Shown here piece after piece: positions 1-46,502 of a DNA stretch of 46,502 bases. The stretch is taken from the sequence record DRR723986_4729; one strand, given 5' to 3'. The notes under the pieces are model-generated. The model was given only the letters and a program-made list of their open reading frames with translations, had not been told where the DNA came from and did not search any database. How positions within the stretch are numbered: the stretch's first letter is position 1; every line of letters starts with the position of its first letter. A program made the position numbers and the translations under genes.

Positions 1-357
1 AGTGGTTTTGATGCATTTTCGCATACTACTACTAAGAAAATGCCTTCTCAGGTGAAATTTGCTTCTTCAGTTGCAGCTAGCTTTAGCAAAGGCTCAGACA
101 TTACACTGTCGATCGAGACAATGACTTCAAATACAGATAACATCCTTTGGGTGATTTCTGATGGTAAAACAACAGTTACTAAAGAATCCAAAGCAACTTC
201 TGTTACGTTCTCCGCATCTGAATTAAGTGGATTGAAAGCTACTTCTTCTGGTTTGGTTCAGGCAGCAAGCTATAACGCGGAAGAGAAATCCTTTGGAGGT
301 AAAAAAGTTTATTTTATCAATGAGTCTGTTCACACCAAAATTGTGGAGATTAAGTGA
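1..357 (+). CDS. Hypothetical Ser/Thr-rich protein, 5' truncated by window edge
   Basis: Frame is open from base 1 (AGT GGT TTT GAT...) through the ORF-track 40..357 to TGA. Confidence 0.7.
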   Translation, partial: SGFDAFSHTTTKKMPSQVKFASSVAASFSKGSDITLSIETMTSNTDNILWVISDGKTTVTKESKATSVTFSASELSGLKATSSGLVQAASYNAEEKSFGGKKVYFINESVHTKIVEIK

Positions 358-450
358 TAAGCATTTTTCGGTAGAAAATAAGAAAAGTCAAAGCCTTCTC
401 ATTTTCTACCGATTTTTTTTTAGCTCAATTAAAGCCCAAGCAATTGGGTT

Positions 451-1284
451 TTATTTTTTGGAAACCATCACTACTCTTCTATTCTTGGCTTTACCCTCCT
501 CGGTAGAATTTGAGGCCACTGGACTCAATACCCCAACTCCTTCTGCAGTTATTTGAGTGGAAGGAATATTGTGTTTTTCTGTGAGCTCGGTTACCACAGC
601 TGCGGCTCTTGCCTTGGATAGCTTCATGTTGTGTTCGGCAGTTCCTGTATTGTCGGTATGTCCTACTAGGTAAATCTCTACAGTGGGATTATTCCTGAGA
701 TATGTTGCAATTTCATGAATTAAGCCAGAAGATTCTGTTTTAATGGTAGCTTGATCGGAATCGAAATAAATTCCATAGAATGTTACTTGCCCATCTACGG
801 CCATCAACTTTTCAATTTCAGCCGCATTAAAATCTACGTATTGCTGCATGGTAGCTTCCATGATGGTAGTCACACTGTACATGCCACTGCCGTCTGAAAG
901 CACATGTATCCAATAGTTGTTTCCACCTTTCTCTATGTAGAAATAAGCGGCTGATCCACTGTAGAGTAATTTTCCGCCGATTTTTTCCACTGCATTTTGG
1001 TAATTCTTATAAATTAAAACTGTAGATGGGCGATTTTCCCATTCTCCATTCCAGTTGTAAGAAATTACGGATTTTGTGCCTTCTTTTACGAAGTATTCCC
1101 GGCTGCCTCCATTCTCTTGTTTGTTGAATTCGTGCGAGTCAAACTCCCGGTATTCACAGTTAGAAACTGTGTGGTTGGGGAGGGGAGTGAAAAGTTCATA
1201 GCTCAAACAGGTTTCCTTGTTTTGAGCGAATAGCACTAAAACACTACTGAAATAAACAGCTAAGCTAAGTGTCAATTTTAACAT
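451..1284 (-). CDS. OmpA-family (peptidoglycan-binding C-terminal domain) protein
   Basis: Signal peptide; IYFDSD, VGHTDNTG, LSKARAAAV and NRRV OmpA_C motifs. Confidence 0.9.
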   Translation of the reverse strand: MLKLTLSLAVYFSSVLVLFAQNKETCLSYELFTPLPNHTVSNCEYREFDSHEFNKQENGGSREYFVKEGTKSVISYNWNGEWENRPSTVLIYKNYQNAVEKIGGKLLYSGSAAYFYIEKGGNNYWIHVLSDGSGMYSVTTIMEATMQQYVDFNAAEIEKLMAVDGQVTFYGIYFDSDQATIKTESSGLIHEIATYLRNNPTVEIYLVGHTDNTGTAEHNMKLSKARAAAVVTELTEKHNIPSTQITAEGVGVLSPVASNSTEEGKAKNRRVVMVSKK

Positions 1285-1500
1285 GAGAATTAAGTAAAGT
1301 TGGTTCGAAAAATTAAGTAAAAATGTATGCTAATTTTTTACCGAAGGATTGAAATGATGAGGCTGTCCTATCGATGATACTAAGATAGATTAAAGAATGA
1401 TAAATAAGATCTCAAGAAGAGATCAACGAAAATGAAATTGAACTCATTCTAACTTTACAGTGCCTTTGATAGGCTATATGGTTAAAAGAAAGGCGTATAG

Positions 1501-2391
1501 CTAGGGTTTTGATCTAGTGAAAATCCGCTTAAACGGCTCCGTTGTCTGCCCTACAAAATCCTCTGGAAACTTGTCCTCGTCAGGCAAGCCTACTGGCAGA
1601 TGTTCATCATCAGAGGGCCAATAATTAGTTCGGAAAAGGAAATCCCATAGACTCAGGGAAATTCCATAATTAAATCCATGCGGATGACTTTCCGGTAACT
1701 CTCTGGCGTGATGCCAAAGGTGCATCTGAGGACCATTAATGATGTACTTGAATGGTCCTAATGGGATATTGAGGTTAGCATGGCCAAGTTGCCCTAGGAT
1801 CAACGTGAAAATATGCACAATAAAGAAGTCCGTAATCCCAAAACCAATCATCGCCAACGGGATATATTCCAGCGTACGATATAGGATGTTTTCCATCCAG
1901 TGATAGCGGAGCAACGCTGCAAACCCCATTTCTCGCGTGCTGTGATGGACTTTATGGAATTCCCACATCCAGCCTACATGGTGATACATGCGGTGAATCG
2001 CCCACTGCATGAAATCTCTGACTATAAATAGGATTACCAATTGCAGCCAGCCAGGTAGCTGATCCACTTTAATAGCGACAGTGTTAGTGATGCCAAATAA
2101 TCCTAGAAAATCATTGAAGGCCTCCACAGCCACCATAGAAAGGGCATTGTATGCGACCAGCGCAAATAGGAAGTAATTCCAAAAAAGATAGAAAATGTCC
2201 AGCCAGAAATGTTCTCGGATTAGCGGTTGATTTTTCCGCCAAGGAAAAAGAATCTCAAGACCATATATCACCAAAGAGGCTCCCACCAGCCAGTAAAAGT
2301 AATTGTGCCAGCTAGGATTCAGGATCTCTCCAATAAAGTAATTCCAATAGCCATAATAGCCGTCAGCAATTGCTTTGATGTATTTTTCCAT
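1501..2391 (-). CDS. Sterol desaturase / fatty acid hydroxylase family membrane protein
   Basis: His boxes HRMYH, HKVHHS, HAN, HLWHH; hydrophobic segments. Confidence 0.9.
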   Translation of the reverse strand: MEKYIKAIADGYYGYWNYFIGEILNPSWHNYFYWLVGASLVIYGLEILFPWRKNQPLIREHFWLDIFYLFWNYFLFALVAYNALSMVAVEAFNDFLGLFGITNTVAIKVDQLPGWLQLVILFIVRDFMQWAIHRMYHHVGWMWEFHKVHHSTREMGFAALLRYHWMENILYRTLEYIPLAMIGFGITDFFIVHIFTLILGQLGHANLNIPLGPFKYIINGPQMHLWHHARELPESHPHGFNYGISLSLWDFLFRTNYWPSDDEHLPVGLPDEDKFPEDFVGQTTEPFKRIFTRSKP

Positions 2392-2454
2392 GGTGCAAAT
2401 ATGGGTAATAAATGCCAGTCAATTTGTGCGCTTTGTCACCAACCAAATTTAACC

Positions 2455-2856
2455 TTATTTAGTTTTGGATCTGTCGGCAATTGGATGTCTAAAAAGAAGC
2501 ACCCCGAAGGTGATGCCGAATCCAATGTAAAGAATTCCAACAATCCAAATCATGGATGGTAATTCAGGAGTAGATAAAAGTCCTTTTAGCAAGGCAAGTC
2601 CCGCTATCATAAAATGGCTCAGATTAGCTATTGCTACAGGGCGGTTGTAAATCCCGCCGATAGGTCGGCCTTTGTTCATCCAATTCAGCATTCCAAAACC
2701 AAAATAAAGAGCACCTACTATTTGCATCAAAAACAAGGAGATTTGATCAGTACTAAGTTCTAAAACTTGCAAAATCAAATCAGGTGCGAAGGTGAGGATG
2801 ATTCCTGCCGCATACATAAGTATCGCGCTGGAAGTCATGACTAGTTTGGTGTTCAT
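2455..2856 (-). CDS. Hypothetical 4-TM membrane protein
   Basis: Four hydrophobic helices; ATG start. Confidence 0.75.
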   Translation of the reverse strand: MNTKLVMTSSAILMYAAGIILTFAPDLILQVLELSTDQISLFLMQIVGALYFGFGMLNWMNKGRPIGGIYNRPVAIANLSHFMIAGLALLKGLLSTPELPSMIWIVGILYIGFGITFGVLLFRHPIADRSKTK

Positions 2857-2928
2857 GAAGAGTAAAACAATGTTGACTCTAAAAGTAAAAAAGATAGAAC
2901 AACCTACCTGAACGAGCTAGGTAAATAT

Positions 2929-2956
2929 AAAAATGAGTGCGGCGGCTGCCACACTC
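2929..2956 (-). terminator. Intrinsic terminator after dodecin gene
   Basis: Minus strand GAGTGTGGC-agcc-GCCGCACTC then ATTTTT. Confidence 0.6.
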
Positions 2957-2967
2957 GTGAGCTCGAA

Positions 2968-3183
2968 TTAAACGTTTTTCGATTGATCGACCCTGAAGGA
3001 AACCTTGCAGACACATCCGTAAGAAGTAACTTTTCCGTCTTTCACGTGCGCTTTGATATCCTTCACATAGACTGAGTCAATGTTGTGGACAGTTTTGGAA
3101 ACTTCATCTACTGCATTTTGAATTGCATCTTCAATTCCTTTTTCTGAGGAGGCGATTACCTCCAATACTTTTACAATTCCCAT
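2968..3183 (-). CDS. Dodecin family protein
   Basis: 71 aa, KVLEVIASSEKGIEDAIQNAV...KVSF dodecin pattern. Confidence 0.9.
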   Translation of the reverse strand: MGIVKVLEVIASSEKGIEDAIQNAVDEVSKTVHNIDSVYVKDIKAHVKDGKVTSYGCVCKVSFRVDQSKNV

Positions 3184-3327
3184 ATTGTTTTGGTTTTTAA
3201 TGAATGATAGGGTTAATATGCCTATTCATACAATCGCCATGCTAAGGGAAAAATTAAAGCTGGTTAGGAAATGAGGTTTAAGGGATTTTGAAGCTTTTGG
3301 TCCTTGGAATAAAAGGAGGAATTAGAA

Positions 3328-4182
3328 TTATTTTTCTCTCTCAATCAAATTGGTAGCTAAGATCAGGATATTTACTAAAGGCCGATCGCGATTGCTGGTT
3401 TCGGTCGCTGCGATCTTATCGACGATATCCATTCCAGAGATTACTTCACCAAATACAGTGTAGTTTTGGTCTAAATGTGCTGCTCCACCAACAGTCTTAT
3501 ACGCCTCACGATGTGACTCTGGATAGTGATATGGAGTCATGCTTTTCAAGTAGTTTTCAGTTAGGGAATCAAGCTGGCTTTTCAAGATGCCGATGGCCTC
3601 CTTATCGCCTGGGTTACGATTTTTCAATAATTCTTGATATGCTGCAAAAGTAGAACTGGTAGCAGGATCGTTTATGACATGGTTGTATGCAAGCCCTTTA
3701 TTGATGCGATCCTCAGCAATATCAAGCGTGCTATCCGTGTAGGTTCTTCCTTGCACAATATAGAATTGGATAAAACTTCCTTTTTGCGTAGGATTTGAAT
3801 CATCGCCTTCCCGGGCTGCCCCCAGAACTCCTCTTTTGTGAAAATGTGAACTGGTAATCTCCGCTGGAATAAGTTCATCGAAGCCGAGCAATTCTTTCTT
3901 TTTGGTAAATGAATCCTCATGAACTCTTTCCCCTGCCTGAATCATAAATTTCTCGATGACCCTGTGAAAGAGGATGCTGTTATACATCCCTTCTTTGACC
4001 AAACTGAGGAAATTATTGCGACTTAAGGGAGTGTCATCATAGAGACGAATGACAATTGATCCTTCAGTAGTGACTAGTTCTATATCCTTGTTTAAGTCTT
4101 TTTTAGTGATTTTAGATTTGGTCAATGAATGACAACCTGCAACAATTAGGATCAAGGTACAAGCAAGTAAATTTATTCTCAT
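3328..4182 (-). CDS. Cyclophilin-type peptidyl-prolyl isomerase, probable lipoprotein
   Basis: FHRVIEKFMIQAG, QFYIV, HLDQNYTVFGEV; lipobox IVAGC. Confidence 0.92.
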   Translation of the reverse strand: MRINLLACTLILIVAGCHSLTKSKITKKDLNKDIELVTTEGSIVIRLYDDTPLSRNNFLSLVKEGMYNSILFHRVIEKFMIQAGERVHEDSFTKKKELLGFDELIPAEITSSHFHKRGVLGAAREGDDSNPTQKGSFIQFYIVQGRTYTDSTLDIAEDRINKGLAYNHVINDPATSSTFAAYQELLKNRNPGDKEAIGILKSQLDSLTENYLKSMTPYHYPESHREAYKTVGGAAHLDQNYTVFGEVISGMDIVDKIAATETSNRDRPLVNILILATNLIEREK

Positions 4183-4308
4183 AGAGTTTTAGAGAAGAGT
4201 TGAGGTTCGATTATAATTGGAAAATAGTGAATTGTATGTCCTGTAAAAAGCATGGACATTTTTTCTCCAAGCTCTTTTCATTAATTTTCTTTCTCAATTA
4301 CGTTTCCT

Positions 4309-4659
4309 ATGACCTTAGAATATTACCGAGATTATTGTCTAGCAAAGCCTGGAGTGACTGAAGATACGCCTTTTGAGGCCGATGCACTTTGCTTTCGGGT
4401 GGGCAATAAAATCTTTTCGATCTGCTCCATTTCGGAATTTCAATACATCAATCTGAAATGCAATCCTGAGCGGGCTGTGGAGTTGCGCGAGCAATACGAT
4501 GGAATTACTCCGGGTTATCACATGAATAAGCAGCAGTGGAATTCGGTGAGCACAGTTGGAAATGTTCCCGATCGCTTGATTTTGGAATTGGCGGATCATT
4601 CTTACGCCCTTATCTTTGGCAGCTTGACCAAAAAGCTTCAAGCTGAAATTCGCCCATGA
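4309..4659 (+). CDS. MmcQ/YjbR family protein
   Basis: NLKCNPE...PGYHMNKQQWNSV signature. Confidence 0.9.
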   Translation: MTLEYYRDYCLAKPGVTEDTPFEADALCFRVGNKIFSICSISEFQYINLKCNPERAVELREQYDGITPGYHMNKQQWNSVSTVGNVPDRLILELADHSYALIFGSLTKKLQAEIRP

Positions 4660-5609
4660 GTTATTTTTCCATTTCAAATGTTTCCAAATCCTACGATGAG
4701 CTACCAGCATTGCATCCGTTTTCACTTGAAATGGCCCAAGGGGATTTTCTGGCAATCGTAGGAGAAAGCGGATCAGGAAAGAGTACTCTTCTGAAAATCA
4801 TGGCAGGCCTGGAAGTACAGGATTCTGGGGAAGTTTTCTTAGATGGCAAGCCGATTTTGAACCCAAATCAGAAAATCGTTTCCGGGTACGACGAGATCCG
4901 ATTGATTCATCAGAATTTCCATTTATATCCCAATTCTACGGTGGAGGAAAATATCTCCAGACAATTGCTTCACTACGAAAAGGAATATGCAAAAAGCAGA
5001 GTTGAATATTTGCTTAAACTTTTAGGGTTGAATGAATATAGAGATAGATTTCCTCGTCAGCTTTCTGGAGGGCAAAAGCAAAAAGTGGCAATTGGTAAGG
5101 CTATGGCTGTAGAACCAGATATTTTATTGCTCGACGAGCCTTTCTCATCGCTGGACACAATTCAGACACATCGGCTGATATCAGAGTTGAAGGAGATTTT
5201 CAAAGCACTGGGGACCACGGTTATATTTGTGACACACGATTTGGACGATGCCCTCCGATTGACAGACAATCTGATCATTTTGCAGAAGGGGAAAATCGCT
5301 CAAAAGGGCACCTCAAAACAGCTCTGTGAAAAGCCAAAGACTAAATATGTCGCCCAGCTTTTCAGCCCAATAAATAAACTTCCCAATTCTAAGAATAGCT
5401 ATATCAGACCCGCTGATGTAAAGTTGAGAACCAAAGGCGGATTACTTGCACATGTGACAGATTTGAGATTTTTGGTGCATTATAATTCTCTTCAGGTGCA
5501 ACTCAAAGAAAGTGGAATCACGTGGGAAGTGGATGATTCACTGAGAAAATACGAAATAGGTGATCGTGTGTATTTATCTTGGGATGATGCCAAGTTGATG
5601 ACGCTTTAA
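4656..5609 (+). CDS. ABC transporter ATP-binding protein
   Basis: GESGSGKST, LSGGQ, LLLDEP, VTHD; ATGA overlap with upstream gene. Confidence 0.93.
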   Translation: MSYFSISNVSKSYDELPALHPFSLEMAQGDFLAIVGESGSGKSTLLKIMAGLEVQDSGEVFLDGKPILNPNQKIVSGYDEIRLIHQNFHLYPNSTVEENISRQLLHYEKEYAKSRVEYLLKLLGLNEYRDRFPRQLSGGQKQKVAIGKAMAVEPDILLLDEPFSSLDTIQTHRLISELKEIFKALGTTVIFVTHDLDDALRLTDNLIILQKGKIAQKGTSKQLCEKPKTKYVAQLFSPINKLPNSKNSYIRPADVKLRTKGGLLAHVTDLRFLVHYNSLQVQLKESGITWEVDDSLRKYEIGDRVYLSWDDAKLMTL

Positions 5610-5630
5610 CACGGAAATTTTTTTTTACCA

Positions 5631-6776
5631 ATGTCTTCCAATCAAAAAAGAAACTTACCTCTTACCGTTCTATACGAAACCAAGCTGGCTATCAATCAGG
5701 CTGTTTTATGGCTGTGGATCAAATTGGGCTGGGTGAAATCCCTCTTGATTGTACCGTTTGAAGGGTTCGGTAATGAAAAAGAGATTTTACTGGTAGGCCG
5801 GGTAATCCGCGATAATAGGGTAGGGGCTTCGACACCTGAAGATACTGTCTGGCAGAATATCGGAAAAATGCGCAGGAGGTTTATGACTGTGGTAATTCCA
5901 GGTGTGGAGGTAATGGCAGAATTTCAAGGAGAAAAATACTTCGTCAAAACGGATGAAGAGGGGTATTTTGAGTTTAAAATTCATCCCAATAAACGGATCC
6001 CATTTTCCGCACGCTGGCAGCAGATCAAATTGACTTTGGTGGAGCGGGTGATCAGAAATCAAGGTGAGGTGACCGCATTTGCAGATGTGTTTTTACCAAT
6101 GGGGAATATTGATTATGGGATAATTTCTGACATAGACGATACGATCATTCCCACCGGAGCTATGCGGATGACCGAGATGCTGAAAACCACTTTTGCCAAG
6201 AATGCACATACCCGAACGCCCTTCCCAGGTGTCTCTGCTTTTTATAAGGCTTTGCAAAAAGGAACAGATGGGATCGAGAGTAATCCTTTTTTCTATGTGT
6301 CCAGCAGTCCTTGGAATCTTTTTGATTTTCTACAGGAGTTACTCCAAATACATCATATCCCCAAAGGTCCTTTGATGCTTCGGGATATTGGATTATCCCG
6401 CACCCAGTTGATAGCAGGAAGTCATTCAGAACATAAATTGGAGCAAATCCGTCATATTTTGGCTACATATTCTCAGCTGCCTTTTATGCTGATTGGCGAT
6501 AGTGGGCAGGAAGATCCTTCCATTTATCTCCAAATTGTTCAGGAATTTCCAGGGAGAATTTTGATGATTTTCATCCGCGATGTCCATGTTTCCAAGCATG
6601 CTCATGTTGCGAAAATAAGCGAGGAGCTGAAAACTCTGGGAGTAGAAATGCTTTTGGTGAAAAACACCGTAGAAGCCTCTCAATACGCACTATCAAAAGG
6701 ATGGATAATGGAGGAGGATATGGAGGAAATTGCTCAGGAAAAAGTAAAAGATGAAGTACAGAATGAGCAGACTTAG
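5631..6776 (+). CDS. App1-family (DUF2183) phosphatidate phosphatase-like protein
   Basis: ISDIDDT, YVSSSPWN, IGDSGQED motifs. Confidence 0.85.
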   Translation: MSSNQKRNLPLTVLYETKLAINQAVLWLWIKLGWVKSLLIVPFEGFGNEKEILLVGRVIRDNRVGASTPEDTVWQNIGKMRRRFMTVVIPGVEVMAEFQGEKYFVKTDEEGYFEFKIHPNKRIPFSARWQQIKLTLVERVIRNQGEVTAFADVFLPMGNIDYGIISDIDDTIIPTGAMRMTEMLKTTFAKNAHTRTPFPGVSAFYKALQKGTDGIESNPFFYVSSSPWNLFDFLQELLQIHHIPKGPLMLRDIGLSRTQLIAGSHSEHKLEQIRHILATYSQLPFMLIGDSGQEDPSIYLQIVQEFPGRILMIFIRDVHVSKHAHVAKISEELKTLGVEMLLVKNTVEASQYALSKGWIMEEDMEEIAQEKVKDEVQNEQT

Positions 6777-6945
6777 TTTTGTTTCTTCCCAGATAAATTA
6801 GCCATTATTTGTTGGAGCTTCTCTGTCTGAAATAGTGATTAGCAGGTTGTCATTGTTGTCTTGGTTACTGCCTTTTTACAACAAAGAGGCAAGAAGTCAA
6901 ACTTTTAACCTCTTACCTCTTACAATATTTACTAGTCACAAATGG

Positions 6946-7476
6946 CTATTCCTCGTCATGAGCTCCATGCGCACCATGAACATGACCATGCGCCAATTCA
7001 TCTTTCGTAGCATCACGAACTTCCTCGATATTTCCTTCAAAATGTAAATCGAAACCTACCAGGGGATGATTAAAATCCAATAGAATTTCTTCGCCCATAT
7101 CCTTAAGAATTTTTGCCTGCATTGGATACCCGTCTTCATCCATCAAAGGCAAGAAATTACCTTCTTCCAGCATTTCTGGGTTGAAGCCATTTTCTCCTGA
7201 AAATTGTGATTTTGGCAAATTGACAATCAGATCCTCGTCGATCTCACCATAAGCTTCTGCTACAGGAATCACGAAGGAAAAGTCTTCACCTTCTTCTTTG
7301 CCTATCAATAATTCTTCGAATTTTTCAGGCAAGTCACTTGCCCCGAAAAGGAAGTAAAAAGGATCTTCCGAGTCGCGGATTTCTACACTGAATGGTGCTG
7401 ATTCTATCTCGTCAGCTTCCTTGCTTACTTTAAGTTCGTATGTAAGTCCGACGACTGTGTTTGCTGCTATTTTCAT
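6946..7476 (-). CDS. slyD: FKBP-type PPIase SlyD
   Basis: DFNHPL..LHFEG.I.EVRDAT..ELAHGHVH; His-rich tail. Confidence 0.9.
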   Translation of the reverse strand: MKIAANTVVGLTYELKVSKEADEIESAPFSVEIRDSEDPFYFLFGASDLPEKFEELLIGKEEGEDFSFVIPVAEAYGEIDEDLIVNLPKSQFSGENGFNPEMLEEGNFLPLMDEDGYPMQAKILKDMGEEILLDFNHPLVGFDLHFEGNIEEVRDATKDELAHGHVHGAHGAHDEE

Positions 7477-7480
7477 ATTG

Positions 7481-8200
7481 CTAGTTTAAAATTCCATGTC
7501 TTAATCTGATCCCAATTTGCTCTTTGAAAACTGCCCATTTATTTCTCGGAGTAGCGTTTAATAAGGGTTTAGATGCTTTAAAAACAAAATATTGATAGTC
7601 TTTTTCATCGAAAAAGATTGGGTATGTTTGCATTTTTTCCAGGTAAAAGCCGTTGGAAGTGATGCTTTTGATCAGGTCACCTGAGTCCAACGGTTGGTCA
7701 ATTACCTGTAGTTTCTGAGGATCATTTTCTATCATCAACTGTAAAAAACGTGGCACAGGAATGTGAATAAATATCACTGAATCCTCGTGTGCATGCTTGT
7801 GGACATTACGAAAAAGCCTATGGTGCTGATCTATCGGGATATGCTCAAGAATGTCCGGAAAAACGAAGAAGTCAAAAGTTTGGCCCTGCTTGTTGAAGTT
7901 TGCAAAATCTGAAACTTCGAATTTCAGGTTAGTTTGATCTTTCCAAAGAATTTTCGCTTTTCTGATATTTTCAAGAGAAATATCCAGAGCCAATACTTCA
8001 CCTTGTTTTACTTGATTTGCCAGCAGATGACTCACTATTCCTATTCCACAGCCAACCTCAAGAACACTATGATTCGCATTTAATCCAGTAGCTTTGATCT
8101 TATCCAGGATGTTTAAGTGGCGGGAATTTATCCCAGGTTTTTCCTGGTTTTCGGCAAACTGATCATAAAAACTGAAGACGTTATCCTTATCCTCTTCCAT
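7481..8200 (-). CDS. Class I SAM-dependent methyltransferase
   Basis: VLEVGCGIG motif I, DILEHI; ATG at 8200 preferred over the track's TTG at 8221; overlaps the YfhO stop. Confidence 0.85.
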   Translation of the reverse strand: MEEDKDNVFSFYDQFAENQEKPGINSRHLNILDKIKATGLNANHSVLEVGCGIGIVSHLLANQVKQGEVLALDISLENIRKAKILWKDQTNLKFEVSDFANFNKQGQTFDFFVFPDILEHIPIDQHHRLFRNVHKHAHEDSVIFIHIPVPRFLQLMIENDPQKLQVIDQPLDSGDLIKSITSNGFYLEKMQTYPIFFDEKDYQYFVFKASKPLLNATPRNKWAVFKEQIGIRLRHGILN

Positions 8201-10598
8201 CTTTTTTCTTGATCGTGACAAACACCCCAGCGATCAGGGACAATACGATCAAGTATTGGAAAATGATCATAGGTGTTTTGGTAGCAGTGTAGCTTTTAGG
8301 TTCAAACTTGAAAACAATCTCATGAGTTCCTGCTGGTACTATCAATCCACGAAGAAGGTAATCAGTTCGCAGAATGTCAGTTTCTTTCCCATCGATTGTC
8401 GCGGTCCAGCCCACTGGATAATAGATTTCTGAGAAAACAACCAAGCCTTCCGCACTCATTTCCGCTTGATATTTCAACTCATTCGGAGCATAGTAAGTAT
8501 GCGTAATTTGACCTGAACCAGCTTTGACCTCTCCGAACTCAGAAGTATTTACAGTCGCTTGAGTTTTGGTGTCAATTCTGCCTAACTCATCCATTTCTTC
8601 CTGATTTGTCTGTACAGTAACTATCTGCGATGGAACCCATGCTGGACCATTTGCTTCAGGATTTTCAAAAACTGAGTTAGCCGCAGTCCCAGCGATGACA
8701 TACTTGGTATTCATCATGTTGATGGTCTGAATACCTTCAAAATCAAAGTTGCCTTCCTGTGCTTTTTTTACAAAATCATTCAACTCGAAGTTTAATCGAT
8801 TGTCCAGTAAATCCTGGTATCTCCGCATTTTGGCTCCATGATATCCACCAAGGCTGTGGAAGCGATATGGCGATTTGCCAGTTGCGGTTAGTCCTTCCGT
8901 GAGATCTAGAACCCTGAAATAGGAATCATCCTTGGCGATTTTCTGATCCGCAGGAGTTTCGGTGAAATAGGTTCTCGCAGGATTTGCCTGATAAGAATCA
9001 TCGTTTAAATAGTGCTTATTCACAGACCAGAGATCTATAGTCACCAACCCAAATATTCCCAGGCCAAGAACTAAATCAGAGATTTTATTTTTCAGTGCAA
9101 AATAAATCAAAGCAAAGGAGGTTCCGACGAGAGCGAAGCTTCTCCAGGCACTAGCCGAAAGCATAGCTTTTCGATCCTGACGTAGTGCGTTTATCAACCA
9201 ATCAGGTAAGCCAGCATCAGCAGCTCCTTCAAATCTGAAAATCCCTGCGCCTACAGCCAGGATTAGCAATAATCCTCCAACAGCAGCCCCTGCAATATAA
9301 AGGGCCTTAAAATCCTTACTTCTATAAATTCTTTCCAATGAAATGGCTCCCAAAGCTGGAATAGCAAAAAGTGTCATTCCCAAAGCCATGGAGACAGCCC
9401 TGAATTTATTGTATCCTGGTAGAATGTCGAAAAGTAGGTAGTTAAACCAACTCAAATTTTTACCCCAAGAAAGCATCAGAGATAAAATGATGATCGTACC
9501 GAAAGTGTAAAGGCTCTCTTTTGGCGCAGCCCAAATCCCGATGAAAGCAAGAAAAACGAGTATCACTCCTCCATAAATCGGCCCTCCGGTAAATGGCTGA
9601 TCTCCCCAATAGGTTGGAGCTCCTTGTAAGAATCCGTTGATTTGAGCTGGATCTAGTCCATTGCTTCGCAAAGCTTTTTCAGAGGCGGTGTTTTCTCCAA
9701 GTGGCGTGCTACTTCCTCCTCCATAGAAATTTGGTACTAATAAAGTGAGGGTTTCGAGCTTGCCATTTGACCAGGAAAATGCGTAATCCTTGTCCAAGCC
9801 TGCAGAGGCAGATTCCAAAGTCGCTTTGCCACGCGTTGAATAAGGAGCGTATTCCATTGCGGTTGCCAGGCGTCCGATATTTCCGCCCACGGCTAAAATG
9901 GCACCTAATAGTAAGAAAGCAATTGTTTTTCCGATTTCTGCGAAACCTTCCTTTTTCCATTCAAAAATAAGTCTCACCAAGACATAGATCACGGCGATTA
10001 TCAAGGTGTAATAGGTGATTTGGACGTGGTTAAACTTCAATTGAAGTAATAACCCAAGCGCCAATACACCGGCTCCAAGTATCCGTTTCTTTTTGAATGC
10101 CAAGTGAATCCCGAGTAGAATGAGTGGCATTAAGCATATTCCCCAGATTTTAGCATTGTGCCCAGCCGCCAAACTCAGAAGATTGTAGGAGCTAAGCGAA
10201 AATGCAACGCTAGCAATGATCGCAAAAACCGGCCTTACACCGAATGTGAGCATCAGTATGTACATAGCCACCATGCCTAGAAAAAGACTATTTACGGGAT
10301 GGGGAAGACCTAGCGTGATGATGGAAAGAAGAGATGTAGTTATATCACCTGCGAACTCCAGGCTGACAAAGTAGGCCGGCATACCGCCAAAGACGCTGTT
10401 TGTCCATAGTGCCTCTTCTCCTGTGGCTTCTCGATAATTCAATGCTTCCGTAGCTGATCCTTCCCATTTGAGAATGTCACCTTGCATGATCACCTGGTCC
10501 TGCAATACTACAGGAGCGAAATAAACGACTACAATAGCATAGAAAATGGCGATTCCCAATAAATGGGGAAGTACGTCTTTTTTGAAATTCAGCTGCAT
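8187..10598 (-). CDS. YfhO family multi-TM membrane protein (GT-C-like glycosyltransferase)
   Basis: WTNSVFGGMPAY, GYHGAK, YYPVGWTATIDG motifs; many TM helices. Confidence 0.88.
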   Translation of the reverse strand: MQLNFKKDVLPHLLGIAIFYAIVVVYFAPVVLQDQVIMQGDILKWEGSATEALNYREATGEEALWTNSVFGGMPAYFVSLEFAGDITTSLLSIITLGLPHPVNSLFLGMVAMYILMLTFGVRPVFAIIASVAFSLSSYNLLSLAAGHNAKIWGICLMPLILLGIHLAFKKKRILGAGVLALGLLLQLKFNHVQITYYTLIIAVIYVLVRLIFEWKKEGFAEIGKTIAFLLLGAILAVGGNIGRLATAMEYAPYSTRGKATLESASAGLDKDYAFSWSNGKLETLTLLVPNFYGGGSSTPLGENTASEKALRSNGLDPAQINGFLQGAPTYWGDQPFTGGPIYGGVILVFLAFIGIWAAPKESLYTFGTIIILSLMLSWGKNLSWFNYLLFDILPGYNKFRAVSMALGMTLFAIPALGAISLERIYRSKDFKALYIAGAAVGGLLLILAVGAGIFRFEGAADAGLPDWLINALRQDRKAMLSASAWRSFALVGTSFALIYFALKNKISDLVLGLGIFGLVTIDLWSVNKHYLNDDSYQANPARTYFTETPADQKIAKDDSYFRVLDLTEGLTATGKSPYRFHSLGGYHGAKMRRYQDLLDNRLNFELNDFVKKAQEGNFDFEGIQTINMMNTKYVIAGTAANSVFENPEANGPAWVPSQIVTVQTNQEEMDELGRIDTKTQATVNTSEFGEVKAGSGQITHTYYAPNELKYQAEMSAEGLVVFSEIYYPVGWTATIDGKETDILRTDYLLRGLIVPAGTHEIVFKFEPKSYTATKTPMIIFQYLIVLSLIAGVFVTIKKKDGRG

Positions 10599-10729
10599 GA
10601 AAAGAGTTTTTCTTTGGATAATGGATGCGGACGCAAATTAGGGATTTATGGGCAAACGCCTGCTACAAAAATAGGTAGTATCAAGCGGGAATAGATGATA
10701 GACTCCTTTCTATAGCTCATGAAATTCAT

Positions 10730-10737
10730 TACTTTTG
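10730..10737 (+). promoter_or_regulatory. Bacteroidota -7 promoter box of ffh
   Basis: TACTTTTG matches TAnnTTTG, 21 nt upstream of ATG. Confidence 0.7.
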
Positions 10738-10758
10738 CACCAAATAGCCACATAAGGA

Positions 10759-12099
10759 ATGTTTGATAATTTAAGTTTAAAATTAGACCGGGCTTTCAAA
10801 ACGCTGAAAGGAACCGGGACAATCACCGAAATAAACGTCGCAACAACCGTCAAAGAGATCAGAAGAGCTTTGATTGACGCCGATGTTAACTATAAAGTAG
10901 CCAAAGAAGTCACGGATACGATCAAGACAGAAGCGCTTGGTAGGGATGTTTTGATCGCCGTTTCTCCAGGGCAGTTATTGATCAAAATCACCCAGGAGGA
11001 GTTGACCAAGCTTATGGGAGGGAAAAAGGAGGACATCAAAATCTCCGGTGATCCTTCGATTATTTTGATTTCAGGTCTTCAAGGTTCTGGTAAAACCACC
11101 TTTACTGGAAAGCTAGGCGCACACTTGAAGAAGCAAGGCCGTCAGGTTTTACTTGTAGCTTGTGATATTTACAGGCCAGCTGCGATTGATCAGTTGAAAG
11201 TATTAGGAGAGCAGATCGGAGTAGAAGTTTACGCTGAGCCCGAGAATAAAAATGCGCTAGAAATCGCTAACAATGCGATCGCTTATGCAAAAAAGACAGG
11301 AAAGAAAACGGTTGTAGTCGATACGGCGGGTCGTTTGGCAGTGGATGAAGCGATGATGAATGAGATCGAGGCTTTGAAAAAAGCTTTGAATCCATCTGAA
11401 ACACTTTTTGTAGTCGATTCCATGACCGGTCAGGATGCAGTGAATACTGCCAAGACCTTTGATGAGCGTTTGAATTTCGACGGAGTTGTGCTCACCAAAC
11501 TCGATGGCGATACTCGAGGTGGTGCGGCGATATCCATCCGCCACGTCGTGAATAAACCGATCAAGTTTATTTCTACGGGTGAGAAAATGGAAGATCTGGA
11601 TGTATTCCACCCAGATCGTATGGCTCAGCGAATCTTGGGAATGGGAGATGTGATTTCCTTGGTGGAAAGAGCGCAGCAGTCCTTTGATGAAGACGAAGCG
11701 AAGCGAATCAATTCGAAGATCCGTTCAAATAATTTCAACTTTGATGATTTCCTTTCACAGCTGGAGCAAGTGAAGAAAATGGGTAACATCAAAGATTTGC
11801 TAGGGATGATCCCAGGAATGGGTAAAGCCATAAAGGGCTTAGATATCGATGATGATTCATTCAAACCGATCGAAGCCATCATCAGATCGATGACTCCGGC
11901 GGAACGGGAACAACCTGATATTATCGATGGCAATAGAAGAAAGAGACTTGCTGCAGGATCTGGTAGAACGATCGTGGAGGTGAATAACCTGATGAAGCAG
12001 TTTGCAGATATGCGTAAGATGATGAAGCAAATGAACAAAATGGGCGGTGCCAAAGCTGCCATGAGCAAGATGCTTCCTCCAGGAAAAGGCAGAAGATAA
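10759..12099 (+). CDS. ffh: Signal recognition particle protein Ffh
   Basis: GLQGSGKTT, DTAGR, TKLDG, Met-rich M domain. Confidence 0.98.
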   Translation: MFDNLSLKLDRAFKTLKGTGTITEINVATTVKEIRRALIDADVNYKVAKEVTDTIKTEALGRDVLIAVSPGQLLIKITQEELTKLMGGKKEDIKISGDPSIILISGLQGSGKTTFTGKLGAHLKKQGRQVLLVACDIYRPAAIDQLKVLGEQIGVEVYAEPENKNALEIANNAIAYAKKTGKKTVVVDTAGRLAVDEAMMNEIEALKKALNPSETLFVVDSMTGQDAVNTAKTFDERLNFDGVVLTKLDGDTRGGAAISIRHVVNKPIKFISTGEKMEDLDVFHPDRMAQRILGMGDVISLVERAQQSFDEDEAKRINSKIRSNNFNFDDFLSQLEQVKKMGNIKDLLGMIPGMGKAIKGLDIDDDSFKPIEAIIRSMTPAEREQPDIIDGNRRKRLAAGSGRTIVEVNNLMKQFADMRKMMKQMNKMGGAKAAMSKMLPPGKGRR

Positions 12100-12105
12100 T
12101 AATTC

Positions 12106-12133
12106 AAAACCCGGTCGAGAGATCGGGTTTTTT
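12106..12133 (+). terminator. Intrinsic terminator of ffh
   Basis: AAAACCCGGTC-gaga-GATCGGGTTTTTT. Confidence 0.85.
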
Positions 12134-12334
12134 GCTTTTTGACGTTTTTACCGAGGCGGGCACGGAAGGGGTGCAGAGGGGGCGGAGTTTTGGAGTAGTG
12201 AAACCTGAGTTGTCCTGCTTCTCCTGAAGCTGGGCACTAAACTGTAGCGTTTGGGAACTACTCTCCGTAAAGTTTAAGATTTCGTTGTTCTTTATCCTAA
12301 CCAAATTTTATCTTTACTTAAATCGAAAGCCATT

Positions 12335-12808
12335 ATGAAAACACAACTCTTCCCCTTGATCGCTTTAGTTCTAGTCATTTTTAGTTGCAAAGATGTAGAG
12401 GGACCATCTCCAAATTCAAGAATAGAAGGTAAATATGTGTCTACTGTTGAAATTGAAACGACAGGAGGAAAACTCGATCTAGTTAATACGCTGAATTTAA
12501 AATCTGACGGTACATTTTATGCTGAAAATTATACCACTGAAGCAGGTAAGGATGAAATACTAGGCTATAGATCCTATTTCAATGGTACTTATACAATAGT
12601 CGATGAAAAAGTCACTTTAGAATGGAAGGAATCATACACGATGAATTTCTTTGATATCTATTACATGCCAAAAGCAGATTTAACGCTTTCAGGTGGGAAT
12701 GAGTTTATTGCGGATTATGCTATTGAACTTGATTTTACTCAACTTTCATTCATTTGCCCGCCGAATGCTTATTGTACAATATCAACCCCCTATATCAAGA
12801 TTAATTGA
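12335..12808 (+). CDS. Hypothetical lipoprotein (lipocalin-like beta protein)
   Basis: Lipobox IFSC; IEGKY motif; beta-rich composition. Confidence 0.75.
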   Translation: MKTQLFPLIALVLVIFSCKDVEGPSPNSRIEGKYVSTVEIETTGGKLDLVNTLNLKSDGTFYAENYTTEAGKDEILGYRSYFNGTYTIVDEKVTLEWKESYTMNFFDIYYMPKADLTLSGGNEFIADYAIELDFTQLSFICPPNAYCTISTPYIKIN

Positions 12809-12827
12809 TAAAGGGGTAAAAAATGAG

Positions 12828-12861
12828 ATGCTGTTTTCGGGTTCGGAAACAGCATTTTTTT
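12828..12861 (+). terminator. Intrinsic terminator between convergent genes
   Basis: ATGCTGTTT...AAACAGCAT followed by a T tract. Confidence 0.7.
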
Positions 12862-12874
12862 GATCAAAACCACC

Positions 12875-13618
12875 TCAATTCATCCACCTACTCATAAACT
12901 CCAGAAAAGCCTCTTTATAGTTATCGCTTACGCTGATGTGGTTTTTACCGATTTGGATTACATTTTTTGACACGGAGTCTATGTGGTCCAATGCCACAAT
13001 ATAAGATCTGTGAACTCTCATGAATTTGTCAGTAGGCAGCAGTTCTTCCATGCTTTTCAAGCTGGTCAATGAAAGCAAAGGATTGGGCTTGGAAAGTAAA
13101 TGCACTTTCACATAATCCTTGTATGCTTCTACATACCCAATATCTTTAAGCATCACTTTGACTAACTGATATTCTACTTTAAGGAAAATATATTCTGGAG
13201 CAGCAGGTTCAGCGATTGGGCCTTCAGTTTTGGTTTTAGTTTGTTTTTCGAAGTAGGAAAAGGCCTTAGTAGCTGCATTCAAAAAGTCCTCGTAGCTGTA
13301 CGGTTTTAGCAAGTAATCCAGCGCTTCTACTTTGTAGCCTTCTATGGCAAACTGATGATAGGCTGTTGCAAAAATGATTCTGGTTTTATCAGAATTCTTT
13401 TTTCCGTCCAATACCCGTGCTAACTCCATGCCTGATAAATCAGGCATCTGGATATCCATAAAGGCAAGCTGAACCTCATTTTGATTGATAAAGCCTAAGG
13501 CTTCAATTGCATTGGAAAACTTACCAATGAGATTTAGAAAGGAGGTTTGTTCGATGAATTTACTCAATAACTCAAGAGCAAGAGGCTCGTCATCTATGGC
13601 AACGCAGTTGAGTTTCAT
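12875..13618 (-). CDS. LytTR family response regulator
   Basis: IDDEPLA, MDIQMP, DYLLKP receiver motifs; FMRVHRSYIV LytTR motif. Confidence 0.96.
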   Translation of the reverse strand: MKLNCVAIDDEPLALELLSKFIEQTSFLNLIGKFSNAIEALGFINQNEVQLAFMDIQMPDLSGMELARVLDGKKNSDKTRIIFATAYHQFAIEGYKVEALDYLLKPYSYEDFLNAATKAFSYFEKQTKTKTEGPIAEPAAPEYIFLKVEYQLVKVMLKDIGYVEAYKDYVKVHLLSKPNPLLSLTSLKSMEELLPTDKFMRVHRSYIVALDHIDSVSKNVIQIGKNHISVSDNYKEAFLEFMSRWMN

Positions 13619-13727
13619 GAGCTTATAATTTGATTTTTAGCCATCATCCCGAAAAATCGGGACACGCTATGGAATCTCCCAAAATTTATATTCATCACAT
13701 TCTTTGACGCTTGAGTCATGGTCGATT

Positions 13728-14801
13728 TCATTCGAGATTAATAGTAAGGTTTACCCAATACTCTTGTTTAGCTTCGTCTTTTCCAAATTTCAGTCTATGC
13801 TTATCTGGGTAAAGCAAACTTAATCTCCTCTGGGTATTTACCAGTCCAATGCCATTTTCTTTGGCTTCCGGGCTATCTATATGGACGGGGAAAATGTGAT
13901 TTCTCGTTTCAAAGAAGACGGTAGTTCCCATGATTTCCAGCTTAATCATGATCTCACTTTGTTGCTGGCTACTTACTCCATGCTTGAAAGTGTTTTCCAT
14001 AAATGGAAGGAGAAGCATAGGTGCGATCACTAAGTCATCCTTTGGTTCGTCGATGGAAATATTTAGCGTGACTTTTTCAGTCAACCTCATTTTCATCAAC
14101 TCAATGTAATCGTTGATGAAGCTTACCTCTCTACTTAAAAGGGTTTCATTTTTCTGGTTTTCATACAATACGTAGCGCATCATTCTAGATAATTTCAAAA
14201 GAGCTTCCTGAGCCTTTTTCACATCCAGATTAGTTAGTGCATAGATATTATTAAGTGTATTGAAAAAGAAATGCGGATTGATCTGCGCCTTAAGGTAAGA
14301 CAGCTCTGTGTTGATTCTCTGTTGGTCTAGTTCTCTTCTCAGAGCCTCATCTTTTTGCCATTTCTGTACTGAAGCCACCGAAGTACTGATACCTATAGTT
14401 AATAAGTAAAGCATTACGTTAAAGATGTCTCCTGAAACTCTTCTTGGCTTTCGAATATAGGGCTCATCTGGGTTGAAAGCTTTATGCAGCAATTCCGGTA
14501 GATGTAGAAAGTTGTCCGCATAAATAAGAATTCCTACAAAAAAAACTCCTCCAAGTATAATGGATATGAGGTAGATCGCGTGTTTTCCTTTGAGTAGAAC
14601 CTTTGGCACAAACCAGAGCATATTCACATAGAAAAGACACACTAAAAGAAGAGCCATAAACACCTGCCTTACCCAAAACTCAACCGGAATATCGATTCTC
14701 CATGAGAGAGGAGATAGAAGGAGGAGTACCGTACTGAGCATGGACCAGCCAAGAATATGTACAAGAATAGAGACGCTCCTTTTGGGACTTAGATTGATCA
14801 T
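13728..14801 (-). CDS. LytS/YehU-type sensor histidine kinase
   Basis: LKAQINPHFFFNTLNNIY, ENTFKHG, GIGLVN; N-terminal TM helices. Confidence 0.95.
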   Translation of the reverse strand: MINLSPKRSVSILVHILGWSMLSTVLLLLSPLSWRIDIPVEFWVRQVFMALLLVCLFYVNMLWFVPKVLLKGKHAIYLISIILGGVFFVGILIYADNFLHLPELLHKAFNPDEPYIRKPRRVSGDIFNVMLYLLTIGISTSVASVQKWQKDEALRRELDQQRINTELSYLKAQINPHFFFNTLNNIYALTNLDVKKAQEALLKLSRMMRYVLYENQKNETLLSREVSFINDYIELMKMRLTEKVTLNISIDEPKDDLVIAPMLLLPFMENTFKHGVSSQQQSEIMIKLEIMGTTVFFETRNHIFPVHIDSPEAKENGIGLVNTQRRLSLLYPDKHRLKFGKDEAKQEYWVNLTINLE

Positions 14802-15142
14802 AAATCTGATTTTCAGTACTCAAACTAACGCAAAGCACTTCTTTATATAAAATGTAATCTACGAATTAGCTGAATAAGACTGCCAAAAGTCCCATTGACT
14901 AGATAAAGCGATTCGCAGATAGATATTGGCCTTTAGTCAGACGAAACGGGGTGTTTGTCGATGAATACACCCTAGCCGTCTATTTGGTTGAAAACTGCGA
15001 AACAAACCCTGTTGTTTTGTGGTAACAATAAGCACGAGGCCCAAGAATTTGAAAAATCTGGTGTAATCGAAAGGGGCTTCTGATAAATAATAAGTACAGT
15101 CACTTTCCTTCACCAGCCTAACTGAGCAATTATCTACAATAC

Positions 15143-17656
15143 ATGAAAAAGTTATTAAACATTATCGCAGCTCTACTACTAATCAGCACAAGTGGCTTAA
15201 TGGCCCAGCAGACTACTGTAAATGCAACTACTCCTGCTAAAATCGTTGGTATAGCCAAAGATGTTAGTTCGGGTGAACCTGTAGCCTATGCTACAGTCGC
15301 TCTATATGCAACGGGGAGCGAAACCAGTATCGCTGGAGCTGTTGCTGATGGTGACGGTAAGTTTTTTATCACGGGTATGGCTCCAGGTACCTATGACTTG
15401 AAGCTTAGCTTTTTAGGTTTTGAAACCAAAACCGTAAGTGGAATCAAAGTTGAATCCAAAACAGGAGACGTGAATGTAGGCGAAATCGGAATGTCTGATG
15501 AAGGCTTAGCTTTGGAAGAAGTAACTGTGCAAGGACAGCGTGATTTGATCGAAGAGCGTGTGGATCGTACAATCTATAAAGCTGAAAATGATAGAACTAC
15601 TGCTGGTGGTGATGGCACGGATGTGATGAGAAGAGTTCCCATGTTATCTGTGGATTTGGATGGAAACGTGTCCATGAGAGGTAGTAGCAATATCACTGTT
15701 TTGATTGATGGGAGACCTTCGGCTATTGCAGCAAGCAGCATCACTGATGCATTGAAGCAAATTCCTGCAGAGGAGATTAAAGAGGTAGAAGTGATCACTT
15801 CTCCTTCTGCCAAATACGATGCAGAAGGTACTTCTGGTGTTATCAACATCATTACCAAAAAGAATAACCTTCAGGGGATGTCTGCAAATATCCGTACAGG
15901 AGTTGGTCTAAGAGGTTCTGATCTGGGGCTTAATGCAAGTGCTAGAAAAGGTAAGTTTGGATTCACATTAGGAGGTCATGGTAGGTCAGGGTATAATATC
16001 AACGGTAGTTTTGCCAATAAACAATTAGTGACTAACCCAGATAATTCTATTTCCACTATCCAACAATCTGCTGATACTAAAAGCAATCAGCTTTTTGGAA
16101 GATATAACTTCGGTGTAGATTATGAGGTGAATAAATACAACTTCTTGACCGCAGCTGTCAATTTTGGGATTAGAAACAGAAGCAGCAATCAGGAGAATTT
16201 CCTGACTCAAAATTACTTGGATGGCGTTTTAGTAAGAAACCAACTGAGAGAAACAGACACTAAGGATAACTCGAATTCGGTAGATGTCAGCTTAAATTAT
16301 ACTAAAACATTTGAGAAGAAAGGTAAGGAAATCTCCTTGTTGACTTTGTATAGCAGAAACAACGGCGAAAATTCCTTTGTAAACACCCTTTTTGAAGAGG
16401 ATATGTCTACAATCGATTCAAGATTGAAGAATAATAACCCAAGCAAAAATGAAGAGTTTACCGTTCAACTTGACCTAGTAGAGCCACTTGGAAAAGAAGG
16501 TAAGTCGATTTTAGAATATGGCGCTAAAAATATCTTGAGAAAAGCTTACTCTGACTTTGCTTACTTCCAAGCTGATGGAGCAGATGGAGCATATGTCGAG
16601 AATCCAAATCCAAATTTGAGTAATGCATTTAGCTATGATCAGAATGTGACTGCAGGTTATGTTTCGTACACAGCTACCTTGTTTAAAAACTATACAATCA
16701 AGCCAGGTATAAGATACGAGTACACTACGATCAATGCTGACTTTAAGACTGAGACTACTGCGGCTGACATTCCTTCCTACGGTACATTTGTACCTAGCTT
16801 GAACTTGAGTAGAAAATTGGCAAATGGTAACATGATCAAAGCTTCATATAATAGAAGAATTTCACGTCCATCGCTTAGATATTTGAATCCAAACATTGAT
16901 TCATCTAACCCGCTTCAGGTTTCTCAGGGTAATCCAGAATTGGATCCTGAATACACGGATAACTATGAGTTAGGCTATAGTACCTTCTTCAAAAACACAA
17001 TGGTAAGCTTTAGTGGTTTTTTCAGAAATACTTCCGGTTCAATTCAATCAATCAGAACTGTAGCTGAAGACGGAGTGATCTACACAGGGTATGACAATAT
17101 CGGCCAGGAGAATGCTATAGGTACTAATATCTTCACAAATATTAGTGTCAATAATAAAATCTCTTTAAATGCAAGTGTGGATGCATATTACGCCATGCTT
17201 GACAATGGCCTGACTGATCCTAAGTATGCAGCATCGAATGAAGGTTTTGTAGTTAGCGGAAGATTGTTTGGTAACTACTCTTTACCAAATGACTGGCAGA
17301 TTCAGGCTTTTACTTTTGCTAGAGGTCGCCAGGTTCAGTTGCAAGGTTCATCAGGAGGATTCTACATGTATGGAATGGGAATCAACAAGCAGTTTGATGA
17401 GAAGAGAGGCACTATAGGTTTTGGCGCTGATAACTTCCTTACAAAGGAGTTTAAGATGAAGAATGAAATCAATACAGCTACCATCATTCAAAATAGCACG
17501 AACATCATGCGTAACATGAACTTCAAAATCAATTTCAGCTACAGAATCGGTAAGTTAAGTGTAGATCAGAATAAGAGAAAGAAGAGATCTGTAACTAACG
17601 ATGATTTGAAAAGCGGAGGCGATGGAGGAGCAGCTGAGATGCAGCAAAACAAATAA
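15143..17656 (+). CDS. TonB-dependent receptor / outer-membrane beta-barrel protein
   Basis: Signal peptide, CarboxypepD_reg-like N-domain, plug motif VEVITSPSAKYDAEG..GVINIITK, C-terminal FSYRIG. Confidence 0.93.
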   Translation: MKKLLNIIAALLLISTSGLMAQQTTVNATTPAKIVGIAKDVSSGEPVAYATVALYATGSETSIAGAVADGDGKFFITGMAPGTYDLKLSFLGFETKTVSGIKVESKTGDVNVGEIGMSDEGLALEEVTVQGQRDLIEERVDRTIYKAENDRTTAGGDGTDVMRRVPMLSVDLDGNVSMRGSSNITVLIDGRPSAIAASSITDALKQIPAEEIKEVEVITSPSAKYDAEGTSGVINIITKKNNLQGMSANIRTGVGLRGSDLGLNASARKGKFGFTLGGHGRSGYNINGSFANKQLVTNPDNSISTIQQSADTKSNQLFGRYNFGVDYEVNKYNFLTAAVNFGIRNRSSNQENFLTQNYLDGVLVRNQLRETDTKDNSNSVDVSLNYTKTFEKKGKEISLLTLYSRNNGENSFVNTLFEEDMSTIDSRLKNNNPSKNEEFTVQLDLVEPLGKEGKSILEYGAKNILRKAYSDFAYFQADGADGAYVENPNPNLSNAFSYDQNVTAGYVSYTATLFKNYTIKPGIRYEYTTINADFKTETTAADIPSYGTFVPSLNLSRKLANGNMIKASYNRRISRPSLRYLNPNIDSSNPLQVSQGNPELDPEYTDNYELGYSTFFKNTMVSFSGFFRNTSGSIQSIRTVAEDGVIYTGYDNIGQENAIGTNIFTNISVNNKISLNASVDAYYAMLDNGLTDPKYAASNEGFVVSGRLFGNYSLPNDWQIQAFTFARGRQVQLQGSSGGFYMYGMGINKQFDEKRGTIGFGADNFLTKEFKMKNEINTATIIQNSTNIMRNMNFKINFSYRIGKLSVDQNKRKKRSVTNDDLKSGGDGGAAEMQQNK

Positions 17657-17692
17657 GCGTAAGTATTAAATAGTAGATTGGGTTATATTTAG

Positions 17693-17725
17693 AAAACCCA
17701 CCCTGAATTATGGGTGGGTTTTTTT
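17693..17725 (+). terminator. Intrinsic terminator of TonB receptor gene
   Basis: AAAACCCACCC...GGGTGGGTTTTTTT. Confidence 0.88.
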
Positions 17726-17884
17726 ATGCTTCTTAATTGCCGTGATTGCAGAGCTTTAGACAAGGAACACTACTTGATCAAAGTAAGAAAACTGCGAAGC
17801 AGATAGCTTGAGGACTTACCCATTCCAATCTCTTAACTATTTCCGATTTTCTTTTATTGTAACCAATGACTTCATTAAGAATGA

Positions 17885-18048
17885 ATATCCGCTAACCTGC
17901 CAGTAAGGTGGCAAAAGCAAGGTAGGATAAGTAAAACTTAATTGAGACCACTTCGGTTTACGGACACTTGTGCTGAGCGTAGCCGGAGTATCTGTCTTAC
18001 AGCCTGATAAGCAAAGAATTTATGGTGACTGGCATCTTTGCGGATAAT
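17885..18048 (+). repeat. Structured dispersed element, copy A (unknown ncRNA or MITE-like)
   Basis: Colinear blocks shared with the reverse complement of 31770-31900; terminal IR TATCCGC/GCGGATA; inner stem TGCCAGT/ACTGGCA. Confidence 0.8.
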
Positions 18049-18058
18049 GATAAAAATG

Positions 18059-18094
18059 AAAAAGCCAGGCTTCAAATCAATGAAATCTGGCTTT
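18059..18094 (-). terminator. Intrinsic terminator of pdhB
   Basis: Minus strand AAAGCCAGATTTCA...TGAAGCCTGGCTTTTT. Confidence 0.7.
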
Positions 18095-18114
18095 GATATG
18101 TTAAAATAGATTGA

Positions 18115-19095
18115 CTAGTTTTTGTAGCAGACCTTTTTAATCGCATCTACAGTTCTCTTTACATTTGGCAAAGTAGCTTCGATGTAAGTAGGTGAGTAGC
18201 TCAACGGAATATCCATAGAGTTCACACGGATAACTGGAGAGTCTAGGTAATCAAAGGCATACCGCTGGAAATGATAGGTCAATTCAGATGAAATACCTGC
18301 GATAGGATTAGCTTCCTCTACGATCACTACTCTGTTGGTTTTCTTTACTGATTCTATGCAAGTAGCATAATCAATAGGCCTAACTGTACGCAAATCGATC
18401 ACTTCCGCTTCAATGCCTTCTTTAGCCATTTCTTCTGCAGCCTCTAGAGCTACTTTCATCATTTTACCGAATGAAATCACTGTGACATCTTTTCCTTTTC
18501 TCTTGATATCAGCCACGCCGATTGGAAGCAAGTATTCTCCCTCAGGCACTTCACCTTTGTCAGAATACATCACCTCAGACTCCATGAAGATCACTGGATC
18601 TGGGTCACGAATGGCGGCTTTCATCAGGCCTTTTGCATCGTAAGGATTAGAAGGAACAATCACTTTCAAGCCTGGAGTATTGGCAAACCAATTTTCGAAG
18701 TTGGAAGAGTGTGTAGCTCCCAGCTGACCAGCATTACCAGTTGGACCTCTGAAAACGACCGGTACGCTATAAGCTCCACCTGACATAGCTAGCATTTTAG
18801 CTGCGGAGTTGATAATCTGATCTATGGCTACTAGAGAGAAGTTGAAAGTCATGAACTCTACAATGGGCTTCAATCCATTCATCGCAGCTCCTACAGCAAG
18901 CCCTGAAAAGCCAAGCTCAGCAATCGGTGTGTCATAGACACGATCCGGACCGAATTCATCTAGCATTCCTTGGGATACTTTATATGCTCCGTTATATTCA
19001 GCAACTTCTTCGCCCATCAGAAAAACGTCTTTATCACGTCTCATTTCTTCGGACATTGCCTCTCTTAAGGCTTCTCGAAACTGTATTTCTCTCAT
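18115..19095 (-). CDS. pdhB: Pyruvate dehydrogenase E1 beta subunit
   Basis: GEEVAEYNGAYKVS, DTPIAE, EFMTFNF, EVIDLRT. Confidence 0.95.
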   Translation of the reverse strand: MREIQFREALREAMSEEMRRDKDVFLMGEEVAEYNGAYKVSQGMLDEFGPDRVYDTPIAELGFSGLAVGAAMNGLKPIVEFMTFNFSLVAIDQIINSAAKMLAMSGGAYSVPVVFRGPTGNAGQLGATHSSNFENWFANTPGLKVIVPSNPYDAKGLMKAAIRDPDPVIFMESEVMYSDKGEVPEGEYLLPIGVADIKRKGKDVTVISFGKMMKVALEAAEEMAKEGIEAEVIDLRTVRPIDYATCIESVKKTNRVVIVEEANPIAGISSELTYHFQRYAFDYLDSPVIRVNSMDIPLSYSPTYIEATLPNVKRTVDAIKKVCYKN

Positions 19096-19178
19096 TAGTT
19101 TATGACAAAATTTTGGCTCGTAAAAATAGAAAGGAATTGGCCAAAACCAAAAATAAAGACCGCTTAATCCCTAATAGA

Positions 19179-20549
19179 TTAGCCCAAATAGACAGTTTTC
19201 GAATTAACGAACTCTAAAATCCCATATCTGCTCAATTCTCGCCCATATCCAGATTTTTTTATCCCACCAAATGGTAGGTGCGGATTGGAAGCTACCATGG
19301 CATTAATAAAGACCGCACCGCTTTCGATTTTTGAGGCTAATTGTTCTGCTTTTTTCTTGTTCTCAGACCAAATGGACCCGCCTAATCCAAATTCTGAATC
19401 ATTGGCTATGGCGATTGCGTCTTCTTCATTTTTGACTTTGAAAATAGTAGCTACAGGTCCAAAAAGCTCCTCTGAATAGGCGGGAGCTGAAGTAGGTATG
19501 TCTGTTAAAATTGCCGGTTGAAATACAGCTGAATTTTCTTCCGGTGCTTCTCCTCCGTAAATGAGTTTAGCGCCGGCTTTTACAGATTTGTCTAGTTGAG
19601 TATATAGTTCTTTTGCTAAATCTGGTCTAGCCATACATGCGAAATCTGACTCTTCATTCATAGGATCCCCTTGTTTCAGTTGGCTGAAGTGCTCAACGAA
19701 ATGAGCTAAAAACTCCTCGTAGACATCTTCCTCCACGATAAATCGCTTAGCCGCAATGCAGCTTTGTCCGAAATTTATCATTCTTGCTTTTACAGCTGTT
19801 TCTGCTGCTTTCTTAATATTAGCGTCTTTCAAAACTATGAATGGATCGCTTCCACCTAATTCAAGCAAAGATTTTTTGATATGTTTTCCAGCTGTAGATG
19901 CGACAGATGCGCCAGCTTTTTCACTTCCCGTAAGGGTGACTGCTTTTATGCGTGCGTCCTCAATAAGGTTGGTGGTCGCCTTGGAGTCTATCAAGAGGCT
20001 TTGGAAAGCACCTTCAGGAAAACCTGCCTCCGTAAAAACTCCCTCAATTGCCAAAGCGCATTGTGGGACATTGGAAGCATGTTTCAAAACGCCGACATTA
20101 CCAGCCATCAATGTTGGGGCTGCAAAACGGAATACCTGCCAGAAAGGAAAATTCCATGGCATTACTGCCAAGACTATCCCAAGCGGCTGATGTATGACTT
20201 TAGCTCTCGCGCCGTCAGGCAATTCGATTGGTTCTTCTTTCAAGAACTCAGCCGCATTTTCGGCATAATAATTACATGCCAAAGCGCATTTATCAACTTC
20301 TGCTAAAGACTCTTTGAGAACTTTTCCCATTTCTAAGGAAATGATTTTAGCATATTTCTCACGGTTATCTTTCAATACCTTTGCCGCATTGCCCATCAAT
20401 TCGGTCCTTTTTGAGAAACTAGTATCCTTCCAACTTGAGAATGCCATGGATCCTGCACTTAGTTTGGCTTCAAGTTCCTCTTCAGTGTGGGGTTGGAATT
20501 CTGCTAATACTTCGTTTGTGTAGGGGTTAATTGATTTGATCAGTGTCAT
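19179..20549 (-). CDS. NAD(P)-dependent succinate-semialdehyde dehydrogenase family ALDH
   Basis: MPWNFP, LTGSE, LELGGSDP, GQSCIA, EELFGPV, SGYGRE. Confidence 0.92.
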   Translation of the reverse strand: MTLIKSINPYTNEVLAEFQPHTEEELEAKLSAGSMAFSSWKDTSFSKRTELMGNAAKVLKDNREKYAKIISLEMGKVLKESLAEVDKCALACNYYAENAAEFLKEEPIELPDGARAKVIHQPLGIVLAVMPWNFPFWQVFRFAAPTLMAGNVGVLKHASNVPQCALAIEGVFTEAGFPEGAFQSLLIDSKATTNLIEDARIKAVTLTGSEKAGASVASTAGKHIKKSLLELGGSDPFIVLKDANIKKAAETAVKARMINFGQSCIAAKRFIVEEDVYEEFLAHFVEHFSQLKQGDPMNEESDFACMARPDLAKELYTQLDKSVKAGAKLIYGGEAPEENSAVFQPAILTDIPTSAPAYSEELFGPVATIFKVKNEEDAIAIANDSEFGLGGSIWSENKKKAEQLASKIESGAVFINAMVASNPHLPFGGIKKSGYGRELSRYGILEFVNSKTVYLG

Positions 20550-20944
20550 TTTTCTATAGTTTTTCCTGCTTCACGCCAAGCATCTATTCCTCCATCCAAT
20601 GAATATAAATGAGTGAATCCTGCAACCTTCATGATACTCGCTGCATTTTCTGACCGGACTCCTGCTTTGCAGTAGACCAAGTAGGTGTGTTTCTTATCTA
20701 GCTTAGCAATCTCGCTTTTGAAATTTTCGTTTTTAATGTCAATAGTAATAGCACCTGGAATTTTTCCTTCAGCTATTTCTTCGGGTGTTCGTACGTCAAT
20801 CACTCTTACTGCTCCCTTGTTTTTCATTAGCTCTTCAAATTGAGCTGGCTTAAGGGTTTTTACTTCAGATGTTTGAGCTTGCGCAAAGTCTATTTTTACT
20901 AGGACGATGGCAATTGCCAGGAAAAGAATTTTTTGAAGTTTCAT
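20546..20944 (-). CDS. Exported rhodanese-like domain protein
   Basis: Signal peptide; IDVRTPEE, YCKAGVRS, LDGGIDAW. Confidence 0.9.
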   Translation of the reverse strand: MKLQKILFLAIAIVLVKIDFAQAQTSEVKTLKPAQFEELMKNKGAVRVIDVRTPEEIAEGKIPGAITIDIKNENFKSEIAKLDKKHTYLVYCKAGVRSENAASIMKVAGFTHLYSLDGGIDAWREAGKTIEK

Positions 20945-21012
20945 GGTCGAGAGTTTGATGTGAGAGTTTGCTATTCCATATTGAAATGAAAATTTAGCAA
21001 GATTAAAATCAA

Positions 21013-21522
21013 ATGCCTACCAAGATCGCTCTCATATCCGATTCCCACAGTTTTATAGACCACAAAACGCTCACCTATTTGGATGAAGTTGATGAAATTT
21101 GGCATGCTGGAGATATTGGAAGTGAGGATGTGATGAAAGCATTGCCTACAGGAAAGCCTGTGAGGGCTGTTTTTGGAAATATAGATGACAGTTCTATTCA
21201 GCAGACTTATCCAGAATGGCAGGAATTTATACTAGAAGGAGTGAAGGTGCTGATGACCCATATCGGGGGTAAACCTCCCCGCTACGCAACTGGCATCAAG
21301 GCAAGAATCAAAGAATCTTCACCTCAACTATTCATTTGTGGGCATTCGCATATTTGTAAGGTTGAATTTGATAAGACAGTGAATTGTCTCTACATGAATC
21401 CAGGAGCTATAGGTCAGCATGGCTTTCATGTGATGCGGACAATGTTGTTATTTGACTTGGAGGCCGGGCAAGTCAAAAATCTCCGAGTGGTGGAATTGGG
21501 GAAGAGGGGGAAGGTTTTGTGA
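21013..21522 (+). CDS. YfcE-like metallophosphoesterase
   Basis: SDSH, HAGDIG, FGNID, GHSH, NPGA. Confidence 0.92.
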   Translation: MPTKIALISDSHSFIDHKTLTYLDEVDEIWHAGDIGSEDVMKALPTGKPVRAVFGNIDDSSIQQTYPEWQEFILEGVKVLMTHIGGKPPRYATGIKARIKESSPQLFICGHSHICKVEFDKTVNCLYMNPGAIGQHGFHVMRTMLLFDLEAGQVKNLRVVELGKRGKVL

Positions 21523-21670
21523 GTTGTGACTAGTGTTAGAGGCAAGAAGTGAAATATATTAGGTCGATAGTTCTAAGGAATCAGTCACGGTAAGCAGTTG
21601 GAGAGATCTTCTATTTTGAAGATACTTCTATTGTCTTAAGTCTTGCATCTAAAGTCTCAAAAAAGAACAT

Positions 21671-21697
21671 AAAAAAAGGCGATCAAATGACCGCCTT
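21671..21697 (-). terminator. Intrinsic terminator of small basic ORF
   Basis: Minus strand AAGGCGGTCA-tt-TGATCGCCTTTTTTT. Confidence 0.8.
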
Positions 21698-21720
21698 AAA
21701 TGTTTTTTCAGAAATAATAC

Positions 21721-21864
21721 TTATTTCGTGAAAGACTTCTTAAGCTCTTCAACGTCCACGTTTCTGATTACAGGCTGAGCAGACAATTGCTTGATCTTAA
21801 TCACACGTGTGGTCTGAGATTGTCTTTTTCTTTTAAGTTTTCTCTTCAGTGTAGTAACTGCCAT
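21721..21864 (-). CDS. Small basic protein (47 aa), not in ORF track
   Basis: MAVTTLKRKLKRKRQSQTTRVIKIKQLSAQPVIRNVDVEELKKSFTK*; flanked by its own -7 box and terminator. Confidence 0.82.
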   Translation of the reverse strand: MAVTTLKRKLKRKRQSQTTRVIKIKQLSAQPVIRNVDVEELKKSFTK

Positions 21865-21903
21865 GGTCGTATATTTTTAATAGTATTGTTTCGAAACGAG
21901 TCG

Positions 21904-21911
21904 CAAAAGTA
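21904..21911 (-). promoter_or_regulatory. Bacteroidota -7 promoter box for small basic ORF
   Basis: TACTTTTG on minus strand, about 40 nt upstream of ATG. Confidence 0.7.
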
Positions 21912-22029
21912 AACAAACATTTCTTTTCTGCCTAAAATAATTTAGGATTTAATTCTTTGACTTTCACGATATCAAGGAGCGTTTCCTTTTTTTTGAATAA
22001 ATTTGGCAGCTAATCACCAAAAACAAGCT

Positions 22030-23394
22030 ATGCAAAAGCCGAGTCTGCCAAAAGGAACCAGAGATTTTGGAACCATCCAGATGGCCAGAAGAAATTATAT
22101 TCTAGATTCCATTAAGAGTACGTTTCAACTTTTTGGCTACAATCAGATCGAAACTCCTGCTATGGAGAACCTCAGTACGCTGACTGGAAAATATGGAGAT
22201 GAGGGAGATCAGTTATTGTTTAAAATCCTTAACAGCGGAGATTACCTCAAGAATGTGCAGGAGGCTGATCTTCATGCTGGATTTAAGAATACTTTACCGA
22301 AGGTTTCTGAGAAAGGACTTCGTTATGACTTGACGGTGCCTTTTGCCCGCTTTGTGGTGATGAATAGGAATGAGCTGACTTTTCCTTTCAAGCGTTTTCA
22401 GATTCAGCCAGTTTGGCGAGCAGATCGTCCTCAGAAAGGAAGATACCGAGAATTCTATCAATGTGACGCAGATGTGGTAGGGACGGATAGTTTGCTGTGC
22501 GAAGCAGAAATAATTCTGATGATCCGTTCGGTTTTTGAGAAACTGAAACTGAGCGATTACAGCATCAAGCTGAACAACAGAAAAATACTCACAGGCATCT
22601 CTGAAGCAATCGGGGAAGCAGGCAAGGAAGCACCGCTTTGCGTGGCGATAGATAAGCTGGATAAAATTGGCTGGGAAAAAGTCAAAGAGGAATTAACTGA
22701 GCGAGGTTTTGCTGCTGATTCTATAGAGAAATTGACTCCGCTTGTGCAATTGGATGCTGATCAGACCGGTAAGTTAGCGTTTCTTAAAGAGTTCTTGGCT
22801 GACAGTGAGATAGGTATTCAGGGAGTTAGCGAATTGGAAGAAGTGTTCCAAGTCTTGGGAGAGATGGGTGAAAGTCTAGATTTTGTGGATTTAGATATCA
22901 TGCTTGCTCGAGGGCTTTCTTATTATACAGGTGCAATTTTCGAGGTTAAAGTAAACCATGTGTCCATCGGATCCGTCAGTGGAGGTGGTCGATATGATAA
23001 TCTGACTGAGAACTTCGGATTGAAGGAGAAAATGTCTGGAGTTGGTTTTTCTTTTGGTGTAGATCGTCTGTACGATGTGCTGGAGGAATTGAGCTTGTTT
23101 CCAGAGGACAGTCTTCAGAGCACCAAAGTTTTGTTGACGCACTTTGACCAAAAAGCATTTGTTTATGCGTTAGGCTTGTTGAAGAAATTCAGAGCTGCGG
23201 GAATCAAAGCAGAGCTATATCCAGATGTCACAAAAATGAAAAAGCAACTTGATTTTGCTTCGAAAAAGTCAATTCCATTTGTTGGAATCTGTGGGGATTC
23301 GGAGATTGAAAGCAGTCAAATTGCTTTGAAAAACCTGGAAACAGGAATTCAAGAATCTGTAAGTTTAGAAGAAGCTATAGAGCGATTAAAGTAA
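22030..23394 (+). CDS. hisS: Histidine--tRNA ligase
   Basis: PKGTRDF, LRYDLTVP, RYREFYQCDAD, RGLSYYTG, GGGRYD; ATG at 22030 preferred over TTG at 22003. Confidence 0.97.
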   Translation: MQKPSLPKGTRDFGTIQMARRNYILDSIKSTFQLFGYNQIETPAMENLSTLTGKYGDEGDQLLFKILNSGDYLKNVQEADLHAGFKNTLPKVSEKGLRYDLTVPFARFVVMNRNELTFPFKRFQIQPVWRADRPQKGRYREFYQCDADVVGTDSLLCEAEIILMIRSVFEKLKLSDYSIKLNNRKILTGISEAIGEAGKEAPLCVAIDKLDKIGWEKVKEELTERGFAADSIEKLTPLVQLDADQTGKLAFLKEFLADSEIGIQGVSELEEVFQVLGEMGESLDFVDLDIMLARGLSYYTGAIFEVKVNHVSIGSVSGGGRYDNLTENFGLKEKMSGVGFSFGVDRLYDVLEELSLFPEDSLQSTKVLLTHFDQKAFVYALGLLKKFRAAGIKAELYPDVTKMKKQLDFASKKSIPFVGICGDSEIESSQIALKNLETGIQESVSLEEAIERLK

Positions 23395-23436
23395 AATTTA
23401 ACTCACAATTGGTGGGTATAACTTAATTAAGAACAT

Positions 23437-23772
23437 ATGTTTGATATAATGGGCATGATGGGCAAAGTGAAAGAAGCCCAAGCAAAAATCAAAGAAACTC
23501 AAGCTAAGCTTGTTCACCTTACATCAACTGGTGAATCTGGTGCTGGTATGGTGAAAGTCACTGTGAATGGTGATAGAAAAGTAGTAAGTATTGACTTTGA
23601 TGATTCATTGATCTCATCTAAGGACAAGGAAATGCTGAGCGATCTGATTGTCGCGGCTACGAATATAGCGATGACCTCTATTGATGTGAAAATCAAAGCT
23701 GAGATGAAAGCAGCCACCGAAGGAATGATGCCTAATATTCCTGGAATGGATCTAGGCAGTATGTTTGGATGA
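23437..23772 (+). CDS. YbaB/EbfC nucleoid-associated protein
   Basis: GESGAGMVKVTVNG, EMLSDLIVAATN. Confidence 0.93.
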   Translation: MFDIMGMMGKVKEAQAKIKETQAKLVHLTSTGESGAGMVKVTVNGDRKVVSIDFDDSLISSKDKEMLSDLIVAATNIAMTSIDVKIKAEMKAATEGMMPNIPGMDLGSMFG

Positions 23773-24776
23773 AAACCTGTGCCATCGTCATACTGAATTA
23801 CAATGGGGAAGAAATGCTAAAGACATTTCTTCCTTCAGTTTGTATGCATAGTATTTATGACGTTTGGGTGATAGACAATGCAAGTACTGACGACTCCATA
23901 GATTTTTTAGACGTTAACTTCCCTCAGATCAAGCAAATCAAACTTGAGGAAAATTTTGGTTACGCGGGAGGATATAATGCCGGTTTGGCTACGATTAGGG
24001 GACAGTATGAATTTTACATTCTGTTGAATTCCGATGTGGAAGTAAGCTCTGATTGGGATTATACTATGGTCACTTGGATGAAGGCTCATCAGGACTACGC
24101 AGCACTCCAACCAAAAATTCTCTCATGGAAGGAGAGAGATGTGTTTGACTATGCCGGTGCCGGTGGAGGGTTTTTGGATCGCTATGGTTACCCTTACTGT
24201 CGAGGTAGAATATGGGAAACTATAGAAAAAGATTCTGGTAAATACGATGACATAATTGATGTGGATTGGGCCTCAGGAGCCTGTATGGTAGTTAATGCCT
24301 CATTATTCCACGATTTGTCTGGATTTGATTCAGATTTTTTTGCGCATATGGAGGAAATAGATCTTTGTTGGAGAATGCGAAGATCAGGCTGGAAGATTGG
24401 CTATTACGGACCAGTGGCAGTCTATCATTTAGGAGGAGCCACGCTTGACAGAGCAAGTCCGAAGAAATTATACCTGAATATTAGAAATAGTCTGAGTATG
24501 ATTTATAAGAATGAGAGCTCATCAAGATTCCTCAAAATTTTTATGGTCAAGTCTTTGTTAGAGCATCTTGCTGCAATTAGTTACATGAGCCAAGGCAGAA
24601 AAGAATTTGCGAAAGCAGTTTTGAATGCTTACAAACACTTTGGAGATAAAAAGAAAGCAATAAATAAATTCCATACTACCATGGAAGGAAGAAAGGAAAT
24701 ACCAAGAAGGGGGAATGTAGGTCTGATCTTTTGGAACTGGAAAGTTCTAGGGAAAAAGACCTTTGATCAACTTTAA
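23769..24776 (+). CDS. Glycosyltransferase family 2
   Basis: VILNYNG, DNASTD, LLNSD, WASGAC, EEIDLCWR. Confidence 0.93.
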   Translation: MKTCAIVILNYNGEEMLKTFLPSVCMHSIYDVWVIDNASTDDSIDFLDVNFPQIKQIKLEENFGYAGGYNAGLATIRGQYEFYILLNSDVEVSSDWDYTMVTWMKAHQDYAALQPKILSWKERDVFDYAGAGGGFLDRYGYPYCRGRIWETIEKDSGKYDDIIDVDWASGACMVVNASLFHDLSGFDSDFFAHMEEIDLCWRMRRSGWKIGYYGPVAVYHLGGATLDRASPKKLYLNIRNSLSMIYKNESSSRFLKIFMVKSLLEHLAAISYMSQGRKEFAKAVLNAYKHFGDKKKAINKFHTTMEGRKEIPRRGNVGLIFWNWKVLGKKTFDQL

Positions 24777-24991
24777 TCGAAAAGAACTGGATTGTTCTTT
24801 TTCCTGAAAAACTTTCTGATTTTCATAGTCATGGCCATACTTACGTAAAGAATAACCGGTGAGCCCATTGTGACAAATGAGGCATAAATGAAGAATAAAC
24901 GAATACTGTCAATAGGAAAATTGAGTTTTTCACCCAAGCGTGAGCATACCCCAAAGGCTCTTTCTTCGAAAAATATTTTCAGCTTTTCCAT
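24773..24991 (-). CDS. PspC domain protein
   Basis: FGVCSRLGE...IRLFFIY..F...GSP.ILY. Confidence 0.8.
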   Translation of the reverse strand: MEKLKIFFEERAFGVCSRLGEKLNFPIDSIRLFFIYASFVTMGSPVILYVSMAMTMKIRKFFRKKNNPVLFD

Positions 24992-25052
24992 GGTTATAGA
25001 TGATTTCGTTGCGGTAAATTTAGAAAAAAGTCTGGTGAATTAATAAATAAGA

Positions 25053-26855
25053 ATGTTAGACCTATTGTTTAAGAAAAAGCCTGTTTTGTTATTATTTGTT
25101 TTATTCCCAATACTTTGCGGTTCAATAATTATGCCCGAAACTGACTTTTTGGAAGATTCGAAAGTGGTCCCGGGTAAGTTGGAGTTTATCAGAGATTCTG
25201 TGAGATTCGAAGTGACAGGTACAATTCCAATTGAATCTGCCCTTAGCCCCAAAAATCCTAAAATTAATGTTCTTCTCAAATCTTCGGAAAACTCCCTGCT
25301 TTTTGAAGCACTTGAGTTGACCAAAAATGTAGGGGACTACTCTTATAATCAATCCTTTACTTTAGCCTATGAGCCTTGGATGGAAGGAGCTTTTCTGGAA
25401 ATTCAGTTTTTTCAAGGGAAAAAAGCGCTTGATGAACCGTATCAGAAGAAGGTTTTGGCGCGGGGAGTAATAACAACGCCATTACTGGCGAAAGTAGGGA
25501 AGGTGAATTACGATGAACCTATTCCTCAGGTAGGGCTTTTTATATCGACAGGAATCATGGATACAGATCTGTCACGGTCCAAAGAGTTTTTAATCAAATT
25601 CGATGCTGGGTCTTCCACTATCAAAATGAATAGTGCAAACTTGCAAGCAATCGCCGATTTGAAGACTTTCCTCACTGAGAACTCGTCAGTTTTATCATTT
25701 AAAATCACTGGCGTGCAATCTCCTGAAACTGCAGAAGGTAGTAGCAGTAAGCTAGGGATGGATAGAGCAGAGGCAGTAAATAGATTGCTAAAAGAATCTA
25801 ATATTTCGATAAGAGATAGCCTTTTAGAAGTGTCTTCGAGATGGAATGACTGGTTCGATTTTCGTTTGCTGCTCCGTGAGTATGAAAAAATTTCTACACA
25901 GCGTAAGGATCAGTACTATGCAGTATTGTTAAATGAATTGGATTATCAGACTCAATCTCAGGCATTAAGAAAAATATCAGGTTTTAATCAAGTGGCAAGT
26001 GATTTATTTCCAAATCTGAGAGTTGCAAAAATTGAAGTAGTAGCTAAACCTCTTCCGGGGCTTAATCAGGCTCAGTCTATGATTCTCCAAAAAGCACTAG
26101 AGCAAAGTAATGGGAATTTTGAGCTTGATATGGCTGATTGGGCTATTGCCGGAGAAACTACCCCTAGGTTGGAAGACAAGGCTAAGATCTACAGTAAGAT
26201 GACGGAATTGTTTCGGTCTGTGATTCCGTATAATAATTTGGCAGTAGTAAAGATGCGCTTGGCACAGCGAACCCTGGATCAGGAGGCGAAAGATGCGCTG
26301 TGGAAAGAAGCAAATGAGCTTTTGTACCAAGCTGCCAAAATTGACACCAATCCCTATGTGCTACATAATCAAGGGCAGATCATGGTCCTGCAGGGCAAAA
26401 CTTGGGAGGCGTATAAGAAACTTTCGGATGCTTCAGTACTCACTCGGAATGATGATTTCCTCAGGTACAATGAAAGCTTGAGAGGTGCATTGGATATTTT
26501 GAGAGGTGATTATAAGTTGGCCACACTTCGTTTTAATTACAACTATACCGAGCCTAAGGATTTTTTCAACAAGGGATTGGCCTATTATCTTGCAAAGGAT
26601 TTTGCGAATGCTAGTCTGTCTTTTGAGGAGTCTGTTATGGCTGGGAGAAACTATGGCTATGGTTTTTATGGGCTGGCTATGATAGCAGCCGAAAGTGGCC
26701 AAGCAGAAGTAGCACTTCTGCAGTTGGACAGAGCGATCCATTCCAGTGAATTGCTTTATCAAAAAGCTCTGGTAGATCCGATTTTTGAAGAAATCCGATC
26801 TACTGACGAGTTCTTTCAGATTTTTAGACCTGCTGCAAGCAAAAAAGAAAATTAA
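25053..26855 (+). CDS. Exported TPR-repeat protein with OmpA-like central region
   Basis: N-terminal hydrophobic segment; SPE...LGMDRAEAV OmpA-like stretch; C-terminal TPR motifs (YNNLA, HNQG, FNKGLAYY, YGLA). Confidence 0.75.
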   Translation: MLDLLFKKKPVLLLFVLFPILCGSIIMPETDFLEDSKVVPGKLEFIRDSVRFEVTGTIPIESALSPKNPKINVLLKSSENSLLFEALELTKNVGDYSYNQSFTLAYEPWMEGAFLEIQFFQGKKALDEPYQKKVLARGVITTPLLAKVGKVNYDEPIPQVGLFISTGIMDTDLSRSKEFLIKFDAGSSTIKMNSANLQAIADLKTFLTENSSVLSFKITGVQSPETAEGSSSKLGMDRAEAVNRLLKESNISIRDSLLEVSSRWNDWFDFRLLLREYEKISTQRKDQYYAVLLNELDYQTQSQALRKISGFNQVASDLFPNLRVAKIEVVAKPLPGLNQAQSMILQKALEQSNGNFELDMADWAIAGETTPRLEDKAKIYSKMTELFRSVIPYNNLAVVKMRLAQRTLDQEAKDALWKEANELLYQAAKIDTNPYVLHNQGQIMVLQGKTWEAYKKLSDASVLTRNDDFLRYNESLRGALDILRGDYKLATLRFNYNYTEPKDFFNKGLAYYLAKDFANASLSFEESVMAGRNYGYGFYGLAMIAAESGQAEVALLQLDRAIHSSELLYQKALVDPIFEEIRSTDEFFQIFRPAASKKEN

Positions 26856-26937
26856 AGGTTAATCTAGATTAGGAAGAAATATTCTTTTGCCCTGACAAAG
26901 AAAATGTTAAGTAATTAAGGAGGCTGCTATGGACTAA

Positions 26938-27699
26938 TTATTCGTAAAGGTTTCCAGCTTTTGCTTGGCAGATATCTACCATAAGTTGAGCCACTTTATC
27001 AGTCACGTCCTCAAGGTATTTTTTGCCCTTTTCTGGTGAGGATTTTTTCGGATTACCAATTCCTGTATCTTCGGTGACTTCTGACCATTTCCGCTCAGCC
27101 CAAGCCCATTTCTCTTTTATTCCTTGAATTTTAGATTTTTTTTCCGCCCCATCTCCCGCTTGATCTAGCGGTAAAACCAACTCTGGATGTAGATGCATGA
27201 TGATGGAAGTTTCCATTTCATCAGCATGGTCTCCCGCTTCTTCAAAGTATTTCGTTTTGTCCAGAGCCTGAAACCAATTACAGGTGAAAAGCATCATGTC
27301 AGGAAACTGCAGTCCCAGCTCACGAAGCATGGTTTTGAAATCATTTCCTCCATGGCTGTTTAGGATTAATAGCTTCTTGGTTCCCTGACGATCCAGCACA
27401 GTGATAATGTCTTTAAGAATTAATAGCTGCGTACTAGGGTTTAGGTTGATGTCCAGGTAGATGTCTGATTGCCCAGTGTTTACTCCAAATGGGATAGTAG
27501 GCATAATTGTGACATTGGCTCCTTTTTCCCATGCTTTTCTTCCAGCTTCACTGGCTACAGCATCTGCTTCATAGACATCCGTACCATAGGGCATATGATA
27601 ATTATGCGCTTCAGTTGCTCCCCAAGGCAACACAGCCAATTCAAAACGATGATCTTTTAGTGTTTTCCAGTTTGATTCAGCTAGTAGGTAGGGTTTCAT
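26938..27699 (-). CDS. Creatininase family protein
   Basis: GATEAHNYHMPYGTD, NSHGGN, HADEMETS. Confidence 0.92.
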   Translation of the reverse strand: MKPYLLAESNWKTLKDHRFELAVLPWGATEAHNYHMPYGTDVYEADAVASEAGRKAWEKGANVTIMPTIPFGVNTGQSDIYLDINLNPSTQLLILKDIITVLDRQGTKKLLILNSHGGNDFKTMLRELGLQFPDMMLFTCNWFQALDKTKYFEEAGDHADEMETSIIMHLHPELVLPLDQAGDGAEKKSKIQGIKEKWAWAERKWSEVTEDTGIGNPKKSSPEKGKKYLEDVTDKVAQLMVDICQAKAGNLYE

Positions 27700-27872
27700 A
27701 TGTATTAGATTACTTGAGGTTGGTATAATGGAGATAATTTGATCAGTGATATTCTCGTTTTCAGTTGCCTTGGACGGCTTATTTCATCAACGGATTTTAA
27801 ATGAAGTGAAGGATGGTTAGCCTAATTAGCTCCAATTTTAATAATTTGAGGCCTGATTCTAAATTAACGCGA

Positions 27873-28862
27873 ATGTCACAAAGAAGAAAATTTATCAAGC
27901 AATCCCTAATGGGCTCTGCCTTATTTATACCTGGAGTATCATCTATAGCGGAAGCAACAGCTCCTTCGCTTTTCAAAGGAGAAAAGCCCCTAATCCTCTC
28001 TACCTGGAATCATGGATTGCCAGCAAATGCTGCCGCGGTTGAAAAATTGAAGTCAGGAGGAAGTATTATTGATGCGGTTGAAACTGGGGTAAAGGATACG
28101 GAATTAGATTTAAGTAACCTTTCAGTAGGCTTGCAAGGCTTACCAGACCGGGAGGGGATTACCACTCTTGATGCTTCAATTATGTCTGGTGATGGCTCCT
28201 GTGGAGCTGTGGCTTTCGTGAGACAAGTGAAGCATCCGATTTCACTGGCGCGAGTGGTGATGGAAAAAACTCCTCATGTAATGATAGTAGGAGAGGGTGC
28301 CAAGCAGTTGGCTATTGCTGAAGGCTTTCCTATAGAGAAAGAGGAATTGAGCCCCGGCGCAAAAAAAGCCTACCTTAAATGGAAGGAAACTAGCCAATAC
28401 AAGCCTGTGATCAATATTGAAAACCACGATACTATCGGAATGATTGGTATGGATGCGAAAGGAAATCTTGCAGGAAGTTGTACTACGAGTGGGCTTTCCT
28501 ACAAAATGCATGGAAGAGTGGGGGACAGCCCGATAATTGGGGCTGGATTATTTGTAGATAATGAAGTAGGAGCAGCTACTGCAACAGGACTTGGCGAATC
28601 GATTATTAGGATTTGCGGAAGCTTTTTGATCGTTGAGTTAATGCGTCAGGGACGCACTCCTCAGGAAGCGTGTGAAGAAGCAGTTAGACGTTTGATTGCA
28701 AAAAACAGCAAGGATATTAAAGATATACAAGCTGGATTCCTAGCTATGAATAAAGATGGAGAAGTAGGGGCTTATGCCGTTCATCCAGGTTTCAACTTTG
28801 CACAAGCGACGCTGCAAAACAATGTAATGATTGACTCGGGTTCTCATTTCAAAAAAGGATGA
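27873..28862 (+). CDS. N(4)-(beta-N-acetylglucosaminyl)-L-asparaginase (Ntn hydrolase), Tat-exported
   Basis: Tat motif QRRKFIK; HDTIG autocleavage site; GRVGDSPIIG; ATG at 27873 preferred. Confidence 0.9.
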   Translation: MSQRRKFIKQSLMGSALFIPGVSSIAEATAPSLFKGEKPLILSTWNHGLPANAAAVEKLKSGGSIIDAVETGVKDTELDLSNLSVGLQGLPDREGITTLDASIMSGDGSCGAVAFVRQVKHPISLARVVMEKTPHVMIVGEGAKQLAIAEGFPIEKEELSPGAKKAYLKWKETSQYKPVINIENHDTIGMIGMDAKGNLAGSCTTSGLSYKMHGRVGDSPIIGAGLFVDNEVGAATATGLGESIIRICGSFLIVELMRQGRTPQEACEEAVRRLIAKNSKDIKDIQAGFLAMNKDGEVGAYAVHPGFNFAQATLQNNVMIDSGSHFKKG

Positions 28863-29602
28863 GTAAAATAATCTTAGAATCCCCAGTGTTCAATGTAGAG
28901 GCAGCTTTAGATGCAGCTCAATTTGGAGTGGATAGATTGGAGCTTTGTGCTAATTTTCCGGAGGGTGGAGAGACGCCAAGCATAGGAATGCTAAAATTTC
29001 TAAAGACAGAAATAGATATTCCTGTATTTGTAATGATCCGTCCAAGAGGAGGGGATTTCGCATACTCTCAAAAGGAATTGATGGTGATGAAGCGCGATAT
29101 AGAATTGCTTGGGGAGCATGGTGCTGATGGTTTTGTTTTTGGGGTTTTGGATAATCAGGGGTATGTGGATAGCGATTCTTGTAAAACTCTTTTACGAGCA
29201 GCCTCTGGAAAGCCATGTACTTTTCATCGTGCATTTGATGCTTCAGCTGATTTCTTTGATTCCTTGGAGAAAATCATTTCCTGTGGATTTGATAGAATAT
29301 TGACATCTGGAGGTAAAAATTCTGTAACCGAAGGGATGGATATCCTGAAAGAATTACTCGTGAAAGCTCAGGGTAGGATTAGTATTATGCCAGGTGGAGG
29401 AACTAAACCAGCGCATGTGTTGGAGTTGAGGAAAACTGGATTTTTGCAAGAAATCCACGCTTCCTGCAAGACTAGAATTCCTTCAGCTAATCAATTTGTA
29501 AACCCAGATTTGTCATTCTCTGATGATCCACAATCATTCACACACCATCTTAGAATTGACAAGGAAGTGGTTGAACAATTTTTGAAAGTGATAGCAGGAT
29601 AA
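28859..29602 (+). CDS. cutC: CutC family protein
   Basis: RLELC...GGETPS, MIRPRGGDF, TFHRAFD, RILTSGG. Confidence 0.92.
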   Translation: MSKIILESPVFNVEAALDAAQFGVDRLELCANFPEGGETPSIGMLKFLKTEIDIPVFVMIRPRGGDFAYSQKELMVMKRDIELLGEHGADGFVFGVLDNQGYVDSDSCKTLLRAASGKPCTFHRAFDASADFFDSLEKIISCGFDRILTSGGKNSVTEGMDILKELLVKAQGRISIMPGGGTKPAHVLELRKTGFLQEIHASCKTRIPSANQFVNPDLSFSDDPQSFTHHLRIDKEVVEQFLKVIAG

Positions 29603-29631
29603 GTCAAGTTACCTTCCTGTTTAATTAATTC

Positions 29632-29667
29632 AACAATGAGTCACTTAATTATAAGTGACTCATTGTT
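29632..29667. other. Perfect 16-bp inverted repeat (terminator or operator)
   Basis: AACAATGAGTCACTTA-atta-TAAGTGACTCATTGTT. Confidence 0.7.
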
Positions 29668-29803
29668 TGTAGAGGGGTTTAGTGTATTTTGAATTGATGA
29701 CGATTTTAAAAATATAGTACTGATTATATCTATTTTTTAAACTATAATTTTTAATTGTAGTATATATTCAGTAATTTATTCTTTCAACTTTAATTTTTAA
29801 TTT

Positions 29804-30265
29804 ATGGTAAAAAGTTATCAAGGGGTAAGGATGGCAGAGCCCAAAAAAGCCCCGATTCCACAAATTCTCGTCAAAGAGTATATGAGTACCAGTTTGATTA
29901 CTTTCAAGCCAGATGATACCATCGATCAGGTGATGGAGGTTCTCACCAAGCGGAAAATTTCAGGCGCACCTGTAATAGATGCATCCGGTGGGCTGGTTGG
30001 CATTATCTCAGAAGTGGATTGTCTCAAGGAGATAATCAAAGGGAAGTATACCAATACACCGAAGTTTCCAGCAAAAGTAAGTGAACACATGTCCGTTGAT
30101 GTGCTTACACTTTCTCCTGATTTATCAATATTCGATGCAGCATCTTTATTTTTAGAACATAAAATCCGAAGATTCCCAGTAATGAAAGATGGCGTGCTTT
30201 TAGGTCAAATAAGCCTTAGTGATATAATCAGAGCCTTCCCTACAATGAAACATACTACATGGTAA
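29804..30265 (+). CDS. CBS domain pair protein
   Basis: ISGAPV..GIISEVD and IRRFPV..GQISLSD. Confidence 0.92.
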   Translation: MVKSYQGVRMAEPKKAPIPQILVKEYMSTSLITFKPDDTIDQVMEVLTKRKISGAPVIDASGGLVGIISEVDCLKEIIKGKYTNTPKFPAKVSEHMSVDVLTLSPDLSIFDAASLFLEHKIRRFPVMKDGVLLGQISLSDIIRAFPTMKHTTW

Positions 30266-30289
30266 ATAAAAAATTGGTTTAAAATGTAC

Positions 30290-30325
30290 ATGCCCCTGAA
30301 GATAATGTATTCAGGGGCATTTTTT
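30290..30325 (+). terminator. Intrinsic terminator between convergent genes
   Basis: ATGCCCCTGAA...TTCAGGGGCAT followed by a T tract. Confidence 0.8.
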
Positions 30326-31496
30326 ATTTGGAGGAGTCTATTGCTCTTTCCACATCTTGTATGATATCTTCGTAGTGCTCCAGACCCACGGATAGTCTTA
30401 CTAGTCCATCCGAGATCCCTACCTGAGCTCTTTCTTCAGTAGATAGTTTGCTATGCGTAGTCGATGCTGGATGCGTCACTATACTTCGGCTATCTCCAAG
30501 ATTTGCTGTAATGGAAATCATCTGAAGTTTGTCTATAAATCGCTGAGCACGTTGTACTCCGCCTTTCAGGTCAAGTGTGATCACACCGCCTCCCTGGCTC
30601 ATTTGCTTTTTAGCTACTTCGTATTGAGGGTGTGACTTCAAGAAAGGATATTTTACGGCTAGCAATTCAGAGTTGCCTTCAAAATATTCAGCAACTTTCA
30701 GCGCGTTACTACAGTGTCTGTCCATTCTTAAGCCTAGGGTTTCCATACTCTTGGCAAGAATCCAAGCATTGAATGGAGAAATGGCAGGACCTGTATGTCT
30801 GGCAAAAAACTGCACTTCTTTCATCAAGTCGGCTTTTCCTAAGATCAAACCTCCAAGTACTCTTCCTTGACCATCAATGTATTTCGTCGCACTGTGAGTC
30901 ACAATATGTGCACCCCACTTAGTTGGTTGCTGTAAGTATGGCGTTGCAAAGCAATTATCAACAACTAGGATTAGGTTGTGTGCAGCAGCGAATTTTCCAG
31001 CCCATTCCAAATCGATTATTTCCAAACCTGGATTGGATGGAGTTTCAATAAATAGCATTTTGGTATTGGGCTGTACGAGTTTTTCCCAGTTTAGATAATC
31101 TGAAATATCTCCGTAGGTAGAGGTTATCCCCCACTTCGGAAACACTTTAGTCAACAGCTGGTGCGTAGAACCAAATAGGGAACGGGCAGCTAGTACATGA
31201 TCTCCTTGCTGAAGCAATGCGGCAATACTTCCAAACATCGCAGCCATTCCTGATGCGGTTGCAAACCCATCTTCAGTTCCTTCCGCTGCACAAACTTTCT
31301 CAATGAGATCACTGGAGTTGGGGTTGGCATACCTAGAATAGATATTTCCTTCTTTTTCATCAGCAAAGGTGGCTCTGGCTTCTTCGGCAGAGTCAAATGT
31401 AAAGCTAGATGTAAGGTAAATCGGAGCAGAATGCTCTCTCTGGCTGGATTTGGAAGGGGAGATCCGTACAGAATTAGTTTCGAAATGCTTACTCAT
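30324..31496 (-). CDS. metZ: PLP-dependent trans-sulfuration enzyme, O-succinylhomoserine sulfhydrylase-like
   Basis: YSRYANP, SGMAA, ETPSNP, DNCFATP, HSATKYIDGQGR, NLGD; SAM riboswitch upstream. Confidence 0.85.
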   Translation of the reverse strand: MSKHFETNSVRISPSKSSQREHSAPIYLTSSFTFDSAEEARATFADEKEGNIYSRYANPNSSDLIEKVCAAEGTEDGFATASGMAAMFGSIAALLQQGDHVLAARSLFGSTHQLLTKVFPKWGITSTYGDISDYLNWEKLVQPNTKMLFIETPSNPGLEIIDLEWAGKFAAAHNLILVVDNCFATPYLQQPTKWGAHIVTHSATKYIDGQGRVLGGLILGKADLMKEVQFFARHTGPAISPFNAWILAKSMETLGLRMDRHCSNALKVAEYFEGNSELLAVKYPFLKSHPQYEVAKKQMSQGGGVITLDLKGGVQRAQRFIDKLQMISITANLGDSRSIVTHPASTTHSKLSTEERAQVGISDGLVRLSVGLEHYEDIIQDVERAIDSSK

Positions 31497-31599
31497 TTAT
31501 TGATCAGTTAATATTTTGACATGACTAATCAAGCAGATTTGAGAAAATCAAACCCAAAAGCGGTAAACGAACTAAAAGGGATTATTGTGAAGTAAGCCA

Positions 31600-31700
31600 A
31601 TCTATAGTTCCCGCAAAGGGTAGGATTTGGCACCGTTCTCCGTTTCGGGATGGTTGCCAGAGGGTCATAGAGCCTAATCTCTCGCCTCTTCTTTATAAAT
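31600..31700 (-). ncRNA. SAM-I riboswitch aptamer
   Basis: Minus strand ATTTATAAAGAAGAGGCGAGAGATTAGGCTCTATGACCCTCTGGCAACC...GGTGCCAAATCC...TATAGAT; GCAACC/GGTGC core; upstream of a Met biosynthesis gene. Confidence 0.92.
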
Positions 31701-31769
31701 CAGTTGCCTGAAGTGATGCAAAGAAAGACCTAGATTTGGGGAAATCCAAATCTTATTTAATCAATTATG

Positions 31770-31900
31770 ATTATCCGCAATGTTACCAGTCACCTGAGAA
31801 TCTTTGCTTATCAGGTTGGAAGATCGTTGACCGATGTCGGGTCTTAAATTTAACATTACTTACATTGCTTTTGCCACGTTACTGGTTGAAAAGCGGATAT
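31770..31900 (-). repeat. Structured dispersed element, copy B (unknown ncRNA or MITE-like)
   Basis: Reverse complement is colinear with 17885-18048; TATCCGC/GCGGATA, ACCAGT/ACTGGT and CCTGA/TCAGG stems. Confidence 0.8.
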
Positions 31901-31909
31901 GCATATTAA

Positions 31910-32470
31910 TCAATCATTAAATTGATTCATGGTGCGATCAATTCCTGTCGCACAAAAACTTAGGGTCATTTCTATCGCTTTATCCATCATGGTGGGTAAT
32001 TCAGCGAATTCATCTTGGGTGAATTTCCCTAACACAAAATCGACTTGTCTACCTTTAGGAAAATCGTCTCCAATTCCCATTCTCAACCTTGGGTAGTTTT
32101 GTCCTCCTGTAAGTTCTTCGATATTTTTCAAGCCATTATGACCAGCAGCACTTCCTTTGGGTTTCATTCGAAGTTTCCCGAAGGGAATGGCTACATCATC
32201 TACGATTACTAAGGTGTTTTCCTTTGGGATTTGTAGTTCTTTCATCCAGTAGTTCATTGCTTTACCACTAAGATTCATATAAGTGGTTGGTTTGATTAGG
32301 TGAATTGTTCTGCCTTTAAACTTGAATTCTGTTTTGAAGGCAAGACGATCACTTTTCCATGAGCATTGCTTCGCATCTGCAAGTCTATCCACGGTCAAAA
32401 ATCCAATGTTGTGCCTGGTAAGTTCGTATTCTGGCCCTATGTTCCCTAGGCCTATGATTAAGTATTTCAT
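31910..32470 (-). CDS. pth: Peptidyl-tRNA hydrolase
   Basis: [30 protein letters not shown]. Confidence 0.97.
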
Positions 32471-32496
32471 CTTTTGTAGCTATCCGGCTTGAAAAT

Positions 32497-32528
32497 AAAA
32501 AATCCTGCCCAGTTATGGGCAGGATTTT
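32497..32528 (-). terminator. Intrinsic terminator after rplY
   Basis: Minus strand AAAATCCTGCCCA-taac-TGGGCAGGATTTTTT. Confidence 0.85.
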
Positions 32529-32548
32529 GAATGATTAAGAAGTTGAGA

Positions 32549-33127
32549 TTATTCTTCTCCGCCTTTCTTGCCTCTAAGTGCTCTTGGAATACCAATAGTC
32601 ACGATAGAAACATTTGGACTAGTAAGAATTTCAAAGCCTTCTACATTTAAGTCCTCAACCTTGAAAGATTTACCTAAATCAAGGTTAGAAATATCAACAG
32701 GGATGACGTCCGGGAAATCTTTTGCAAGACCTTTAACTTTCAATACCCTAGTTTTTAATTCTAATTTACCACCTTTTGCAAGTCCTGGAGAGCTTCCTGA
32801 TACTTTAACAGGGATCTCAAACTTGATAGGCTTGTCTTCTGCATATGCTACGAAGTCAGCATGCATCAGCATTTCACTAACTGGATGAAACTGTGCGTCT
32901 TTCAATACTGCCTTGATGATAGTTCCTTCGATATTCAAAGAAACCATATGAACTTCAGGAGTGTATATCAAGTCTCTGAATAGGATGATTGGAGAGTAGA
33001 AGTGAATCTGCTCTTTGATACCAGGTCCGTAAACCACGCAGGGAACATTACCTGATTCTCTCAATTCAGAAAGACTGGCACTGTCGAGATTTGCTCTTTT
33101 AAACCCTATAATCTCTAGATTTTTCAT
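32549..33127 (-). CDS. rplY: 50S ribosomal protein bL25/Ctc
   Basis: LRESGNVPCVVYG, QFHPV..HADF; prs-rplY-pth synteny. Confidence 0.96.
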   Translation of the reverse strand: MKNLEIIGFKRANLDSASLSELRESGNVPCVVYGPGIKEQIHFYSPIILFRDLIYTPEVHMVSLNIEGTIIKAVLKDAQFHPVSEMLMHADFVAYAEDKPIKFEIPVKVSGSSPGLAKGGKLELKTRVLKVKGLAKDFPDVIPVDISNLDLGKSFKVEDLNVEGFEILTSPNVSIVTIGIPRALRGKKGGEE

Positions 33128-33239
33128 ATGTAATTATTGATTTTTAATTGTCATATGGAATCTCGCATTATGGATTACATCCCTCCTTGAGATGCTTTTC
33201 CAAGCTCGATTTCATAGTGTATTTGTATTAAATTGGTTC

Positions 33240-34166
33240 TTATATAAACAAAGAACTGATAGAAGTATTTCCAGTCACGGCATGAATTGCCTTTGCGAAA
33301 AGATCTGCTACTGTCAATACTCTGATTTTGGATGATTGTTGTTTTGGGAAGATGGTGTCAGTGATGACCAATTCTTCTAAAACTGAGTTTTCGATGTTTT
33401 CGTAAGCTTTTCCTGAGAGAACTCCATGTGTTGCAATGGCTCTTACAGAATTAGCTCCTTTCTCCATGACCATTTCGGCTGCTTTGCAGAGTGTGCCTGC
33501 TGTGTCCACCAAATCGTCTACAAGTATAACGTCCTTACCCTCTACATCCCCGATTACTTGCATTGAAGCAATCTCGTTGGCTCTTTTTCTGTGCTTATCA
33601 CAGACGACCATTTCTACTTCAAAATGCTTAGCATAAGCTCTGGCTCTAGCCACTCCTCCTACATCTGGTGATGCAAAAATCATGTCCGGCAGCCTTAGCG
33701 AATTCAAATAGGGCACAAAAATAGCTGATCCATTTAAATGATCCAAAGGTATGTCAAAAAAACCTTGAATTTGTCCGGCATGTAAGTCGCAAGTCATAAT
33801 GCGATCTGCTCCTGCTGAAGTGATCATATTGGCAATTGCTTTTGCAGCAATACTAACTCTAGGCCTATCTTTCCTGTCTTGTCGGGCATATCCAAAATAA
33901 GGAATTACCGCACAAACTTTATACGCACTGGCTCTTTTGGCTGCATCTATCATCAGACATAGCTCCAAAAGATTATCGCTGGGCGGTGTAGTACTTTGGA
34001 CCAAAAAGACCGTACAGCCCCTAATGGATTCATCAAAGCTGGGAGATAATTCACCGTCACTAAACTTAGAAAGGGTGAGATCACCTAGCTTTTTGCCATA
34101 GTTTTTAGCTACTTTTTGTGCAAGAGTTTGGCTGTTAGTGCCTGAAAAGATTTTAACCTCGGACAT
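33240..34166 (-). CDS. prs: Ribose-phosphate pyrophosphokinase
   Basis: FSDGE, PYFGYARQDRK, DLHAGQIQGFF, VDDLVDTAGT. Confidence 0.98.
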   Translation of the reverse strand: MSEVKIFSGTNSQTLAQKVAKNYGKKLGDLTLSKFSDGELSPSFDESIRGCTVFLVQSTTPPSDNLLELCLMIDAAKRASAYKVCAVIPYFGYARQDRKDRPRVSIAAKAIANMITSAGADRIMTCDLHAGQIQGFFDIPLDHLNGSAIFVPYLNSLRLPDMIFASPDVGGVARARAYAKHFEVEMVVCDKHRKRANEIASMQVIGDVEGKDVILVDDLVDTAGTLCKAAEMVMEKGANSVRAIATHGVLSGKAYENIENSVLEELVITDTIFPKQQSSKIRVLTVADLFAKAIHAVTGNTSISSLFI

Positions 34167-34210
34167 GGTTAGTTGTTTTTTTCGGGAAAGATGTGGAATG
34201 GATTTAAGAT

Positions 34211-34218
34211 CAAAAGTA
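34211..34218 (-). promoter_or_regulatory. Bacteroidota -7 promoter box of prs operon
   Basis: TACTTTTG on minus strand. Confidence 0.6.
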
Positions 34219-34558
34219 ATAATTTTTGAATGGATGGCTATGATACTTGTTGTTGATTCAGAATATAATTTTGGTTTATGGGAGGATTAAGCACATTCTG
34301 AGAATTTTTATGTCGTACAAAATTTAATGGTACATGGAATAAATTTTAAAATTTATACAAAGCTCTACTTTACAGTTGATGCTTCTAATTATTGCTATTT
34401 CTTGATATTGAGTTACATCTTCTAATAGTTGTACTTTTTTTTACTCAATTTTCCGATCCTGTAAAATTTCGATAAAACTGGCATTCATTCAATGATGGCC
34501 TCTTTTTTCATACTATTTTAGAATGCGAAATATCAGAATTATATCAACCCATATACAT

Positions 34559-37255
34559 ATGAGATTAAAAATTACACTAATAATACTGCTTACTTCTTTG
34601 ACACTCGGAGTATTTGCGCAGTCTGTCCCAACACCAAAATCCCACTTTGGTTTTAACATAGGAGATGATTACCAGCTTGCCAATTTTACTCAGACTGAGG
34701 CTTATTTTAAGAAAGTGGCTGATGCGAGTGATCGGGTGAAAATGCTTGAAATAGGCAAAACCGAATATGGGAGATCTCAGCCTATGATGATTGTGACGGC
34801 TCCAGACAACTTCGAAAAACTCGATCGATACAAGGAAATTTCACAGACTCTTGCGCATGCTGAAATAACAAAAGAGGAAGCAGAAAAACTTTCTATCGAA
34901 GGTAAACCAGTGATTTGGATCGATGGTGGTCTGCATGCTAACGAGGTGGTAGGTCCACACCAGTTGATCGAAACGCTATATCAACTAGCATCTAGAGATG
35001 ATGCTGAGACTTTGAAAATCTTAGATAATGTCATTATTCTACTGGTGCATGCTAATCCGGATGGGATGGAAATCATGTCTGACTGGTACATGAGAAAAGA
35101 AGATCCAAAAGAGCGCGATCAAAATATCCCTATTCTCTATCAGAAATATGTAGGACACGATAACAACCGTGATTTCTATATGAATAATATGAGTGAGGCG
35201 GCTAATATGTCACTTCAGCAGTATGTAGAGTGGATTCCTCAGGTAATTTACAATCACCATCAGACTGGCCCGGCAGGAACCGTAGTGGCTGGCCCTCCAT
35301 ATAGGGATCCATTCAATCACGTGTTTGATCCGCTGATCATCACTAGTCTTGATGCAGTAGGCGCTGCTATGATCAATAGAATGCACCAAGAAGATCGGCC
35401 TGGCTATACCAGACTAGATGGATCAGTTTTTTCCACTTGGTGGAATGGTGGCTTGCGCACAACACCTTATTATCATAATATCATAGGGATACTGACTGAA
35501 ATCATAGGCAATCCTACGCCTATGGAGATACCTTTGGTACCAGAGCGTTTGATTCCGAATAACGGAACTCCGTATCCGGTCACTCCTCAGGAATGGCATT
35601 TTAGACAGTCGATTGATTATTCAGTCTCCTTGAATTATGCAATCTTCAACCATGCCGTTCGTCACGGAGATGAATTGCTTATGAATATTTATTTAATGGG
35701 TAGGAAGTCTATTGACAAAGGCAGCCAAGATAACTGGACTATGTATCCTAAATATGCGCAAGCTGTCGAAGATGCATTCAAAGAAGCTCAGAAAAGCAAG
35801 GGAGATGAAAATAGCACTAGATCAAGATTCCCGACACAATTCTATGACACCGTTTATACAGACCCTGCTAATCGGGATCCTAGAGGTTATATTCTTTCTG
35901 CAGATCAACCTGATTTTCCTACAGCAGTGAAGTTCATGAATGCGCTGATCAAGTCGGGTATTTTGGTGGAAAAGGCTACAGAGGAATTTACTGTAAATGG
36001 TAAAACCTATCCTGCTAATTCATTTATCGTGAAAACTGCCCAAGCATTCCGCCCCCACGTGATTGACATGTTTGAGGCGCAAGATCATCCAAATGATTTT
36101 CTCTACCCTGGTGGACCTCCAATTCGTCCGTATGATGCAGCAGGCTGGACATTAGCTTTGCAAATGGGAGTGGAAGTAGATAAATTATACGAAGGTTTTG
36201 AAGGTCCATTTGAGCGAATCCCATACGGTGAAATCCAATCACCGCCTTCCAAAGTCCTTGCAAATGGTTCTGGTTATTTACTTGATGCCAGAAACAATAA
36301 CAGTTTTATGGCAGTGAATGATTTGCTAAAAGCCAAAGTAAAGGTCTATAGAACTGTTGCTCCCGTCGATGGCTTGCCTACAGGCTCGTTTTATGTGAGT
36401 GGGGGTAAAAAGGAGTTGGAAGTGGCAGCCAAAGAGTATGGTGTGTATCCTGTGCCTGCCTCTATGCCCAAAAACGCTACCCAGATTCAACCAGCACGAA
36501 TTGGTTTGTATGACTACTACGGTGGGTCTATGCCTTCAGGTTGGGTTCGTTGGATGATGGAGCAATTCCACTTTGATTACCAATTGATTTTCCCAGAAGA
36601 AATAAATGCTGGCGGTCTGAATGATAAATATGATGTTTTATTGTTTATCAGTTCAGGAATTCCTTCAGTTGGTTCTAGGGGCTATGGTAGATCACAACCC
36701 AAGCCAGAAGAAATCGATGAGAAGTATCGACATATGTTAGGGAGCTTCACGGCAGAAGAGTCTGTTCCTCAATTGAAAGAATTTATTGAAAATGGTGGTG
36801 AGGTTATTTCGGTAGGCTCAGCTACAGAACTTGCCTTTCACTTTGGATTGCCAGTAGAGGACGCACTTGTAGAAGTCGATGCCAATGGCAAAGCCAGATC
36901 GCTGAGCGGAGAGAAGTATTATGTGCCAGGTTCTGTGTTGGAAATGCACGTAGATAATTCTGTACCGATCAACTATGGGATGGGAGAAGAAGCTTATATC
37001 ATGTTCAATAGAAGTCCGGTATTCAAATTGGCACCTTCTGCTGCAAATAAGGGGGTAAAACCAATTGCTTGGTTTGGAGAAGAGGAGCCATTGAGAAGCG
37101 GATGGGCATGGGGGCAATCCTATCTGAAAAATGGTGTCACCGCCTTTGAAGCTAAAATAGGAAAAGGAAAGTTCTATGCTTTTGGGCCAGAGATTACCTT
37201 CAGAGCTCAGTCACATGGTACGTTTAAGATGCTCTTCAATGGCTTATATAAATAG
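34559..37255 (+). CDS. Secreted M14 zinc carboxypeptidase family protein
   Basis: HANE zinc motif, NPDG, DNNRD, HHQ; signal peptide from ATG at 34559. Confidence 0.9.
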   Translation: MRLKITLIILLTSLTLGVFAQSVPTPKSHFGFNIGDDYQLANFTQTEAYFKKVADASDRVKMLEIGKTEYGRSQPMMIVTAPDNFEKLDRYKEISQTLAHAEITKEEAEKLSIEGKPVIWIDGGLHANEVVGPHQLIETLYQLASRDDAETLKILDNVIILLVHANPDGMEIMSDWYMRKEDPKERDQNIPILYQKYVGHDNNRDFYMNNMSEAANMSLQQYVEWIPQVIYNHHQTGPAGTVVAGPPYRDPFNHVFDPLIITSLDAVGAAMINRMHQEDRPGYTRLDGSVFSTWWNGGLRTTPYYHNIIGILTEIIGNPTPMEIPLVPERLIPNNGTPYPVTPQEWHFRQSIDYSVSLNYAIFNHAVRHGDELLMNIYLMGRKSIDKGSQDNWTMYPKYAQAVEDAFKEAQKSKGDENSTRSRFPTQFYDTVYTDPANRDPRGYILSADQPDFPTAVKFMNALIKSGILVEKATEEFTVNGKTYPANSFIVKTAQAFRPHVIDMFEAQDHPNDFLYPGGPPIRPYDAAGWTLALQMGVEVDKLYEGFEGPFERIPYGEIQSPPSKVLANGSGYLLDARNNNSFMAVNDLLKAKVKVYRTVAPVDGLPTGSFYVSGGKKELEVAAKEYGVYPVPASMPKNATQIQPARIGLYDYYGGSMPSGWVRWMMEQFHFDYQLIFPEEINAGGLNDKYDVLLFISSGIPSVGSRGYGRSQPKPEEIDEKYRHMLGSFTAEESVPQLKEFIENGGEVISVGSATELAFHFGLPVEDALVEVDANGKARSLSGEKYYVPGSVLEMHVDNSVPINYGMGEEAYIMFNRSPVFKLAPSAANKGVKPIAWFGEEEPLRSGWAWGQSYLKNGVTAFEAKIGKGKFYAFGPEITFRAQSHGTFKMLFNGLYK

Positions 37256-37270
37256 AATAGCAATTCTGTA

Positions 37271-37310
37271 AAAAGAAAAACCGCCTCTATCAAGGCGGTT
37301 TTTCTTTTTT
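37271..37310 (+). terminator. Intrinsic terminator
   Basis: AAAAGAAAAACCGCCT...AGGCGGTTTTTCTTTT. Confidence 0.85.
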
Positions 37311-37420
37311 AAAAGGTGCACTGGTTAAAAAGTTTAGAATGATTTATTACTTTCTTTAGTTATATGCGTATGCTATAATTGGCTAATTAAAACGCCAAAT
37401 ACTTTTAATATAGATATCAA

Positions 37421-38137
37421 ATGGACTCGTATTTACATTATGCCCATGCCGAACTCGCGCTTTGGCAGTATAGAATGAAAAAGAAGCCAAGTCTCGGCGG
37501 GCGCTTAACGCATGGGGTACAGAATAAAATCAATAGCTGGATTCCTGAAAAAGTCCACAAAGTAGTGACAGCAGCCATTGAGAATATGGTGAAAGTAGTA
37601 CTTACTGGCTCGAGCTGGATTGTGCCAAAACCAGATGAGAGTTTGACTTTAAAGCAGCGGGAATTCAAAGTAAGAAGTAGAATCAAGTGGTATAGAAATA
37701 CTGCTTCCGTTGAAGGCGCGGTGACCGGAGCTGGAGGAATATTGATGGGTTTTGCAGATTTTCCGGCGTTTCTGACGATCAAAATGAAGATGCTTTTTGA
37801 TATAGCAGCTCTTTACGGTTTTGATACAAAAGATTTTCAAGAGCGTTTGTTTCTCCTTTATGTTTTTCAGCTAAGTTTCTCATCCCAGCACAGGAGGAAT
37901 GATCTGATTGGGCTTATTGAAAACTGGGAAGAATATAGAAGTACTTTGCCAAAAGACTTCAAGGAGTTTGACTGGAAGACCTTTCAACTGGATTATAGAG
38001 ACTACATCGACCTCGCCAAGCTAGCACAATTAATTCCAGTTGTGGGAGCCGGAGTGGGTGCAATAGCGAATTATCGCTTGACTGAGCATTTAGGTAGATA
38101 TGCAATGAACGCATATAGATTACGTGTGTTAGAGTAA
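37421..38137 (+). CDS. EcsC family protein
   Basis: EGAVTGAGG..ADFPA, IAALYGFD, KLAQLIPVVGA. Confidence 0.88.
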   Translation: MDSYLHYAHAELALWQYRMKKKPSLGGRLTHGVQNKINSWIPEKVHKVVTAAIENMVKVVLTGSSWIVPKPDESLTLKQREFKVRSRIKWYRNTASVEGAVTGAGGILMGFADFPAFLTIKMKMLFDIAALYGFDTKDFQERLFLLYVFQLSFSSQHRRNDLIGLIENWEEYRSTLPKDFKEFDWKTFQLDYRDYIDLAKLAQLIPVVGAGVGAIANYRLTEHLGRYAMNAYRLRVLE

Positions 38138-38189
38138 TAGTTTGGCTTGGTCAAACTGTGTTTTAGTAATATGAAATAATTCAACGCGT

Positions 38190-39344
38190 ATGGAATCTCA
38201 AAAACACCTATTCAGCCTTGATCCTGATATTCATTACCTCAACTGCGGCTATAAAGGACCGCTCATGAAGGTATCTGAGCAAGCAGCAATAGAAGCATTA
38301 ATTCGAGAACGAAACCCCACTAGCATCGCTCCGGAAGACTTCTTTACAGGCGCCAAGGAAGTAAAAGGGAGGTTTGCTGATTTAGTAAATTGTGATCCCT
38401 TACAAGTGGCTTTGATTCCTTCCACTTCCTATGGCTTTGCTACAGCACTTGGTAATATTTCTTGTGAGCCTGGTCAGCATGCGATCGTTTTGGAGGATGA
38501 ATTTCCAAGTGGGTACTTCTCTCTTAAAACCTGGTGTGACAAAAATCAAGCGATACTAAGGGTAATAGGTCCTGATAAGAATGCTTCTACTCCAGGAGAA
38601 AGCTGGAACAGGAAAATACTTGATAGCATAACTTCAGAGACAGCCGTGGTGCTAATGTCTTCTGTACACTGGATGAATGGTCTGAAATTCGATTTGGAGA
38701 GTATAGGTCAAAAATGTAAAACTGAGGGAGCTATTTTTATTGTAGATGGCACACAGTCTACTGGTGCTGCGGAGATGGACGTAAAGCGCTTTAAAATTGA
38801 TGCCCTGATCTGTGCAAGTTACAAATGGCTCTTTGGCCCTTATGGGATTGGGATTTCCTTCTTTGGGCCAGCGTTTGATGGCGGAGAGCCTTTGGAAGAG
38901 TCTTGGCTCAATCGTACCAATTCTCAGGATTTTGGCAATTTGACAAAATACGACCACGAGTACACAGAGGAGTCAGGGCGATACAATGTAGGCGAGATGA
39001 GTAATTTCATTCTTTTGCCTATGCTAAATGCCTCACTAAAGCAGATCAGCGAGTGGACGGTGGCGGAAATAGAGAAATATTGCAGTGAGCTCACTGCACC
39101 ACTTTATGATTACTTGAAAAGCAGAAATGTGGTGCTTGAAGATGAACAATACACATCTTATCATCTTTTTGGCTTAAAACTTCCTGAGTATATTGATCCT
39201 GAGCTTTTGAAAAATAATTTGCTGGAAAATAGAGTTTCTGTTTCTAATAGAGGGGGGAATTTGAGAATTTCAGTGAATGTCTTTAATACCCCCGAAGATA
39301 TAAATAGGCTAATCCAGGTGTTGGAGATGAGTAGGTTGTCTTAG
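38190..39344 (+). CDS. Class V PLP-dependent aminotransferase (cysteine desulfurase/lyase-like)
   Basis: YLNCGY, VDGTQSTG, ASYKWLFGP, LRISVNVFN. Confidence 0.9.
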   Translation: MESQKHLFSLDPDIHYLNCGYKGPLMKVSEQAAIEALIRERNPTSIAPEDFFTGAKEVKGRFADLVNCDPLQVALIPSTSYGFATALGNISCEPGQHAIVLEDEFPSGYFSLKTWCDKNQAILRVIGPDKNASTPGESWNRKILDSITSETAVVLMSSVHWMNGLKFDLESIGQKCKTEGAIFIVDGTQSTGAAEMDVKRFKIDALICASYKWLFGPYGIGISFFGPAFDGGEPLEESWLNRTNSQDFGNLTKYDHEYTEESGRYNVGEMSNFILLPMLNASLKQISEWTVAEIEKYCSELTAPLYDYLKSRNVVLEDEQYTSYHLFGLKLPEYIDPELLKNNLLENRVSVSNRGGNLRISVNVFNTPEDINRLIQVLEMSRLS

Positions 39345-39359
39345 GTCTCGACCAAACAA

Positions 39360-39390
39360 AAAAAAGCCGCTGAATTTTCAGCGGCTTTTT
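39360..39390. terminator. Bidirectional intrinsic terminator
   Basis: AAAAAGCCGCTGAA-tt-TTCAGCGGCTTTTT between convergent CDS and tRNA. Confidence 0.88.
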
Positions 39391-39398
39391 ACTTTCTG

Positions 39399-39471
39399 TT
39401 GGTCTACCAGGGCTCGAACCTGGACTCTTCTGAACCAAAATCAGACGTGTTGCCAGTTACACCATAGACCA
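39399..39471 (-). tRNA. tRNA-Gln (anticodon TTG), CCA not encoded
   Basis: Acceptor TGGTCTA/TAGACCA; anticodon arm TCTGA-TTTTGGT-TCAGA; T-arm CCAGG-TTCGAGC-CCTGG. Confidence 0.96.
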
Positions 39472-39512
39472 GTTTTGGATGAGATTCCTTTTGGGTCTCT
39501 CTTAAAGTGTCA

Positions 39513-39520
39513 CAAAGGTA
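39513..39520 (-). promoter_or_regulatory. Bacteroidota -7 promoter box of tRNA-Gln
   Basis: TACCTTTG on minus strand. Confidence 0.7.
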
Positions 39521-39788
39521 AAGTCTTGGTTCTTTTTTTCCAAGCTAGCCCGAAAACATTTTTTGTGTTTAGGCTTAATTATCTTTTAATCAGCTGAAAA
39601 TAAAGCGCTTTTAATTTTAGTGGACTCGTTTTTTTGTTTTTCAAACCATTAATTCTCTTTTTCAATAATTGAAAATATTTGGGTTTAAAATTGTGATATT
39701 GTTAATAGTGAGTCTGTTATGTTGCTTAATTAGAAATGTTTACTCATTTTTGTCGAAATATTGACAAACTATTAAACCATTATCTACT

Positions 39789-40031
39789 ATGCAAGTTGAC
39801 AAATTAGAAAAAACAGTGCCTGAGGTGGTACAGAAATTAACAAAGTTGAAATCAGAAACTTTGGCTGCGGAATTATCTTGGTGCTGGGTAAGTTTCCAAA
39901 ATGATCAGAATCCAGTAGGCGTAATCGAAAAGGGTCAGGCCGCTCTAGAGCTTTTCAAAGAAGCTAGAGAAAAAAATAGCAAGGCAGTTTCTAAAAAATT
40001 GGTAGAGAGCCTTGAAAAAGCATTGAATTAA
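39789..40031 (+). CDS. Hypothetical small helical protein
   Basis: 80 aa, ATG in AT-rich context, followed by a terminator. Confidence 0.75.
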   Translation: MQVDKLEKTVPEVVQKLTKLKSETLAAELSWCWVSFQNDQNPVGVIEKGQAALELFKEAREKNSKAVSKKLVESLEKALN

Positions 40032-40035
40032 ACAT

Positions 40036-40062
40036 AAAAAAACCCCGAGTGATCGGGGTTTT
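40036..40062. terminator. Bidirectional intrinsic terminator
   Basis: AAAAAAACCCCGA-gtga-TCGGGGTTTT. Confidence 0.85.
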
Positions 40063-40085
40063 ATTTTTATCAATGTTAGGAGTGA

Positions 40086-40529
40086 TTATTCTCCAGATAC
40101 GTTGAATTTTACGTTAGTTTTCACTTCTCTGTGAAGGTCAACTTCTGCAGCAAATTCTCCAGCACCATCAACGGGCGTATTGATAGAGATTTTCTTTCTG
40201 TCGATGTCGATACCTTGAGCTGCTAGTGCATCAGCAATCTGAAGAGTAGTTACTTTACCGAAGATTTTACCTGATTCACCGATTTTCGCTTTGATCTCTA
40301 ACGTAAGAGCTTCAAGTTTTTCTGCGATATTCTGAGCTTCAGTTTTAATCTTTTCTGCTTTGTGAGCAGCTTGCTTGATATTCTCAGCAAGAATTTTCTT
40401 GTTAGATCCAGTGGCAAGTACTGCGAAACCTTGAGGGATCAAGTAATTTCTTCCGTACCCTGGCTTTACATCTACCAAGTCATTCTTATAGCCAAGACCT
40501 TTGATGTCTGTTTTTAGTATGATTTCCAT
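40086..40529 (-). CDS. rplI: 50S ribosomal protein bL9
   Basis: VKPGYGRNYLIPQG, GKIFGKVT. Confidence 0.98.
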   Translation of the reverse strand: MEIILKTDIKGLGYKNDLVDVKPGYGRNYLIPQGFAVLATGSNKKILAENIKQAAHKAEKIKTEAQNIAEKLEALTLEIKAKIGESGKIFGKVTTLQIADALAAQGIDIDRKKISINTPVDGAGEFAAEVDLHREVKTNVKFNVSGE

Positions 40530-40556
40530 TTGTAATGATCTTTTGTGATTGGACGA

Positions 40557-40808
40557 TTATTTCAACCCATCGGTTACGAATGGCAACAACGCCAAATGTC
40601 TTGCTTTCTTAATAGCCTGAGCTACTTTTCTCTGGAATTTTGCAGAGTTACCAGTAAGTCTTCTAGGAAGAATTTTACCTTGCTCATTGACAAACTTCAA
40701 TAAGAAATTTGGATCCTTGTAGTCAATGTACTTAATGCCGTGCTTTTTGAATCGGCAATACTTTTTTCTGATTTCGCCTCTATTGATTGGCTCGTTAACT
40801 AATGTCAT
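40557..40808 (-). CDS. rpsR: 30S ribosomal protein bS18
   Basis: [35 protein letters not shown]. Confidence 0.98.
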
Positions 40809-41176
40809 TTGGTGGCTTCCTCCTTAGCTTCAACTTTTTTGTTAAACTCTCCTTTTCTTCTTCTTTCGGCATAAACAATTGAATGCTTATCCAAAACAGT
40901 AGTCAAGAATCTCATCACTTTCTCATCTCTTCTAAATTCTATTTCGAATTTGCGGATAAGCGTAGGATCGGCCTTGAATTCAACCATAACGTAGAAACCT
41001 GTAGTCTTTTTCTCAATGGTATAAGCCATTTTCTTAAGACCCCAATTTTCCACATTAATAACGTCTGCCCCCAGTTCTTTTAACAAGTTCACAAACTTGT
41101 CGACAGTATCCTTCATCTGAACATCAGATAAAACGGGAGTTAAAATGAATACCGTCTCGTAATTTCTTTGGAACAT
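40805..41176 (-). CDS. rpsF: 30S ribosomal protein bS6
   Basis: [26 protein letters not shown] at 41176 (the track's longer start runs across the promoter). Confidence 0.96.
40819..40826 (-). promoter_or_regulatory. Strong Shine-Dalgarno motif upstream of rpsR
   Basis: TAAGGAGG 10 nt before the rpsR ATG, inside the rpsF 3' end. Confidence 0.75.
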
Positions 41177-41213
41177 TTTTTTAATGTGTTTAAGGAATTT
41201 AATAAACAGGATG

Positions 41214-41221
41214 CAAAAGTA
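41214..41221 (-). promoter_or_regulatory. Bacteroidota -7 promoter box of rpsF operon
   Basis: TACTTTTG on minus strand. Confidence 0.72.
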
Positions 41222-41276
41222 GGGTAAATACTCCTGTATTCCAAACAACTAGCTAAATCAAAAGGAGCTTATGTCT

Positions 41277-41302
41277 AAAAAAAAGCCTCCCGAAGGAGGC
41301 TT
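41277..41302 (-). terminator. Intrinsic terminator
   Basis: Minus strand AAGCCTCC-ttcg-GGAGGCTTTTTTTT. Confidence 0.9.
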
Positions 41303-41305
41303 GAA

Positions 41306-42235
41306 TTATTTCACTGTGAAAGTCTTTGAGCCGACTTGGTAGTTATCTACAAATATTATGACTTGATGAGTTCCGGATACATAATCAGAGCCTTTTTCAT
41401 AGAAAAATGTCAATTCCTGCTCTGTGTTATCAAATATGACATCCTGCTTTACAGTATAGAATTTCTCCGCACCATCCATCATAAAGGTTCCTGAACCTTT
41501 AGCAACATCAAAAATGGGCTGCTCATTAGGTGCTAAAACCTGTACATAGATATTTCTAGGTCCTTTTTCAGCTACTTTGTTATCGGCTAGATTGAAGCTT
41601 ACTTTGATTCGTTCGATCTGACGATTTCTAAAGTCTTTAGTCGTTTCTACTCGCTCTTTGCCCCGGGAATTGACAGCAGCAATTTCAATGTTTTCAGCTT
41701 TCAGCATAGACGCTACATTGACTTTAGCCTGAAGATCCTCCTTTTGAAGATTAAGTTGTGCGACTTCTTCTTCTATTTCAGCTTGGGTAGTTTTTAAATC
41801 TTGATTTTCTGTAAAAAGCTGTTGATTCAATGCACGTAATTCTAGGATTTCCTGATCTTTCTCAACGATCATAGAATTGTAACTTTTTATTTTTTCATTT
41901 AATGCGGTTATCTCTGCAGAGCTTCTTTGTCTTGACGTGTTTCTCTCGGCTATCAATTGATCACGGACCTCCTCAAGTGCCTGAACATCTCCTCCAAGTT
42001 TCTCGATTTCCTGAATTCTAAGATCTAACTGATAAGTGACAGAATCCAGACGCTTGTTTAGGTCATTGTTTTCAGTAGAAAGTAATAGGATCTCTTCTGT
42101 TTTTTTAGTTCTATCTATGTAATCCGTATAGAGTTTGATACCGCTTATGATTACTAGAAGTATCAATACAATAATTATAATATTTTTACCCTGATCTTTC
42201 TTTTGGGGCGTATTTTTTTCAAATTCAGTATTCAT
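41306..42235 (-). CDS. Membrane-anchored coiled-coil protein with C-terminal beta domain
   Basis: Single N-terminal TM, long heptad region, beta-rich C-terminus. Confidence 0.8.
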   Translation of the reverse strand: MNTEFEKNTPQKKDQGKNIIIIVLILLVIISGIKLYTDYIDRTKKTEEILLLSTENNDLNKRLDSVTYQLDLRIQEIEKLGGDVQALEEVRDQLIAERNTSRQRSSAEITALNEKIKSYNSMIVEKDQEILELRALNQQLFTENQDLKTTQAEIEEEVAQLNLQKEDLQAKVNVASMLKAENIEIAAVNSRGKERVETTKDFRNRQIERIKVSFNLADNKVAEKGPRNIYVQVLAPNEQPIFDVAKGSGTFMMDGAEKFYTVKQDVIFDNTEQELTFFYEKGSDYVSGTHQVIIFVDNYQVGSKTFTVK

Positions 42236-42252
42236 TAGAATAGGACGTTAGA

Positions 42253-42843
42253 ATGACTTTTTTAGACAAAGATTATTGGACTGAAAGATACTCTGCTGGC
42301 AAAACTGGCTGGGATATTGGTTATGCTTCACCTCCTTTGGTACAATATTTAGACCAAATTAAAAATAAGAGCTTAGAAGTTTTGGTCCCTGGAGCTGGCT
42401 CGGGTTATGAAGTAGCTTATGCCGTAAAAGAGGGCTTTAAAAATGTGCATATTTTGGATTTTTCAAATACTGCTTTGGCAAGATTTGGAAGTATTCATCC
42501 AGAGTTTCCTGCTGATCAAATTCATCATCAGGATTTCTTTGAACATGAAGGTTCTTACGATTTGATATTGGAGCAAACGTTTTTTTGTGCTCTGGATCCT
42601 ACATTGAGAATCAATTATGCTAAAAAAATGAAGGAGCTACTCAAGCCAAACGGAAAATTGGTGGGTGTTTGGTTTGATAAGGAATTTGACTTCGATGGAC
42701 CGCCTTTTGGGGGTAAAAAAGATGAATACCTTAATCTTTTTAAACAATTTTTTACCATAAAGACCATAGCTCCATGTTACAACTCAATTCCAGAGCGAAT
42801 GGGGGCTGAAATATTTATGATATTGGAAAACTCAATAATCTAG
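42253..42843 (+). CDS. TPMT-like SAM methyltransferase
   Basis: YWTERY...GWDIG, LVPGAGSGY, EQTFFCAL, GPPFGG. Confidence 0.9.
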   Translation: MTFLDKDYWTERYSAGKTGWDIGYASPPLVQYLDQIKNKSLEVLVPGAGSGYEVAYAVKEGFKNVHILDFSNTALARFGSIHPEFPADQIHHQDFFEHEGSYDLILEQTFFCALDPTLRINYAKKMKELLKPNGKLVGVWFDKEFDFDGPPFGGKKDEYLNLFKQFFTIKTIAPCYNSIPERMGAEIFMILENSII

Positions 42844-43611
42844 GACGTACTCCGCTTTAGGTCCAGAATAATTAAAAAAAACAATCCCACACTCATAGAA
42901 ATCTAAACTGAGCTTTACTTCTGGTTTCATTTTAATTTCCTTCCAAGCCAGTTCCATTTCTTTTGACCAATGTATATCGCCTATAGCGACGATGGAATGG
43001 GAATGGGTTTTTTTTAGGATTTGATCAAAATAATGAATGGTAGCTTCGTATGTATGTGTGGCATCTATGAGTACGAAATCCACATTTTGCAACATATTCA
43101 ATGTGGCTGGGAGAGTGTTTCTAAGTTCTCCAACTTGTATGCGGATGTTTTTAAAATCTTGGTTTGGCTTGGCTACCCTTGCAATCTCCTCTGCTCCTTC
43201 AAATGTAAAAAGGACTCCTTGAGTAACTTTAGATAGATATCTGCTTGTAATCCCCATGCATGTTCCTAGTTCTAATACAGTTGCCGCCGGGGTAAGTGTG
43301 CAGAAGTATTGGTACAGTTGGGCAAATTTTCTATTGCTTGTACTGAATTTTGTTATAGCAGAGACTTTTCTAAGAGTGGTGTTCACACTTTTTGAGCCTG
43401 CTCCAAAATCTGTGACTTCGATTATTTCATCAGAATTGAGAAGGTTCTGTCTATAAGCTTCAATTTCCAGGTCTTCTTCCTTTCTCGAATAAAAATAATG
43501 TATAAGTCCCTGGTAGGTACTAAATAATAATGGAGACTGAAGTGAGTATTTATCCTCTTTCATTAGCCAATATCTGACAAAGGAAAGAAGTGGGTAAACT
43601 TTAGTAAGCAA
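42832..43611 (-). CDS. Class I SAM-dependent methyltransferase
   Basis: VLELGTCMG, FVLIDATH, DIHWS; TTG start adjacent to the apaG stop. Confidence 0.85.
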   Translation of the reverse strand: MLTKVYPLLSFVRYWLMKEDKYSLQSPLLFSTYQGLIHYFYSRKEEDLEIEAYRQNLLNSDEIIEVTDFGAGSKSVNTTLRKVSAITKFSTSNRKFAQLYQYFCTLTPAATVLELGTCMGITSRYLSKVTQGVLFTFEGAEEIARVAKPNQDFKNIRIQVGELRNTLPATLNMLQNVDFVLIDATHTYEATIHYFDQILKKTHSHSIVAIGDIHWSKEMELAWKEIKMKPEVKLSLDFYECGIVFFNYSGPKAEYVLDY

Positions 43612-43612
43612 A

Positions 43613-43999
43613 TTAGTTTTGGAAGTAACTTGCGATCATTTGAAATTCCGGGATAGTCACATCAAACTTAGTTCCGTCAAAAAGTTTTTCCATACTGTAA
43701 ACTCCAGTCATCTTGCCCAAGCCTGATTTGAGGTTGCAGCCTGATACATAGCTATGGGTTTCTCCAGGTTCTAAAATTGGCTGCTGTCCTACCACTCCGT
43801 CACCTTCAATAATTTTTTTAGTTTCTGCCGCATCAAAAATCTCCCATCTTCTTCGTAATAGCTGTACTGTTTGGCTGCTTTTGTTTTCAATAGTTACTTT
43901 GTAAGTAAATACGAAATGGTGCTGATGTGGACTTGAAAATTCTGACTGGTAAGTGACTTCAACACTAACCTGAATTCCAGATGTAACTGCTATTACCAT
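43613..43999 (-). CDS. apaG: ApaG protein
   Basis: VQLLRRRWEI, GDGVVGQQP.LEPG, Y.SGC; ATG at 43999 preferred. Confidence 0.93.
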   Translation of the reverse strand: MVIAVTSGIQVSVEVTYQSEFSSPHQHHFVFTYKVTIENKSSQTVQLLRRRWEIFDAAETKKIIEGDGVVGQQPILEPGETHSYVSGCNLKSGLGKMTGVYSMEKLFDGTKFDVTIPEFQMIASYFQN

Positions 44000-44062
44000 A
44001 AAATAAAACAATTTAAAAGTTCGTAAAGATATGATTTATAGTCTTAATTTCAATAAATACCA

Positions 44063-44725
44063 ATGGTAGTAAATATAGAACCAAGCTGGAACGAGGCTTT
44101 GCGCAAAACATTTGAACAGAAGTTTTTCACAGACTTAGTTTCTTTTGTCAGAGACGAATATGCAAGCACTAAGGTTTACCCACCAGGCAAAGAAATTTTT
44201 AGTGCATTCAATCATTGCCCTATAGACGAAGTCAAAGTTGTTATTCTGGGACAGGATCCATACCATGGTCCAGGGCAAGCGCATGGGTTATCCTTCTCTG
44301 TAAAACCGGGAGTTCCTTTTCCACCAAGTCTGCAGAATATTTTTAAGGAAATTGAATCTGATTTGGGGAAGCCAACGCCCGCAGATGGAGATCTTACCCG
44401 CTGGGCAGATCAAGGAGTATTTTTATTAAATGCGACCCTGACTGTAAGAGCTCATGAGGCGGGCTCACATCAGAAAAAAGGATGGGAAGAGTTTACAGAT
44501 GAGGTGATCCGCACGATCAGTGATACTTGTGAAAACGTCGTGTTTTTACTTTGGGGAGCATATGCTCAAAAGAAGTCAGCATTAATAGATTCTAGAAAAC
44601 ACTTAGTCCTGAAAGCTCCTCATCCAAGTCCACTTTCATCATATCGAGGTTTCTTTGGATGCAAGCATTTCTCAAAAGCAAATGAGTATCTAATTGGTAA
44701 GGGTAAAAAAGCTATTGATTGGTAA
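44063..44725 (+). CDS. ung: Uracil-DNA glycosylase (family 1)
   Basis: [21 protein letters not shown]. Confidence 0.98.
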
Positions 44726-44729
44726 AAGG

Positions 44730-44756
44730 AAAAGCCCTGAAATATTTCAGGGCTTT
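44730..44756. terminator. Bidirectional terminator between ung and lepB
   Basis: AAAGCCCTGAAA-ta-TTTCAGGGCTTT. Confidence 0.8.
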
Positions 44757-44760
44757 ATGC

Positions 44761-45834
44761 TTAATTAATTCCGTTGAATATTCTGCTCCAGCGAATTTTG
44801 CTGAACATCGATTCATGTTTATCTAATGAAAGCCATAGGAACCAGGCTTTGCCTACGATATGATCCTCAGGCACAAAACCCCAATAGCGAGAATCCAGTG
44901 AATCGTGGCGATTATCTCCCATCATGAAGTAATAATTCTGCTTGAACGTATAGCTGTCTACTTTTTGACCATCGATGAAAAGTTGGCCGTCCTTGGCTTC
45001 TACATTTTCAAGTCCTTCATAATTCACAATGGTAGATCCGTATCTCATTACATTGTCTGCGGTCATTTGAATTGTCCAATCCTTTGCAGGAACCTGAAGT
45101 GGTCCAAAATTGTCACGGTTCCAACCTAGAGCTAGTCCATCAGGGAAAATGAGTGAATCTCCCTTGGGCTTCTCAATACGCTTAGTCACTGAAGTGATCA
45201 CTGGAGATGATTCCAATCTATTGATCACCTCCTCAGTACCGAATACTAAGTAGCCCGACCCATCACTAAAAGGTATATAGCTATCAGGGTTGACGTCATA
45301 ATCTTTGAAAAAATCTGCTGTAAGAGGTCTATTTGAAATCACATCATAGGAATACTGCATTTCCTCAGGTTTTTCGGCGGGTTGATCATTAACAAATAGG
45401 TCGCCACTCTTTATTTGAACCACATCACCAGAAATCCCTATAGCTCTCTTAATATAATTAGTTTTCAGATCGGTAGGGTATTGGAATTCAGTAGGATAGT
45501 TGAAAACTACCACATCATTTCTCTCCACGTCTGAAAAACCCGGGAGTCTGTAGTAAGGTAATTGGATAGCATCTGAATAGGAAGGAATTTCTGTTCCCCA
45601 GATTTTTTGATGAGTTAGTGGTACCTGCAGTGGAGTCATCGGAAATCTAGTCCCGTAATGCATCTTACTTACAAATAGAAAATCCCCAACCAATAGTGAT
45701 TTTTCCATGGAAGCGGTGGGAATTGTAAAGGGTTCTAATAGTAACCAGCGGATTAAACTGGCTGCTACTACTGCAAAAATCAAGGCATCCCCCCATTCTC
45801 GGGCAGCTGATTTTTTCTTAGTTGACTTACTCAT
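44761..45834 (-). CDS. lepB: Signal peptidase I
   Basis: IPTASME, YIKRA, MGDNRHDSLDSRYWG. Confidence 0.96.
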   Translation of the reverse strand: MSKSTKKKSAAREWGDALIFAVVAASLIRWLLLEPFTIPTASMEKSLLVGDFLFVSKMHYGTRFPMTPLQVPLTHQKIWGTEIPSYSDAIQLPYYRLPGFSDVERNDVVVFNYPTEFQYPTDLKTNYIKRAIGISGDVVQIKSGDLFVNDQPAEKPEEMQYSYDVISNRPLTADFFKDYDVNPDSYIPFSDGSGYLVFGTEEVINRLESSPVITSVTKRIEKPKGDSLIFPDGLALGWNRDNFGPLQVPAKDWTIQMTADNVMRYGSTIVNYEGLENVEAKDGQLFIDGQKVDSYTFKQNYYFMMGDNRHDSLDSRYWGFVPEDHIVGKAWFLWLSLDKHESMFSKIRWSRIFNGIN

Positions 45835-45849
45835 GATTAGTTTTTAGGT

Positions 45850-46502
45850 TCAGAAAGATAGAAAATCATCCATGGAAAGCACACCTTTCTTTCCTTGAAT
45901 CCACTCAGACACCAAAATAGCGCCAAGAGCAAATCCTTGACGGCTATGAGCTGTATGAGTGATTTCGATATCGTCGATTTCTGACGAGTACCGGATAATA
46001 TGTGTCCCAGGAGCTGGATCTATACGTTTGGAAGTAATAGGAAGAGAGTGTTCATTTTCGCTCGCCCCTTCGGACAAATTCCAGCTATTCAATTCATTTA
46101 TATTTTTGATTATGCCTTCGGCTAAAGTGATGGCTGTTCCAGATGGAGCGTCTTTTTTTGCTGTATGGTGGATCTCTTCCACTGAGCTTTTATAGCCAGT
46201 AGTCTCATTCATTAGTTTTGCTAAGAATTCATTCACCTTGAAAAAGATGTTTACTCCAACGCTATAATTTGAAGCGTAGAAAAAGGCGCCATTTTTAGAC
46301 CTAGTTAATTGCTCAATTTCTGGCTTTTTATCAAGCCATCCAGTGGTGCCCGAGACTATCGGAATACCTCGTTCAATCGCCCACTTAATGTTTTCAACAG
46401 CAGCTTCTGGTTGACTAAACTCGATCGCTACATCGATAGTAGCAGGGTCTAGCGAATCTAAATCAGTAAGATTGTCAATATTGATTTTTCCTGCTATACT
46501 AT
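45850..46502 (-). CDS. dapB: 4-hydroxy-tetrahydrodipicolinate reductase, 5' truncated by window edge
   Basis: Frame is open to the window end (DVAIEFS, GTTGW, ASNYSVGVN); EIHHTAKKDAPSGTA. Confidence 0.96.
   Translation of the reverse strand, partial: SIAGKINIDNLTDLDSLDPATIDVAIEFSQPEAAVENIKWAIERGIPIVSGTTGWLDKKPEIEQLTRSKNGAFFYASNYSVGVNIFFKVNEFLAKLMNETTGYKSSVEEIHHTAKKDAPSGTAITLAEGIIKNINELNSWNLSEGASENEHSLPITSKRIDPAPGTHIIRYSSEIDDIEITHTAHSRQGFALGAILVSEWIQGKKGVLSMDDFLSF

Follow-up and report, generated by a model that had tools for sequence, protein, structure and literature searches.

Classical bacterial MITEs, such as Correia/NEMIS, RUP, ERIC and Nezha, are small, non-coding, multicopy elements of intergenic DNA that are bounded by terminal inverted repeats (TIRs), flanked by target-site duplications and mobilised in trans by the transposase of an IS. 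Several of them affect transcription or mRNA stability, and their parent IS families and duplication lengths are unlike those of the element described here. The IS1595 family, to which the present element leads, is divided by ISfinder into subgroups according to catalytic motif and end sequence. MITEs derived from IS1595-family elements have been published before: Table 4 of the paper concerned lists, for Haloquadratum walsbyi, a MITE of 165 bp with ISHwa6 (IS1595) as putative parent, an IR of 25, a DR of 8 and 7 copies (PMC3852290).

Here, we analyse a repeat that occurs in two inverted copies in a DNA stretch of 46,502 nucleotides (sequence record DRR723986_4729), the whole of which is called the window below. 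The initial annotation, made from the letters of the sequence, did not recognise the family and proposed two readings, namely a multicopy ncRNA or ribozyme whose structure and loop sequence are under selection, or a MITE-like element mobilised in trans. We consider it very probable (about 0.93) that both stretches are copies of a MITE that carries the ends of an IS1595-family IS and has been moved in trans by the DDE transposase of that IS. The second of the two proposed readings is thus sustained by TIRs, target-site duplications, numerous further copies, an empty site and an IS partner, whereas the first is unsupported by the folding, covariation and orientation analyses given below.

The two copies and their surroundings

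Guided by the family alignment, we set the borders of both elements 2–5 nt further out than in the initial annotation. Copy A spans 173 bp on the plus strand (17880–18052). Its left end (17880–17904, plus strand) consists of a 13-bp TIR (17880–17892), a 7-nt spacer and a CCAGT box (17900–17904), and its right end (18028–18052, plus strand) mirrors this arrangement with an ACTGG box (18028–18032), a spacer and a 13-bp TIR (18040–18052). Copy B, on the minus strand, has a short central part and spans 140 bp (31766–31905). Copy A and the reverse complement of copy B can be aligned over their whole length at a mean column identity of 80%, and the ordered blocks that had been listed as common to the two are present in both. 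The length difference, correctly attributed from the outset to one inner part, is concentrated in a single central insert of 30-odd nt that makes up the bulk of it. Each end of each copy bears the motif TATCCGC-n7-CCAGT; its total of four in the window compares with an expectation of 0.08 and was reached by none of 100 shuffles. BLAST of copies A and B against the window returned no third copy.

The neighbouring genes had been correctly named as a TonB-dependent receptor gene, a transketolase-like pdhB and pth. Copy B was inserted 4 nt past the pth stop and before the terminator-like hairpin of that gene, which lies at 31732–31753 (minus strand). Because the element sits between stop and hairpin, pth transcripts are predicted to carry it in their 3' UTR. 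It is framed by a perfect 9-bp direct repeat, ATTGATTAA, upstream at 31906–31914 (minus strand), where it contains the pth stop TGA (31910–31912), and downstream at 31757–31765 (minus strand). The earlier statement that no clear target-site duplication is visible therefore does not hold for copy B, although it does for copy A, of which no duplication is left (3 of 8 positions). Copy A is at most 76% identical to other family copies, and its inverted repeats differ from the family consensus by two changes on the left and one on the right. With no remaining duplication and the most diverged ends, it must be regarded as an old copy.

Two annotated RNA features lie in the same part of the window. 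A SAM riboswitch (RF00162, 65.6 bits, E 3.6e-13) occupies 31599–31701 (minus strand), with copy B 65 nt upstream of it, and the gene downstream of the riboswitch encodes a PLP enzyme of Cys/Met metabolism (30324–31496, minus strand; PF01053, 7.8e-131). A tRNA gene (RF00005, 63.5 bits) is found at 39399–39471 (minus strand).

A multicopy family with duplicated targets

The counts for the family come from G001, the nearest genome compared, which has 91% of sampled 31-mers in common with the window. It carries copy A at the same site, 99% identical over 1.1 kb, and copy B at the same site, 100% identical. With copy B as the query, BLAST returned 52 matching pieces from this genome at 67–100% identity. 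The 13-mer of the 5' end occurs there 26 times exactly and 44 times with one mismatch, and that of the 3' end 35 times exactly (one of these occurrences being part of the 1,042-bp IS described below) and 38 times with one mismatch. With up to two mismatches allowed, the 3'-end 13-mer gave a total of 304 places compared with 65 for a reversed control. From these figures we estimate roughly 40–70 MITE copies in G001.

From the two window copies and 30 loci of G001 we extracted 34 elements, 30 of which could be delimited at both ends. Members of the family range from 126 to 197 bp (133–197 bp in the copies delimited at both ends), form about three sequence subfamilies and differ in length only in their central part. 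The MITE itself contains no ORF, and none of the 30 full-length copies whose context was examined falls within an ORF of 120 aa or more. By mechanical ORF calls, the flanking gene contexts of 30 copies are tandem in 14 cases, divergent in nine and convergent in six, with one left undetermined.

The consensus 13-bp TIRs, TATGTATATCCGC and GCGGATAATCATA, are complementary at 11 of 13 positions, and each is followed inwards by a 7-nt spacer and then by the CCAGT/ACTGG box. On the family alignment, the inner seven TIR positions pair in 93.6% of cells, and the box pairs in 26–28 of 29 copies. When the flanks were scanned register by register, identity rose to 67–83% only at the eight positions directly outside the TATG...CA(T/C)A ends, over a background of ~0.2–0.6. 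In this 8-bp register, 183 of 240 flank positions match, while shuffled pairings averaged 110 (sd 7.2) and none of 10,000 reached the observed value. Eight of the 30 copies have a perfect 8-bp duplication and 17 match at seven or more positions; the duplicated target sites are 89% A+T. One further locus (L012), left out of the count because its 3' anchor was misplaced, has by eye a perfect TTGTTTTT. Copy B scores only 3/8 in the strict register because its repeat is offset by 1 nt.

A comparison of orthologous loci, which had been suggested from the start, was carried out with G131, a sister species and the only other species of the genus compared. There, the site of copy B is empty: the flanks are 7 bp apart, compared with 154 bp in the window, the target occurs once (...AAAATCAAT... 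on the plus strand), and the pth stop and the terminator hairpin are adjacent. No copy of the MITE family was detected in G131 at E up to 1e-5. At the locus of copy A, this genome has a different and longer intergenic region (897 bp compared with 491 bp in the window), which does not represent a clean empty site.

Short intergenic multicopy repeats with inverted-repeat ends are also produced in another way, as REP/BIME-like palindromic elements spread by a RAYT (IS200/IS605-type), and two similar stretches could in principle stem from a chance old segmental duplication. REP elements, however, make no target-site duplications, whereas the 8-bp duplications found here are significant; the partner described in the next section has the same ends and encodes a DDE-type IS1595 transposase instead of a RAYT; and one chance duplication could not have produced dozens of copies. 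We accordingly give these explanations a close to negligible probability.

An autonomous partner with the same ends

The initial annotation had seen no transposase in the window and had advised a search for co-occurring transposase genes, and such genes were found in two genomes. In G079, a complete genome, a search with its own 152-bp MITE returned 41 pieces, of which 20 were nearly complete, with identities of 95% or more. A pair of short pieces that matched the ends only, on one strand and about 1 kb apart, led to a parent IS of 1,036 bp (C1:5414005-5415052) that has the MITE ends and a perfect 8-bp duplication, TTAATAAA. Its one ORF encodes a protein of 304 aa (P0001) that matches the Pfam families DDE_Tnp_IS1595 (PF12762, 1.3e-22) and Zn_ribbon_IS1595 (PF12760, 4.4e-6), as well as the NCBIfam model NF033547, 'IS1595 family transposase' (2.6e-57). 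G001 holds one intact IS of 1,042 bp (C1:668862-669779) with the same ends and the perfect 8-bp duplication TTAACTTT. Its single open frame of 310 aa, free of stops, encodes a protein 83% identical to P0001 that matches PF12762 at 2.7e-22; a zinc ribbon was not seen in it at the E 1e-5 cut-off. We infer from G001 that the window's own strain carries the IS as well.

In G079, the MITE and the resident IS are identical over all 26 nt compared at the 5' end and at 23 of the 24 nt compared at the 3' end. In G001, the common parts comprise the 13-bp repeat, the CCAGTAA box and the 3' ~25 nt. The 7-nt 5' spacer differs there, and the MITE may therefore have been mobilised by an IS not quite the same as the resident one. 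In both ISs, the stop codon of the transposase gene, TAA, lies inside the right inverted repeat, and the last ~25 nt of the MITE can on this ground be read as a fossil of the C-terminal coding end of a transposase. Between the ends, the MITE interior has only chance 8–10-mers in common with either parent IS.

Further loci were inspected around these elements. No transposase was found at the 5'-only fragment L027 or at the G079 loci L035 and L042. A second IS1595-family IS in G079 (1,054 bp; L065, 1383–2436) occurs at 17 full-length places; its transposase is 52% identical to P0001, and its ends (TATG..TATCCG) are arranged alike but differ in the subterminal box. As a source of the MITE interior it was rejected, as it has no similarity to it. 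At another G079 locus (L059, G079:C1:3510700-3512500), the MITE appears as 5' and 3' pieces ~590 bp apart, with an apparent insertion inside.

Occurrence in other genomes

A family search of 151 genomes gave matches in seven, belonging to six genera. In the genera other than that of G001, BLAST aligned only the 3' ~75 nt of the element; on inspection, the loci proved to have the ends and the CCAGT/ACTGG boxes of the family, with GGTCTTC/GGTCATC heptamers repeated in the centre. The MITE copies of G079 are flanked by perfect 8-bp duplications. A scan with the exact 3'-end pattern, restricted to one genome per species, gave at least 117 stretches. The 80 loci listed among them belong mostly to Algoriphagus species, and also to Echinicola and Belliella, with a few MAG contigs labelled Spirosoma fluviale, Limnohabitans, Planctomycetota, Bacteroidia or Cytophagales.

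These 80 loci contain 82 3' ends. For 51 of them the nearest 5' end lies at 138–195 bp, the size of the MITE, and for two it lies at 1,042 bp, the size of the IS. Two others, both in one locus (L141), have a 5' end at 410 and 559 bp, and the remaining 27 have none by the strict pattern, nine of these having less than 1,300 nt of upstream sequence. Among the 51 MITE-size elements in the loci listed, 26 have a perfect duplication (8/8) and 11 match at 7/8.

Some of these loci call for separate mention. The 3'-end motif was found on MAG contigs labelled Limnohabitans and Planctomycetota (L077, L088, L150 and L113), which could be due to mis-binning or to horizontal transfer; in one of them (L088), the two ends are separated by 1,042 bp, the size of the IS. 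In L141, the two 3' ends are 149 bp apart and have one 5' end in common, which may be a nested or tandem arrangement of MITEs.

Folding and covariation

The reading of the repeat as a multicopy structured ncRNA or ribozyme gene, in which selection would act on the multi-stem fold and on loop sequences, draws on several observations. Copy B folds better than shuffled sequences (z -2.66, matched by 4 of 200), some inner segments are conserved across genera, and the copy B fold has a covariation score of 0.069 on the family alignment compared with 0.055 for shuffles, a value reached by 3 of 500. The covariation excess, however, is largely due to a single A-U to U-A change (pair 28/45) in seven copies, mostly of one subfamily, and related sequences can raise such a score without any structure. 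The fold of copy A is unremarkable (z -1.43). An Rfam search, also advised initially, assigned neither copy to a family at the gathering score, and at E up to 10 only chance-level matches near copy A (best E 0.45) and none for copy B were returned.

The family alignment speaks against conserved inner stems. RNAalifold, applied to 29 aligned copies, kept eight pairs, all of them in the inverted repeats and with no compensatory change (consensus energy -2.64 kcal/mol, covariation term +0.11). When the full MFE structure of copy B was projected onto the family alignment for pair counting, the two inverted-repeat helices paired in 93.6% and 83.8% of cells, whereas the three inner helices paired in only 55–66%. 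Overall pairing equalled the shuffled mean (72.7% versus 72.6%) and was reached by 247 of 500 shuffles. The compensatory change that had been seen between the two copies at the base of the second stem (columns 21/158) dissolves in the larger sample: this pair is G-C in five copies, A-U in one and not a standard pair in 23 of 29.

Nor is there an orientation bias with respect to flanking genes; in the tandem contexts, five copies point the same way as their neighbours and nine the opposite way (two-sided binomial ~0.42). Target-site duplications, the empty site and the end sequences shared with an IS account for the copies without any RNA function. Neither the folding analyses, outside the inverted repeats, nor the orientation of the copies gives any support to the selection on RNA structure that had been inferred at first, and we regard an ncRNA or ribozyme gene as very improbable.

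The conserved inner heptamers

Inside the MITE lies a tandem run of one to four GGTCTTC/GGTCATC (GGTCWTC) heptamers followed by TTCC, as at 31815–31845 (minus strand) of the window or in columns ~104–124 of alignment A2. Over 85 copies from many species, conservation of the GGTCWTC-TTCC block amounts to at least 90%, whereas the interior around it has diverged; this figure is inflated because the sample was drawn with an exact 3'-end pattern and contains many recent, near-identical copies. Neither of the parent ISs has the block, nor does the second IS1595-family IS of G079. Recognition of the ends alone leaves its conservation unexplained.

One way to account for it is that the MITE has been domesticated or put to dual use, selection having preserved its interior (the heptamers, TTCC and the AAGCAAAG segment) for some further function. 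Such a function could be that of an accessory transposase site, of an array bound by a host protein or of an RNA-level effect on neighbouring genes. This would fit with the conservation of the inner block across genera while other parts of the interior drift, with the variable number of heptamers, with the lack of a counterpart in the parent ISs or the second G079 IS, and with the placement of copy B in the 3' UTR of pth, a short way upstream of a gene controlled by a SAM riboswitch. However, neither orientation bias nor structural covariation points to it, and common ancestry together with the need to remain competent for transposition could suffice to conserve the block. A second role of this kind therefore seems unlikely to us, and we return to the reading of the repeat as an IS1595-derived MITE.

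Mechanism and significance

In the mechanism that we propose, the IS1595-family transposase would bind the shared ~25-nt ends, that is, the terminal repeat and the subterminal box, make staggered 8-bp cuts at AT-rich intergenic targets and insert the MITE in trans. The 'stems' of the initial annotation are the inverted repeats of the transposon, the conserved 3' segment is in part a fossil of the C-terminal coding end of a transposase, and the central length variants probably arose by internal deletion or insertion. The initial annotation had itself noted that a match to an IS end would remove the novelty of the repeat, and the IS1595-family ends do so. As to its occurrence in Algoriphagus, a search of the full-text literature found no publication on such an element; supplementary files and the ISfinder catalogue lay outside the scope of that search, and an entry may exist.

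The recognition of this family is of value for annotation, as a repeat that resembles a structured RNA and is in fact a MITE can otherwise give rise to false ncRNA calls. The MITE is common in records of Algoriphagus and related Cyclobacteriaceae, the end motif being present in at least 117 stretches. Recent insertion polymorphisms could be useful for strain typing. The natural pairing of MITE and IS, with ~40–70 MITEs to one IS in G001, could also be used for studying how IS1595 transposases recognise ends.

The partner elements resemble the IS1595 family (PF12762, PF12760, NF033547) in their size of ~1 kb, their one ORF of ~304–310 aa, their short TIRs and their 8-bp duplications, whereas the MITE has no ORF and has only ~25 nt at each end in common with these ISs. 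As far as the tabulated data for the Haloquadratum MITE go, there is no evidence of sequence relatedness to the element described here. The former is archaeal, with a 25-bp IR and few copies, whereas the latter is bacterial, with 13-bp IRs plus a box and dozens of copies per genome. In kind, the tabulated entry for the IS1595 MITE of Haloquadratum walsbyi is like the element of the window, as both occur in multiple copies and both have an 8-bp duplication (PMC3852290).
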